From Candidatus Latescibacterota bacterium (GTDB lineage Bacteria; Latescibacterota; UBA2968; GCA-2709665): a stretch of DNA of 64,000 bases. The translations under genes and the position numbers were made by a program. The DNA lies in the NCBI GenBank assembly GCA_963667175.2, contig CAXXXF010000012.1, forward strand, positions 96,001 through 160,000, given 5' to 3'. A model generated the notes under the pieces. It worked only from the letters and a program-made list of their open reading frames with translations. It was not told the origin of the DNA and did no database searches. Shown here piece by piece: positions 1 to 64,000 of the stretch (the first letter of the stretch is position 1; every line of letters begins with the position of its first letter).

Positions 1-168
1 ACTGTCGTGGACCGATGCGCGGCTTACACGCCCGTACCCGGTGGCGTCGGGCCGATGACCATTGCCACCCTGATCGCCCAGACGGTGAAATCCGCGGAAG
101 CGCGGAATCCCGGGGTCGGGCCAGCGGACGAAAACGAATGCGCACAGGCATCCTGTCACGCGACGTGA
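1..168 (+). CDS. folD: FolD methylenetetrahydrofolate dehydrogenase/cyclohydrolase, 3' end (partial)
   Basis: Frame 1 reads [24 protein letters not shown], ending at TGA 166-168. [11 protein letters not shown] is the FolD C-terminal signature. Not in the ORF track. Confidence 0.85.
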
Positions 169-198
169 CGCCGCCTGCACACGCCGGGTGTGTCGGAC

Positions 199-3100
199 TC
201 ATCCGCCGGTTTCCGCGCGGCCTGCCTTCAGCATTCGAATCACCAGAAGCGTGATATCGTCGGGCTGAGACGCCTCTGCCTTGAAACGGTACACGTCCTC
301 GAGGATCACCGAGACCAGATCCGCGGCGCCCGCCTGAACGTGCGCCTTGATGGTCTGTTCCAGACGATCCGTCTCGTAGAATTCCCCTGCCGCGTTCCTC
401 ATATCCGTTACACCGTCGCTGTAGAACACCAGCAAGTCGTCCGGCGCGACGCGGATGGCGGCCTCCGCGTGCCCCCCGGGGCTTCCCGGGGGCAACACGA
501 TGCCCAGGGGAATGGACGGCAGGCAGATTTCGCGCAACTCCTGAGCGCTGGCGGAATAGTGATACGGAAAGGGATGGGCGGCATTGATCAGTTGTACGCA
601 CCGTGTGTCGAGGTCCAGCGTGCCGAGGCAGCAGGTGACGAAACTGGCCTCGTCCATCTGCTCTCTCAAATCCTCGTCCAGGCGCACCGCAACTTCGTTC
701 AGCGGCCTCCGGCCTCGAAATTCGTACCTGAAGATTCCGCTTAACTGCATCGCACGAACCGCGGCCTCCATCGCCTTTCCCGATACGTCCGCCGCGCCGA
801 AGCCCAGCGTACGCTCGTCCAGCCAGAAATAATTGAAGTAGTCGCCGCCAACGTGGTTCGCCGGCGCGCAGACCCCCGCGATTTCAAAGGATTCGTCGCG
901 GATCGGGCCTGTGGGCAGCAGACCCATCTGCATCCTGTGTGCCTGCTGCAACTCGGATTCGAGCTCCTGAATCTGCCGCGCCTGGTCCTCCTGCCATCGT
1001 CGATGACGGTGCAGCGCGTAGCCGGACGATACGCAGAGGGCCACGAAAGAGAACACACTGAGCGCGACGAACCACGGCCTCTGCCAGACCGGCGCCAGAA
1101 CCACGAAGGCGCGGCGAGCCGGTGTCGGATCTACATTGAATCCCCGGTCCATCGCACGCACCTCGAATGTGTGAGGTCCCGGGTCCACGCGGCCAAGGAG
1201 CGCCTGGTCCTCGCCCGAAAACACCGACCAGTCGCCGCCGTCCACCCGCCAGGCGTATTTCAGTTCCCGTGTAGGGGTCTCCTTCCATGCATCCTGACCG
1301 GAGAACTTGAACAACACACTCTGGTAAGGCGCCACTTCGTTGGAAGGCATGGAGAGCGTTGTCTCCGGCGCCGTCGCATCCCTCGTGTAGCATCCCAACC
1401 CCCTATCCGTTGCAAACCAGAATCGACCGTGCCTGTCCTGTGCGATGTCCCACACACTGGCGCCTGGCAGGCCGCTGCGCGTCGTGTATCGCGTCCATGT
1501 CTCCCCATCGGTTTGGACGGCGCCTATTGCAAGCGACGCCAGCCAGAGTATGCCGTCGTCATCCACGAATAGCCTGTGCGCCCCGCCGAAAACGGTCTGG
1601 TCTCCGCTCGGAACGGCCTCCCACGCACCCTGATGGTACCGAAACATGCCCTTAAAGCGGGTGGCGGCCCATACGGCGCCCTGGGCTTCCGCCAGTGCGA
1701 TAACCGGTTCATCGGGCAACCCGTGGACAGTGCCAAACGTCCTTCGTTCGCCGTCTTTCTCCAGAACCACATTGGCGGCGGCGCCAAGCCAGAGGGCGCC
1801 ATCGCCTGACTCGTATACCGCATTCACCCCTCCTGAAACCCCGGGCGTATGCGCGGACCATTCCTCCCCGTCGAATCGAAACAGCCCGGCGCGCGTGCCA
1901 ACCCAGGTCCCGCCGGAACGCGCGGGAAAGATAGACAGAATCCGCGACCCGGGGCCCGACGTGGGCAGTCCGAATTCCTTCCAATAGACGCCGTCAAACC
2001 GCAACACACGCCGGCCGACGGCGGCCCAGAGCGTGCCGGCCCGTCCTTTTTTCAGCGCCACGACGCGCCCGGGCCTTCGGCGGCCGTCCCTCCGAATCCG
2101 GTACGCCTCGTTCCAGTTGGCGCCGTCAAATTCGTAGACCCTTTCTCCGGTGGCCGCCCACAAACGGCCGTCCGCCGTACGTTCAAGGGCCACACCGCCA
2201 CGGTCGGACGCGCCCGCCCACCGGGTGTGGTGGTCCCAGCCGGTGGCGCCGTATCGCGCCACACCCCATGCCGTTCCCACCCAGACGGAACCGTCCGTGC
2301 TCGTGCAGACGGACGTCACCAGATTGCTGGGAAGCCCGTTCTCCTCCGTAAAGACCTGAAGAACCCGACCGCGGTCCCCGGCCTGCGATTCACTTCCGGA
2401 TGCCGGGAACCGCACGACACCCCCCACGGTTCCCACCCAGACCGACCCGTCGGGCGCCGCGGCCACTGACAATACCCGATCCGCCGGCAGTCCGTCCTCC
2501 ACCGTGAATCCCTGCCAATGTAAACCGTCGTAACGCATGACGCCGCGATTCAGCGTACCCAGCCAGACGGCGCCGTCGACCGCCTGGGCCATGGCCGTGA
2601 CCGCTCCACCCGCCAGTTCTCGAGGCGGGACGACGTCCACCCATTCATTGGTTGTCGGGTCGAACCGGCTCATGCCCCCACCACGTCCCCGCCTTGACCG
2701 TGGCGGAGACGGCACACCCCGACGCCGGCCCGTGTACGCGGCCCATACGGCGCCGTCTTTCAACCGCAAGAGGCATTGCACATTGTTTGACGCAAGCCCG
2801 TCCCCTTCATCGATCGTCTTCCATTCGTCACCGGTATAGTGAAGTATTCCCATACCCCCGGTGGCAAAGCACAGGCCGCCTCCGCCGACGCCGATCACCG
2901 GCCCCACGTTCACGTCCGCGAGGTTTCCGGGCAATTCGACCGGCTCCCAGCGGTCCCCGGCCAGCCGGGCGACGTGGTTTTCAATCTGCCCGCGAAAACC
3001 GAGTCCTCCAGTGGCCCACAGGACGCCATCCTCGGCTTCGTACAGTTCACTGAAACCGTTGCCGGGCAATCCCTGCGTTTCGCTAAACGTCCGCCAGGTC

Positions 3101-3294
3101 CTTCCGTCGTATCGGGAGATACCCCCGCGCGTGGCAAACCACATTGCGCCGTCTTTCGCCTGCACGACCGCGGTCACGACGTTGTGGGCAAGCCCGTCGT
3201 CCTGCTGGTACACCACCCAATCCGTCATCGCACGCGACGCCACGGCCGGCGACGCCATAAACAGTAGTATCAGGCCGAAACTCAAGCGAGTCAT
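199..3294 (-). CDS. Membrane sensor: two-component-regulator beta-propeller repeats + Y_Y_Y-like domain + TM helix + SpoIIE/PP2C phosphatase
   Basis: Signal peptide from ATG 3294 with upstream GGAG; repeated GLPSNxV..DGxxWxGT propeller motifs; TM at PWFVALSVF; C-terminal VGGDYF, ADVSGK, YSDGVTD and QPDDITLL motifs. Confidence 0.88.
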   Translation of the reverse strand: MTRLSFGLILLFMASPAVASRAMTDWVVYQQDDGLAHNVVTAVVQAKDGAMWFATRGGISRYDGRTWRTFSETQGLPGNGFSELYEAEDGVLWATGGLGFRGQIENHVARLAGDRWEPVELPGNLADVNVGPVIGVGGGGLCFATGGMGILHYTGDEWKTIDEGDGLASNNVQCLLRLKDGAVWAAYTGRRRGVPSPPRSRRGRGGGMSRFDPTTNEWVDVVPPRELAGGAVTAMAQAVDGAVWLGTLNRGVMRYDGLHWQGFTVEDGLPADRVLSVAAAPDGSVWVGTVGGVVRFPASGSESQAGDRGRVLQVFTEENGLPSNLVTSVCTSTDGSVWVGTAWGVARYGATGWDHHTRWAGASDRGGVALERTADGRLWAATGERVYEFDGANWNEAYRIRRDGRRRPGRVVALKKGRAGTLWAAVGRRVLRFDGVYWKEFGLPTSGPGSRILSIFPARSGGTWVGTRAGLFRFDGEEWSAHTPGVSGGVNAVYESGDGALWLGAAANVVLEKDGERRTFGTVHGLPDEPVIALAEAQGAVWAATRFKGMFRYHQGAWEAVPSGDQTVFGGAHRLFVDDDGILWLASLAIGAVQTDGETWTRYTTRSGLPGASVWDIAQDRHGRFWFATDRGLGCYTRDATAPETTLSMPSNEVAPYQSVLFKFSGQDAWKETPTRELKYAWRVDGGDWSVFSGEDQALLGRVDPGPHTFEVRAMDRGFNVDPTPARRAFVVLAPVWQRPWFVALSVFSFVALCVSSGYALHRHRRWQEDQARQIQELESELQQAHRMQMGLLPTGPIRDESFEIAGVCAPANHVGGDYFNYFWLDERTLGFGAADVSGKAMEAAVRAMQLSGIFRYEFRGRRPLNEVAVRLDEDLREQMDEASFVTCCLGTLDLDTRCVQLINAAHPFPYHYSASAQELREICLPSIPLGIVLPPGSPGGHAEAAIRVAPDDLLVFYSDGVTDMRNAAGEFYETDRLEQTIKAHVQAGAADLVSVILEDVYRFKAEASQPDDITLLVIRMLKAGRAETGG

Positions 3295-3463
3295 CTCTGC
3301 TGTTGCTCCTGCGTCGAGATGGGAGCGGCCCCAAAACGAAGCCCGGCGGGGCGCGCCGGGACCGCGGAGACCCGGAACCGGGATCCCGAATTCCCTTGAT
3401 ACCCAAAATGCGACGGCCGCCCGAAAACAGGCGACCGTCATCCACGTCGATCGACAGCGGATC

Positions 3464-4123
3464 TCAGAAACCTGTCACTGCGTCGACTTCCTGGATGATT
3501 CCGATGACGTCATGCAAAACGTCTACCGGTTTCTGGTCTCCGTCTACGCGACGTATCACCTCTGCGGGATAATAGTCCAGCAGAGGCGCGGTCTCCCGCT
3601 CGAATTCGCGCATCCGGCGCCTGATGACGGCTTCGCTGGCATCGTCGAGCCGGTTCTCTCTGAGCGCTCTACGAAGCGCGCGTTCAACCAGGACGTTGTC
3701 GTCGGCTGTATCCAGATGAATAAGCAGATTGACTTCGATATAGTTGACCATCATTTCGGCCTGGCGCAGATTGCGCGGGATGCCGTCGAGAACGAGCACT
3801 TCCTCTTCAGGTCGAAAACCGCCGTTGTGGATGGCGCCTCGAATGTGGTCCAGCCACAGTTGCACCGTGAACTGGTCCGGAACCAGCCGGCCCTTGCCGG
3901 AATAGGCCAGAAATATCTTGCCCAACTCGCTGCCCGGATCCAGCGACCTGAAAACGTCTCCGCAGGCCAGGTGGTGGAATCCCGGTATCCTTCCCAAGAT
4001 TTTCCCCTGCGTTCCCTTGCCCGATCCGGGTGCGCCGACGACCAGAATCGTCCGATGCTTCTCCCGTCGATCCATCATTCCCCCGCTCGTCGATACGTCC
4101 AGGCCTTCGCCCTTCCGATTCAC
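3464..4123 (-). CDS. adk: Adenylate kinase family nucleoside monophosphate kinase (short-LID type)
   Basis: GAPGSGKGTQ P-loop, GDVFR, GRLVPD, LDGIPRN and RLDD motifs. True start may be 4078 or 4075. Confidence 0.8.
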   Translation of the reverse strand: MNRKGEGLDVSTSGGMMDRREKHRTILVVGAPGSGKGTQGKILGRIPGFHHLACGDVFRSLDPGSELGKIFLAYSGKGRLVPDQFTVQLWLDHIRGAIHNGGFRPEEEVLVLDGIPRNLRQAEMMVNYIEVNLLIHLDTADDNVLVERALRRALRENRLDDASEAVIRRRMREFERETAPLLDYYPAEVIRRVDGDQKPVDVLHDVIGIIQEVDAVTGF

Positions 4124-5031
4124 TCATACGACGCATTCGCTCGCAGCTTTCCCATCTTTGCCAGCACGGTCTTCAACGCTTGCAGGTCGCTGCCCGACAG
4201 ACGCCTCACGGGTTGACGGGGCGGCCCTCCACAGGCGCCGACGAGGTCTGCCCCGGCCTTGAGCATCGCCGGATGGGTTCCAAGCGAAAACGCGGACCTC
4301 AACGGCGCCAGCCGCAACTGAAATTCCAGCGCGCCGTCCGTGTCTCCCGCCCGGAACCGCTCGTAAACGCCAACCCCGAGTTCAGGCGCCACGTTGGCGC
4401 TTGCGGCAATTGCCCCTGCGGCGCCGTGAACGAGGGCGGCGTAGATCAGCGTGTCGCGGCCCATAATCACGCGAAAGCCCTCCGGGGCGATCCGAAGGTA
4501 CTCGAGTGTACGGGAAAAGTCGCCCGAACTTTCCTTGATTCCGATAATGTTGCCGAATGCCGCCGCCAGCCGCATGACCAGATCTACCGAAAGGCTGTTT
4601 CCCGTTCTGTCCGGGAGATCGTACAAGAGCACGGGCAGGTCCACCGCCCGCGCGATGGCGGCAAAGTGGTCGTACATTTCGCCCGGACCGGGCGTGACAA
4701 AGTAGGGCGTGAGCACCGAAAGGCAATCGGCGCCCGCCTCCTGCGCCGCTTCGGCCAGCCGCACGGCTTCGGCCGTGCAATTCGCCGAAGTACCCGCGTA
4801 AACCGGCGCCCGTCCGGCGGTATAATTCACGGTCCACTCGTAGAGCCGAATCTTCTCTTCCACACTCAAAGCCCAGGACTCTCCGGCGGTACCCCCTGCA
4901 TATACGCCATGCGCCCCCGCGTCGATCACGTAATTCAGCAGGCGCTCAAGGCCCGCTTCATCCAGTGCTTCATCGCAGGTCATCGGGGTAATCAGTGCCG
5001 GAATCAGCCCACGCACAAACGTGGTATCCAT
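4120..5031 (-). CDS. Dihydrodipicolinate synthase (DapA)-family aldolase
   Basis: PALITP, GTAGE, LLYDLP and Schiff-base GIKES motifs. ATG 5031 has a GAGGG SD. Confidence 0.85.
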   Translation of the reverse strand: MDTTFVRGLIPALITPMTCDEALDEAGLERLLNYVIDAGAHGVYAGGTAGESWALSVEEKIRLYEWTVNYTAGRAPVYAGTSANCTAEAVRLAEAAQEAGADCLSVLTPYFVTPGPGEMYDHFAAIARAVDLPVLLYDLPDRTGNSLSVDLVMRLAAAFGNIIGIKESSGDFSRTLEYLRIAPEGFRVIMGRDTLIYAALVHGAAGAIAASANVAPELGVGVYERFRAGDTDGALEFQLRLAPLRSAFSLGTHPAMLKAGADLVGACGGPPRQPVRRLSGSDLQALKTVLAKMGKLRANASYE

Positions 5032-5090
5032 TCCCTCACTCGTTCGTGTTTCGCCGCGCTTTTTCAGGTGGAAGGACTCACGCAACATAT

Positions 5091-5119
5091 AGTATACCAA
5101 CCTTTCTGAAAGATGTCAA
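5091..5119 (-). promoter_or_regulatory. Sigma70-type promoter for the DapA-like/adk unit
   Basis: TTGACA (5119-5114), 17 nt spacer, TATACT (5096-5091), with a TGn extension. Confidence 0.75.
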
Positions 5120-5146
5120 ACCGAACCTGCCAGGAATCTTTTGATC

Positions 5147-5175
5147 TTGACTTTATTCAAAAAAGACCTTAATTT
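5147..5175 (+). promoter_or_regulatory. Sigma70-type promoter for greA
   Basis: TTGACT (5147-5152), 17 nt spacer, TAATTT (5170-5175), in an AT-rich divergent gap. Confidence 0.6.
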
Positions 5176-5327
5176 TGAGCACCTTAGCGTCCATTTTCGG
5201 ATTCGCCAAATTCGAATTCGGCGTACGTAGCGGGGCTGTCCCCGGTTCCGAACCCTCGACGTTTTTTTCGAAAATTTCAGGGCGCGTGAGTCCCTGCGAA
5301 TCGCAATCGAGGAAGTGAGACAGGACA

Positions 5328-5801
5328 ATGGATCGGCTTTACCTCACGAAAGACGGCTACAACAAGATCCGGAACGAACTGGAGCGTCTCAGAACCCGGG
5401 AACGGCCGGCGGTTATCGAGGCCATCGCCAGGGCCCGGGAACACGGAGATCTGAGTGAGAACGCGGAATACCACAGCGCGAAAGAGCGTCAGATGTTCGT
5501 CGAAAAGAAGATCGCCGAACTCCAGGACAAGCTGGTCAGGTCTGAAATCATCGACGAAAGCCTGATGGCCAAGGACAAGGCATATCTTGGCGCTACGGTC
5601 ACGTTGAAGGACCGCAGGACCGGCGAGCAGATCCGGTATACGCTTGTATCCACCGACGAGGCCGATTTCGAACAGAACAAGATTTCAACACAATCCCCCG
5701 TGGGCCGGGCGCTTCTGGGCAAAGGCGTTGGAGAGCAGGTGGAAGCAAAGGTTCCCGTGGGTACGCTGGCGTACGAAATTCTGGACATCAGCAGAAACTG
5801 A
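5328..5801 (+). CDS. greA: Transcription elongation factor GreA
   Basis: AREHGDLSENAEYHSAKE and ISTQSPVGRALLG motifs. Confidence 0.97.
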   Translation: MDRLYLTKDGYNKIRNELERLRTRERPAVIEAIARAREHGDLSENAEYHSAKERQMFVEKKIAELQDKLVRSEIIDESLMAKDKAYLGATVTLKDRRTGEQIRYTLVSTDEADFEQNKISTQSPVGRALLGKGVGEQVEAKVPVGTLAYEILDISRN

Positions 5802-5814
5802 TCCTTCCACTCGG

Positions 5815-5854
5815 AAAAACAAAAAAAGCAGAGGGCGCCCGGGTCCTCTGCTTT
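5815..5854. terminator. Intrinsic terminator between convergent greA and rlmD
   Basis: AAAGCAGAGG/CCTCTGCTTT 10-bp stem; long U tract on the minus strand and TTT on the plus strand. Confidence 0.75.
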
Positions 5855-5884
5855 CCTGTGCGTGTCGTGCGGCATGCCGGATCA

Positions 5885-7249
5885 TCAGACCATATTCGCC
5901 AATCGGGCCACAACCTCGCAATGGGGCGTGTGGGGAAACATGTCCACGAGTTGCACGTAGTCCGTCCTGTAGCCCCCCGCCTCCAGTCGCTTCAGGTCCG
6001 TACCCAGCGCCTCCGGATTACACGAGACGTAAACGATGCGCTCCGGGCGCAGATCACAGATCGCGGTTAACGCCTTTGGATGCATTCCCGGCCTCGGAGG
6101 ATCGGTGACCACGGTTTCAAATCGCTCGCCCTGCTCCCGGATCTGCCACAGGACATCCTCCGCGGCGCCCGCTATGAAACGGCAGTTGGACACGCCGTTG
6201 ATGGCGCTGTTGCGAATCGCATCCCGAACCGCCCCGTCAACGACCTCGATGCCCAGTACGTATCCTGCCTTCCGCGAAAGATACAACGAAATCGCGCCCG
6301 TTCCACAATACACGTCCAGAATCCGGTCGTCCGGTCCGGGCATGGCCAGCTCGACGACCCGCCGGTAGAGTCGTTCGGCCTGGTGGGTGTTGGTCTGGAA
6401 GAACGAACCCGGTGATATCTCAAAAGTAAAATCACCCAGGTTTTCTTTCACCGAGCCCGTTCCGGCAAGCACTTCTTCGCGGTCGCCGGTGGCCACCTGA
6501 GCCCGACGAAGATTAACGTTGCGGATCACGCTTTTCACCTCCGGAAAGGACTCTCTCAGCGTTTTTCCCAACGTTTCCGCCCCGGGAAACGCATCACCCG
6601 ACGTGGTCAGCACAACCATGGTTTCACCCGTCCGTTTGCCTTCCCGTATGGTCAGGAACCGGAGCAGGCCGTCGTGCCGCTTCAAGTGGTAAACGGGGAA
6701 AGACCTGGTGACGTTGCGCACGTGTTCAACGATCCGGTTGGACGATTCCGACTGCAGATAGCAGGCGTTCAGGTCGAATACACGGTCGAATCGCCCCCAG
6801 ACGTGCAACCCCACCTCGTTTCGCCCGTCAGGCGCCGAGCCAAAGGAGAATTCCATCTTGTTCCGGTAGTAGAACGGCGCCCCGGAAGGTATCGGCGCGT
6901 CTGGTTCCGTATCGATTCCGGCCTCAAGCAGACAGTTCCTGACCATGTCCTGCTTCAGTCGGACCTGTGACTCGTAAGGAATATCCTGCCACAGGCACCC
7001 GCCGCAGAGACCAAAGTGAGTGCAGCTTGCACCGGCGCGCTGAATTTCGGAGGAGAGAAGCTCCTCCATTCTGGCTTCGACCCTTCTCAATCGGTTTCGG
7101 ACCTTGCGCACCCGCGCCCGGACCCGGTCTCCGGGCACCGCGCCACGAACCAGCAGCGTGTAGTCGCCGACGCGGCCCACGCCATTTCCCCTCCTGTCCA
7201 GCCTCTCGACGTCAATCTCTATCCGGTCGCCGCGCCTGGGTTTCGGCAC
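5885..7249 (-). CDS. rlmD: 23S rRNA m5U1939 methyltransferase RlmD
   Basis: TRAM domain, CTHFGLCGGC Fe-S motif, YRNKMEF, FFQTN, DPPRPG, YVSCNP and DMFPHTPHCE. Confidence 0.93.
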   Translation of the reverse strand: MPKPRRGDRIEIDVERLDRRGNGVGRVGDYTLLVRGAVPGDRVRARVRKVRNRLRRVEARMEELLSSEIQRAGASCTHFGLCGGCLWQDIPYESQVRLKQDMVRNCLLEAGIDTEPDAPIPSGAPFYYRNKMEFSFGSAPDGRNEVGLHVWGRFDRVFDLNACYLQSESSNRIVEHVRNVTRSFPVYHLKRHDGLLRFLTIREGKRTGETMVVLTTSGDAFPGAETLGKTLRESFPEVKSVIRNVNLRRAQVATGDREEVLAGTGSVKENLGDFTFEISPGSFFQTNTHQAERLYRRVVELAMPGPDDRILDVYCGTGAISLYLSRKAGYVLGIEVVDGAVRDAIRNSAINGVSNCRFIAGAAEDVLWQIREQGERFETVVTDPPRPGMHPKALTAICDLRPERIVYVSCNPEALGTDLKRLEAGGYRTDYVQLVDMFPHTPHCEVVARLANMV

Positions 7250-8537
7250 AGGTGCCCTCCTCTTTCACTTTCGGCGCCGGAAGCGGCGACGGCTCACGAA
7301 ACGGACCCTCCAGCAACCGGCCCGCCAGACTCTTCTGCCGGACAAAACCATCGGCGGAAAACAACACCACGCCCTGCATGCCCGCGCGGCGAGCGACGTC
7401 AATCTGGGCGACCGTGTCGTCGACGCCCTGATTCCAAATGCCGATCCCGGCGTACAGACGCCCTCTTTTCACCCGCTTCCGGGCCTCGGCCATCTGATGT
7501 CCGATATCGGCGGTGGATCCTTCGTAGAACATAGGCACCACAAAATCCACGAGCCCCCCGTTTATCCATCCGGTCCAGTCCTGGCCATATTGCGTATATG
7601 CCAATTCTATGTCCGGTTTGACGGCCGCAGACAACCTGGTACCGGGCCTCAGGCGCGAAAGCAGTTCGCGTATCTGCCCGACCAGCACGCTGACCTGCCG
7701 GCTTCGCCACTTTTCCCATGCCACCCGTGTTTCGCTCGCACCCGACCCGTCGCCACCGGGCTTGCTCCTGTTTTCTCTCCATTCCGCGGGGTCGAACCCG
7801 AAACGCCTCGTAAACTCCGCCGTCACGGCCGGATTGTAGTCATAGTGGACGTTCGGATACCGGACGTAATCCATGTGAATTCCGTCGACGTCGTATTCAG
7901 TGACGATCTCTTCTATGACTCCCAGCAAATGGGTCCTGACTTCGGTATTGCCGGGCGAAAGGTACCGCCCCTCCACGGAACGTTTGACCAGATCGACCCC
8001 GTTCAGCGCAACGCGCCCCAGGTCGATCCCGTCGGCAGAATGCATGAACCACTCGGGATGCCGCAGAAATACGTGCTGCGCCGACTCAGGACGGCGCTCC
8101 GTCGGGTGCCAGGTGAGGTAGACGTTCACCCAGGCGTGCACTTCCAGCCCCGCCCGGCGCCCCTCCTCCACGAGAAGCGCAAGCGGGTCGAAGTCCGTCT
8201 CGGACAGAGATTCGGCACGCGGCACCAGGCGGCTGGCGTAGAAGGCGTCTCCTCGGCCCCGGACCTGCACCAGGAGGGCGTTCATCCGCCCGTCCACGGC
8301 GGTGCGCACCGCGCGCATGATCTGCTCCCGACCGTTCAGCCAGTGGCGAACCACCCACAATCCGCGGAATTCGTCATTCGGCCTGCCTGTTCCGGAAACG
8401 GCAGTCGACCACAGGCAAAGCACGAGGCAGAGGCAGGCGAGTCCGCTCCCGGGAACGCGCCGGAAGGCAAAGGGCAAATCGACCGGCTTGTCGATTTGCC
8501 CTCTCATCCGGAAATTGTCACGACGTGACGGAATCAT
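7212..8537 (-). CDS. GHL10 (YddW/DigH-like) glycoside hydrolase-like protein, exported
   Basis: EFRGLW, VQVRGRGDAFYAS, FDPL, EVHAW, YDVDGIHMDYVRYP, QDW and VPMFY motifs; hydrophobic N-terminal segment. Confidence 0.85.
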   Translation of the reverse strand: MIPSRRDNFRMRGQIDKPVDLPFAFRRVPGSGLACLCLVLCLWSTAVSGTGRPNDEFRGLWVVRHWLNGREQIMRAVRTAVDGRMNALLVQVRGRGDAFYASRLVPRAESLSETDFDPLALLVEEGRRAGLEVHAWVNVYLTWHPTERRPESAQHVFLRHPEWFMHSADGIDLGRVALNGVDLVKRSVEGRYLSPGNTEVRTHLLGVIEEIVTEYDVDGIHMDYVRYPNVHYDYNPAVTAEFTRRFGFDPAEWRENRSKPGGDGSGASETRVAWEKWRSRQVSVLVGQIRELLSRLRPGTRLSAAVKPDIELAYTQYGQDWTGWINGGLVDFVVPMFYEGSTADIGHQMAEARKRVKRGRLYAGIGIWNQGVDDTVAQIDVARRAGMQGVVLFSADGFVRQKSLAGRLLEGPFREPSPLPAPKVKEEGTCAETQARRPDRD

Positions 8538-9085
8538 GATGCCGTACGCTTACGTTCCTCTCCGGATTCGACGGCTTTCCCGGAATCTCCCTCAACGGTC
8601 GGAGCCGACGAGTGCCCGCCCGACCCGCGCGCGACCTCCTCAGCGGAACCTTCTTCGGTTTCCCCGCCGTCAGGCCCGGTATCGACTTCGTCGAGTGATT
8701 TCGAACCCGCGGCGAAATCGGCCCTTGACTCCTCTCCAACCATCTCCACCAGACACATTTCGACGCGGTCGCCGCGGCGGGGGCCCAGTTTGAGCAACCT
8801 CAGATAACCCCCGTTCCGTTCGGAGTGGGACGTTGCGATCTCGTCGAAGAGTTTCGCAACCACACGCTGATTTTGAATTCGCCGCAGAACCTGTCTTCTG
8901 GCGTGTAAATCGCCCCGCTTGGCAAACGTGATCAGGCGTTCGGCCAGACCGCGCAACTCCTTGGCCTTGGCGTGGGTCGTACGTATCGAACCGTACGTGA
9001 ACAGAGACGCGGCCATATTATTCATCATCGCTCTCTTGTGGCTTGCTGTACGTCCGAGCTTGCGTCCCCGCTTTCCGTGTCTCAT
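8534..9085 (-). CDS. rplQ: 50S ribosomal protein L17 with acidic C-terminal tail
   Basis: MRHGKRGRKLGRTASH and GGYLRLLKLGPRRGD. Confidence 0.97.
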   Translation of the reverse strand: MRHGKRGRKLGRTASHKRAMMNNMAASLFTYGSIRTTHAKAKELRGLAERLITFAKRGDLHARRQVLRRIQNQRVVAKLFDEIATSHSERNGGYLRLLKLGPRRGDRVEMCLVEMVGEESRADFAAGSKSLDEVDTGPDGGETEEGSAEEVARGSGGHSSAPTVEGDSGKAVESGEERKRTAS

Positions 9086-9112
9086 AGCCCATCTTTCCCG
9101 TTAGAAGCTGTC

Positions 9113-10129
9113 TTAGAATTCATCCTCCAGCACCGCCACCTCATCACTCCTGGCGGCAATCCCGCTGTATTTCGCAATATCCATGCCGAACTGAAGTCCC
9201 AGACCTTCCAGGATGGCCGTCAGCTCGTTCAGCGATTTGCGGCCGAAATTCCGGAACTTCAGCATCTCTGTCTCGGTCTTTTGCACGAGGTCCTCGAGGG
9301 CCAGAATATTGGCAGCCTTCAGACAATTGGCCGAACGTACCGATAGTTCCAGTTCTTCTACCGGCATCTGAAGAAGTGAAGCCACACGCTGCGTGTCTTC
9401 GTCGATGACTTCCTCGTACTCCTCCTCCGGCTCTTCCTCGAAGTGGATGAAGAGTTCCAGATGGTCCTTCAGTATCTTCGCCGCATGAGACACGGCGTCG
9501 TCCGGACGGACCGTTCCGTTGGTCCAGACGGTCAGCGTCAGTTTATCGTAGTCCGTCTGTTGTCCCACCCGGGCATTGTCCACCTCGTAATGCACTTTCC
9601 GGATGGGAGAAAACGCGGAGTCGAGCATGATCGTATCCGTAGCGGGATCGGTGACTTTGTTCTCTTCGGCAAGAACGTACCCCCGTCCGTTGCCCACGGT
9701 GACCTCCAGTTCCAGGTGGCCGTCCTGATCGAGAGACGCGATGTGCTGATCGGGATTCATGACCTCGACGTCCGCGTCCACCTCAAGTTCCGCGGCCGTC
9801 AACGCGCCCGGCCCCGCCTTGTCGATTCGTAGCTGTTTGTCTTCCTCCGAATGCACTCGCAGGTTGACCTCTTTGAGATTCAGGACGATTTCAGTCATGT
9901 CTTCGACAACGCCCTGTACGACGGAGAACTCGTGCTGCACCCCTTTCACCCGAATGGCCTTCACGGCGGCGCCCTCTATGGATGAGAGCAATACCCTGCG
10001 CAATGCGTTGCCGATTGTGGTTCCGAATCCACGTTCCAGAGGTTGCACCGTAAACATTCCGTAAGAACTGGTGAGGCTGTCCTCATCAATCTGGACGGAC
10101 CTGGGCATCTGGAAGTTTTTGGGCTTCAT
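9113..10129 (-). CDS. rpoA: RNA polymerase alpha subunit
   Basis: PLERGFGTTIGNALRRVLLSS; CTD ELELSVRSANCL and RNFGRKSL. Confidence 0.99.
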   Translation of the reverse strand: MKPKNFQMPRSVQIDEDSLTSSYGMFTVQPLERGFGTTIGNALRRVLLSSIEGAAVKAIRVKGVQHEFSVVQGVVEDMTEIVLNLKEVNLRVHSEEDKQLRIDKAGPGALTAAELEVDADVEVMNPDQHIASLDQDGHLELEVTVGNGRGYVLAEENKVTDPATDTIMLDSAFSPIRKVHYEVDNARVGQQTDYDKLTLTVWTNGTVRPDDAVSHAAKILKDHLELFIHFEEEPEEEYEEVIDEDTQRVASLLQMPVEELELSVRSANCLKAANILALEDLVQKTETEMLKFRNFGRKSLNELTAILEGLGLQFGMDIAKYSGIAARSDEVAVLEDEF

Positions 10130-10219
10130 ACAAGCATTCTCCTTGGATCAACCAAGAAACAACGCGGCATCCCCGATGTTCCAGGCATACGCGGCCGCTC
10201 CTCATGAAAGCCGATGCGA

Positions 10220-10849
10220 TTACTTCGAGTACAATTCCACAATGAGTTGCTCTTCTACCGGCGTCGGAATCCCTTCTCTGTCGGGAACGTCGAGAACGGT
10301 TCCGGTGAGATTCACTTTGTCCAGAGACAGCCACGCCGCCTGTCGCCCCTCGCCGATCCGCTTGATGGACTCGTGGATCAACGCCAGTTGCCGGCTCTTT
10401 TCCCGTACCTGAATCGTATCGCCGGGCGTGACCTGAAAAGAAGGGACGTCCACGATACGCCCATTCACCATAATGTGGCGGTGCCGCACCAGTTGACGCG
10501 CCGCCTTGTGAGAAGGCGCGAACCCCAGCCTGTGTGTGACGTTGTCCAGGCGGCTCTCCAGCGTCTGAAGGAGAACCTCCCCGGTCACGCCCTTCCGGCG
10601 GGCGGCCTTGTGATAATAGCCGCGGAACTGGCTTTCGAGCACACCGTACTGGCGCTTGGCCTTTTGCTTCTCTCTGAGCTGCAGGGCATATTCCGAAGGC
10701 TTGCGGCCCTGCCGCTGCCCGTGCATGCCCGGTGCGTAGCTGCGCTTTTCGAACGAGCATTTGTCCAGGTAGCAGCGCTCGCCCTTCAGGAACAGCTTAA
10801 CCCCTTCGCGGCGACACAATTTGCAGCTCGATTCCGTATACCTTGCCAT
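10220..10849 (-). CDS. rpsD: 30S ribosomal protein S4
   Basis: [15 protein letters not shown] and IVELYSK. Confidence 0.99.
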
Positions 10850-10876
10850 GCAATGGACCTCCTCGGTCGGAAACCG

Positions 10877-11266
10877 TTACACCCGACGTCGCTTGGGCGG
10901 CCGGCAGCCGTTGTGAGGAATCGGAGTGACATCGCGAATCGCCGCGATTTCCAGTCCGGCGCCCTGCAACGCACGTACGGCGGCTTCCCGGCCGACGCCC
11001 GGACCCTTGACCCATACCTCAACGCGTCGCAGCCCCATGGACATGGCTTCTTTTGCCGCGGCTTCCGCAGCCAGCTGGGCGGCAAAGGGCGTACTCTTTC
11101 GGGAACCCTTAAAACCCACCTTTCCAGTTGTGGACCACGAAATCACGTGCCCGTCCCTGTCGGTCAGGGTGACGATGGTATTGTTGAACGTCGCCTTAAT
11201 GTGGGCAACACCCTGTCCATCGACCCGCTTGCTCCTGCGTCGGCCTCTTCTTTGTTCCGGCGGCAA
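10877..11266 (-). CDS. rpsK: 30S ribosomal protein S11
   Basis: [17 protein letters not shown] and [18 protein letters not shown]. Confidence 0.99.
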
Positions 11267-11288
11267 CTGATCGCCTCCTTAGTGGTGA

Positions 11289-11669
11289 TTAAACCTGCGC
11301 TTTCTTCTTCTTGGCAATCTGGCCCTTCTTCGGTCCCTTTCGCGTCCGGGCGTTCGTCCGGGTGCGCTGGCCGCGCACCGGAAGCCCCCGCCGCCAGCGA
11401 AGTCCGCGGTAGCAGCCGATGTCCATCAGACGCTTGATGTTCATGGCCACCTCGCTCCTCAGGTTGCCCTCCACACGGTATTCCCCCTCGATCACACTCC
11501 GGAGTTTCGTAACGTCTTCCTCGCTCAATGCGTCAACGCGCGTATCCGGGGAAATCTGTGTCTTTTCCAGAATCCGGTTTGAGGAACTTCTGCCAATACC
11601 GTAAATGTAGGTCAGCGCGATTTCCACCCGCTTGTCGCGCGGCACGTCTACCCCTGCGATCCGTGCCAT
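11289..11669 (-). CDS. rpsM: 30S ribosomal protein S13
   Basis: MARIAGVD start at ATG 11669 with GGAGGAG SD; [18 protein letters not shown]. Confidence 0.98.
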
Positions 11670-11705
11670 GATCTCTCCTCCATTGTTTGATTTCCGAAGG
11701 TCCCG

Positions 11706-11863
11706 GTGTCCGGTCCCGGAAATCTGTTCCCATCCGTCCGCCGATTCATCACGTCCTGCGCATGCGCCGGTCCCTGAGCCCTGTCCTGAACGTGTCAATG
11801 GATCGAAGGGATACCGGCCGGGCGGCTCGGCGGTCGAATTCGGGTCGCCTGTTATCGGGTCTA
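11706..11863. mobile_element. Degenerate copy C of MITE-like family 1 (opposite orientation)
   Basis: GTGTCCGGTCCCGGAAAT end, plus GCCGATTCATC and GGGCGGCTCGGCGGTCGAATT, matching the reverse complement of the 22689-22883 element. It abuts the rpmJ stop. Confidence 0.6.
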
Positions 11864-11977
11864 GCCCTGTCTCTGTTTATGACTTGGATCGTGTTTGCAT
11901 ATCACCCGCACCACGCCCCTTCTCCGGATGATCTTGCAGTGATTGCATCGTTTTTTTACGGACGCGCGAACCCTCAT
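11861..11977 (-). CDS. rpmJ: 50S ribosomal protein L36 (Zn-ribbon form)
   Basis: Manual translation [38 protein letters not shown]; below the ORF-track cutoff. Confidence 0.97.
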
Positions 11978-11993
11978 TCTGAAATCCTTTCGA

Positions 11994-13331
11994 TCACCTT
12001 CGGCCTCTGAGCCTGCCCTTCTTCATAAAGCCGTCGTAGTGGCGCATCAGGAGATGGGATTCCACCCTCTGTAACGTGTCGAGCGCCACACCCACGATAA
12101 TCAGAAGCCCGGTCCCCCCGAAGAAGTCGATCAGGCCGGGATTCACATCGGCCCAACTGATCACGAAAAACGGGAAGACTGCTATCGCTGCCAGAAAGAT
12201 GGATCCCGGAAGCGTAATCCGGGTCAGAATCCGATCGATAAAATCGGACGTGCGCTTGCCGGGACGGATGCCGGGTATGAACCCGCCCTGCCGCTTCATA
12301 TTATCGGCCAGGTCTACAGGGTTGAAAACGATCGCCGTATAGAAATAGGCGAAAAAGATGATCATTGCGGAATAGAGTATCCAGTACGGAAGCGCATGAA
12401 GGGTGGTCGCTGGCGAAAACCGGGATGCCATGTCCTGCACCCACTCATTCATCGGGAAGAAATTGGCCAGCGTGGATGGCAAAAACATGATGGCCTGCGC
12501 AAATATGATCGGCATCACACCCGAGGTATTCACCTTCAGCGGAATGTGTGTGCTCTGGCCTCCGTAAACCCGCCGGCCCACAACACGTTTGGCATATTGT
12601 ACCGGTATTTTCCTCGTTCCCTGTGTAATGAGAACCACCAGCGCGGTAACGGCGACAATGATGACGACGACGAACAGCTCGAGCAGGATGGGCTTGTTGT
12701 TGGCCACAAAGTCCTGATACTCCTGGATCACGGCCGCGGGCGCGCGGGCGATGATCCCTATGAAAATCAACATCGACATGCCGTTGCCGATACCCCGGTC
12801 GTCGATCTGTTCTCCCAGCCACATGACAAATACGGTACCGGCGGTAATCGTCAGTATCGTCAGCAGGCGAAAGCCCAGGCCAGGATCCGGCACCACCAGC
12901 ATTCCCGTGATGGGCGACCTGAGGCTTTCCATAAACAGGCTGACGCCAAATGACTGAGCTGCCGCCAGCGCAACGGTCCCGTATCGGGTATATTGGGTGA
13001 TCTTCTTCCGCCCCTCTTCGCCCTCCTTCTGGAGTTTCTGCAAAAAGGGAATGACGGCGCCCATCAGCTGAAGGATAATCGAGGCGCTGATATACGGCAT
13101 GATGCCCAGCGCAAAGACGGTCGCGCGGCCGAATGCGCCGCCGGCGAACATGTCATAGAATCCCAGGACGCCCGTTGCGGCACTGCTGAAGTACTCGTCC
13201 AGGGCCCTGGGGTCGATGCCGGGAATGGTCACGTACGTGCCAATCCGGAAGACCACGAGAATCCCAAGCGTAAACAGGATGCGATTGCGTAACTCGGGGA
13301 TTCGAAAGGCACTCTGGAAACTCTGGAGCAC
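11994..13331 (-). CDS. secY: Preprotein translocase SecY
   Basis: [24 protein letters not shown] and GFIPGIRPG. Confidence 0.99.
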
Positions 13332-13360
13332 CGCCGCCTCCTCTACAAATTAACTACAAA

Positions 13361-13822
13361 TTAACCCGCTCCGGAACCCGCGTCGATCAGGGTGACACTT
13401 CCTCCGGCCGACTCGATTTTCTCTGTGGCCGACCTGGATGCCGCATGCGCGTGAACCTGTAAGGGATCGGAGACCTCACCCCGCCCCAGTATTTTCACGG
13501 GCCGCCGGATGGACCGTATCAGACCCGACTGCTTCAATTGTTGGGGCGTCACCGAACCGGACAATCCCCGTTTGACAATATCGTCCAGATTAACGACCTG
13601 ATAGACCACCTTCAACGGGTTGTTGAATCCGACCTTGGGAAGTCTGCGCTGCAACGGCATCTGCCCACCCTCAAACCACGGCCTCAACTTGGCGCCCGAA
13701 CGGGACTTCTGGCCTTTGTGTCCCTTTCCGCTGGTTTTTCCGCAGCCGGATCCGACGCCGCATCCAAGTCGTTTCCGATTCGTGACCGCGCCCTTGGGGG
13801 GCTTGAACTTTCCTGGTTCCAT
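13361..13822 (-). CDS. rplO: 50S ribosomal protein L15
   Basis: GKTSGKGHKGQKSRSG and FEGGQMPLQRRLPKVGF. Confidence 0.98.
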   Translation of the reverse strand: MEPGKFKPPKGAVTNRKRLGCGVGSGCGKTSGKGHKGQKSRSGAKLRPWFEGGQMPLQRRLPKVGFNNPLKVVYQVVNLDDIVKRGLSGSVTPQQLKQSGLIRSIRRPVKILGRGEVSDPLQVHAHAASRSATEKIESAGGSVTLIDAGSGAG

Positions 13823-13897
13823 CTTCCCGAGTCCTTACGCATGAAGGTAAGCGGGCCCGGTCCGGCCGTCGCGACCGTTAAGAGCCCTGATCCGAAA

Positions 13898-14095
13898 TCA
13901 GCCGTCCGCCTGATTCACTTCGACGAGGTGCGCTACCGAATTGACCATTCCACGGATTTGAACGGTATCGTTGTGGATGACGCTGTGACGAATTCGTCGA
14001 ATGCCAAGCGCCGCGAGCGTGCGCCGTTGTTTTTCATTGCGCGAGATCAGGCTGCGAACCTGGGTGATCTTCAGTTTCTTCCCATCGTTTGCCAT
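13898..14095 (-). CDS. rpmD: 50S ribosomal protein L30
   Basis: [29 protein letters not shown]; canonical position. Confidence 0.95.
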
Positions 14096-14101
14096 TCCGC
14101 G

Positions 14102-14617
14102 TTACTCCCGAACGCCGGTCAGCTCTGCTTCGTCGACGTTCCGCAGCCGCGCGAACGCCCGCGCGTCGCGCAGGCTGGCCAGCCCCTGGAGCGTCGCCTT
14201 TACGGTATTGTGGGTATTCTGGGAACCCAGAGATTTGGTCAATACGTTCTGCAAACCTGCCAGTTCCAGAACCGCTCGAATCCCCCCCCCGGCGATCACC
14301 CCGGTTCCCGGCGCAGCAGGCCTCAACAATACCCTGGAGGCGCCAAAGACACCGATGATCTCGTGTGGCAATGTCCCGTTGATGACCGGTATGCGCACCA
14401 GTTCCTTCTTTGCGTTTTCGGTGGCTTTGCGGATGGCTTCGGCCACCTCTCCCGCCTTGCCCATTCCGGCGCCGACGTGGCCCTGCCGGTCGCCGACGAC
14501 CACCATCACGTTGAAGGCAAAGCGACGTCCGCCCTTGCGCACGTGGGACACCCGCTTGAGGCTGTTGTTGATGACGATTTCAGTCAGATCCAATCCCGAA
14601 GGGTCTATGCGTTTCAA
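14102..14617 (-). CDS. rpsE: 30S ribosomal protein S5
   Basis: [20 protein letters not shown] and KSLGS. Confidence 0.98.
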
Positions 14618-14647
14618 ATGCGTACTCCTTTGATTCGGGCAACCAGG

Positions 14648-15016
14648 CTAAAACAACAATCCGCCTTCGCGGGCGCCGTCGGCCAACGCCTTGATCCGGC
14701 CGTGGTACAGTCGGCCGCCCCGATCGAATACAACGGTTTTGATGCCGGCCTCGATCGCTTTCATTGCCACCGCACGCCCCACCTTGCGCCCCTTCTCGCT
14801 CTTGTTGCCCGAGAGCGTATCGCGGATTTCACGGGAATTGCTCGAGAGCCCCAGAAGGGATCGACCCGTCGTGTCGTCGATCAGCTGCACTTCAATGTGG
14901 TTCAGGCTCCTGCTCACCGCCAACCGGGGCCGCCCGGGGGTGCCGCGGATCTTTTTTCGGATTCGCAATCGGCGACGACGTCTCAGATTGGCCTTCTGAA
15001 TCTGTGGGTTTGCCAT
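14648..15016 (-). CDS. rplR: 50S ribosomal protein L18
   Basis: RPRLAVSRS and VVFDRGGRLYHGRIKALADGAREGGL. Confidence 0.98.
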   Translation of the reverse strand: MANPQIQKANLRRRRRLRIRKKIRGTPGRPRLAVSRSLNHIEVQLIDDTTGRSLLGLSSNSREIRDTLSGNKSEKGRKVGRAVAMKAIEAGIKTVVFDRGGRLYHGRIKALADGAREGGLLF

Positions 15017-15043
15017 GACAATCCGCTCCGTGGGTTCTCAATA

Positions 15044-15610
15044 CTACGTAACAGCGGCCTTGCCGGCCTTGCGACGCACATACTCGTTAAAGTATCTGAT
15101 CCCTTTTCCCTTGTATGGCTCCGGGGGACGGACTTTTCGAATATCGGCAGCCATCTGTCCCACCCGTTCCTTATCTGCTCCCCGGACGACAATTGACGAC
15201 TGGGCCGTTTCAATTTCGGCGGGAGCCGCCTCAATGCTCATTTCGACGCCGTCGAGCGGCTCTATAATCACGGGATGGCTGAAACCGACCTGCAAATCCA
15301 GATTCCTGCCCTTCATTTCAGCGCGATACCCCACTCCCACGACAACCAGCCGTTTTTCAAATCCGTTGCGCACGCCTTCAACCGCGTTGGCGAGCAACGA
15401 CCGGGTCAGGCCCCATACCGCCTTTGACTCCCTGTCGTCGACGTCCTCAACCGTGACGCGCAGCGTCCCGTCTTCCTGGTGTAACTGCGTCAGCGGATGA
15501 ATCCGCACCGTCAACGCTCCCTTGCTCCCTTTCACCTGCACGCCGTCCGGTCCAATCTGTACCTGAACCCCATCCGGAACGGGAATCGGTTGTTTTCCAA
15601 CGCGTGACAC
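15044..15610 (-). CDS. rplF: 50S ribosomal protein L6
   Basis: MSRVGKQPI, GVGYRA and RPPEPYKGKGIRY. Confidence 0.98.
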   Translation of the reverse strand: MSRVGKQPIPVPDGVQVQIGPDGVQVKGSKGALTVRIHPLTQLHQEDGTLRVTVEDVDDRESKAVWGLTRSLLANAVEGVRNGFEKRLVVVGVGYRAEMKGRNLDLQVGFSHPVIIEPLDGVEMSIEAAPAEIETAQSSIVVRGADKERVGQMAADIRKVRPPEPYKGKGIRYFNEYVRRKAGKAAVT

Positions 15611-15625
15611 CTTGAATCCTCCCGG

Positions 15626-16024
15626 TTACCAGAGGTGGCAGAGGACCTCGCCGCCGACCCCGGCCGTGCGAGCCTCGCTATCCGTGAGAATACCCCGGGA
15701 CGTGGAAAGCACAGCCACGCCGAGACCGTTGAGTACCCTGGGGATTTCACCGGCTCCTACGTAACGACGCAGCCCCGGTCGGCTGATGCGTTGCAATCCC
15801 TGAATGGCGCTTTCGTCGTCCGAACTGTACCTGAGATACAGTCGGATGTAGCCCTGCCTGTTGTCTTCCACGGACGCGTAGTTATGGATAAAGCCCTTCA
15901 TTTTCAAAATGCGCGCAATTTCAGTTTTTATCCGGGAACCCGGAATGTCTACCTTGCGGTGCCCTGCACGGGCCGCATTCCGAATACGGGTCAGCATATC
16001 CGCAACCGGATCGCTCATACTCAT
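15626..16024 (-). CDS. rpsH: 30S ribosomal protein S8
   Basis: DPVADMLTRIRNA, RISRPGLRRY and GGEVLC; ATG 16024. Confidence 0.98.
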   Translation of the reverse strand: MSMSDPVADMLTRIRNAARAGHRKVDIPGSRIKTEIARILKMKGFIHNYASVEDNRQGYIRLYLRYSSDDESAIQGLQRISRPGLRRYVGAGEIPRVLNGLGVAVLSTSRGILTDSEARTAGVGGEVLCHLW

Positions 16025-16055
16025 AGCGTCAACAGCCTCCTGTCTGTCCGGGTTG

Positions 16056-16241
16056 CTACCAGCTCGCCTTCGAGACGCCTGGGATCTCACCCAGCAACGC
16101 CAGTTCTCTAAAGCAGATCCTGCAGACTCCGAACTGCCTCATGTAGCCTCTCGGGCGTCCGCAACGATGGCAACGATTATAGCGGCGAACGGCAAACTTC
16201 GGTTTTTTGTTTGCCTTGACGATCAATGTCTTTTTTGCCAC
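16056..16241 (-). CDS. rpsZ: 30S ribosomal protein S14 type Z (Zn-binding)
   Basis: [25 protein letters not shown]; GTG start at 16241. Confidence 0.97.
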
Positions 16242-16263
16242 TGGTACGCTCGCTTTCTTGATA

Positions 16264-16818
16264 TCAGGCCGCTTCGGCAGCCTGGAACGGCATGCCAAAG
16301 CGCTTGAGCAACTCAAATGCCTCTTCGTCCGTCCGGGCCGTGGTTACAATGGTCACGTCCAGCCCACGGATCTGGTCGATCTGGTCATAGTTGATCTCCG
16401 GAAAGATAATCTGCTCCCGGACACCCACAGTATAATTCCCGCGGCCGTCGAAGGCATTGGGAGACAACCCTCTGAAGTCGCGCGTGCGGGGTATGGCAAA
16501 GGTGAAGAAACGATCGAGGAATTCGTACATCCGATCGCGCCGGAGCGTAACGGCGCACCCGACGGGCATGCCCTCGCGCAGTTTGAAATTCGAGACCGAC
16601 TTCTTGGCCCGACGAATGGAAGGTCGCTGTCCCGATATGGTTGACAGGTCGGCGATGGCGCTGTCGATCGCCTTCGGGTTCTGGACGGCCTCTCCCAGAC
16701 CCATGTTCATGACAACCTTCTCGAGCCTTGGCGCCTGCATCCTGTTCTTGTAGGCGAAATGCGAAACCATCGCCGGGACGATCTCATTGTTGTACATTTC
16801 TCGGAGCCGCGCAGCCAT
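16264..16818 (-). CDS. rplE: 50S ribosomal protein L5
   Basis: [18 protein letters not shown] and FDGRGNY. Confidence 0.99.
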
Positions 16819-16829
16819 TCAACCCTCGC

Positions 16830-17159
16830 TTATGAACTCGCTTCGGAAATCTGTTCGCCACTCTTGATCGCGAGCCGTATCCGTTCACCGTTCTCCAGTC
16901 TCTTCCGGCGTATCCGGGTGGGCTCGTCGGATTGAGGATCGATTAACATCAGCCTGGAAATATGCACGGGCGCCTCTTTTTCGATAATGCCGCCCTGCTG
17001 GTTCTTGGGGCCGGGTCGGGTATGCCGCTTTATGAAGTTGATGCCCTCCACCAGCGCCCGCCCCTTCCTGGGAAATACCTTCAGGACGCGCCCTCTCCTC
17101 CCTGCATCCACCCCGCCGATGACCTCGACCTGATCTCCCTTGCGCACATGAACTTTCAC
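16830..17159 (-). CDS. rplX: 50S ribosomal protein L24
   Basis: [10 protein letters not shown] and [13 protein letters not shown]. Confidence 0.98.
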
Positions 17160-17186
17160 CGCTCGACTCCCCTCGCTGTGGAAACG

Positions 17187-17555
17187 TCAGACCACTTCGG
17201 CCGCCAGAGACACAATTCGCATGAATCGCCTGTCGCGCAGTTCCCGTGCAACCGGCCCGAAGATGCGCGTTGCCCGCGGTTCGCCCTCCGCATTGATCAA
17301 AACCGCGGCATTGTCGTCGAACCGGATATAAGAACCATCCGAGCGCCGCGCCTCCTTTCTGGTCCGAACGATAACCGCCCGCGCGACTTCTCCCTTCTTC
17401 ACGGCACTGTTGGGCTGGGCGTCCTTCACGGCGACCACGATCGTATCGCCGAGACCGGCGTATTTTCTCCGCGACCCGCCCAGCACCCGGAAGCACATCA
17501 CCTTGCGGGCGCCGCTGTTGTCGGCGCAGTTCAATACCGTCTGCTCCGTAACCAT
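17187..17555 (-). CDS. rplN: 50S ribosomal protein L14
   Basis: ADNSGA, FDDNAAV and [12 protein letters not shown]. Confidence 0.99.
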
Positions 17556-17567
17556 CCCCCAATACTC

Positions 17568-17834
17568 CTATTGAACCTTTTCCAGAATCTCGGCCAGACG
17601 CCATCGTTTGGTCTTGCTGATCGGGCGGGTCTCGCAAATCAATACGGTGTCGCCTGTATTTGCCGAGTTGTTTTCATCGTGCGCGGCAAATTTCGAACGG
17701 CGCCGCACCACCTTGCCGTAAAGCGGATGGGGGGTGCGCCAGGTGACTTCCACGACGATTGTCTTGTTGGCCTGATTGCTCAGCACCCGGCCCACAAGGG
17801 TCTTGCGACGACCGCGCGCGGCGGTTTGTGCCAT
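17568..17834 (-). CDS. rpsQ: 30S ribosomal protein S17
   Basis: HPLYGK, AHDENN and [11 protein letters not shown]. Confidence 0.98.
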
Positions 17835-17837
17835 GGT

Positions 17838-18074
17838 TTAATTTCCTTCCGATCCCCGGGAGTCGCCGCCGGTTGCGGCGTTCGAATCCTCTGCGCGCTC
17901 CCGCTGTACCGTTCTGATCCGGGCGATATCCCGTCGGACGGACTTGACCTGAAGCGGATTGTCGAGCTGCTGCGTGACAAGCTGAATTCTCAAATTGGAC
18001 AACTCCTCGAGCCTGTCGACCAACAGCTCGTCAACCTCGCCCGATGTCATCTGACGAATTTCGCTGGCTTTCAT
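17838..18074 (-). CDS. rpmC: 50S ribosomal protein L29
   Basis: [20 protein letters not shown]; canonical position. Confidence 0.95.
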
Positions 18075-18490
18075 TCTTCACTTTCTCCGCGTTCGATAAA
18101 CCGGGTCTTGATGGGCATCTTGTGGCCCGCCTTTCGCATGGCCTCCCGCGCGCTCTCCCGCTCGACACCGTCGATTTCGAACATTATCCGGCCCGGTTTG
18201 ACGACGGCGACCCAGTATTCCGGATTCCCTTTACCCTTGCCCATCCGGGTCTCGGCGGGTTTAATGGTAACCGGTTTGTCGGGAAACAGACGGATCCACA
18301 CCTTGCCTCCACGTCCGAGCGCGCGCGTGATGGCCACCCGCGCCGCTTCGATCTGCCGGCTGGTTATCCAGGCCGGCTCGAGCGCCTGAAGCGCAAACTC
18401 CCCGAAAGCAATCCTGCTGCCCCGGTACGCCATGCCGCGCATACGGCCGCGCTGTTGTTTTCGCCACTTGACCCTCTTAGGCATTAACAT
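18071..18490 (-). CDS. rplP: 50S ribosomal protein L16
   Basis: [18 protein letters not shown] and ETRMGKGKG. Confidence 0.99.
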
Positions 18491-18521
18491 CGAGTCATAT
18501 CCTTACGAAACCCGGTCCGGC

Positions 18522-19178
18522 CTACTGACCCGGCCCTCCCGGAGCGCGACGATCCACGACCTCTCCGTGGCACACCCACACCTTGACCCCCACCGTGCCT
18601 GAAGTTGTAAAGGCGGTGGAGGTGGCATAGTCGATATCAGCCCTGAGCGTATGCAGCGGCACTCGGCCGGCGGGTTCCGACTTTTCGATCCGCGCCATTT
18701 CGGCGCCGCCCAGACGACCGCCGCATACAATCTTAATGCCGTCGGCGCCCATTCTCATCGCCGAAGCAATGGCCTTTTTCATTGCCCGACGGAACGAAAC
18801 TCTCTGCTCCAGCTGGCGCGCGATGTTGTCTGCGACCAGTTGCGCATTCAGTTCCGGACGCTTGATTTCCTGGATATTAATATAAATCTCTTTGCCGGTA
18901 ATATGTTTCAATTCGTCCCTGAGCTTGTCCACTTCCTGCCCTTTACGGCCGATCACGATACCCGGACGAGCGGTATGCACCGAAATGGTCACCCGTTTCG
19001 GCGCCCGTTCGATCTCGATTTGAGACACGCTCGCACGTTGGAGTCGGCTTTGGATGTAACGTCGCAGCATCAGGTCTTCCTTCAGCAACTCGGCAAAATC
19101 GTTACCGGCAAACCAGCGGGAACGCCAGTCTTTTACAATGCCCAGTCGGAATCCGGTTGGATGTGTTTTCTGGCCCAC
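18522..19178 (-). CDS. rpsC: 30S ribosomal protein S3
   Basis: [22 protein letters not shown] and [14 protein letters not shown]. Confidence 0.99.
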
Positions 19179-19196
19179 GAGCGATCCTCCCGACGA

Positions 19197-19538
19197 CTAA
19201 TCGTCGTCCGATACGACGAGCGTGATATGGCTGCAGCGCTTTCGAATAAATCCCGCGGCGCCACGCGGCATGGGGCGAATACGACGCATGGCGATGGCGC
19301 CGTTCACGAACGCTTCCTGAACGTAAAGGTCTTCTTCCCGAACCGTGGACGACTCGGTGTTGGCGGCGTTGGCTACCGCCGACCGCAACGTGCGTTCTAC
19401 GATCCGCGCCGCCTTCTTGGGCGTAAACTGAAGGATATGAAACGCTTCTTCAACCCCTTTTCCACGCACAAGATCCACCACCTGACGCGCTTTTCGGGGC
19501 GAGATCCTGACGTATCTGGTGACTGCCCTGGCCGTCAT
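19197..19538 (-). CDS. rplV: 50S ribosomal protein L22
   Basis: [22 protein letters not shown] and SHITL; ATG 19538 with AAGGGA SD. Confidence 0.97.
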
Positions 19539-19555
19539 CAAATCCCTTCCTTGCC

Positions 19556-19589
19556 CTGACGGCCCGTTGGAATCGCCCATCCGGGCTGC
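19556..19589. repeat. Remnant of repeat family 2 between rpsS and rplV
   Basis: CGGCCCGTTGGAATCGCCCATCCGGGCTGC (19560-19589) matches 40758-40787 at 24/30 positions. Confidence 0.5.
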
Positions 19590-19645
19590 AGGGGCGCGAA
19601 TTCGTACATCGACAAGCGGGCGTCGGCCTGAACCGGTTGCCGGAA

Positions 19646-19933
19646 CTACTTCAGTCCGGTCGATCGCTCGGTCAGGCTTCCCGAATGTCCGCGGAACGTC
19701 CTTGTAGGGGCGAATTCACCCAGCTTGTGGCCCACCATATTTTCCGTAATGTACACCGGGATGAACTTGTTCCCGTTGTGAACCGCGAGCGTATGACCCA
19801 CAAATTCGGGAGAAATGGTCGAACGGCGGGCCCACGTCTGAATCACGCGCTTGTTGCCCGTCTTGTTCATCCCCTCGATCTTCGTCAGAAGACCCGCGTC
19901 GACGTAGGGACCTTTCTTGAGCGACCGTGCCAT
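19646..19933 (-). CDS. rpsS: 30S ribosomal protein S19
   Basis: MARSLKKGP and [13 protein letters not shown]. Confidence 0.99.
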
Positions 19934-19954
19934 TCAATCCTCGCCTGGGGCTAT

Positions 19955-20785
19955 TTATCTCTTGTTCTGCCTTCTAACGATAAGCTTGCTGGACTGTTTC
20001 TTTCGTTTTCTCGTTTTGTATCCCTTCGTAGGCACCCCCCAGGGCGTTACCGGATGCCCGCCGCCGGACGCCCGTCCCTCCCCGCCGCCATGCGGGTGAT
20101 CGATAGGATTCATCGCCACTCCCCTCACCGACGGCCGTCTCCCCAGCCACCTGTTTCGACCCGCCTTTCCCAGAACGACGTTTTCATGCTCCTGATTCCC
20201 CACCTGACCCACCGTGGCATAGCAGGCAACCGGAACGTACCGCACCTCGCCCGAAGGCAGGCGGAGCTGCGCGAACTTGCCTTCCTTGGCCATGATCTGG
20301 ATTTCAGATCCTGCCGACCGGCCCAACTGCCCTCCCTTGCCGGGCTGCAATTCGACGTTGTGAACATGCGTTCCCTGCGGGATGTTCTCCAGAGGCAGCG
20401 CATTGCCGGGCCGCACGTCGGCGTCGGGCCCGGATACGACCCGGACGCCAACGTTCAGTCCCGCGGGCGCCAGAATATACCGCTTCTCGCCGTCGGCATA
20501 GTGGAGAAGTGCAATTCGCGCGGAGCGATTCGGATCGTATTCGATTGAATTCACCGTTGCCGGAACACCCAGTTTGTTGCGTTTGAAATCGATGACACGG
20601 TAGTGCCGGCGATGTCCTCCGCCGCGACGACGGCTCGTGATGCGGCCCATGTTGTTGCGGCCGCCGCTCTTCCTGTTCGCCTCGACCAGGGACTTTTCGG
20701 GGTCGGAACGGGTGATTTCCTCAAACGAGGAGACGGTTTTGAACCGCAGAGAGGGCGTAAACGGTCGGAACGTTTTTACAGGCAT
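19955..20785 (-). CDS. rplB: 50S ribosomal protein L2
   Basis: [12 protein letters not shown] and [17 protein letters not shown]. Confidence 0.99.
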
Positions 20786-20788
20786 CGA

Positions 20789-21082
20789 TCAGGATTCTCC
20801 GAAAAAGTCAATGGCGTCGCCAGCCGCAAGCGTAATGATCGCCTTTTTCCAGCTGGCGCGACGGCCCTGAAACCGCCCCATTCTCTTCAGCTTTCCAGAT
20901 ACGGCCGACGTATTGACGTTCAGCACCCGTACATTGAACATCGCTTCGGCTGCCCTTTTGATTTCCAGCTTGTTGGCATCGACCCGAACTTCAAATACGA
21001 ACTTGTTGTGATCCTCCTGCAGTTCGGAAGCCCGTTCGGTGATCAGCGGCCTGCGGATGATCTCTCTGACGTCTTTTTTCAT
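20789..21082 (-). CDS. rplW: 50S ribosomal protein L23
   Basis: RPLITE, ANKLEIK and WKKAIITL. Confidence 0.97.
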   Translation of the reverse strand: MKKDVREIIRRPLITERASELQEDHNKFVFEVRVDANKLEIKRAAEAMFNVRVLNVNTSAVSGKLKRMGRFQGRRASWKKAIITLAAGDAIDFFGES

Positions 21083-21711
21083 GCCGACCCCCAGATGGCC
21101 CGCAGCCTTCCCAGGGCTTCCTGGGTGAAGACGACCGCGTCGGCGTTAACGACGTCGTACGTCGATACCTGTGCGACCGGCGCCACCCGGACGTTGGACA
21201 AATTCCGGCATGACTTCACGACATTCGGCGCCGCTTCCGGAGTGAGCAGCAGAACCTTTCGATCGTCGACTTCGATAGCCTGCGTCATCCCTGCCATCCG
21301 CTTCGTACGGGGCGCATCGAACGCAAAGTCTTCCACCACCTTGATCGCCCCGATCGGCGCCTTCAGTGAAAACGCCGACTTCAGGGCCAGACGCCGCACC
21401 TTCCTGGGCACACGCTCGCTCAACTCCCGCGGCCTGGGGCCGTGAGCGACCCCGCCACCGACGCGAATCGGGGACGACGCGGCGCCGGCTCTCGCTCGTC
21501 CGGTGCCCTTCTGCCGATACATCTTGCGCTTGCTGCGCCGGACTTCCGCACGGGTCTTGGCGTGTGCGTTGCCCTGGCGCTGATTGGTCATATACATCTT
21601 GACCGTTTGATATATGGCATTGTGGGACGGATCGATTCCGAAGATCGTCTCCGGGAGGTCGACGGATCCCACGACCTCGCCCTCGAGGTTCGTTACCTCA
21701 ACTGACGCCAT
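21079..21711 (-). CDS. rplD: 50S ribosomal protein L4
   Basis: RQG..KTRAEV, QKGTGRARAG and GGGVAHGPRPR. Real start is ATG 21711; the track ORF extension overlaps rplC. Confidence 0.97.
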   Translation of the reverse strand: MASVEVTNLEGEVVGSVDLPETIFGIDPSHNAIYQTVKMYMTNQRQGNAHAKTRAEVRRSKRKMYRQKGTGRARAGAASSPIRVGGGVAHGPRPRELSERVPRKVRRLALKSAFSLKAPIGAIKVVEDFAFDAPRTKRMAGMTQAIEVDDRKVLLLTPEAAPNVVKSCRNLSNVRVAPVAQVSTYDVVNADAVVFTQEALGRLRAIWGSA

Positions 21712-21728
21712 AACACGATAGGTTCCCG

Positions 21729-22355
21729 TTAATTGCGCTGCTTCTGCACCTTTACGATCCCGCCATTGGGCCCGGGCACCGCGCCCTTGAGCAGCAACAG
21801 GTTGCGCGTTTTGTCCACCCGCACGACCTTCAGCCCTTTCACGGTCTCCCGGCGATGGCCCATATGGCCTGCCATCCGCATCCCCTTGAACACCCGCGAG
21901 GGATCTGAACTCTGTCCGATGGATCCGGGCGCCCGATGCCGGTCGGACTGCCCGTGTGTTTTCGGACCGCCCTTGAAATGGTGCCTCTTGACCCCGCCCT
22001 GAAAGCCCTTGCCTTTGGTACGTCCGGTAACCGAGACGGTTTCTCCGGGCTCGAATATGCCGGAATCGAGGATCTGGCCGACCTCGAATTCCGACGTGTC
22101 GGCTACCCGGAACTCCTTCAGGACGCGGTGTGGGCCCGCTCCGGACTCCCTGAGAATGCCCAGGTGCGGCCGGGTAAGCCGCCGCTCTGAGGTCGCGCCG
22201 AAGCCGAGCTTCAGTGCGCGGTATCCATCCGACCCGTCCTGCTTGACCTGTACAACCGGACATGGCCCCGCCTCAACCACGGTTATGGGGACCAGGTTGT
22301 CGTCCTGGTCGTAGGCCTGGGTCATCCCGATTTTCGTTCCGATCAGTCCCAACAC
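21729..22355 (-). CDS. rplC: 50S ribosomal protein L3
   Basis: KIGMTQ, KGKGFQGGVKRH, HRAPGSIG and KGAVPG; probable GTG start at 22355. Confidence 0.98.
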   Translation of the reverse strand: MLGLIGTKIGMTQAYDQDDNLVPITVVEAGPCPVVQVKQDGSDGYRALKLGFGATSERRLTRPHLGILRESGAGPHRVLKEFRVADTSEFEVGQILDSGIFEPGETVSVTGRTKGKGFQGGVKRHHFKGGPKTHGQSDRHRAPGSIGQSSDPSRVFKGMRMAGHMGHRRETVKGLKVVRVDKTRNLLLLKGAVPGPNGGIVKVQKQRN

Positions 22356-22359
22356 GTCA

Positions 22360-22668
22360 CTAGGCCTTGATTTCAATGTCGATCCCCGCCGGCAGATCCA
22401 GTTTCATCAATGCATCGACCGTCTGAGGCGTCGAGTTGTGAATGTCGATTAAGCGCTTGTGTACCCGGGTCTCGAACTGCTCCCGTGATTTCTTGTCGAT
22501 ATTCGGGCCTCGAAGGACCGTGTACAATGAACGCTTGGTGGGCAATGGAATGGGACCGGAAATCAGGGCCCCGGTCCGTTTGGCCGTTCGCACGATCTCG
22601 TCGACGGACCGATCAAGGGCGAAATGATCATAAGCCTTCAACCGAATTCGAATTTTCTGTGCTGGCAC
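22360..22668 (-). CDS. rpsJ: 30S ribosomal protein S10
   Basis: [18 protein letters not shown] and KSREQFE. Confidence 0.99.
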
Positions 22669-22686
22669 CTGCCCCTCCGTCGGCCC

Positions 22687-22882
22687 TAGTGTTCTGTCCC
22701 GGAAATAAGTTGCCTAAATTCGGCCGTCGAGTCGCCCGTCTCGCAAGGCGCCAGAGCGCGGGCGACCTGGCCAGGTCGGCGAGCGAAGGCAACGCCGAGA
22801 GACGGGATGAATCGGCCTGCCTGCGGCGCAGTACGCTGCGCAGGCAGGCGGAAGAATGGTGAGGTATTTTTGGGACAGGACA

Positions 22883-22885
<3 letters not shown>
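22687..22885. mobile_element. MITE-like element family 1, copy A (195 bp, TA-flanked)
   Basis: TA + GTGTTCTGTCCCGGAAATA ... TATTTTTGGGACAGGACAC + TA, with 16/19 inverted-repeat identity. The right TA plus the first element base form the tuf TAG stop. Confidence 0.8.
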
Positions 22886-24079
<1,194 letters not shown>

Positions 24080-24172
24080 ATGACCTTCCTCCTGTGCAAA
24101 AAACGTCCCGAAAAACTATTTGTTGGGCTCTTGTGGTTGCCCGCCGTGAACGTGGAACGGGCGTCCCGATGG

Positions 24173-26242
24173 CTAGTTGTCGGTAAGTTCCTGTGCAAGC
24201 GCCTTGGGAATTTCCTGGAACCTTGAGAATTCCATTGAATAGATCGCGCGCCCCTGGGTCAGGGAGCGCAGGCGCGTGGCGTAGCCGAACATCTCGGTCA
24301 GGGGTACCATTGCCGTGATCACCTGAGCATCCGGACGGTTCACGATGCCCACGATGTGTCCGCGCCGGGCATTCAGGTCGCCCATTACGTCACCCATATA
24401 CTCTTCGGGTACGACGACCTCAACGTCCATCAGGGGTTCCATCAGGTACGGATCCGCTTTTCGGGCGCCGTCCTTGAACGCAATGGATGCGGCCACCTTA
24501 AACGCCACTTCCGAAGAATCGACGTCGTGGGACGATCCGTCGTATAGCACGACCTTTACGTCTTCCACCGGATATCCGGCCAGAACGCCGGACTGCATGG
24601 CCTCCCGAACACCCTGCCTGACAGCAGGGATATATTCGGTCGGAACGGACCCTCCAACGACCTTGTTCTCGAATACGAGGCCGCTTCCCGGCTCGCCCGG
24701 ACCCATCTCCAGCCAGACGTGGCCCCATTGCCCCCTGCCGCCCGTCTGCCGTACGAACCGCCCCTCGACTCTTACCGTCTCGCGAATCGCCTCTTTGAAG
24801 GTCACCTGCGGCTTGCCCACGTTGGCCGCAACGCGGAATTCCCGCATCAAGCGGTCAACGATGATCTCCAGGTGCAGTTCTCCCATACCCGAAATGATCG
24901 TCTGCCCGGTGTCTTCGTCTGTGGACACGTGAAACGTGGGGTCCTCTTCGGACAGCTTTCCCAGCGACGTCCCCAGCTGATCCTGGTCGGCCTTCGTCCT
25001 GGGCTCGATGGCCACGGACACGACCGGTTTCGCGAAGTCCATCGCCTCCAGAACCACCGGATGATCGATATCGCAGAGCGTCTCCCCCGTGGCCGTCGCT
25101 TTCAATCCCACGGCGGCTGCGATATCTCCGGTAACGACCTCATCGATTTCCTCGCGCTTGTTGGCGTGCATCTGGAGTACCCGGCCGATTCGTTCCCGTT
25201 TCCCTTTGTTGGAATTCCTTACGTACGAACCGGTTTTGAGACAACCCGAATAAACCCTGAAATAGGTCAGATGCCCCACGTACGGATCGGTCTTCACTTT
25301 GAACGCGAGTGCTGAAAACGGTTCGTCATGGGAAGGCGCCCGGGTTACCTCCGCACCCGAATCCGGATCGAACCCGTCTACCGCCGGGACGTCCAGCGGC
25401 GAAGGGAGATAGTCCAGAACGCCGTCAAGCAGGCGCTGGACGCCCTTGTTCTTGAAAGCCGACCCGCAGAATACGGGCACGGCGTGAACATTGATGGCTG
25501 CCAGACGAAGCGCCTGCCTGATTTCTTCTTCGGCGATTTGCTCGCCTTCAAGGAATTTCTCCATCAGCGTATCGTCGAAATCGGAGACCGCCTCCAGCAT
25601 CTGCTCGCGATAGGTCTGCGCACGGTCCATCAGGTCGTGCGGAATTTCGCTTTCGGTAAAGACCGTGCCCAGCGTGTCTTCCTGATAGGAGACCATTTTC
25701 ATCTTCACCAGATCGATCAATCCGGTGAATAACTCGCCCGCGCCCACGGGAATCTGCACCGGCACGAAATTCGAAGCCAGCCGTTCCCTCATCATTTCAA
25801 GTACGCGGAAGAAGTCGGCGCCCGTCCTGTCCATCTTGTTGACGAATGCAATCCGGGGCACCCTGTACTTATCGGCCTGTCGCCAGACGGTTTCCGACTG
25901 CGGTTCCACGCCGCCGACGGCGCAAAAGATCCCGATAACCCCGTCCAGAACCCTGAGTGACCGCTCTACCTCGGCCGTAAAGTCCACGTGTCCGGGCGTA
26001 TCGATGATGTTGATCCGGTGTCCGTCCCAGAAACAGGTGGTGGCGGCCGACGTGATGGTGATTCCCCGCTCCCGTTCCTGGTCCATCCAGTCCATTGTAG
26101 CGGCGCCGTCGTGCACCTCACCCATACGATGCAGCCGACCGGTATAGTACAGAATACGCTCGCTCGTGGTGGTCTTACCCGCATCGATATGCGCCATGAT
26201 GCCGATGTTGCGAATCCGTTCCAGTTGTTCTCTGCGTGACAT
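24173..26242 (-). CDS. fusA: Elongation factor G
   Basis: [21 protein letters not shown] and GMGELHLE; ATG 26242 (alternative 26254). Confidence 0.99.
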
Positions 26243-26247
26243 TTCGT

Positions 26248-26715
26248 CTACCAACGATAGTGTGCGAACGCCCTGTTTGCCTCGGCCATGCGGTGGGTTT
26301 CTTCTCTTCGCTGCATCGCCCGCCCGCGACCGCTCGCCGCGTCCATCAATTCACCCGCGAGGCGCTGTGACATGGTTTTCTCGCCGCGCCCGCGCGCGAA
26401 CGTAATCAGCCAGCCGATCGATAGAGAAAGCCGCTCATCCGACCGTACTTCGACCGGCACCTGGTAGGTCGTGCCGCCCACGCGCCGGGATTTCACCTGA
26501 ATGATCGGCTTGGCGTTTTCTACCGCCTGCTCGAAAACTTCCAGGCCCGTCTTGTCCGACCGTTCGGCGACCAGGTCCAGCGCGCGATACAATATCTTCT
26601 CGCCGATGCTTTTCTTGCCCTTTCGAAACAGGCTGTTTACGAACTGCGTCACCAGAACGCTGCCGTACTTGGGATCGGGTGAAAGCGCTCTCTTCTCGGC
26701 CCGCCTTTTTCTCAT
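26248..26715 (-). CDS. rpsG: 30S ribosomal protein S7
   Basis: [14 protein letters not shown] and [15 protein letters not shown]; ATG 26715. Confidence 0.99.
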
Positions 26716-26803
26716 AACGCCCTCAAAACAAGGGGGACACACCGTTTGCTGCCAACTCCAGCGTTATCCCCCGAAACAAACCCTTACTTGAAACCCGCAA
26801 GCC

Positions 26804-27175
26804 CTATTGAGGCGTCTTGGCGCCGTATTTGGACCGACCCTGTTTCCGGTCGGAGACACCGGTCGTGTCCAGTACGCCACGGATAATATGGTAACGAACC
26901 GACGGCAGATCCCGCACCCGGCCTCCCCGGATGAGCACAACCGAGTGTTCCTGAAGGTTATGGCCTTCGCCAGGGATATAAGCTGTGACCTCCATCCCAT
27001 TCGTCAGGCGGACGCGGGCAACCTTACGCAGAGCTGAGTTCGGCTTCTTGGGGGTTGTGGTGTACACCCTCGTACAGACGCCGCGCTTCTGCGGACACGC
27101 CCGCAATGCCGGGGCGGACGACCGCTTCGCCTTCAACTTGCGCCCTTTGCGCACCAGCTGGTTGATGGTGGGCAA
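26804..27175 (-). CDS. rpsL: 30S ribosomal protein S12
   Basis: [20 protein letters not shown] and [10 protein letters not shown]; TTG start with AGGAGG SD. Confidence 0.99.
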
Positions 27176-27254
27176 AACAACCTCCTGTATGGTTCACATC
27201 CGGGCCAACATGGTCGACGTTGCCGCTCACGGCTAAATTCGGCCACAGACTTGC

Positions 27255-27283
27255 ATTATACCAATTTAAGGCTTACTTGTCAA
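27255..27283 (-). promoter_or_regulatory. Perfect-consensus sigma70 promoter of the str/S10 operons
   Basis: TTGACA (27283-27278), 17 nt spacer, TATAAT (27260-27255), with TGn. The -35 contains the rpoC TGA stop. Confidence 0.85.
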
Positions 27284-30200
27284 GCATTTATCGGCGGAAG
27301 ACCGACGTTTTCGAGACCCTCGTCGGGGACCTCCTCGGCATCCCTCTCCAGAGACACCGCCTGGACCTCGCGATACCGTTCCGAACCGGTCCCAGCCGGA
27401 ATCAGGTGCCCTATGATCACGTTTTCCTTCAATCCGAGCAGGCCGTCCATCTTGCCCTGAACGGAAGCCTCCGTCAAGACGCGCGTGGTCTCCTGGAACG
27501 ACGCGGCTGAAATAAAGCTGTCGGTCATCAGCGAGGCCCTAGTAATGCCCAGCAACACCGGGTGGAACGTGGCCGGATCGCCGCCTTCGGCAATCACCTT
27601 GTCGTTTTCGTCGCGGAAGCGGAAGCGGTCTACCGTTTCTCCTTCCAGGAAATTGGTATCGCCCGGATCCGTAACCTGGACCTTTTGCAGCATCTGGCGA
27701 ACGATGCACTCGATATGCTTGTCGTTGATCCGGACGCCCTGCATGCGATACACGGCCTGGATCTCGTTCACCAGATATTCCTGCACCGCCTGAATACCCT
27801 GAATCTGCAATATGTCGTGCGGATTCACCGACCCTTCGGAAAGCTGTTCGCCGGCCTGCACCCGGTCGTTTTCCTGAACCCGGAGGTGTTTTCCATAGGG
27901 AATCGTATATTTCCGCTCTTCTCCGTCGTCAGACGTGACGATCACCGTCCTGGAACCCCGAACGAGTCCGCCGAAACTGACTGTACCGTCGATTTCCGTG
28001 ACCACGGCGGGATCCTTGGGGCGCCGCGCCTCGAAGAGTTCCGCGACGCGGGGCAGCCCGCCGGTGATGTCCCGCGTCTTGCTGCGTTCACGGGGGATCT
28101 TCGCCAGGGTATCGCCGGCGCCGATCCGGTCCTCGTCGCGCACCACGAGACGAGCGCCTACGGGAATAATGTAGTGGCCGACTTCATCGCCCGCGGCGTC
28201 GACAATGCGAATTCGCGGAGAGAGCGTACGGTCGCGGTGCTCGGTAACCACCTGTGCCGCCAGACCCGTGGTCTCATCGGCCTCTTCGCGGTAAGTTACC
28301 CCTTCGACAAGGTCGACGAATTCGACGATGCCCGGCCGGTTGGAGACGATAATATTGTTGTAGGGATCCCATTCGTACAGAACCTGGCTCTCGTCCACCG
28401 TCTGCTCGTGCTCGACTTTCAACACGGCGCCGTAGGGCACGTAATAGTGACCGCCCCGGGGACGTCCCTGATCGTCCTGTACATCGAACTCGCCGTTTCT
28501 GCCGACCGCAATGCGCTGCCCGTCGCTGCGGGTAACGCAGTCGATGTTGATGAACCGCACCATGCCGGCCCGCTTGGCGACGATTTCGGCCTGCTCCGCG
28601 ATTCGGCTGGATGTGCCGCCGATATGGAAGGTACGGAGCGTGAGCTGGGTGCCGGGCTCACCGACGCTCTGTGCGGCAATCACTCCGACTGCCTCGCCGA
28701 TGTCGACGAGCCTTCCAGTGGCGAGATTACGACCATAGCACTTGGCGCAGATGCCCCGCCGGGCTTCGCACGTCAGTACCGAACGCACGTTCACTCGTTC
28801 CACGCCCGCATCGGCGATTCTGGCGGCGGTCGCCTCGTCGAGCAGCATACCGCTTTCCACGATGATCTCGCCTCCAATTGGATCGTAAACATCCTCCAAC
28901 AGGGTTCGGCCGACGATGCGATCCGCCAGGGGCTCGACCACCTCCTCGCCCTCTTTGAGCGCTTCGAGTTCAATGCCCATGATCGTGCCGCAGTCGCCTT
29001 CGTTGATCACGCCGTCCTGCGCCACGTCCACCATACGGCGGGTAAGGTACCCTGCCTCAGCGGTTTTCAGCGCCGTATCGGCCAGCCCCTTTCTCGCCCC
29101 GTGCGTGGATATGAAGTACTCCAGTACCGAAAGGCCCTCTTTAAAGGAGGCAACGATGGGCGTTTCGATGATTTCCCCGATCGCTCCGGTGAGCTTCTTC
29201 TGGGGTTTGTTCATCAGCCCGCGCATACCGCCCAGCTGTTTCACCTGATCATCGCTGCCGCGAGCGCCGGAGTCTTTCATGATGTAGATGGAGTTGAAAC
29301 CCGCCTCGGAATGCTCAAGCGCCTCGTTCATCATTTCGGCGATATTGTTCGTGGTGTGCTGCCAGACGTCGATGACCTTGTTGTATCGCTCGCCCTCGGT
29401 GATGACGCCGTGGACGTACTGCTGCAGGATTCGATCGACCTCGCCTTTGGCTCTGTCGATGAGTTCCTGTTTCCTGGGCGGAACCACGACGTCGTCCATC
29501 GAGACAGTCACGCCGGACTGGGTGGCGTAGTCGTAACCCAGGCGCTTCAGGCCGTCGGCGAATTCCACGGTTGCCCGATTGCCGAATCGCCGATGGACGT
29601 CGGTGGTTACTTTCTGTATCACCGGCTTGTCAACCATCTGATTGATAAAGGGCATCCCGTCGGGCAGGATCTCGTTGAAAATCACCTGGCCTACGGTGGT
29701 CGTCAGCAGTTCGCCGTCGACCCGGACACGAATGGCTTCGTGAAGGTCGATCTTGCCGTAATCGTGCGCAATTAGCGCTTCATTGGGGCTTCCGAACGCC
29801 TTGAGTTGCTTCCCGTCGGGCTGCTGGACGATTTTGGTCAGATAATAACAGCCCATGGCGATGTCCTGCGGGTTGTGCACGATCACCGCCGATCCGTCCG
29901 CCGGCTTGAGCATATTGTTCGCGGACATGATCAGGATTCGGGCTTCGATCTGCGCCTCGAATGACAGGGGCACGTGGACGGCCATCTGGTCGCCGTCGAA
30001 GTCAGCATTGAACGCCGCGCACACCAGAGGATGAATTCGAATCGCCTTTCCTTCCACAAGCACGGGCTGGAACGCCTGGATGCCCAGCCGATGCAGCGTG
30101 GGCGCACGGTTCAGCAGGACGTAGTGATCCTGAATGATGTCTTCGAGAATGTCCCATACCTCGACCCGTTCGCGCTCGACCAGCTTTTTCGCGCTCTTCA

Positions 30201-31368
30201 CGGTCTGGACCAATCCACGCTCTTCCAGTTTTTTGATGATAAACGGCTTGAACAATTCAAGCGCCATGTGCTTCGGAAGCCCGCATTGATGCAGCCTGAG
30301 ATTGGGGTCGACGACGATGACCGACCGGCCGGAATAGTCAACCCGCTTGCCGAGCAGATTCTGGCGGAAGCGGCCCTGTTTTCCCTTGAGCAGATCGGAG
30401 AGCGACTTCAGGGAACGGTTGCCGTCGCCGCGCACTGCGCGAGACCTGCGACCATTGTCGAAGAGCGCGTCGACAGCCTCCTGAAGCATGCGTTTCTCGT
30501 TGCGGAGGATTACTTCCGGCGCTTTGATTTCGATCAGTTTCTTCAACCTGTTGTTTCGGTTGATGACCCTGCGGTAAAGATCGTTCAGATCGGACGTGGC
30601 AAACCGCCCGCCCTCCAGAGGGACCAGCGGTCGAAGGTCCGGTGGAATCACGGGAATGACGTCCAGAATCATCCAGGACGGGTGATTGTCGGACTGCCGA
30701 AACGCCTCGACGACCTTGAGCCGTTTCAACGCCTCCTGTTTACGCTGAACGGAGGTTTCCATGCGCGCCTGTGTGCGCAACTCGGCGGAAAGTTCCTCAA
30801 CGTCAATTTCGCTGAGCAGTTTTCTGAGCGCGACCGCGCCCATGTCTGCGGTAAAGTTGTATCCCTTCGCTTCAAGTTCAAATGCCTCGTCTTCGGAGAG
30901 AAGGTCCTTATACTTCAGATCGGGCGCGTCGCCCGGATCCAATACAACGTAAGACTCGTAATAGATGATCCGTTCAAGATTGCGAATGGTGATGTCCAGC
31001 AGATAGCCCATGCGGGAAGGCAGCGACTTGAAGAACCAGATGTGCGAAACCGGCACCGCCAGTTCGATATGGCCCAGACGCTCGCGTCGCACCTTGGACT
31101 GGGTGACTTCGACGCCGCACCGGTCGCAAACCACGCCCCGGTAGCGAATCCTCTTGTATTTGCCGCAGCTGCATTCCCAATCTTTGACCGGACCGAAGAT
31201 GCGTTCGCAGAAGAGACCGTCGCGTTCCGGCTTGAACGAGCGGTAATTGATGGTTTCCGGCTTGGTCACCTCACCGCGGGACCAGCCCTGAATCGTTTCC
31301 GGAGAAGCCAGCTGAATACGGATCGAATTGAACTCTGTGGGCCGCTTGGAAGTGTTGATGTCCGCCAC
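27280..31368 (-). CDS. rpoC: RNA polymerase beta' subunit
   Basis: [12 protein letters not shown] catalytic motif, Zn-ribbon cysteines and GEPGTQLT. Confidence 0.99.
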
Positions 31369-31644
31369 GGGCCTTACCCCCTTTTTGCGATCGAAATTCT
31401 AACCTCGATTCGTCATTTTTCGGGAACGTTAATTCGAATATACGCGATTGAATAAAGGCAATTTGACGTCGGATTTCCACGAACCTTCAGGTCACTGGAC
31501 GTGAACGGAGAAAACGTCGCCCAGGACGACCTTTACGCCCGGTTTCGCGCCGCTACCCCTTGTGCCGATTGTGCTTTTTGTGGCTGATTTAACGGTTGTC
31601 TCTTTTCGAATTGAGGCCAAAAGTGACAACCCGGCCAGTGAACG

Positions 31645-34600
31645 TCACCCACCCTGACCGTTCTCCAGGACCACGTCCAGACACAGGCTCTGCAACTCCT
31701 TCACCAGCACGTTGAAGGATTCCGGAACCCCCGGCTCAGGCGGATTTTCGCCCTTTACGATCGCTTCGTAGATCTTTGAACGTCCCGCAACGTCATCGGA
31801 CTTGACGGTCAGCATCTCCTGCAGCATGTACGCGGCGCCGTAGGCCTCGAGTGCCCAGACCTCCATTTCACCGAACCGCTGGCCGCCGAATTGCGCCTTT
31901 CCGCCAAGGGGCTGTTGCGTCACCAGCGAATAGGGTCCGATGGATCGGGCATGGATTTTGTCGCTGACCAGGTGTGACAGTTTCAACATATAGATCAAAC
32001 CGACCATGACCTCTTTGTCGAAGGGCTTTCCCGTCTTGCCGTCGTACAATACGGTTTTTCCGGTTTCCGGCAACCGTGCCCTGCCCAGCGCCGACTTGAT
32101 GTCCTCGAGCGTAGCGCCGTCGAAGACGGGCGTGGCGACGTGAAGGTCCAGCGCCTGGGCGGCCCATCCGAGATGGGTCTCGAGAATCTGCCCCAGATTC
32201 ATCCGTGACGGGACGCCCAGCGGATTGAGGATAATGTCGATCGGGGTGCCGTCGGGAAGATAAGGCATATCCTCTTCCGGTACGATGATCGAAACGACAC
32301 CCTTGTTGCCATGGCGTCCCGCCATCTTGTCCCCGACCATCAGTTTGCGCTTTCGGGCGATGTACACCTTGACGAGCTGGACGATTCCCGGCGGAAGCTC
32401 ATCGCCCCGTGCGATTTTTTCCAGCTCCCGTTCCAGTTCGTCATCCGCCGCACGGATCAGATTCTCGGCCAGCTCGATAATGCGGTCGACCTTCCGGTCG
32501 ACTTCGGCATCGTCGACCCATGCGTCGTCCGGCCGAACGACGTCCAGGTCGAGCTTCCGGGCCAGCTTCTCATCGAATACCCTTCCGGAACGGGCCGCGA
32601 CGGAGCCGTCTTCGGTATGCCGCAGCAGCTTCAGCTTTCTTCCCCGCAACTGCTCCGCCACCTGTTCGTCCCGGCTGGACTTGATCGCTTTGACTTTCTC
32701 CTGGATCCGTGTCTTGACAGTGGCTGTCTTCTCTTTATCCGCCTTTCGGGTCTTTTCTCTGTCTTTACGCGAAAAAACCTTCCGGTCCATGACAACCCCG
32801 TCCATTCCGGACGGCGCCTTTAAGGACGCATCTCTGACGTCTCCTGCTTTCTCTCCGAAAATCGCGCGCAGGAGGCGTTCCTCGGGAGACAGTTCGGTTT
32901 CTCCCTTGGGAGTGACTTTACCCACGAGAATATCGCCGGACGTCACCTCGGCGCCGGACCGGACGATGCCCTGTTCATCCAGGTTGCGCACCGCCTGTTC
33001 GCTGACGTTCGGAATCTCCCTCGTTATCTCCTCCACCCCCCGCTTGGTGTCACGCACCTGGAGCTCGAATTCCTCTATGGATATCGAGGTGAAGATATCT
33101 TTCTTCAACAGCCGCTCGGAAACGATGATCGCGTCTTCGAAATTGTACCCGTTCCACGACATGAACGCGCATAGCACGTTTGCTCCGAGGGCAAGGTCCC
33201 CCCGGTCCGTGGCGCAGCCGTCCGCCAGGAGATCGCCTGCTCTAACCTTGTCGCCGACCCTCACGAGCGGCTTCTGGCTGATGCAGAAATCCTGGTTCGA
33301 CCGTTTGAATTTGATAAGCCTGTAGATATCTTCGTCGAACAAATCGATCATTTCGACGTTGGGGCCCTTTCGACGCTTCACGACGATCTTGTCCGCACTC
33401 ACGTAGGTGACCGTTCCGGGGCTCCTCGCCGTTACGACCGCCTTGGAATCCACGGCGACCGCGTGTTCCATTCCGGTACCGACGAACGGCGCTTCTGTCC
33501 GGAGCAGCGGTACCGCCTGTCGTTGCATATTCGAGCCCATCAGGGCGCGGTTGGCATCGTCGTGCTCGAGAAACGGAATCAGGGACGCCGCCGTACTGAC
33601 CAGCTGGCAAGGTGAGACGTCCATATAATCGATTTCCGAAGGCGCTACGAGGGGAAAGTCGCCACGCCGGCGGGCCTGCACGGCGGAATCCTGGAATCGC
33701 CCGTCAGCGTCGAGCATGGCATTGGCCTGGGCGATGGTGTGTTTGTCCTCCTCATCCGCGGACAGATACTTGATCTCCGAAGTCACCCTTCCGTCTTTCA
33801 CAACCCGGTACGGCGTTTCAAGAAATCCGAGGGCATTTATCTTCGCGTAGGTGGAGATGTTGGCGATAAGGCCGATATTGGGACCTTCCGGCGTTTCGAT
33901 GGGGCAAATCCGCCCGTAGTGGGTATGGTGAACGTCACGCACCTCGAAGCCGGCCCTGTCGCGCGTCAGGCCGCCGGGACCCAGCGCCGACAGCCGCCGC
34001 TTGTGCGACAGTTCGTCCAGCGGGTTGGTCTGCTGAAGGAACTGGGAGAGCTGGCTGCTGCCGAAGAACGCCTGAACCACGGTCGACACGGTCCTCGCGT
34101 TGACCAGATCCTGCGGTGTAATCTGTTCCGTATCCCTGAGACTCATCCGCTCTCTGATCGTTCTGGCCATGCGCACCAGGCCGGTTGAAAAGTGGTAGGA
34201 CAGGAGTTCGCCCACGGTCCGGATGCGCCGATTGCCGAGATGGTCGATGTCGTCTGTATAGCCCTCGCCCTTGAACAGGACCAGCAGATATTGGATGACC
34301 CTGTGAAAATCCTCAATGCACAGGGTGGTGAACTCCAGTGGAATGTTGAGATTCAGCCGCTGATTCAGGCGATAGCGCCCGACTTCGCCCAGCTGATAAC
34401 GCTTGGGGCTGAAGAACTGTCGCTCAAGCAGACCGCGCGCCGTCTCCAGATTCGGCGGATCGCCCGGACGCAGCAGATTGTAGATTCGTGAGAGCGCCTC
34501 TTCTTCGTTGTCGCAAGGATCTTTCTGTAGGGTATTGGCAATCACGCCGCCATCGTTCTCGGCATTCACGTCGAGTACGGTCAGCCGGTTGATCCCGGCG

Positions 34601-35421
34601 CCCTCCAGCGCCCGCAAGCGTTCTTCCGTTATCGTCTGGCTGGACTCGACGATCACTTCGCCGGTTTTCTTGTCGACCACGTCCTCCATCGCGACGGCGC
34701 CGACCAGGTCTTCGTCGACCTTCGCTGTCGTGTTCTCGTGAAACAGGCCGAGAATCTCTTCGTTCCGGCTGAAACCCAGGGCGCGCAGAAACGTGGTAAA
34801 CGGCAACTTCCGCTTCCTGTCTATATGCACGTACATGATATCGTTTATGTCCAGGCTGAATTCCAGCCAGGCGCCCTTGTACGGGATAATCCGCGCGGAA
34901 TAGAGCCGCTTTCCGTTGGGGTGAATGGTTTCGTCGAAAAAGACGCCGGGAGACCTGTGCAACTGGCTTACGATCACCCGTTCTGAACCATTGACGATAA
35001 ACGTGCCTTCGTCGGTCATCAGCGGCAGTTCGCCGAGGAATACCGTCTGCTCAACGATATCCTTGATCCGGAACTCCTTGTTCTCCTGCTTTTCGCGGGA
35101 AATCAGCCTTAACGTGGCGCGTAGCGGAACCGCGTAGGTTGTTCCTCGCTCCAGGCATTCACCCACGTCGTACTTCGGTGTGCCAATGGAATAGTCGACA
35201 AACTCGAGTGAGAAGAGCCTGTGGACGTCGCTGATCGGAAAGATACTATGGAAAACCGCCTGGAGGCCCTGTTTTCCACGTTCTCCAGGCGGTACGTCCT
35301 TTTGCAAGAACCAGTTGTAGGAATCTATCTGGATATCCAGAAGATTCGGCATTTCGATGGCTGAAGCGATTTTTCCGTAAGACTTCCTGTCTATAAGTCC
35401 ATTTTTCGCCAAGATGATCAC
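31645..35421 (-). CDS. rpoB: RNA polymerase beta subunit
   Basis: [30 protein letters not shown] and GGQRFGEME. Confidence 0.99.
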
Positions 35422-35475
35422 GCTCCTCCGGTGAAATCGACCATTGATTGAGGGCAGGAATGCCGTGATGCGAGT

Positions 35476-35856
35476 CTATTTGATTTCAACCACGGCTCCA
35501 ACCTCCTCCAACTCGGCCTTGATCTGGTCGGCCTCCTCCTTGGAAACGCCCTCCTTCACGCTGCGAGGCGCGCCGTCGACGAGTTCCTTGGCTTCTTTCA
35601 AGCCCAGGCTGGTGACGCTGCGTACCACTTTAATCACCTGAATCTTCTTGTCGCCGATGGCGCTCAATACCACGTCGAATTCCGTCTGTTCCTCTTCCTC
35701 CGCCTCTCCGTCGGCGACGGCGACGGCGCCGGCCGCCGGCGCGGCAACCATCGCCTGGGCGCTCACGCCGAATTTATCCTCGAGCGCCTTAACCAACTCG
35801 GCCAGTTCCAGAACGGAGAGCTTTTCGATTTCATCGATAATGTCTGCGATTGCCAT
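35476..35856 (-). CDS. rplL: 50S ribosomal protein L7/L12
   Basis: [15 protein letters not shown] and [10 protein letters not shown]. Confidence 0.99.
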
Positions 35857-35915
35857 GGATATCCTCCATACGTCGTATCCTGATGATTGAAACGGTTTTA
35901 GGTGGCCCGGAATGC

Positions 35916-36452
35916 CTAGTCATCCACCCCGGCCTCACCCTTCTTCCTGGCAATTTCGTTCAGAATCAGAACGAGGTTCTGCAGCATGCCGCCCAGGCAG
36001 AATACCAGCCCGCTCAACGGACTCTGGACCGACGAGACCACCTGCCCCAACAGCACTTCCCTCGAGGGAAGTTTGGCAAGCGCCTCCAGTTGATCTTCCC
36101 GATAGACCCGTCCGTCCGCAAAGCCGCCCTTGACCCTTGGGAGGCCGTTCGACTCCTCGGCAAACTCGTGAAGCAGCCTCACCGGCGCCACCGGATCGGT
36201 TTCCGAACTGGCCAGACCGGTTGGCCCCTGCAAAACCTCTTCCAGACCCTGAATACCCGCGTTTTTTACCGCAATCAACGCCAGGCGGTTTTTGACGACC
36301 CTGTACGTGATTTCCTCGTCGCGCAGCCGTTTGCGGAGCCGCGTGACCTCTGGGACGTCGAGACCGGTAAAATCGGCCAGATAGAACCCCTGGGACCTGC
36401 GCATGAGTTGGGTCAATTCTTCGACCGCGCTGATTTTTCCAGCCGTTGGCAT
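35916..36452 (-). CDS. rplJ: 50S ribosomal protein L10
   Basis: DFTGL, VVKNRL, GPT and LAKLPSRE; ATG 36452. Confidence 0.97.
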
Positions 36453-36484
36453 CCTGTTCCCTTCCGTTGCGGGCACGCTCCCCG

Positions 36485-37183
36485 TCAGCTGGCCACACTG
36501 GACCGATCGATACGGACACCCGGGCCCATCGTGGTCGCCAGGGTAACCGACCGGACATATTGCCCTTTTGTAGAAGAAGGACGCGCGCGCAGAATCGTAT
36601 CGAAAAGCGTTTGGACGTTCTCAACCAATCGGTTCTTCTCGAACGAGACCCTGCCCACGGGCGCGTGGACGTTTCCATTCCGGTCGGCCCGATACTCCAC
36701 GCGACCCGCCTTGGCCTCCGCCACCGCCCGCGCCACGTCCGGCGTGACCGTGCCGCTCTTGGGATTGGGCATCAGCCCGCGGGGCCCGAGTATTCTTCCC
36801 AGTCGTCCGACAACCCTCATCATGTCCGGCGCCGCGATGGCTACGTCGAAATCGGTCCAGCCCCCGTTGATGCGTTCGGCCAGATCGTCGGCGCCCACGA
36901 CGTCCGCCCCGGCGCCCTCGGCCGCGGCAGCCTGTTCGCCTTTGGCGAACACGACCACGCGAATCGTCTTTCCAAGCCCGTGGGGCAGCATCACCGTACC
37001 CCGGATCTGCTGGTCGGCCTGCCTCGGGTCCACGCCCAGCCGGATGGCCATTTCGACCGTCTGATCGAATTTCGGCGCCGGCATGTCTTTCAGCATCGTT
37101 ACGGCGTCTTCAATCGAATATTGCGCGCGTCGGTCGATTTGAGAAAGCGCCGTCTTGAAACGCCTCCCGTTGCGCCCAGCCAT
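36485..37183 (-). CDS. rplA: 50S ribosomal protein L1
   Basis: [27 protein letters not shown] and TMGPG; ATG 37183 with AGGAGG SD. Confidence 0.99.
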
Positions 37184-37200
37184 GATGAATGACCTCCTAA

Positions 37201-37345
37201 ACGTTCTGTTCCGAAAACAAGCTGCCTGTGTCTGACCGTCGAGTCGCCCGGCTCGCAAGGCGCCAAAGCGCAGGCGACCTGGGCAACGCCGCGAGACGAG
37301 ATGAATCGTCGGCCGATTGGTGGGGTATTCTGGGACAGGACACTA
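37201..37345. mobile_element. MITE-like element family 1, copy B (~143 bp)
   Basis: Colinear with copy A (CCGTCGAGTCGCCC, CTCGCAAGGCGCCA, GGCAACGCCG, GATGAATCG, TGGGACAGGACACTA). It fills the rplK-rplA gap and supplies the rplK TAG. Confidence 0.8.
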
Positions 37346-37768
37346 ATTCTCAACCGTGATACCGGCGCTGCGCGCCGTTCCTTCGATCATGCGCACGGCG
37401 GTTTCCAGACTGCTCGCATTCAGATCTTCCATTTTCATCTCGGCGATCTCCCGAACCTGATCCCGATTCACACTGCCGACCTTGGTCCGGTTGGACTCGG
37501 GAGATCCCTTCTCGAGTCCCGCGGCCCTTTTCAGCAATACTGCGGCCGGCGGGCTTTTTGTGATAAACGAGAAACTGCGGTCGCCAAACACGGTAATGAC
37601 CGCCGGAACGATCAATCCCTGCTTGTCTTTGGTCTGTGCGTTGAACGCCTGGCAGAATTCCATGATGTTGACCCCGTGCTGTCCAAGCGCCGGACCGACA
37701 GGCGGCGTCGGGGACGCCTGGCCCGCCGGAATCTGCAGTTTGATCGTCGTCATAATCTTCTTGGCCAT
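37343..37768 (-). CDS. rplK: 50S ribosomal protein L11
   Basis: [18 protein letters not shown] and IEGTARSAG. Confidence 0.99.
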
Positions 37769-37772
37769 CGTG

Positions 37773-38312
37773 CTACCTTTCCACGGCTTCTTCGACCTGC
37801 AGGACGTCCAGTTCCACGGGCGTGTTCCTTCCGAAGATGCTCACCATCACCTTGATCTTTCTCTTTTCGGGGTTCACGACGTCGACCATCCCGATGAATT
37901 CGCTGAAGGGGCCGTCGATCACTTTCACACGGTCTCCGACCTGATAGGGAATTTCCTGATCGTCCTGGACCTGACGCCGGTCGACGTGACCCAGCACGTG
38001 TTCCACCTCTTTTTCGTGGAGCGGCTGGGGGCGCTTCCCCGGCCCGACGAAGCTCGTGACACCTGGCACATTCGTGACGAAGTGCATGGTCTCCTTATCC
38101 ATTTCCATTTCGACTAGAATGTAACTGGGCAGGAATTTCCTGAAGGAGGTCGTCTTCCGTCCATCCTTCATCTCGACAACCTCTTCGGTAGGTACGACGA
38201 CCCGGTTGATCCTCTCCGCAACCTCAGTGCCTTCCTTGGCGCTTTCGAGGTAGGAACGCACTTTGTTTTCGTGTCCTGAATAGGTATGCACGACGTACCA
38301 GCGCATTGCCAT
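37773..38312 (-). CDS. nusG: Transcription termination/antitermination factor NusG
   Basis: [22 protein letters not shown] motif [11 protein letters not shown] and [10 protein letters not shown]. Confidence 0.98.
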
Positions 38313-38346
38313 GGTGTATCACTCTCTGTTGAAAAGCCAGAGGTCG

Positions 38347-38532
38347 TCAGCTCATTACAAATCTGCGAACCAGCGAAAGCACGAAGTCGACGGCGAAGAT
38401 GAATAGGGAAAGCGCCAGCGAAACCACCAGCACAATCGTTGTCGAAGCGATCAGCTCTTCACGGGTAGGCCAGGTCACCTTGCCCATTTCGAGCTGGACG
38501 TCTTTAATGAACTGCGCCACTTTCGCGAACAT
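38347..38532 (-). CDS. secE: Preprotein translocase SecE
   Basis: EMGKVTWPTREE followed by a single TM helix; ATG 38532; located upstream of nusG. Confidence 0.95.
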   Translation of the reverse strand: MFAKVAQFIKDVQLEMGKVTWPTREELIASTTIVLVVSLALSLFIFAVDFVLSLVRRFVMS

Positions 38533-38695
38533 CGGGTACACCGCCAGGGAAACGCCCCAACACCTGAAACAGCCCGGAAGCGGGCTCGCGTATGCCGCAG
38601 TCGACAAAGGCAGATGGGGATGCGGAAAAGAAACCCGGCTCCTGCAACTTCCAGCGGAACTCAGGCGCGGGTCAGGTGTCTGTTTCGGAGGAAAA

Positions 38696-38771
38696 TGGCA
38701 GGGCAGGCAGGAATCGAACCCGCAACCACCGGTTTTGGAGACCGGTGCTCTACCAATTGAGCTACTGCCCT
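38696..38771 (-). tRNA. tRNA-Trp (CCA)
   Basis: AGGGCAG/CTGCCCT acceptor stem, CCGGT-CTCCAAA-ACCGG anticodon arm, TTCGATT loop, encoded CCA. Confidence 0.97.
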
Positions 38772-38801
38772 AACCCCAAAATCTGCTTTGAATCATGAAT
38801 C

Positions 38802-38954
38802 TCAGCGAGTCTCCCGGTGCAGGGTATGCTTGCGACAGAACCTGCAATATTTCTTGAATTCCACGCGGTCCGGGTGTAATCGCCGATTCTTGCTCGTCGT
38901 ATAATTCCGGCGCGCGCAGTCGGCGCAGGCCAATGTAATCAGATCTCTGGGCAT
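38802..38954 (-). CDS. rpmG: 50S ribosomal protein L33 (Zn-ribbon form)
   Basis: Manual translation [50 protein letters not shown]. Confidence 0.97.
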
Positions 38955-38976
38955 CGATGGGTACCGGACGTTGTTT

Positions 38977-39052
38977 TGGAGCCCACGACCGGACTCGAAC
39001 CGGTGACCTCCTCCTTACCAAGGAGGTGCTCTACCGACTGAGCTACATGGGC
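38977..39052 (-). tRNA. tRNA-Thr (GGT)
   Basis: GCCCATG/CGTGGGC acceptor stem, CCTCC-TTGGTAA-GGAGG anticodon arm, encoded CCA. Confidence 0.97.
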
Positions 39053-39106
39053 CCTGTACCCTGTCTGCACGACAGAAAAGGGCTGATAACGCAGCCCGCA
39101 GGAAAT

Positions 39107-39183
39107 TGGAGCGGGAAACGGGACTCGAACCCGCGACATTCAGCTTGGAAGGCTGACGCTCTAGCCAACTGAGCTATTCCCGC
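39107..39183 (-). tRNA. tRNA-Gly (TCC)
   Basis: GCGGGAA/TTCCCGC acceptor stem, TCAGC-CTTCCAA-GCTGA anticodon arm, encoded CCA. Confidence 0.97.
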
Positions 39184-39254
39184 GCAGAACAGGAAACGAC
39201 TCTCTGCGGGCCGTACACGCACGAATGCCGGCCCTGAAAGTTTCCAGACTTGAG

Positions 39255-39283
39255 AAGTTATAATATACGAGTATGGATGTCAA
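39255..39283 (-). promoter_or_regulatory. Putative promoter for the tRNA-Gly...secE-nusG unit
   Basis: TTGACA (39283-39278), 17 nt spacer, TAACTT, in an AT-rich patch with an upstream A tract. Confidence 0.55.
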
Positions 39284-39426
39284 GATTTTTTGTTAATACC
39301 GCTTCTTGAGAAAAACATCCACGTTCCGGAAACGGCGCGGGCGTAGCCCCGCGGGACTCGCCTGCCTGCCGGAGAGAAGATGCTCCTCAGGGATCTTTCC
39401 CGGCGACGGACCTGCCACGACAACCA

Positions 39427-39453
39427 ACAAAAACCCCTCCGTTTGAGGAGGGG
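39427..39453 (-). terminator. Intrinsic terminator after tRNA-Tyr
   Basis: CCCCTCC/GGAGGGG 7-bp stem followed by TTTTTGTT on the minus strand. Confidence 0.75.
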
Positions 39454-39469
39454 CGCAGGGCCCGGATCA

Positions 39470-39555
39470 TGGTGGGGAGGGGCGGATTCGAACCACCGAA
39501 GGCGTCAGCCAACAGATTTACAGTCTGCCCCCGTTGACCGCTTGGGTACCTCCCC
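39470..39555 (-). tRNA. tRNA-Tyr (GTA)
   Basis: GGGGAGG/CCTCCCC acceptor stem, GCAGA-CTGTAAA-TCTGT anticodon arm, long variable arm, encoded CCA. Confidence 0.97.
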
Positions 39556-39579
39556 ACATGCTGTGCAATCGAAGCAGAG

Positions 39580-39659
39580 AAAATACAGGGCAACGCCCCT
39601 GAAGTCAAGCGGAAAAGTGCGAATTGCCGTTTGACAAAACCGGCATGAATGCGTATTTT
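39580..39659. promoter_or_regulatory. Back-to-back promoters for tRNA-Tyr (-) and the TIM-barrel gene (+)
   Basis: Minus strand: TTGACT (39608-39603), 17 nt, TATTTT. Plus strand: TTGACA (39631-39636), 17 nt, TATTTT. Confidence 0.55.
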
Positions 39660-39825
39660 GCCCCCGCCGTTCCTCCAGCGCCGGATGCCTTCCGGGGGTC
39701 TTCGACCGAACCGTCTTAACGCCGCGTTCCGGCTGGAAGGAATCGGCATCGCATGCCCGTTTGCCAAATCGCTCCCCTCACGATTCGGACCAGCGAAATC
39801 GCAAGGCAGGAAAGGAGTCGTTGTT

Positions 39826-40740
39826 GTGACCGAACCCATTCAGAACTACGCTCGAATCGGCATCGTACACTTTATGGCCTACAAATCCTGCATCGGCGGC
39901 GAAGGGCCGATTGTGGAGACACTTGAAAGGATCGCGCTCGATCCCTATTTTCAGGCGGTGGAAGTCACCCATATGAAGGACGAAAAGGTGCTGGCGGAAG
40001 CCGCCGAACTGCTCGAGGCCGCCCATATGGACGTGGCCTTCGGCGCCCAACCGATTCTTCTGGGCGGCAACCTGAACATCAACGCCGACGACGAGGACCA
40101 CAGGCTCGGTGCGGTGGATGCGGTCATCGCAGGCATCGGGCAGGCCGAAGCGCTGGGGGCCCCGGGGGTCGCTCTGCTTTCGGGCGCCGATCCCGGTCCT
40201 GGAGCCCGCGAACGGGGCGTGGACCTGCTGGTCGACTCTCTGTATCGCCTTTGCGAAGAAGCGGCCGGCAGGAACATGAACATTGTACTCGAAACGTTCG
40301 ATCGCGTGCCCTTTGGCAAGAATTGCCTCGTCGGCCCGAACGCCCTGGCAGTCGAAGTTTCTTCCAGGGTACGGCGGGAGTACCCGAACTTTGGATTGAT
40401 GCTGGACCTGAGTCATTTTCCCCTGCAGGGCGAAACCTCGGAATACGCGCTGAGAATCGCTCGCGACCACCTGGTCCACGCCCATATCGGCAACTGCGTG
40501 ATGCGAAACCCCCGTCATCCGGCATACGGAGACAATCATCCCCGCTTCGGTTGCGAAGATGGAGAGAACGACGTTCCCGAAGCCGTCGAATTCCTCAGCG
40601 AACTGCTCGACGTCGGTTTTCTGGATCCTGAGAAGCGTCCCGTTCTCAGCTTCGAAGTTTCTCCGATGGAGGGAGAATCAGCTGAAATCGTCATCGCCAA
40701 CGCCAAGAGGGTTCTCGACGCTGCGTGGGCGCAGGTCTGA
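39826..40740 (+). CDS. Sugar phosphate isomerase/epimerase (xylose isomerase-like TIM barrel)
   Basis: VLETFD, LMLDLSH, HAHIGN and SFEV metal-ligand pattern; GTG 39826 after AAGGAG. Confidence 0.82.
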   Translation: MTEPIQNYARIGIVHFMAYKSCIGGEGPIVETLERIALDPYFQAVEVTHMKDEKVLAEAAELLEAAHMDVAFGAQPILLGGNLNINADDEDHRLGAVDAVIAGIGQAEALGAPGVALLSGADPGPGARERGVDLLVDSLYRLCEEAAGRNMNIVLETFDRVPFGKNCLVGPNALAVEVSSRVRREYPNFGLMLDLSHFPLQGETSEYALRIARDHLVHAHIGNCVMRNPRHPAYGDNHPRFGCEDGENDVPEAVEFLSELLDVGFLDPEKRPVLSFEVSPMEGESAEIVIANAKRVLDAAWAQV

Positions 40741-40753
40741 TCCAAGGTCTGAT

Positions 40754-40875
40754 CTAACAGCCCGTTGAAAGAGTCCATCCGGTCTGCGTCCGGCCCTTGT
40801 GACCGAAATACGGCGTTGCCTGCCTGCGGCAGGCAGGCGCTCCCTCCCCGAATCCGACGCGGCCGGCAAACGGCG
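40754..40875. repeat. Repeat family 2 element with nested GCCTGCCTGC palindrome, between convergent genes
   Basis: CAGCCCGTTGAAA end shared with 19560. GCCTGCCTGCGGCAGGCAGGC (40818-40838) is shared with the module in MITE copy A. Confidence 0.55.
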
Positions 40876-41652
40876 TTACCCGTCTGAACGCTCCCCACCC
40901 CGGACCCCGAGCAGCCATCCGAATACCCAGGCAAAAACCACCATCAGGTAGAATGAGCCAATCGAACCGATCAACATCGCCACTGGCGGCACGGCCCCCA
41001 GCAGCAGGTTCAGAAAAAGCAGCAATCCGTAAGTGAGATAAAACGCAAGACACGCCTGTGTATACCGCCCGCCGCGAATGACCCGCCGAATGTCCGACAG
41101 GATTGCGCCCGGATCGAATGAAGCCCATATCTTGCGCTCGGCTGCAAACCGGGCGAATACCACGGGCAGGAGCCCGTATAGCAGCATTGCGGCGGCGATT
41201 GCGAGCAATGTGACCGCGCTGAGCCGGGTCGGGTCTTTTCCCGGCGGTACCAGTCCCAGAACGGCCATCACGGCAAGCGCCCCCAGACCGGCCAGAAACA
41301 GGTATCCGAAAAAGATTACGCCAAGCCGCACCCCCACGCCCGCGTATTGCCTCCATGCGCCCCAATCGGGAAGCTGCCTGAATTCCATTCCGTTCAATGC
41401 GTCGACAAAGACGCGATACATATACCCCCAGGAAACGAGCGTCGGAAATACGAAGAATACCACCGCGACGGGCGCCAGCAACACGGTGACTTTCCCAAGC
41501 GCCATAAAAACGGCGAGCAGCAGGGCCAGACTCGGCAGCAGGGACAGCAACCCACCCAGCAGGATCTTCTGCCGCCAGCGCACGTCCTGTAACGGCGCCC
41601 GCAAAGCGAACATAAGGAACGGACCGAACATACATTCGAAGGGCCGCGTCAC
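40876..41652 (-). CDS. DUF4013-like integral membrane protein
   Basis: KILLGGLL, GYMYRV and LPDW pattern with about 5-6 hydrophobic helices. Confidence 0.65.
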   Translation of the reverse strand: MTRPFECMFGPFLMFALRAPLQDVRWRQKILLGGLLSLLPSLALLLAVFMALGKVTVLLAPVAVVFFVFPTLVSWGYMYRVFVDALNGMEFRQLPDWGAWRQYAGVGVRLGVIFFGYLFLAGLGALAVMAVLGLVPPGKDPTRLSAVTLLAIAAAMLLYGLLPVVFARFAAERKIWASFDPGAILSDIRRVIRGGRYTQACLAFYLTYGLLLFLNLLLGAVPPVAMLIGSIGSFYLMVVFAWVFGWLLGVRGGERSDG

Positions 41653-41675
41653 CGCGGCCTCGCTCCCCCATCTCG

Positions 41676-42869
41676 TTACATGGCCTCCAGGGCCCGTTCC
41701 ACGTCTTCGATCAGGTCTTTCGCGTCCTCGACACCGACGGAATAGCGTACCAGTTCGTCTTTGATCCCGACGGCCACCCGGTCTTCCCGCGCCATTTCAT
41801 AGTAGGAGATGGTTGACGGATGGGAGACGATGCTCTCCACGCCGCCAAGGCTCGCCCCGATGCACGGAACGTTCAGGCGATCCAGGAACGCCATGGTTCC
41901 GCCAAGATCCGCATCCAGGTCGAAACTCACCACGCCGCCGTACCCGCGCATTTGCTCCCGTGCGACCCCGTGGTGCGGGTGGCTCTCCAGTCCGGGATAG
42001 TAAACCTGACGCACCTTGACGTTTCCCTCCAGAAAGCGGGCGAGCGCCAGCGCCGTTTCATTCTGGCGCGCCATCCTCAATGGAAACGTCTTGATGCCTC
42101 TGATCAGCAGATAGGCGCAGTGGGGGTCGATCACCCCACCCAGGATACCTCGATAGTCCTTGATGGCCGATACCAGGGGCTCGGCGCCGAGTACGGCGCC
42201 TGCAATCAGGTCGTTATGCCCCCCCAGGTACTTGGTTGCGCTGTGAATGACCAGGTCGACGCCGAACTCGAGGGGACGCTGGTTGAACGGCGTGGAAAAC
42301 GTGCTGTCTATCACGACCTTCGAACGGTTTGCCTTTGCGATGGGCACCACCCTCTCCAGATCCATCACGTTCAGATGCGGGTTGGTTGGAGATTCCGCAA
42401 TTACGACCCTCGTATTTTCCTGCATGGCCGAAGCCAACCGCCCATAATCGCCCGCGGGAACAAAAGTTGTGGCAATTCCGAACTTTTTCAGCACCTGTTC
42501 GCAGAACTGAGCGGTTTTTCGATAACAGTCGTCGGCGATCACGGCGTGGTGACCCGTGGACAACATGCCAAGTAGCGTCGTTGTCACGGCGCTCATGCCG
42601 GACGAAAACAACAGCGCCGCATCGGCTCCTTCAAGCTCGGCCAGTTTTCGTTCCGCAATCTGCTGGGTCGGGTTCCCGTAGCGACCGTAATCGAGGCGGG
42701 GCGATCGTCCGGACGTGAAATCGACCACTGCCTCCGTATTCTCGAATACGTAGGTCGACGTTTGCGCGATCGGGACCGTGAGGGAATGGCCCCAATGCCC
42801 GCCCTTTTCTCCGGCGTGGACCGCACGCGTGGAACTGCAGGCGCCATCAGTCGATGGGCTTTTTTTCAT
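41676..42869 (-). CDS. metB: Cystathionine gamma-synthase, plant-type (PLP-dependent transsulfuration family)
   Basis: YGRYGNPT, SGMSA, DCYRKT, ESPTNP, DSTF, HSATKYLGGHND and SLGGVES; ATG 42869 with GGAGG SD. Confidence 0.85.
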   Translation of the reverse strand: MKKSPSTDGACSSTRAVHAGEKGGHWGHSLTVPIAQTSTYVFENTEAVVDFTSGRSPRLDYGRYGNPTQQIAERKLAELEGADAALLFSSGMSAVTTTLLGMLSTGHHAVIADDCYRKTAQFCEQVLKKFGIATTFVPAGDYGRLASAMQENTRVVIAESPTNPHLNVMDLERVVPIAKANRSKVVIDSTFSTPFNQRPLEFGVDLVIHSATKYLGGHNDLIAGAVLGAEPLVSAIKDYRGILGGVIDPHCAYLLIRGIKTFPLRMARQNETALALARFLEGNVKVRQVYYPGLESHPHHGVAREQMRGYGGVVSFDLDADLGGTMAFLDRLNVPCIGASLGGVESIVSHPSTISYYEMAREDRVAVGIKDELVRYSVGVEDAKDLIEDVERALEAM

Positions 42870-42888
42870 TGCCTCCTCCGGTATCCAC

Positions 42889-42917
42889 AAAAAAAAACTG
42901 AAGCTAAAAAGCCCCAG
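42889..42917 (-). terminator. Riboswitch-controlled intrinsic terminator
   Basis: RNA CUGGGGCU-UUUU-AGCUUCAG (8 bp including 2 G-U) followed by U9, about 20 nt upstream of the metB ATG. Confidence 0.75.
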
Positions 42918-42954
42918 AGAACGTGAATACGCAAACGTCGATCGTACTGGTCAT

Positions 42955-43009
42955 CAGCTTTTTAGCGATTTCTTTATAGTGGCTGCAATATGCCTCAAAT
43001 CACCACTAC
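42955..43009 (-). ncRNA. SAM-II (SAM-alpha) riboswitch aptamer
   Basis: GUAGUGGUGAUUUGAGGCAUAUUGCAGCCACUAUAAAGAAAUCGCUAAAAAGCUG: P1 UAGUGG/CCACUA, UGAUUU loop, UUGC pairing with GC-U-AA, GCUAAAAA tail. Lies upstream of a Met gene. Confidence 0.88.
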
Positions 43010-43026
43010 GCTGAACATGCCCAAGC

Positions 43027-43055
43027 AATGTAAGCAATTCTCACGTCTCTGTCAA
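43027..43055 (-). promoter_or_regulatory. Sigma70 promoter for riboswitch-metB
   Basis: TTGACA (43055-43050, containing the thrC TGA), 17 nt spacer, TACATT (43032-43027). Predicted TSS is about 10 nt before the aptamer. Confidence 0.75.
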
Positions 43056-44398
43056 CCACCGTTCAGATCAAGCGTGCGAAAGATCCGGTCCCGAACCCGT
43101 CCGTACTCCGCAGGCAATTCCACGGGCAGATTCGCATGGGTCGGGCGGACGTCGAACGACGCCAGTTCCGCCTGATGGTATCCGATCTTGAACTCGGCGA
43201 ACTTCAGTCCGTGGGCGGTGGATATCACCACAACCCGCTCATCTCTCCGAATGACGCCTCGTTCCACCAGCTTGAACAGCGCGGCAAAGGCTACGCCCGT
43301 ATGCGGACACGCAAACAAACCGGTTCGATCCGCCCGCGCCGCCGCATCCGACAGTTCCTGGTCCGTTGCCTGCTCCACCACGCCGCCGATGTTCTTCAGG
43401 GTCCGGATCGCTTTCTCGGTACTGACCGGATCCCCGATCTGTATGGCACTGGCCAGGGTCGTTCCGGCCTTTTGCGCCTCAAAGACGTCGAAGCCGCTAC
43501 GGTAGCTCCGGTAAAGCGGATTCGCCCGCGCGCTCTGGGCAACCGCGATTCGAGGCACGCGGTCGATCAGCCCCATCTCCCGTAACTCGCTGAACCCCTT
43601 GCCCAGTGCGCTGACGTTTCCCAGGTTGCCGCCGGGAACCACAATCCACTGCGGCACGTCCCAATCGAACTGCTGGAGCAATTCCACGCTGACGGTTTTC
43701 TGGCCCTCCACGCGAAGCGAGTTCATCGAATTGGCCAGGTAGATGTTCTCCCTGTGGCATATCTCCTGAACGAGCTTCATGCACCCGTCGAAATCCGTAT
43801 CCAGGCTCAGCACGAGCGCGTTGTTGGACATCGGCTGGACCAGCTGGGCCGTGGAGACTTTGTCCCGCGGCAGGAACACCACTGCCTGTATGCCCGCGTG
43901 CGCGCAATATGCGGCCAGAGCCGCCGACGTGTCTCCGGTCGAGGCGCACGCGGCAGCCGGGATGCGCTGGCCCTCCGCAACCATCTGCTTTACCATCGAT
44001 ACCAGCACCGTCATTCCCAGATCCTTGAACGAACCGGTGTGGCTGTTTCCGCATTGCTTGACCCACAGATCCTCCACACCGATCTCTCGTCCGAGGCGCT
44101 CCGCCCAGAACAGATTGCTTCCCCCTTCATACATCGAGACCACGTTGTCATCGTCCACCACGGGGCAGACCATCTCCTTCTTGCCCCACACTGAACTGCC
44201 GTACGGCCATTGCGTGCGCATATACCTGCTATCGAACAGCCGACGCCAAACCTCCGGGGATCTGGCGCGCAGCGCTTCCAGGTCGTGGCGCACCTCGAGC
44301 AGTCCGCCGCATTTCGGACACGCGTAGATGATCTGCGTGAGCGGATAACGACCGCCGCATCCTCTGAAACACCGAAACCAGGCGCTATAGGGCGTCAT
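43052..44398 (-). CDS. thrC: Threonine synthase, plant-like subfamily
   Basis: [65 protein letters not shown] and STAHGLKF. Confidence 0.95.
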
Positions 44399-44509
44399 GC
44401 AGACCCCTGGTTCAAATCAGATACAGACACGTTTCGGAAAACGGGTCGTTTCTGTTCGTGACGGCCCGAATCGAGCGCACCGTCGCCTTCTGAGCCGGCG
44501 ATGCGCACT

Positions 44510-45337
44510 TCAGATTCTCTCCACCGTCTCCCCCGGCACCCACCCGCCAATCCCGTTTGGCAGTCGTACCAGATACCAGCGGCTTTCCAGCCGTTCGACG
44601 GCCACCTTCGTACCTTCATGGATTGTGAAAACGAGCAGATAGTCGTCCCCGGGACCGCTTCGACCCTGTACTTCGTCCGCCAGGACAATCGCTTCTGAAG
44701 CCGACGCCTCGCCATAAGCCCTGTACGTCAGCAGGGATCCTGAACCGAACAACCCCGCGCCCGCCAGTACCAGCAGCCCGATCCAGAGTGAACGGCGAGA
44801 GGTCGAATAAAGCAATAGAACGGTGGCCGCCGACGTCAAAAACAGGCTGACGCTGCTCAAAACGGCCAGCACGTCGGCACTCAGCGCGCCATAGGCGGTC
44901 GACAGCAGGCGGGTTGGAAGATTGACGTCTTCTTCCGGACTCTTGTCTTCTTTGCGGGCGTTTGCAAATTGCAGGTTCGAGAGAACGTCTTCATCGCCCG
45001 GCATCAACTTCAGGGCCCGCTCATAGGCCAGGATGGCCCGGCCGATTTCACCGGCCTTGAACCAGGCATTTCCCAGGTTGAAAAAAACGTAGCCGTTCCG
45101 CGCACCCTGCGACACCACGTCTTCGTACCGACCCGCCGCCTGCCTGAATTCGCCCTGCCTATAGAGGGCGTTTGCTTCGTTATAAATGCTCGCTCCGGTC
45201 CCGGCCCCGTCGACGGCGGCGGCGAACAGCAGAAACGTGAGTACCGTCAGCGAGACCGAACCCGCCGAAGGGATGGCGGCATCCAGAGCCCGGCAATGCT
45301 TCCCCAGCCGGCCGGACGGCGCGCGCACCCACGTCAT
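44510..45337 (-). CDS. batE: BatE-like TPR + TM + SH3b protein
   Basis: ANALY..NLGNAWFK..AILAYERA TPR; two TMs; RSGPG..HEGTKV..GWV SH3b domain. Confidence 0.82.
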   Translation of the reverse strand: MTWVRAPSGRLGKHCRALDAAIPSAGSVSLTVLTFLLFAAAVDGAGTGASIYNEANALYRQGEFRQAAGRYEDVVSQGARNGYVFFNLGNAWFKAGEIGRAILAYERALKLMPGDEDVLSNLQFANARKEDKSPEEDVNLPTRLLSTAYGALSADVLAVLSSVSLFLTSAATVLLLYSTSRRSLWIGLLVLAGAGLFGSGSLLTYRAYGEASASEAIVLADEVQGRSGPGDDYLLVFTIHEGTKVAVERLESRWYLVRLPNGIGGWVPGETVERI

Positions 45338-47157
45338 ATCCTGGCTCCCAGGTCATCGATCAACGCCGCCGCCGCGGCAAAGAGTTCCTTCCGTTCACTC
45401 TCCGGTATCCGGACCGAGGCGAATCGTGCGTAGTCGCAACGCAGGAAGACGTCCCGCGTTTCGGACACAATGGAATCCGGCGCCCCCTTCTCGCGGAGCG
45501 CCTGCGCGGCGGACTCGCGGGTCATGCCCGCGACCGGCAGATTCAGCCGATCCGCCAGGAACTGGGCCAGCGCCCGGTCGATTTCGACAAAAAACGCGGC
45601 GCCGTCCTTTTCGTCGAGCCGCGCGCGGGCCCGCATCAGGCGCTTCCTCGCCTCCGAACCCGAGCGGCGCCTTCGGGCGTACGCCACGTCGCCCAGAAGC
45701 CGGTCCCTCCGGCGTTTAAACGCGGCGATCCCGAGCAAACCGAGAACGGGCACAGATTGAATCGCCCAGAACCAGGGTTTCCTGTACAGCAGCGTGCCGT
45801 GATCTTCCAGAACTTCGAGATCCGGTTTCAGGTGACGAATATCCTGTCCGAGCCTCTCGATCTCTTTCCGGCTCAAACCGGGCCCGGAAGCGGCTTGCCG
45901 CCGGGCCGGCTTCACGATGATCGAAAGCTCCTGTGTTCGCACGGTATGGTAACGGTTTTTCTCCGGGTCGAAAAAGGGCAATACGAACGGACCGATGCCG
46001 GCGTTTCCCGGCCGGTTGGGGATCGCGACGTATTCAAACGTCTTTTCACCGCCGATACGCCCGTTCCTGTTTCCCATGCTTGCTGTCGTCTTCGGGTCGT
46101 AGAATTCGAAAGCGTCCCCTGCCGGGCGAACGGGCTCGCCCACGGCGTTCAGATTACCCGTACCGCGCACCTTCACCTTCACTGCAATTGGATCTCCTGC
46201 CTCGACCGTCACCGGCGATGCCGCAACCGATATATCGAACCGACCGACGGCGCCGCGGAACCCGGCCGGTGCGCCCGCGGGCAGAGGGGTGACCTCGATC
46301 TCCACCGCTTCGGATCGTACGCGCACTTCCCGGGTGGCGCCGAAACCGAAAAAATCGTCCATCTCGAACAGGTTTCTGCGCCGCGCGCGTTCCTGAACCT
46401 GGCAGACGATTTCAAGCTCGTCCACGGCCTGTTTTCCCGAAGCGGTTGGAAACAACGCCATCGTCTTCAGCCGCATGACGTCGAACTCGCGGCCGTTGTA
46501 GACCTCCCGGTCAAAACTGGCGCGCTGCGCGTCAAACAGGGTTTCCGACCAGAAACCGGTATAGGCGGGCAGGCGGCCGTAGCTGATATTTCGGAGCGTC
46601 CGGCGAGTGTAGAGCCTGTAGTCGACGGTGACCTGCTCTCCCACGTATACCCTTCTCTTTTTCGCCGTTGTGGTTACGAACAGGTCCTCATCCAGTTCCC
46701 CCGCATCGGGACCGCGGCGGGACGGTCCGGGCGCCGGCGCGGGTCGATTGCGCGGTCTCCGGTCGCTCCTCTCGACGTCCACCCCAACCGTGGAGGACTC
46801 GTGCCGCCGGCCCTCAAGCATCACGCGCGCCGGTCCGATTGCGAAACTGCCCTCGCGCATGGCGCGCAACGTATAGACGTACGAGTTGTTTCGCGTTGCA
46901 ACGACGCGGCCGTTCGTAATATTGACCTGCTGCGTTGCATAGGTCGAACGTCCGATCACGTCGAATCCGTCAGGAACCGGCAGTTCCGGCGCGGGGACGT
47001 CTCCTTCGGCCGTCAAGGTCACCGTAAGCGTGACCTGATCGCCCACTGCCACGCGCGTCCGGTCGACAGAAACCTCGAGACGCGGTGTTTCGCCGTGCGC
47101 CGCACCCCAGGAAATCAGAAGAACGAACGCAACAACACAGAAGGGCTTTCGCGTCAT
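45334..47157 (-). CDS. batD: BatD family exported protein
   Basis: SVDRTRVAVGD, YVGEQ, GAVGRF, GTGNL, C-terminal TM and CDYARFA. Confidence 0.85.
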   Translation of the reverse strand: MTRKPFCVVAFVLLISWGAAHGETPRLEVSVDRTRVAVGDQVTLTVTLTAEGDVPAPELPVPDGFDVIGRSTYATQQVNITNGRVVATRNNSYVYTLRAMREGSFAIGPARVMLEGRRHESSTVGVDVERSDRRPRNRPAPAPGPSRRGPDAGELDEDLFVTTTAKKRRVYVGEQVTVDYRLYTRRTLRNISYGRLPAYTGFWSETLFDAQRASFDREVYNGREFDVMRLKTMALFPTASGKQAVDELEIVCQVQERARRRNLFEMDDFFGFGATREVRVRSEAVEIEVTPLPAGAPAGFRGAVGRFDISVAASPVTVEAGDPIAVKVKVRGTGNLNAVGEPVRPAGDAFEFYDPKTTASMGNRNGRIGGEKTFEYVAIPNRPGNAGIGPFVLPFFDPEKNRYHTVRTQELSIIVKPARRQAASGPGLSRKEIERLGQDIRHLKPDLEVLEDHGTLLYRKPWFWAIQSVPVLGLLGIAAFKRRRDRLLGDVAYARRRRSGSEARKRLMRARARLDEKDGAAFFVEIDRALAQFLADRLNLPVAGMTRESAAQALREKGAPDSIVSETRDVFLRCDYARFASVRIPESERKELFAAAAALIDDLGARI

Positions 47158-47159
47158 TC

Positions 47160-47969
47160 CTACCACTCGTTTCCCTTGTATCTTTTGCCGTATACCCGCA
47201 GCCGGCGGTACTTCTGGGATTTCATCTCCCTGTCTTTCATCGCATCCAGCAGGCGTTCAGCCTCTTCCCGGCCAAGCTCCCCGGAGCCCGGCTGCCCTTC
47301 CTGTTGACTCCCGGTCTGCCCTTCTGAGGGATCGCTCCGTCCGCCCCGGTCCTCCTGCGGATCGCCCTGTCTTTCCCCGTCCTGCCGATCGCGATTCCCA
47401 TCGGGGTCCGGATTGGGCCGTTCCGGGGGCTGTTCCCGGTTTCCTTCGTCGTTCGGGTCCTCGTTATTCTGTTCCTTCCCCTCCTCTTTCTTCTCCTGAC
47501 CGTCCTTTCGGTTCTTCTGTTGCTCCTGATTCTGATTCTTCTCCTGCTCCCGCATTTTCTCCAGAACCCATTCCAGATTCACTTTCGCGTCCAGATCGTC
47601 CGGCGTTATCGACAGCGAGCGCTTGTAGGCCTCGACCGCCTGCCGCAGGTTCTGCTGGCGAACGTGGACGTTGCCCAGATTGTAATACGCGAGAGAGAGA
47701 AGCGAGGGGTCCCGGCTCTTCAGCGCGTGCCCAAACTCCTGAAGCGCATCCTGAAAGGCGTTCTTTTTGAAGTAGGCGTCACCCGCGTTGAATCTGAGCT
47801 CCGGCGCGTCGGGTTTTTCCACCTGGGCCTTCCGGTAGTACTCAAGCGCTTCCTCGAACTTGCCTTCGTGAAACAGGCGGTTGCCCTGCCGGTTGTTGTC
47901 CGCCGCCGGATCCAGAAACGTGAAACCCAGAAGCGGTACGACGGCGAAACCAACCAGATACCGGCGCAT
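47160..47969 (-). CDS. batC: BatC-like TPR protein with Q/E-rich linker
   Basis: GNRLF..YYNLGN..DAKVNLE TPRs; low-complexity linker; EAERLLDAM..W C-terminus. Confidence 0.82.
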   Translation of the reverse strand: MRRYLVGFAVVPLLGFTFLDPAADNNRQGNRLFHEGKFEEALEYYRKAQVEKPDAPELRFNAGDAYFKKNAFQDALQEFGHALKSRDPSLLSLAYYNLGNVHVRQQNLRQAVEAYKRSLSITPDDLDAKVNLEWVLEKMREQEKNQNQEQQKNRKDGQEKKEEGKEQNNEDPNDEGNREQPPERPNPDPDGNRDRQDGERQGDPQEDRGGRSDPSEGQTGSQQEGQPGSGELGREEAERLLDAMKDREMKSQKYRRLRVYGKRYKGNEW

Positions 47970-48005
47970 GGCGCAGACTCCCCGGGAGTTCCTGTGTCGC
48001 TGCAT

Positions 48006-49028
48006 TTACTGGAATCGCCCTCGCCACTGTGTTCGCACCCGTCTGCGATCCGACAGCAACGCTTCGCTGACAAAGCAGACGACCGCGACGGCCAGCGGCC
48101 ACTGGTACCGGTGTTTATATTGCGTGAATTTCCGCGAACCCAGTTCCTTCTTCTCCATCTGCGAGATCTCGTGGGTTACCCTGTCCAACCCGACGCCTCC
48201 CGCCTGTGACCGTATGTAGACCCCATCCGTCACCCCTGCCACCTGTTGCAGGCTTGCCTCGTCCAGGCGCGACTTGACGTAGTTGCCCCGGCCGTCTTTC
48301 AGATATTCCGTCCGTCCGTTCCGCTTGACCGGGATCAACTCGCCGCCCGGCGTCCCGACCCCAACCGCAAATATCCGCACCCCGGCTTCCGCCGCGGCTT
48401 CCGCCGCCTCCACCGGATCTTCGGCGTGGTCCTCTCCATCCGTAATCAGCACCAGGACCTTGTACTTGCGTTCTTCGCTTCCGAACGCCCGGGTCGCTAC
48501 GCGAACGGCCTCGGCGATGGCCGTGCCCTTCACCGGAATGATATCGGTGTCGATCGAATCCAGAAACAGCTTCGCGGCGCCATAGTCCAGGGTGAGCGGA
48601 CAGAGGGTAAAGCTGCGACCCGCGAACGCGACCAGGCCGATCCTGTCGCCTTCGAGCCGGTCGATAAAGGACTCGATCTCAATCAGCGCGCGCGTCAGCC
48701 GATTGGGCCGGATGTCTTCCGCGAGCATGCTCAGCGACGTGTCCAGGGCGACCATGACGTCAACGCCCCTGCGATGCAGGAGTTCGAGCCGCATCCCGTA
48801 CCTGGGCTGCGCCAGCGCGACGACCAGAAAGAAGAGTCCGACGACCGTCAACGCCGCCTTCACCCACTGCCGCTTCCAGCTCGTGGCCGCGGTCAGCTTG
48901 CGCATCAGTTCCGGGCTCCCGAAACGCGCGAGGGCCCGCCTTTTCTTCCGGTAGGCGACGGCGAAAAACAGGACGGCCGCCGGCACGGACAACAGGTACC
49001 AGAACGCCTGAACGTCGCCAAAACGCAC
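48006..49028 (-). CDS. batB: BatB VWA-domain membrane protein
   Basis: LAQPRYG, MIDAS DTSLSM, PNRL, CPLTLDY and LITDGEDH. Confidence 0.88.
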   Translation of the reverse strand: MRFGDVQAFWYLLSVPAAVLFFAVAYRKKRRALARFGSPELMRKLTAATSWKRQWVKAALTVVGLFFLVVALAQPRYGMRLELLHRRGVDVMVALDTSLSMLAEDIRPNRLTRALIEIESFIDRLEGDRIGLVAFAGRSFTLCPLTLDYGAAKLFLDSIDTDIIPVKGTAIAEAVRVATRAFGSEERKYKVLVLITDGEDHAEDPVEAAEAAAEAGVRIFAVGVGTPGGELIPVKRNGRTEYLKDGRGNYVKSRLDEASLQQVAGVTDGVYIRSQAGGVGLDRVTHEISQMEKKELGSRKFTQYKHRYQWPLAVAVVCFVSEALLSDRRRVRTQWRGRFQ

Positions 49029-49029
49029 C

Positions 49030-50016
49030 TCAGGGAATCCTCCGAAACCGCGTGTTGGCCAGCATCAGTTCGACGCCGAGCAGAACCAGACCCGGCCAGA
49101 GGAAATACGTGAACGTCTCCGAGTAGTCCACGTAGTCGCGTGTCTTGATTTCCGTTTTCTCCATCTCGCCGATGGCGCGATAGATCTCCTCGAGTTTCTT
49201 TTCGCTGGTCGCCCGGAAGTACCGGCCGCCGGTGATATCGGCGACTTCCCGGAGGGTCTCTTCGTCGATCTCCACCCGAACCCGCTGCCGGAGCAGGCCC
49301 TGGCCCGTCACGATCACCCCATCGCTTCCCGCACCGATGGTGTATATTCGTATGCCCACCGCCATGGCGGCACGGGCGGCCGTAACGGGGTCCACTTCTC
49401 CCCTGTTGTTTACCCCATCCGTCAACAGGATGACGACGCGGCTCTTGGCTTCCGACCGCCGCAACCGGTTTAGCGCAGTAACGATGCCAGTCCCGATTGC
49501 CGTGCCGTCCCAGGAATCCTCCGCGAGCCGCACCTCATTCAGAAAGCTCAGGAATATGCCGTAGTCGAGGGTGAGCGGACACTGCGTGTAGCTCTCGCCC
49601 GCGAAGACGACGAGTCCCAACCGGTCGTTGACCCGCCCCCGCACGAACTGGGTCACGACCTCCTTGCTGACCTGCAGCCGGGACTTTCGCTGCTGGTCCA
49701 GGTCTTTGTGCGCCATGCTGCCCGACACGTCCAGGGCGAGTACAATATCGATCCCCCGGGTCAGGATTTCTCTTCCTTCGCGTCCGGAACGCGGACGCGC
49801 CAGCGCCACAATCAGCAGGATCAGCGCCAGGCAGCGAAGCGCAATGAGACCGTGGCGAAACTTCAGCACGACTGAAGGCGGAATCTGCCCGATGACGCCC
49901 AGGTCCGGAAAACGGATGCTGCCCTGCTTCTGCCGCTGCCGGCGTACGTATCGGTAGATCAGCACCGGTACAAAGACAAGGGCGATCAGCCATTCAGGAT
50001 TCTTGAATTCAATCAT
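49030..50016 (-). CDS. batA: BatA VWA-domain membrane protein
   Basis: LARPR, MIDAS DVSGSM, GTAIG, LLTDGVNN and TGGRYFRA. Confidence 0.9.
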   Translation of the reverse strand: MIEFKNPEWLIALVFVPVLIYRYVRRQRQKQGSIRFPDLGVIGQIPPSVVLKFRHGLIALRCLALILLIVALARPRSGREGREILTRGIDIVLALDVSGSMAHKDLDQQRKSRLQVSKEVVTQFVRGRVNDRLGLVVFAGESYTQCPLTLDYGIFLSFLNEVRLAEDSWDGTAIGTGIVTALNRLRRSEAKSRVVILLTDGVNNRGEVDPVTAARAAMAVGIRIYTIGAGSDGVIVTGQGLLRQRVRVEIDEETLREVADITGGRYFRATSEKKLEEIYRAIGEMEKTEIKTRDYVDYSETFTYFLWPGLVLLGVELMLANTRFRRIP

Positions 50017-50969
50017 GCCGTGGCTTCCGCGGGCGCCGCAATCACCGAATCGTCCTGATCCGTCTGGACCTGCGCGTCCATCCGCCGCATCAGATCCAGC
50101 ACCGAATCGGCGGCCTTCAACGCGACTTCATCGCGGGGCATGAGCTTTGCGAATTTGACCAGGTCCGCCTCCGACAACAGCCGCTCGAGCGCCGATACCT
50201 CCGCTTCCCCGACCGGAACACGTCTGAGGTCCCGCACCAGTTCGCGCGTAGTACACTCCATTGCATCCACCCGGACCCGATCCTCGAGGTAGCGGCGCGT
50301 CACCTCGGAAAGCAGGCTGTAATACCGCTTCAGCGCTCCTTTTTCCACGAGCCGCATCCGAAGGATCTTTGCGACTTCGTCCGGCCAGACAACCGGCGGC
50401 CCCGGCGGATCGGACCCCGGCTTCCGGCGACGGCGACTCCAAACCCACAGGAAAGCGGCCACCAGGCCAATCAGAACGGCCAGGGCGATCCAGAACCAGG
50501 CCGGTATGCTGGCGTCGACGTCGACGGGAGGCTTCACGTCCCGGATATCCGTCATTCCCGGCGGTCTGACGCTACGTACCACAACCGGTATCGGTCCGGT
50601 GGCAATCAGGCCGGAGTCGCCCTCGGCCGTCCGCACCTGAAGCACAAGCGAGGGCACTTCGACCTCACCCGGCCGGTACACGGCAAGTTCGAAGGCGAGT
50701 GTCTCCTCCACCCGTCCGTCGGGAGTCTCCCGAACCGAGGGCGGTACCCGGCGGCGCACCTCGAACGGCGCGAGGAAGTCCTCGTTTTGCATCAATGCGA
50801 CGACGTCTCCCGATTCACGCAGGATCCGCACGTTCAGAAGTACGGGATCGCCGACCGTCAGCGTGTCCCTGTTGACCGCCGAGTCGAACAGAATTTCGGC
50901 GCGGGCGTCGGGCGATGAAATCAAGAGGCCGCACGCGGCAATCCAGACCGATATCAGGACGCGGGCCAT
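50013..50969 (-). CDS. Bat-operon exported/membrane protein (BatD-like N-terminal Ig fold, TM, DUF4381-like C-terminus)
   Basis: Signal peptide, TVGDP, IRDVKPP, TM, RRYLE..AMECTT.E and ADLVKFAK; this gene typically precedes batA. Confidence 0.7.
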   Translation of the reverse strand: MARVLISVWIAACGLLISSPDARAEILFDSAVNRDTLTVGDPVLLNVRILRESGDVVALMQNEDFLAPFEVRRRVPPSVRETPDGRVEETLAFELAVYRPGEVEVPSLVLQVRTAEGDSGLIATGPIPVVVRSVRPPGMTDIRDVKPPVDVDASIPAWFWIALAVLIGLVAAFLWVWSRRRRKPGSDPPGPPVVWPDEVAKILRMRLVEKGALKRYYSLLSEVTRRYLEDRVRVDAMECTTRELVRDLRRVPVGEAEVSALERLLSEADLVKFAKLMPRDEVALKAADSVLDLMRRMDAQVQTDQDDSVIAAPAEATA

Positions 50970-52384
50970 ATTCCGTTGACGACCTTCCGTACTCCCAGCC
51001 GTACGGTATCGGGTTGAACCACGTCCGGTTTCACCGGGATGAGTTCGAGCTTCAGTTTCGTCAGGATATTGGGATCGATCCTGACGATCTGGGGACGCTG
51101 ATGTCCCCGTGCGTAGAGGTTGCCATCCCTTTCACCGACACTCAGTTTCTGCGCCACCGCGTCGCCACGCCAGGCGGTGATCTCCAGTGCCGGGCGGTCA
51201 AAACCGAATGCGTCCGGCGTTGCCAGCGCTTCCGCGACGAATTCTTCGGCTTCGAGCAGTTCGATGGTGCGAAAGAGACGTCGGACGCGGTGTTCCAGGA
51301 CGATATGCAGCTTCGGCTGCAGCACCTGCCAGCCTTCGCCGCGTTGATCTCTGACACATTCCACCGCCCGGTCTCGAAACGCCAGCTTCAACCGGTCGAC
51401 TCCGGCGGTGTCGAACGCAAAGATACGCTTGAATCTCAGATCAGACGCCGTCTTTCTCAGATCTGCGACCAGGGTCGAATCGACCAGAAATACCATGGGA
51501 CGGGCGGAAAAAGTCGCGAAAAACGGAGGAAACCGGCTCGCGCCCATTCGGCGTCCGATCCTTACGGTCTTCTTCCGCTGATCGGGGCCGTCGAAAATCG
51601 ATAGCGTCAGCGTTGGATTTTCCAGGCCGTAATCACCGGCGTCCCCGGGCCCTTCAGCGATTACACGCGTGAATTCGGCAGTATACAGCCGTTGAATCAG
51701 CTTTTGGACCTCGTCACTGTCGGTGCGATCGTTTACCGGAACCGTCATGCGCCATGTTTCCGAGAGCTTCTCCACGACGACCCTGGCGTCCCCTCTGGCA
51801 ATTTCGATTTTCCGCACGGCTTTCCGTTTGAAATCCGCAACGCGCCTGTCGCGCAGTCGCAACAGCCCTTTCTCCAACCTCATCCGGAAAGGGGCGGCGA
51901 CAGCGAGAATGCCCGGATGCCCGGACCACCTGATATAGCCGTAACGACCGGTCGGACTCCGATCTCCCCAGAACAGGGAATCTACCCGGTTCGCCTGCGT
52001 TATCGCCAGTGCCAGATTCGGCCTGTCGAGGCCGAAATCCGAAAGACGCGCCTGCCCTCGCGCGATTCGGACGCTGTCCGCGACCACGCGCTCAAGGTCC
52101 ATATTCTGTAACGTACGGATCAATCCCGTGATTTCGCCGTCGTCGCCGCCGGTGGCTACCGGCTGCAGGATCCGCCATCCGTCCTCCGATTTTTCGATGA
52201 CGATCGTCGTATCGCCCCGTTGAACCGTCAGCCCGTTGACCGCGTCTGCTTCCAGGCGCAGCAGGCGCCCTGCCCTGGTTCGGGCCATATAACGCTCGTC
52301 GGCGCCCCGGATTTCGTAGAAATAGACAAAACCGACCAGCGCGGCCAGAAGCAGCACCAGACCACCTGTTGTCCTTATACTCAT
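50954..52384 (-). CDS. DUF4340-domain protein (repeated domains)
   Basis: N-terminal TM; three repeats with W..P and FGLDRP/YGLENP/FGFDRP motifs; follows the GldG-like gene. Confidence 0.75.
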   Translation of the reverse strand: MSIRTTGGLVLLLAALVGFVYFYEIRGADERYMARTRAGRLLRLEADAVNGLTVQRGDTTIVIEKSEDGWRILQPVATGGDDGEITGLIRTLQNMDLERVVADSVRIARGQARLSDFGLDRPNLALAITQANRVDSLFWGDRSPTGRYGYIRWSGHPGILAVAAPFRMRLEKGLLRLRDRRVADFKRKAVRKIEIARGDARVVVEKLSETWRMTVPVNDRTDSDEVQKLIQRLYTAEFTRVIAEGPGDAGDYGLENPTLTLSIFDGPDQRKKTVRIGRRMGASRFPPFFATFSARPMVFLVDSTLVADLRKTASDLRFKRIFAFDTAGVDRLKLAFRDRAVECVRDQRGEGWQVLQPKLHIVLEHRVRRLFRTIELLEAEEFVAEALATPDAFGFDRPALEITAWRGDAVAQKLSVGERDGNLYARGHQRPQIVRIDPNILTKLKLELIPVKPDVVQPDTVRLGVRKVVNGIWPAS

Positions 52385-52433
52385 AGAAAATGCCTGACCG
52401 GCTTCTCCGTTCCTGGAAAATCATGGCCGGGCG

Positions 52434-53804
52434 TCAGCGCCGCCTGCGCCAGACGCCGATCCCGACGACGACGGGAATCGCCGGAAGAATCACAATGGAA
52501 AGCCATGAAAGCCACATGAGGTCTTCCGCCGTCATTACGACGCCCCTGAACGCCCACATCTTGGGTCGGATCGAGATCAGGTCCCCCTCTTCCATCAGCC
52601 AGCTCACCGCGTTCATGAACAGGTCGCCGTTGCCCACGGCGTCGAAGAACTCGTTGCCAGCAAAATCGGAGTCCCCAAAAACGACGATCCGGGTGTGGCG
52701 CAACCCGACGTCCGAGGATTCATGGCGGCGGTACTTCGGCCTGTCGAGCACGGCGACAGCGAGCGACGCCGGACCCGGCATGTCCGCTCCCGGATCGTAG
52801 ACCGGCGATGCATCGGGCAGTTTGTCTTCCCGCCAACTGTCTCGCGGATGGGTTGTTAGCAGTTCGTGGATCTGCATTCCGGTGGCGTTTTCGATGCGGG
52901 ACACGGACCGCGCAAGCCTGTAAAACGTCCTCAAATTGCGGCTGCGGTGTTTTTCCGATACCGGATGTCGTGCGTACCAGACCGATCCCGGCATGGAGGG
53001 ATCGCCCGGCCCCCAACCCAGGACGTAGTCGTCGTTGACCCGGATGCCCCATCCCGCCAGCAGGGGTTCCAGACCCGTTTCGCCTCCCGGGTCGAGCAAA
53101 AACAACGCGGATCCCCCACCGGCAAGGAAGTTTCGGATAGAATCGGTTTCGATACTCGAGAATGCGGCCGTCGGCCCGGCCACGATCAACAGATCGCAAT
53201 CCGCCGGTACGCCCGTGCCGGCATCCAGCACCAGCGTATCTCGAACCCCGTACCCGGCCTCCCGCAATGACTGCCCGACGCGAATGAAATCGCCTTCCGG
53301 GGCCTTCAGCGTCCGTTCCCCGTGTCCGGCCGAGAAATAGACGGTTTTCCCGCGTTCCCGGACGACCTTGGCCACCGCGTTGGTCAGGTGATTCTCCTCG
53401 GTTCCCGAAATCCGCTCTTCCCGCCCTTCCGACGTGACTACCGAGATTCGCGGCTTGCCCACCCTGTACCGCCGTGCTTCGCCGGGATGAACCGCGGGAT
53501 CGACCATGGCAAAGGTAAACCGTTCCGAATGATAGGCATAGGCTTCCAGCCTTTCCTTGAACTCGACCGCCTCAGGGTCGGTTTCGTGAAAAAACGCCAG
53601 CACGCGCACGTCCGTCGACAGGGAGTCCAGCAACGTGGCGGTCTGGTCGGAGAGGCTGTGCATTCCGCCTTCCGTAACGTCGATCCGGTGGTGATAGCGC
53701 GTGGCGAGGAAGTTGACTGCAGCCAGAATCGCAAGCAGGGCGAGGACGGCAACCAGGGTACTCGAACCGTATCTGACCAGGCGGGTTCCGAAAAAACCGA
53801 TCAT
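52434..53804 (-). CDS. GldG-like ABC transporter auxiliary component
   Basis: RIDVT..SLSDQT, VYFSAGHGE, LIVAGP, VFGDSDF, N.DLFMNAVSWL, and a C-terminal TM + RRRR. Confidence 0.85.
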   Translation of the reverse strand: MIGFFGTRLVRYGSSTLVAVLALLAILAAVNFLATRYHHRIDVTEGGMHSLSDQTATLLDSLSTDVRVLAFFHETDPEAVEFKERLEAYAYHSERFTFAMVDPAVHPGEARRYRVGKPRISVVTSEGREERISGTEENHLTNAVAKVVRERGKTVYFSAGHGERTLKAPEGDFIRVGQSLREAGYGVRDTLVLDAGTGVPADCDLLIVAGPTAAFSSIETDSIRNFLAGGGSALFLLDPGGETGLEPLLAGWGIRVNDDYVLGWGPGDPSMPGSVWYARHPVSEKHRSRNLRTFYRLARSVSRIENATGMQIHELLTTHPRDSWREDKLPDASPVYDPGADMPGPASLAVAVLDRPKYRRHESSDVGLRHTRIVVFGDSDFAGNEFFDAVGNGDLFMNAVSWLMEEGDLISIRPKMWAFRGVVMTAEDLMWLSWLSIVILPAIPVVVGIGVWRRRR

Positions 53805-53807
53805 TGT

Positions 53808-54584
53808 CTACCGCCTCCAGCGGCGCGATTCAAGCACGGTGTGCGTCAGGAACAGGAAAAAAAACGTAAAGGTGAGGAAAAAGACCACGTCGCTGCTGTC
53901 GATCACGCCCCGCGCCATATCCCTCGTGTGATCAATCAACGAAAGGTAGAAGAGAACGGTGGCCCATTCGCGTCCAATTAGCTCGGGCGAATACCGCACC
54001 ACGAAGAGGAGAAGCAGGAGGACAAATGCGATGACGACCGCAACAATCTGTTTGTCGGTCAGCGAGGAAGCCAGTATGCCCACGCTGATGAACGAACCTC
54101 CCAGCAGCAGGATCGCGACACATGCGGACAGCACCCGGCCCCAATTCAGATCGCCGTAAAACGACACGACGAAGATCAGCGAAAGAAGCAGCAGTTCAAT
54201 GATGACGTACAGCCCGAGACAGGCGGCGAATTTGCCGAGAATGACCTGCCAGGTGGTCAGGGGCGACGTCATCAGGAGTTCGATGGTCCCGGAGCCCTTC
54301 TCCTCCGCGAACAGCCGCATCGTCAGCATTGGCGTCACCACCAGCCAGACGAGGCACTGGCTGAGGAAAAAGTTGAACACAACGTCCTCGTTCACGTTAG
54401 GCGCATCCACGCCGTGCTCCTGATGCTGAAATGAATAATTCAGGCATTTCGCGCGAAACTCGACGACTTCGTTCTGGAAGAGATATCCCATCATCAACAG
54501 GAAACCGGTCGCCACCACGTAGGCGATCGGAGAGCCGAAATAGGAACGCATCTCTTTCCAGAGAATCGCGGCGATATTTCCCAT
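53808..54584 (-). CDS. GldF-like ABC-2 permease
   Basis: KEMRSYFGSPIAY, PMLTMRLFAEEK.SGTIELL.TSP, GKF and SSLT.KQIVA. Confidence 0.88.
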   Translation of the reverse strand: MGNIAAILWKEMRSYFGSPIAYVVATGFLLMMGYLFQNEVVEFRAKCLNYSFQHQEHGVDAPNVNEDVVFNFFLSQCLVWLVVTPMLTMRLFAEEKGSGTIELLMTSPLTTWQVILGKFAACLGLYVIIELLLLSLIFVVSFYGDLNWGRVLSACVAILLLGGSFISVGILASSLTDKQIVAVVIAFVLLLLLFVVRYSPELIGREWATVLFYLSLIDHTRDMARGVIDSSDVVFFLTFTFFFLFLTHTVLESRRWRR

Positions 54585-55519
54585 CAGGCGCCTGCCTCCT
54601 CGTGTCCTGTCAATTCGCGAAAGACGTCCTCCAATCCGGCCGTTATCGGTCTCAGTTCCACCAGTCCAAGGTCGCGCTCCACCAGCCTCGCTGCGATCGA
54701 CGGACGCATGTCGGTTTCGCCGGACGCCTCGATCTGTAACGCCTGGTTGTCGTCCGCCCTCCTGACGTCCACCACGCCCGCAACCTCCCGGATGGCTTCG
54801 GCGGCAGCGTCCAGGCCGCCGGACACCGCCACGTAATACCGCCGATTGCCCGACGCGCCCGCCGTCAGGTTTTCCGGCGTATCCACGGCCGCAATCCGAC
54901 CCCTGTTGATGATAATCACGCGATCGCAGGTCTTTTCGACCTCGGGCAGAATGTGTGTGCTCAGAATCACCGTGTGTTCGCGTCCCAGGCCGCGGATCAC
55001 CCTGCGAATCTCCTGGATCTGGTTGGGATCCAGCCCGATGGTGGGTTCATCCAGGATAATGACGTCCGGGTCGTGAAGGATGGCCTGGGCGATGCCGACC
55101 CGCTGACGATATCCCTTGGAAAGCTGGCCGATGATCTGCTTCGCCCGGTCCCTGATCCCGCATCGTTCCATCGCGTCGTCCACCCGGGTCCCGCGATTCC
55201 GCGACGGCACGCCCTTGATCCGCGCCACGAAATCCAGGTACGACCTTACGTACATGTCCCTGTACAGCGGCGGGTGTTCCGGCAGGTACCCGATTCGCCT
55301 CTTGACCTCCATCGGGTCGTGGAACACGTCGAAGCCGGCCACCCGGGCGGCGCCCAGCGTGGCCGGCTGAAAACACGTCAGGATGCGCATGGTGGTGGTC
55401 TTGCCCGCGCCGTTCGGGCCGAGAAATCCGACGACCTCTCCCTTTTCCACGTTGAAGGTGAGGTCCTTGACCGCAACCAGCGACCCATATTGTTTGGTCA
55501 GATGATCAACCTCGATCAC
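54584..55519 (-). CDS. GldA-like ABC transporter ATP-binding protein
   Basis: GPNGAGKTT, LSKGYRQR, ILDEPTIGLDP and LSTHILPEV. Confidence 0.92.
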   Translation of the reverse strand: MIEVDHLTKQYGSLVAVKDLTFNVEKGEVVGFLGPNGAGKTTTMRILTCFQPATLGAARVAGFDVFHDPMEVKRRIGYLPEHPPLYRDMYVRSYLDFVARIKGVPSRNRGTRVDDAMERCGIRDRAKQIIGQLSKGYRQRVGIAQAILHDPDVIILDEPTIGLDPNQIQEIRRVIRGLGREHTVILSTHILPEVEKTCDRVIIINRGRIAAVDTPENLTAGASGNRRYYVAVSGGLDAAAEAIREVAGVVDVRRADDNQALQIEASGETDMRPSIAARLVERDLGLVELRPITAGLEDVFRELTGHEEAGA

Positions 55520-55529
55520 GCCGGCCCTC

Positions 55530-56411
55530 CTATGCCGCGATCTGCTGCGCCCGCTTTCTGAAGAATCGCATCAGCGCATCCGCGTAGGACGCTTCCGTAT
55601 GGATATCCACGCGGTCGACGCCAACGGAACGGAACAGCTGATCCCGCCGCTCCTCCGCCTTGTCGTTCAACTGCCGGAAAAGAACCCGAAACTCCCGGTC
55701 GGAAGTATCCACCAGCATCTCGCGGCCGGTTTCCGCGTCTTCCATTTCGACGAGACCGACGTCGGGCAATTCACGCTCCCGCGGGTCCTGAAGCACAACC
55801 GCGATCAGGTCGTGCCGCCGGCACGATACACGAAGCGCCGCTTCGTAGCCGGAAGCCAGAAAGTCGGAAACAAGAAACACCACGCTCTTCCGCTTGTTGA
55901 TCCGGTTGAGGGTATCCAGGGCGGCGCCGACGTCCGTTCCCCGCCGGCTGGGCCGGAAGTACAACAGTTCCCGTATGACCCGCAACACGTGCTTCCTGCC
56001 CTTCTTGGGCGGTATAAACGCCTCCACGTCGTCCGTGAAGATAATCAGCCCCACCCGATCGTTGTTCTGTATCGCCGAGAATGCCAGCAGGGCGCAGATC
56101 TCGACGCCGATTTCGCCCTTCATCTGCGAGACGGTTCCGAAATCGCCGGAGGCGCTGGCATCCACCATCAACATCACCGTCAGTTCGCGTTCTTCGTCGT
56201 ACACCTTGACAAAGGGATGTCCCATCCGGGCGGTGACGTTCCAGTCTATCGCTCGGATATCGTCCCCCACCTGGTATTCACGCACTTCGGCAAACGCCAT
56301 TCCCTGGCCCTTGAAGACGGAATGGTACTCTCCCGAAAACACGGTATCGACCAGGCGCCTCGTGCGCAGTTCAATGCGCTTCACCTTCCTGAGTATCTCG
56401 GCGGGAATCAT
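55530..56411 (-). CDS. DUF58 (VWA-like) MoxR partner
   Basis: SVFKGQGMAFAEVREYQVGDDIRAIDWNVTAR, EEREL-like motif, DASAS and SDF. Confidence 0.92.
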   Translation of the reverse strand: MIPAEILRKVKRIELRTRRLVDTVFSGEYHSVFKGQGMAFAEVREYQVGDDIRAIDWNVTARMGHPFVKVYDEERELTVMLMVDASASGDFGTVSQMKGEIGVEICALLAFSAIQNNDRVGLIIFTDDVEAFIPPKKGRKHVLRVIRELLYFRPSRRGTDVGAALDTLNRINKRKSVVFLVSDFLASGYEAALRVSCRRHDLIAVVLQDPRERELPDVGLVEMEDAETGREMLVDTSDREFRVLFRQLNDKAEERRDQLFRSVGVDRVDIHTEASYADALMRFFRKRAQQIAA

Positions 56412-56415
56412 CGCG

Positions 56416-57411
56416 TCAGGGCACCTCGATATGATCGAAAATCCGACGGACGATCTCCTCAGAATCGACCTCCTCGGCTTCCGCTTCGTACGTTACGATC
56501 ACCCGGTGACGAAGCACGTCCAGGCCCATGGCTTTCACGTCTTCCGGCGTCACGTATCCCCTCTGCCGCAAAAAGGCGTGGGCCTTGGCCGCGCGCGTCA
56601 GGAAGATGGAACCCCGCGGCGAACATCCGTATTCTATCAGCGCGTTGAGATCCTGAATCCCGAACGCGGCGGGGTCGCGGGTTGCCAGCATCAGGTTTAC
56701 GACGTAGTCCTTGATCTTGTCGTCGACGTACACCCGGTCGACCACCCCACGCGCGCGGATGATATCTTCGGGCCGGACCACGGGGTTCGGGGCCGGGGGT
56801 TCCCCGCCCTCCATCCGGTCGATGATCGCCCGCTCCTCCTCCCGGCGAGGATAGGTGACGCGGACCTTCATCATGAACCGGTCCACCTGCGCCTCCGGCA
56901 GCGGATAGGTTCCCTCCTGCTCAATGGGATTCTGCGTGGCCAGAACCAGAAACGGATCGTCCATCCGGAAGGTCCGGTCGCCGATGGTCACCTGCCGCTC
57001 CTGCATCGCCTCAAGCATGGCGCTCTGCACCTTGGCGGGCGCTCTGTTCACTTCGTCGGCGAGCACGAGTTGCGCGAAGACCGGACCTCTCTTCGGCGCG
57101 AATTCGCCGGTGGCCTGGTTGTAGATCATCGTACCGATCAGGTCCGCGGGCAACAGATCGGGGGTGAACTGAATCCGGCTGAACGAGGCCTGGATCGCGC
57201 TTGCAAGCGTGGTGACGGTCAAGGTCTTTGCCAGGCCGGGCACGCCTTCGAGCAACACGTGGCCGTTGCACAGCAGTCCGATCAGCAGCCGTTCCACCAT
57301 GGGCTCCTGGCCTACGATCACACGGCCCACCTCACCCGTGAGGCGCTGGACAAAGGCGCTCTCCCGTTCCACTTCATCGTTCAGTTGCTGGATTTCGGCG
57401 GCGATCATCAT
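56416..57411 (-). CDS. moxR: MoxR family AAA+ ATPase
   Basis: LEGVPGLAKT, RIQFTPDLLPAD, DEVNRAPAKVQSA and ATQNPIEQEGTYPLPEAQVDRF. Confidence 0.95.
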   Translation of the reverse strand: MMIAAEIQQLNDEVERESAFVQRLTGEVGRVIVGQEPMVERLLIGLLCNGHVLLEGVPGLAKTLTVTTLASAIQASFSRIQFTPDLLPADLIGTMIYNQATGEFAPKRGPVFAQLVLADEVNRAPAKVQSAMLEAMQERQVTIGDRTFRMDDPFLVLATQNPIEQEGTYPLPEAQVDRFMMKVRVTYPRREEERAIIDRMEGGEPPAPNPVVRPEDIIRARGVVDRVYVDDKIKDYVVNLMLATRDPAAFGIQDLNALIEYGCSPRGSIFLTRAAKAHAFLRQRGYVTPEDVKAMGLDVLRHRVIVTYEAEAEEVDSEEIVRRIFDHIEVP

Positions 57412-57607
57412 CCTGGAATCCCAAAATAGAACACCGGACGGTTTCCTCATGCACCGATACCGTCCGGCTGCGACGTGCTGATGGATAATCGAGAAATCAT
57501 GGCTTCAAGAACGGAACGACAGCCTGAAACGGCGATACGCGTGGGATCGGGGCGCGTCGACAGGGACCCTGTACCGACCTCTGTCGAAACACGTACCCGT
57601 TCCCGGT

Positions 57608-58093
57608 TCAGTTTACGCTTGTGGCTGAGGTCGAATCGACGGGAAACCACTCTTCGGGCGGCTTCCCCAGATTCCTGATGGAAACAGCGGCATCGTCGTA
57701 CAATTCCGACTTCGGGAACAGATCGATGACTTTCTGATAAGCCTCTCGGGCCTGTGGATATTTCCCCTGGAGATCGTAGGCGTACCCGATCATGAACTGC
57801 GCCTGGTCCGCGTATCGGCTCTCCGGGAAACGCGATACCAGCGTCTCATAGGATCCGATTGCCTCGTCGAATTTGTGTCGATTCAGCAGCACGCGAGCCA
57901 GCGCGTGCAGGACCAGGTCCGCCCTCGGATCGTCAGGATAGAAGTCCAGGAATTTCTTGAGATGCGCCTCTGCCTCCGGATAGGTCGACTCCTTGTGCGT
58001 TGCCGCCTCCCCTTTTGCAAAGAGCTCATCCGCGGATTCGCGGCCGCATCCGACGAGAAGCGCCATGCCCAGAACCCATGTCCATCGGATCAT
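57608..58093 (-). CDS. TPR lipoprotein (BamD/CpoB-like repeats)
   Basis: Lipobox LVGC; repeats with YPDDP, FPESRY and FPKSEL. Confidence 0.75.
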   Translation of the reverse strand: MIRWTWVLGMALLVGCGRESADELFAKGEAATHKESTYPEAEAHLKKFLDFYPDDPRADLVLHALARVLLNRHKFDEAIGSYETLVSRFPESRYADQAQFMIGYAYDLQGKYPQAREAYQKVIDLFPKSELYDDAAVSIRNLGKPPEEWFPVDSTSATSVN

Positions 58094-58302
58094 TCTCGAC
58101 GTCCTCTCCCTATTATTATATAGAAATACACTTCAACCGAATCCCGGTTCCGGAATTTTGGATGCCCCGTTGAAATTCAGCGACCGCGTCCGCGGGAAGC
58201 GTCCCGGAAGGAACCGGCCGCGCCAATCCGGGTCAGCAGATGGCACGGGCATCTATATCTTCTTTATTTTATTGAGGATAATCCGACGCAAGGCGGAACG
58301 GA

Positions 58303-58331
58303 AATCTAACGGTTTGCCCACCTGGAGTCAA
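58303..58331 (-). promoter_or_regulatory. Putative promoter for the TPR-moxR-gld-bat operon
   Basis: TTGACT (58331-58326), 17 nt spacer, TAGATT (58308-58303), with an upstream A tract. Confidence 0.55.
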
Positions 58332-58368
58332 GCGTTTTTTGTGCGTGAACGCGGCATACAGCCCCGAC

Positions 58369-58744
58369 TCATCCGCCCGAAGGCGCCCGCTCTCCGAAGG
58401 TCACGATGTTCCCGTCCGGGTCCGGTCAACTGGAAATCCCGCATTCCGTAGAAGCGGTCCTGTATTTCACGATGGATCCTCACCCCCTGCTCGATACAGA
58501 AAGCGTAATAGGCGTCGACGCCCCGCATTTCGATCACCGCCTGCGACACCCCATGGACGACCGGATCCATTCTTGTGCCGAGATGGATGGAGAACGCGCC
58601 CATGCGAACCACGGCGTACACGACGCCGTTGCGGAATTCCCGTTCAAAACCGATCCGCCCGTAGAACGCCATGGCGCGGTCGACGTCCGACACGATCAAT
58701 ACAGGACGGGTTGCCGTAATTGCCCACTCGCCGGGCGCAGGCAT
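58369..58744 (-). pseudogene. VOC/glyoxalase (bleomycin-resistance-like) gene with a +1 frameshift
   Basis: PVL.VSDVDRAMAFY..GF and YGMRDFQLT. Removing one base at ~58422 restores DPDGNIVTFGE and a TGA at 58369-58371. May be a sequencing error. Confidence 0.7.
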
Positions 58745-58783
58745 GGTGTCACTCCAATATTCCGCGACGCCGTACGGTGAGCA

Positions 58784-59845
58784 TTAATCCGGAACATCCG
58801 CCACGTAAATCTGGCTCGTGCCGGTTCGATCAGAGGTATAGATCACCCGTTTTCCGTCCGGACTGAACGAAGGGTGAGGATGAGACCACTGCGGACCGTA
58901 CGTTTCCGGCGTCGTTTTGTCATCATCCGCGGGGATCGTCTCCGCCCACTGGGCGCCTCCGTTGGAGCTGCCCGGATAGCAGAGCGTTTCGCGGGCCCCG
59001 GTATCCGGATCGATCAATTGCAGTCCGATATCCGGACAGGTGGTGTCGCACACGATGAGGGATCCATCCCGGCGCGGCGAAGGATGCCAGACGTTGAATG
59101 AAGCGATGGTCCGGTCTTCGTCCGCTCCCACCCTGATCGCCCGTAGCGCGAAGGGCCAATGTACGAACATGACGGTATCGGAGTGTCCGAGAAACGTCTC
59201 GTGCGTAATCCACGTCGATTTGTCATGCACGAAAAGCGCGCGTTCACCGCTTCCGTCGATTCTTACCTCCCACATGCGCTGATTCACGTCGCTGGAATAC
59301 AGGATCAGGTCCGGGTCTGCCGGGCAGACCTGGACATGGCCGACGGCCCGTGGCGGCTCCCGAACCACCCGGTATCCGGACCCGTCGGTTTCCACGGCGA
59401 CCACAGCCGATGCTCCGTGCCGCTGCAAGGAAGTGACCAGGCGCGCGCCGTCCGACGAGAGGCTGCACCCACCCGCGCTGCCGCTTCCGAAATCGGCGAG
59501 GACCGATTCCTTCAGCGTGTCCAGGTCCACGGCGCGTACCTGTCCGCGCGCATTGTAAAACACCCTGCTACCGTCTCGCGACGGGCAGGCGGCGAATCCC
59601 CCGAATCCTTCCATATCGGTCAGCTGCGTCATTGTGCCGCCGGCCTCGTCCATCTTGAAGAGATCGGGCTTCCCGGAGCGGTACGAGGTAAAGACAATGG
59701 TGTTTCCGTCCGGGGTCCACGACGGATTCGAAAAGTACAGATTGTGATTGACGGAGGGATGATCCGTCATCTGAAGGATGGTCGCGCCGGTCCTGTCGTC
59801 ACGCAGCGCGCTCACCTCGGATTCGAACGTGCGACCCTTCCCCAT
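58784..59845 (-). CDS. Oligogalacturonate lyase-like / TolB-like beta-propeller protein
   Basis: HNLYF..WTPDG, THE, and HPHPSFSPDGKRVIYTSDRTG; ATG 59845. Confidence 0.75.
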   Translation of the reverse strand: MGKGRTFESEVSALRDDRTGATILQMTDHPSVNHNLYFSNPSWTPDGNTIVFTSYRSGKPDLFKMDEAGGTMTQLTDMEGFGGFAACPSRDGSRVFYNARGQVRAVDLDTLKESVLADFGSGSAGGCSLSSDGARLVTSLQRHGASAVVAVETDGSGYRVVREPPRAVGHVQVCPADPDLILYSSDVNQRMWEVRIDGSGERALFVHDKSTWITHETFLGHSDTVMFVHWPFALRAIRVGADEDRTIASFNVWHPSPRRDGSLIVCDTTCPDIGLQLIDPDTGARETLCYPGSSNGGAQWAETIPADDDKTTPETYGPQWSHPHPSFSPDGKRVIYTSDRTGTSQIYVADVPD

Positions 59846-59885
59846 GTCCGATTTCTCCCGGTCTCGTGGATCCGGCCGAATTCCA

Positions 59886-61085
59886 TTACCTCTTCGGAAA
59901 GAATATGTCGACGCACGCTTCCACGTCGAACGGATCGCAGGCGTATTCCCGCGCGAAATTCTCCAGAAACCTCGTTTCCCGCGCCGTGGGTTCCCGGAGC
60001 GGGAGGTCCACCGGTATCCGTCCCAACCGCCCGGACTCCGCCACCGCGAGTTCGATCTCCACGTCTTTTGTCGCGCGGCGCCCGTCGTATCGCGTCGGCA
60101 CGTCTTCAAGCACCGCCCTTGCGATACTGTCCATCTCTTCCACGATCGCCAGCCCGCGCGGAGACGTCCTGTAACGGGGCCAGGGATTCTCCCAGACCAG
60201 CGGAGGGTCGGTATCGACCACCATCCGGTCCAGCACCTGCGTCCCGTCCATCTCCCGAGTTTCCGTCCTGATCGGACAGACCGTGGCGCGCCCGCCGTTC
60301 AGGCGCTGAGCTTCGGTGGTCCAATGCAGTTCGTCTTCCACAATGGTCCCTGTGGTGCCGTCCACCTGGAACAACGTCTTGCTCTTGCGTCCGAGCGCCC
60401 GGCCGTGGTACATGGACGAATACGACATGACGGCCAGCGCCCCGTTCGCGAACTCGACCAGGTCCATCGTCCAGGCTTCGGATTCATACTGCCGGATCTC
60501 GCTGATGTTCACCCTGGGAATCGGCGAATTCATCGTAAGGCCGGTAACCCGCACGGCTTCCGAATCGCGCGCCATCGCCCTTACGTTGCTCACGATGTGA
60601 TAGCCGCCGGTCTGAAACAGAGAGAATACCCTCAGGACGTCCCCGATGAATCCTGCCTCGATCGCCTTGCGCTTCATCAGATGCATCGGTTCCCGGCAGA
60701 ACTGCTCGGCCACCTCCAGCTTTACCCCGCCCCGCTCGACCGCCCGGATAAGGACGTCCGCAGTCTGCAGCGCGGGTGAGATCGGCGTCTCCACGATGAG
60801 ATTGACGCCTCGCTCGGCCAGATACGCGCCGACGGCGTGGTGGGAATCGCCCGGGGTGCTGACAGCCGCGATATCCAGATCTTCATTCGCCGCCAGGTCC
60901 TGTACCCGCGAATAGGCGGGGACCCCGTATTCGGCGCCGACCGCCTTCGCCTTTTCCGCGTCCACGTCGCAGACGGCGACCAGCTCGAACACGTCCGACA
61001 TCATGCGGATCGCGTTAAGCCGTACGGCCCGACCCCGGCTGCCGCAGCCCACCTGGGCGATTCTCAGTTTGCGGTCTTCGGGCAT
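59886..61085 (-). CDS. Gfo/Idh/MocA family oxidoreductase
   Basis: VGCGSRG Rossmann motif, LVAVCD, TP..H, ETP and VAEQF. Confidence 0.85.
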   Translation of the reverse strand: MPEDRKLRIAQVGCGSRGRAVRLNAIRMMSDVFELVAVCDVDAEKAKAVGAEYGVPAYSRVQDLAANEDLDIAAVSTPGDSHHAVGAYLAERGVNLIVETPISPALQTADVLIRAVERGGVKLEVAEQFCREPMHLMKRKAIEAGFIGDVLRVFSLFQTGGYHIVSNVRAMARDSEAVRVTGLTMNSPIPRVNISEIRQYESEAWTMDLVEFANGALAVMSYSSMYHGRALGRKSKTLFQVDGTTGTIVEDELHWTTEAQRLNGGRATVCPIRTETREMDGTQVLDRMVVDTDPPLVWENPWPRYRTSPRGLAIVEEMDSIARAVLEDVPTRYDGRRATKDVEIELAVAESGRLGRIPVDLPLREPTARETRFLENFAREYACDPFDVEACVDIFFPKR

Positions 61086-61189
61086 TTTCGGCCATCAATT
61101 CTGATGAATACGGCGGTATCGCAATTCTCGTGTTTCCATTTGCGATCCGGCCGACGCTGTCGGATATCTCCGGACAGACGAAGTTCGAG

Positions 61190-63232
61190 TCAGTTCCGGA
61201 ACAGTTTCAGCCAGCGACTCGAGCGCCTTACACGTCGGTTCAGGAAGGACTCCAACCGGTCGCGTTTCAGTACGATCTGGTCCGCTACACTGGCGGTATC
61301 GTCCAGAATCCAGTCCGGAATATCGCTCTTCATCCGGCTTGACGCCATAATATCCGCAGCAATGATCACCGTGTCCCCAGCGAGCGTCCAACTGCCGGAT
61401 GGCGGCTTGCGTTCGCCGCTGTATTTGTCAGCGTGCAGCAGGTTCCCGAGAATGAGGCGCGGCCTTTCAAACGCCCGCTCCTGATACTCACTCAGGGTCA
61501 TCGGTGAACACCACGCGGGCATTTCAACGCCTGGAGGCAGGTTCTCCCGGAAGATACGGCACAGGACCTCCGATGACAGTTCAAGGGCGTCCACGTCATC
61601 ACCATCCGTACCGTCAGACCTGAGCAGTCCGTCCATTTCCGCGAGCATATGCTTCAGATACGACTGGTATAGCGCCGTACTCAGCCTTTCGCGAATTGAT
61701 GCGACCGACCGCTGGAGTCTTCGCCGGGCTGTCGGATCGTCACCCGGCAGAGACGTCCTTGTATAAATCATGAGACATCGTTTCACGATTTCCGGCAGAA
61801 AGCTTCTCGCGTCGGCATTCATGGATAGCGCGAAACACGGATACTCGGAATACGTAATGGTCTCATCCTTGATAATTTCGGGGGCGTGCCGGCTGAAGCG
61901 GTCGCGCGTGACGTCATCGAAGACCACCGGAAATCGCTTATAGGATTCCTGCAATCCGCGAAGGTTGCTTCGCGTGAAATACTGCGTTTCGACGATTCGG
62001 GGGTGAGAAAACATGGACGACATCAGCGTTTCGATCAGGCTGCTCTTTCCGCAATTGCTCTGCCCGTAGAGTACCGCGAACATCGGTTGGTCGAAGCTGA
62101 AACGACTCCGCCGCAGGGCGGCATTTCTGAGGTCGCACATAAATGGCGAAAAATAGAACCAGCACATGAACGTGAAGTAATCGCGCTGCAATCGGGCGAT
62201 ATCACCGAAAAAGCGATTCTCATAATTGCCGAAGAATTCCAACCAGGCGTCGACGTCACGTCTGACTTGAGACGGGTCAACGTCAAGGCTGAGTTCCTGG
62301 CCTGAGAGCGAGAAGACACCTCCGTTGTATGACAGGAACGTCTTCGGTCCGTCATTTTCATGGTTGGACGTGCGGATTCGCGTCATCTGCTTGACGATCG
62401 ACGACGTGAATTTGATGATTCCCTTTCTGTCGGGGCGGATGTCGGCCAGGGCCTGCCTGCGTGACGGCTTGATGTGTTCAACCTGAGACAGGACTCGAGG
62501 CACACTGTATTCGGGCTCGTTATCCTCTTCGGACGGCACGAAAATCGAGACGCCGTTGTTGCTGCGTTCAGCCTCCTTCAGTGCAGGCGTCTCCTCAATT
62601 GGCAAGAGTTCCGCCGGAACCGGCTGTTCACGCAGTGGTACCCGGCTCGAAGCGACGTCGCGAACCGCGTCGTACTGCCGGCGATAGTGGTCCCACGCAA
62701 CGTCGTCGTTGTCGAACGCGATCAATGTTTCGGCCTGCCTCCCCGAGAACGCTGTCTCCGAAAGGTTGGCCGAGCCGACGATCACCCGACGTAGTCCCTC
62801 CCGCTCCAGCAGGTAAATCTTGGCGTGCGCGATCGTGTCCTTGACGACAAAAAAGCGGGCGGATTCATCCACGGCGCGATCATAGATGAATTTCTTCCGT
62901 TCTTCGGACAGGCCCTTGATACCCACGAAACCTTTGTTCAGCTTTTCATCCACGACGGCCTGGAACCCCAGCACATCGGCGGCGTCACGAGGCAGAATGC
63001 CGCTGTGACCGAAAATACATTCGAAATCCTCGTAGTCGTAGTCCCTGAGCAACGCCAGGATCATCGGTATGCTCGGCGTATACGTGAGCGCACGCATGGA
63101 AGTGAAGCCCCCGAACAGGGCGTCTCTATCAAATCTCTCTGACTCGTTGGCGCTCGCGTACACGACGTCCAGTCCCCCACTCTGCGTGCGGGAGTAGGGA
63201 TCATTAAGCGCGAGGTTTTGTTGTGATTGCAT
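61190..63232 (-). CDS. PLD-family (NgoFVII-like) nuclease domain fused to a P-loop ATPase
   Basis: HAKIYL..IVGSANLSETAF PLD motif; GQSNCGKS Walker A, VVFDD Walker B, LSMN sensor and KR finger. Start ATG 63232 or TTG 63265. Confidence 0.75.
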   Translation of the reverse strand: MQSQQNLALNDPYSRTQSGGLDVVYASANESERFDRDALFGGFTSMRALTYTPSIPMILALLRDYDYEDFECIFGHSGILPRDAADVLGFQAVVDEKLNKGFVGIKGLSEERKKFIYDRAVDESARFFVVKDTIAHAKIYLLEREGLRRVIVGSANLSETAFSGRQAETLIAFDNDDVAWDHYRRQYDAVRDVASSRVPLREQPVPAELLPIEETPALKEAERSNNGVSIFVPSEEDNEPEYSVPRVLSQVEHIKPSRRQALADIRPDRKGIIKFTSSIVKQMTRIRTSNHENDGPKTFLSYNGGVFSLSGQELSLDVDPSQVRRDVDAWLEFFGNYENRFFGDIARLQRDYFTFMCWFYFSPFMCDLRNAALRRSRFSFDQPMFAVLYGQSNCGKSSLIETLMSSMFSHPRIVETQYFTRSNLRGLQESYKRFPVVFDDVTRDRFSRHAPEIIKDETITYSEYPCFALSMNADARSFLPEIVKRCLMIYTRTSLPGDDPTARRRLQRSVASIRERLSTALYQSYLKHMLAEMDGLLRSDGTDGDDVDALELSSEVLCRIFRENLPPGVEMPAWCSPMTLSEYQERAFERPRLILGNLLHADKYSGERKPPSGSWTLAGDTVIIAADIMASSRMKSDIPDWILDDTASVADQIVLKRDRLESFLNRRVRRSSRWLKLFRN

Positions 63233-63305
63233 TTCGTTAGAATTCCAGTCCAAGTGCCGTGTCAATGTTCATTTTGGATTGTACGGCGTGAACATAGCAC
63301 TTCCG

Positions 63306-63632
63306 CTAAATCGCAATGACCTTCGTGACACCTTCCCGTTCCGGCCAATCGATATGTATGCTTACGTCGCAATTGAGACGCTCGAGAAACCGCATCAGCC
63401 TTTCGACGCTGTAATAGGAAAACTTGCCGTTCTTCAGTCTGGAGATCTCCGGCTGCTTAACCCCCATGATCCTCGCGGCCTTCGTTTGAGTCAGCCTGCG
63501 ATGTTCCAGAATCCGGAATATTTCCGCGCCGAGTTCTGCTTTGAGCAGTTCCTCTCTGGCTTCCTCATCACCAAAGCCGAGGTCTGTAAAGACGTTGCCG
63601 CTGCCCTCTTCGACTCTTATATCCTGGCCCAT
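63306..63632 (-). CDS. XRE-family HTH protein (HTH_37/HigA-like antitoxin type)
   Basis: SGNVFTDLG, LTQTKAARIMGVKQPEISRL and FS..SVERL. Confidence 0.88.
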   Translation of the reverse strand: MGQDIRVEEGSGNVFTDLGFGDEEAREELLKAELGAEIFRILEHRRLTQTKAARIMGVKQPEISRLKNGKFSYYSVERLMRFLERLNCDVSIHIDWPEREGVTKVIAI

Positions 63633-63654
63633 AGGGGTCTCCTCACAACCCTTG

Positions 63655-64000
63655 TCACGCGCCGAACGACTTTAGCAGAATGGCCGGCAACCGTTTCAAC
63701 TCCTGGTTGCGAGGGTCCACCTCGAAGCCGCCGGACTCAAGCGCCGTCACCCCAAGCAGGGGTTCGGCGCCTTCCTCGCCATAGACGATTGTGCCGCCCA
63801 CGACCTCTCCCTCGAATTCAAGGTCGGCAGTCGTTATCTCCATGCTGATCCCGGTCCCGTCTGCGAGGGTGTACTCGCGGCGGCCCTTCGGCGTGAGTCC
63901 GATGGCTTCCAACCGAGCCCTGGGCACGAGCGAGTCGAACGCGCCGGTGTCCACCAGGAATGCGCCGGTCCAGCTTCGCTGCAGATCGGCCGGATTTCGG
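63655..64000 (-). CDS. Clan AA (retropepsin-like, AF_0612-type) aspartic protease, 5' truncated by window edge
   Basis: The frame is open to the edge: RNPADLQRSWTGAFLVDTGA, LADG, EPLLGVTALES and VDP. Confidence 0.85.
   Translation of the reverse strand, partial: RNPADLQRSWTGAFLVDTGAFDSLVPRARLEAIGLTPKGRREYTLADGTGISMEITTADLEFEGEVVGGTIVYGEEGAEPLLGVTALESGGFEVDPRNQELKRLPAILLKSFGA

Follow-up and report, generated by a model that had tools for sequence, protein, structure and literature searches.

The Locus

The window analysed here is a stretch of 64,000 nucleotides from the genome of a member of the Latescibacterota, and the gene under study lies close to its end. An open reading frame at 61190-63265 of the minus strand comprises 691 codons from an in-frame TTG and 680 from the likelier ATG; the equivalent of this ATG is the start in close homologs, which are likewise 680 aa long. 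All the motifs quoted in the initial annotation of this ~680-aa frame (T50/Y51, HxK, GSAN, E168, Walker A and B, N472, R485) are present. The features are as follows, in the numbering of the 680-aa form; AgaP is the Argonaute-associated protein of Natrinema pellirubrum discussed below.

61190..63232 (-), PLD nuclease/AAA+ motor fusion gene, 680 aa, likely start ATG at 63232
63265 (-), in-frame alternative TTG start
62633..63157 (-), single-HxK PLD nuclease domain, residues ~26-200, from Pfam (RE_NgoFVII/PLDc_2) and fold matches
62819..62827 (-), H136-x-K138 catalytic motif, aligned with AgaP H105/K107, invariant in 92/92 homologs
62765..62776 (-), G153-S-A-N156 motif, aligned with AgaP G157/S158/N160
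62729-62731 (-), E168, after G153-S-A-N156, invariant in 92/92 aligned homologs
62348..62632 (-), variable linker, residues ~201-295, where model confidence is lowest and dN/dS highest
61463..62347 (-), AAA+ ATPase, region of Pfam 38 PF27394 (Aq_aa27), likely of the MCM-like Cch/SaPIbov1 Rep type
62042-62065 (-), Walker A, G390-K396
to 61913 (-), Walker B, D439/D440
61817-61819 (-), sensor N472
61778-61780 (-), arginine finger R485
61235..61462 (-), small C-terminal alpha/beta domain, inside the Cch/SaPIbov1 Rep alignment
61193..61231 (-), amphipathic, basic helix ending the chain, residues 668-680, candidate membrane anchor

The roles assigned to the Walker, sensor and arginine-finger residues are presumably those of AAA+ proteins in general.

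The fusion gene is intact and under purifying selection. Whole-gene dN/dS lies at 0.08-0.12 for five of the six relatives compared (the sixth comparison is saturated); each domain shows ~0.1, with somewhat higher values in the linker. The GC content is 56%, against 59.5% genome-wide. A polyamine-type ABC transporter operon flanks the gene on one side and a Gfo oxidoreductase on the other, and a promoter scan found no minus-strand promoter upstream of it.

The fusion gene stands behind two genes, an aspartic protease and an HTH gene. The protease (Clan AA, TIGR03698; window 63655-64000, minus strand, running on to L001:10029) is present at this slot in some relatives and absent in others. The HTH_37 antitoxin-like gene (window 63306-63632, minus strand) lies 73 bp upstream of the fusion gene, with no toxin in front. 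A relative of it in locus L007 comes after a Gp49 toxin; because the same family trails this toxin there and the toxin is absent here, the gene looks like an orphaned antitoxin. A role as controller or antitoxin part of the fusion gene was considered and rejected; the HTH gene is paired with Gp49 in L007 and lacks conservation outside this chromosomal slot. Small toxin-antitoxin-type genes (DUF2442 twice, DUF433) cluster at L001:15023-19632 (contig C12, ~165-170 kb), and this cluster varies among relatives. Further along the window (47160-57450, minus strand) is an ordinary Bat-type cluster with a MoxR AAA ATPase, a DUF58-like gene, two vWA genes and TPR genes, accompanied by a Gld-like ABC transporter and identified by eye from the translations.

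Domain Architecture

The reading of the product as a PLD nuclease and an AAA+ ATPase in one chain is upheld by Pfam, by fold matches and by invariant residues in 92 homologs. In the nuclease half, the Pfam RE_NgoFVII PLD match (E=6.5e-6) is over the cut-off, and fold matches of the PLD model include the SauUSI PLD domain (Z 12.0), Nuc (Z 10.7), R.NgoAVII (Z 10.4, spanning residues 26-210 only) and BfiI (Z 8.7). Structure comparison also finds the PLD fold in lipid enzymes and FAM83. H136, K138, S154, N156 and E168 are invariant in all 92 aligned homologs. In single-HxK nucleases, two PLD domains must pair to form one active site. The ALTYT segment, originally taken for a half-site, belongs to the PLD fold as a conserved strand on the N-terminal side, and the analysis gave no sign that it is a catalytic half-site.

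In the motor half, K396, N472 and R485 are likewise invariant in the 92 homologs, and residue 440 is D in 89 and E in three; conservation of the arginine finger would imply oligomers only. A Pfam RNA_helicase match (E=1.4e-4) is over the cut-off. A sequence search of solved structures with the protein returned nothing significant, and a profile search gave a best E of 0.026 (Cch 0.065, NucT 0.074), none of them significant. The AlphaFold model has a pLDDT of 88.8 at full length and of 95.0 for the C-terminal half alone. Against 48,161 chains, the motor half matched best SaPIbov1 Rep (Z 13.7, rmsd 7.0, 291 aligned) and, second, Cch (Z 13.4, rmsd 7.5, 305 aligned), both matches covering residues 1-376 of the 386-residue C-terminal-half model. 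MCM came next (Z 9.7), and the SF3 chains PriRep5 (Z 9.6), D5 (8.8) and E1 (7.7) all fell at least 3.8 Z below Cch/Rep; BrxL is a weaker match (Z 8.0). On this model, the motor likely resembles the MCM-like (SF6) helicases Cch and SaPIbov1 Rep more than it does classical SF3 motors, a class assignment to be read with an rmsd of ~7 Å and 12% identity in mind. Of the SF3/AAA+ motor first proposed, the AAA+ part stands; SF3, with fold matches of Z 9.6 or less against 13-14 and the Pfam RNA_helicase match over the cut-off, is the less likely class.

Cch (of SCCmec, PDB 5dgk) and SaPIbov1 Rep (PDB 8tch) are the best structural match over the ATPase and C-terminal domain together. Both are hexameric self-loading helicases, grouped with MCM in SF6, whose C-terminal winged helix binds DNA and reads short sequences (PMC9371898; bioRxiv 10.64898/2026.10.17.759575). 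The fusion protein differs from them in that its N-terminal domain is a PLD nuclease and neither an iteron-like array within 6 kb nor element genes nearby were found with it. Its small C-terminal alpha/beta domain might tentatively be the counterpart of their winged helix, the same rmsd and identity making this the weaker of the two assignments. Residues 575-680 gave no usable match in an atlas search, and the domain is conserved like the rest of the protein (dN/dS 0.08-0.12). Neither Pfam nor fold searches with the whole model and with the C-terminal half detected an SRA/PUA or other methyl-reader domain.

The extreme C-terminus is a basic amphipathic helix, and tails of this type resemble MinD-type membrane anchors. 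Under a criterion fixed for the main test, its thresholds having been picked after a first look at the data, such tails are present in 39 of the 84 cluster representatives and, among the archaeal rows, in 23 of 49, compared with 12/240, 11/110 and 3/56 (5-10%) in the control sets; 200 shuffles of the tails yielded at most 25 among the representatives and 14 among the archaeal rows. A cruder first test had given 28/92 and, for the archaeal rows, 2/49, versus 7/240 in controls. N. pellirubrum AgaP falls narrowly short of the criterion. The amphipathic tail is enriched family-wide and is a candidate membrane anchor.

Family Size, Spread, Gain and Loss

The sequence family of the fusion protein is that of the P-loop NTPase Aq_aa27 (PF27394, Pfam 38) together with PF09565/PF13091, a combination found in 120/120 homologs among the matches listed and also in the top atlas clusters; BrxL is the next atlas family after Aq_aa27 (0.84). 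The existence of this Pfam family, and of a published haloarchaeal member, AgaP, whose effects on a plasmid and a virus have been examined by genetics (PMC11442185), speaks against the initial description of the protein as undescribed. We found no literature on Aq_aa27 of Aquifex and no published study of a stand-alone family member, subscription papers and the supplementary candidate tables of preprints lying outside the scope of the search. PADLOC 2.0 holds no full-length model for the family, and PADLOC and NCBIfam give motif-level matches only.

Of the 7,996 candidates scored in a word search, 698 proved to be relatives, and the full scan gave 232 clusters at 50% identity (E up to 1e-30). 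Carriers belong to Latescibacterota, Chloroflexota, Pseudomonadota, Acidobacteriota and others, intermixed on the tree (FastTree, midpoint-drawn, unrooted, with long branches meeting), and near-identical family proteins occur in different phyla. With three candidates scored per genome, 14 of 300 sampled genomes were positive in the phylum of carrier genome G042, and none of 400 besides the starting one in that of G043. Plasmid-borne copies sit among toxin-antitoxin genes, and one on an Arcobacter plasmid adjoins parA/parB/rep. Annotated phages gave no match in 50,697 records; the 52 matches on viral contigs stem for the most part from copies of a single large gut element and do not count as independent.

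Closer to the host, breakage and loss of the gene are frequent. Among the 15 genomes of its own genus the gene is intact in four, broken in three, reduced to end remnants in five and not found in three, while 12 of 16 genomes in the neighbouring genus have it intact; overall, 17 of 41 related genomes carry an intact copy. Relatives L051-L053 show in-place deletion or replacement of the gene with the flanking housekeeping genes still syntenic, and the same slot in relatives holds GmrSD, AAA-PDDEXK or Gp49/HTH genes, or a remnant consisting of the last 46-48 codons only. Of 51 species-level loci, 38 are intact, contig ends cutting some of the remainder.

Several variants of the family were also observed. 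Bacillota have ~800-aa versions with an added HTH_3 domain (89% of the members of one atlas cluster). The gut element mentioned above, present in many near-copies (L060-L109), encodes a 721-aa member, with N6 and C5 methyltransferases 4-7 kb downstream in one arrangement, unseen in the other. In L133 and L134, an 817-aa member lies directly upstream of a BREX-like operon (BrxA match).

Absence of Conserved Partners

No conserved partner gene was found across 49 species-level loci or 79 metagenome loci, in agreement with the gene being stand-alone as first described, and neither a separate helicase subunit nor a B3-like DNA-recognition domain is conserved at the family loci or in the protein. 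The absence of an adjacent methyltransferase extends well beyond the window: the nearest seed match to a DNA methyltransferase is ~109 kb off on contig C12, and the genome holds at least 18 DNA-methyltransferase-like seed matches elsewhere. Methyltransferase-like ORFs flank 38 of 198 family loci (29 of the 38 being copies of the one gut element), none nearer than 1.2 kb and none co-oriented nearer than 4.1 kb; PADLOC adds three weak mad2-type matches (L032, L038, L199). Methyltransferases near family loci are occasional and uncoupled, and homologs are not regularly paired with one.

PADLOC searches of 190 plus 145 distinct nearest neighbours revealed scattered defence genes at a minority of loci (GmrSD, AbiEii, Eleos, type IV, BREX, type I and IIG restriction-modification). 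No pAgo occurred among the 335 distinct neighbours of bacterial-type loci, a positive control having worked. The host genome (95% complete) has no Piwi match by Pfam or a local pAgo profile, nor have five other carrier genomes from four lineages; of the 17 related genomes in which the gene is intact, only two have one, in both cases >150 kb from the gene. Integrase, relaxase and primase genes are absent among the 27 upstream genes (to 33 kb) and the nearest downstream genes. No iteron-like clustered repeats lie within 6 kb, a search whose 8-base seed passes over iterons of 5-6 bp and so excludes only longer arrays.

Relationship to AgaP and Other Known Systems

The closest characterised protein is AgaP, the PLD partner of a long-A pAgo in the APAP system of N. 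pellirubrum (Cheng et al. 2024, PMC11442185). Homology is end to end (hhalign probability 100, E=6.7e-41, 583 columns, both domains), and the bacterial profile scores AgaP at E=3.4e-29 while the archaeal profile scores the fusion protein at E=8.6e-11 (5.8e9 database); pairwise identity comes to a low 22% (179 residues), and in the tree a long branch leads to the archaeal clade. The identity of AgaP is secure, since all nine residue numbers given by the authors match and the mutagenesis primers in the supplement encode the same stretches (PMC11442185). PLD motifs, ATPase motifs, length class and domain order are common to the two proteins. H136, K138, S154 and N156 align with AgaP H105, K107, S158 and N160, and the ATPase residues of AgaP (Walker A K453, Walker B D499, N532, R543) are invariant in 49/49 archaeal rows. 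Two differences concern the PLD half: the acid E168 is N in 49/49 archaeal rows (AgaP N171), and the HxK-to-GSxN spacing is 14 residues in the fusion protein, whereas the "split motif" of AgaP corresponds to a 34-residue insertion. Furthermore, APAP has a co-encoded long-A pAgo, while the fusion gene has neither an adjacent Argonaute nor a Piwi match in its genome.

According to Cheng et al. (2024, PMC11442185), 28 of the 63 ago genes of haloarchaea are paired with agaP. Expressed by itself in a foreign host, AgaP is toxic, an effect that depends on its HxK and GSxN residues; plasmid restriction by APAP requires the AgaP site and not the Argonaute site, and the AgaP catalytic residues enhance virus immunity. 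Its restriction of a plasmid and of a single-stranded DNA virus is linked to Argonaute, and no abortive infection was seen at high multiplicity. The nuclease activity of AgaP was deduced from mutants, not in vitro. The salt-adapted APAP proteins resisted purification, and plasmid-versus-chromosome discrimination was left open. The authors looked for a helicase in neighbouring genes; the ATPase half goes unmentioned, with no occurrence of ATPase, NTPase or Walker (PMC11442185).

The association with Argonaute varies among haloarchaea. A plasmid search found a haloarchaeal homolog gene overlapping a Piwi gene, and of the 20 haloarchaeal plasmid records matched, 12 were inspected. In seven, a long pAgo gene immediately precedes the homolog (in one case with an intervening gene), and five lack this arrangement; these five plasmids, searched apart from their host chromosomes, give no Piwi match over the cut-off, and two of them encode proteins 81% identical to N. 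pellirubrum AgaP. Argonaute appears to be an optional regulator, acting as restraint and guide, in part of the haloarchaeal clade.

Additional genes were noted on these plasmids. Next to all seven pAgo-AgaP operons (L058, L112-L115, L117, L122) lies an oppositely oriented gene for an AAA ATPase of 530-560 aa, which may be a further part of the pAgo-AgaP system; UvrD, PD-(D/E)XK or helicase genes come after two of the seven. Divergent from the Ago-less AgaP homologs are 375-aa genes (L120:4545-5672; L121:4544-5671, minus strand) with a weak match to the pAgo profile (E ~1e-8) and none to a Pfam family; they may correspond to the OB-type N-terminal portion of these pAgos. At L122:5998-8151 the AgaP gene is missing from the plasmid annotation, which has two opposite-strand hypotheticals and a truncated C-terminal gene instead.

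Other systems are more remote. R.NgoAVII, R.CglI and BfiI have the PLD fold and Pfam family in common with the fusion protein, and their systems include methyltransferases. The helicase-like ATPase of SauUSI belongs to SF2; such an ATPase is absent here, the motor having AAA+ motifs and matching AAA+ ring helicases. CglI requires a separate helicase subunit, whereas the present motor is fused and of another class. SauUSI resembles the fusion protein as one chain with a PLD nuclease, an ATP motor and no cognate methyltransferase, and differs as a dimer with a methyl-reading target domain, no such reader being found here (PMC7913695). BrxL-HKD variants of type 1 BREX also fuse an AAA+ motor to an HKD nuclease, but in the reverse domain order and within a multi-gene methyltransferase system (PMC12839542). 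The fusion protein is a member of the AgaP/Aq_aa27 family and stands outside the APAP system, type II restriction-modification and SauUSI-type type IV restriction.

Proposed Function and Alternative Scenarios

The fusion protein is probably a nuclease directed against foreign DNA; as a distant full-length relative of AgaP, it therefore likely attacks such DNA without an Argonaute. Its genetics look defence-like as well, with breakage and loss inside the genus, other genes taking its place at the slot, near-identical proteins in separate phyla and copies borne by plasmids next to toxin-antitoxin genes. With somewhat less assurance, we favour a scenario in which it works alone as an ATP-driven ring nuclease destroying foreign DNA, plasmids above all. 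Coupling of the predicted nuclease to a ring motor, by analogy with Cch and SaPIbov1 Rep, is put at similarly better than even. The AAA+ half would form a ring and self-load on DNA like these helicases, and ATP hydrolysis would move or unwind the DNA and feed the paired PLD domains. With its own motor in the chain, the enzyme would need no helicase subunit. Loading would gate cutting, so that the host chromosome is spared with no methyltransferase, which would explain movement between phyla without one. What licenses loading could be an end or fork in the DNA, a plasmid origin, the copy number or a position at the membrane. Through its amphipathic tail the enzyme may be kept at the membrane, the entry point of incoming DNA, and membrane-based discrimination of self from non-self is a rather doubtful addition to the scenario.

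Some observations count against this. The toxicity of AgaP alone leaves the restraint of a partnerless copy unaccounted for, most family neighbourhoods are housekeeping rather than defence islands, and 12 of 16 intact copies in the neighbouring genus is high for a defence gene. Regarding the original proposal of an anti-phage effector, defence is retained as likely, but the published AgaP data lean towards plasmids over phages (PMC11442185).

A bolder scenario, which we consider unlikely as a whole, is that of a widespread one-gene immune enzyme derived from a mobile-element initiator, in which a self-loading MCM-like ring, held at the inner membrane by its tail, would clamp onto incoming DNA or onto plasmid-type origins and shred the DNA with the fused PLD nucleases. 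Taken jointly, and at the same low probability, self and non-self would be told by place and DNA structure and not by methylation or guides, and haloarchaeal Argonautes would have recruited the ready-made machine as a plug-in; such recruitment would mean that AgaP supplies the unwinding that mesophilic Argonautes lack.

The protein might instead be a restriction enzyme reading sequence or base modification through its C-terminal domain, SauUSI-like, in a host without the mark or protected by a methyltransferase. That SauUSI and R.NgoAVII are the best PLD matches, that an absent cognate methyltransferase fits type IV, that the Cch/Rep winged helix reads short sequences and that the 18 or more methyltransferase-like matches elsewhere could afford remote protection all speak for it. 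Nevertheless, we regard it as improbable. No SRA/PUA or other reader domain was found by Pfam or the fold searches, and the modification dependence originally suggested has no positive support here; the C-terminal domain equals the remainder of the protein in conservation and gives no hint of a change in specificity; a gene that passes between phyla on its own is unlikely to need a matching methyltransferase; and restriction by AgaP is Argonaute-linked (PMC11442185).

Abortive infection, also raised in the initial annotation, would have a phage product switch on the ATPase and host DNA degraded in a toxin-like manner. The toxicity of AgaP through its catalytic residues (PMC11442185), the frequent breakage or loss of the gene in relatives and the antitoxin-like gene 73 bp upstream are compatible with it. 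The latter, however, belongs with Gp49 in L007 and is unconserved outside this slot, and the APAP results at high multiplicity, without abortive infection (PMC11442185), argue against this scenario, to which we give a small chance.

Just as small is the chance of a non-defence role, either as a mobile-element replication initiator (a nickase with a self-loading helicase) or in DNA repair or the processing of DNA taken up. The closest solved folds of the motor are indeed mobile-element initiators, the Arcobacter copy stands beside parA/parB/rep, and retention in one genus is high. Yet integrase, relaxase and primase genes are lacking nearby and no iteron-like array was seen within the 6 kb searched, the housekeeping neighbours stay syntenic upon gene loss, the 50,697 annotated phage records contain no match, and AgaP removes plasmids (PMC11442185). 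Action of the PLD domain on a lipid or other phosphodiester at the membrane is the least probable alternative: the family-wide tail, the occurrence of the fold in lipid enzymes and FAM83 and the lack of in vitro nuclease data for AgaP would allow it, against restriction-type nucleases as best PLD matches, fusion to a DNA-helicase-type motor and AgaP-dependent plasmid loss (PMC11442185).

Implications

The Pfam family PF27394 and the genetics of AgaP (PMC11442185) were already known. New here are the likely assignment of the motor to Cch/Rep (SF6) rather than SF3, a test of the amphipathic tail against controls, and evidence that close relatives of AgaP, too, have pAgo as an option only. The helicase sought by the APAP authors in neighbouring genes is suggested to be already fused to AgaP, and a partner-free bacterial homolog with an overlooked, predicted ring motor makes the question of how APAP discriminates plasmid from chromosome directly testable. 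If active alone, the fusion protein would add to prokaryotic defence a family of 232 clusters without a full-length PADLOC 2.0 model.
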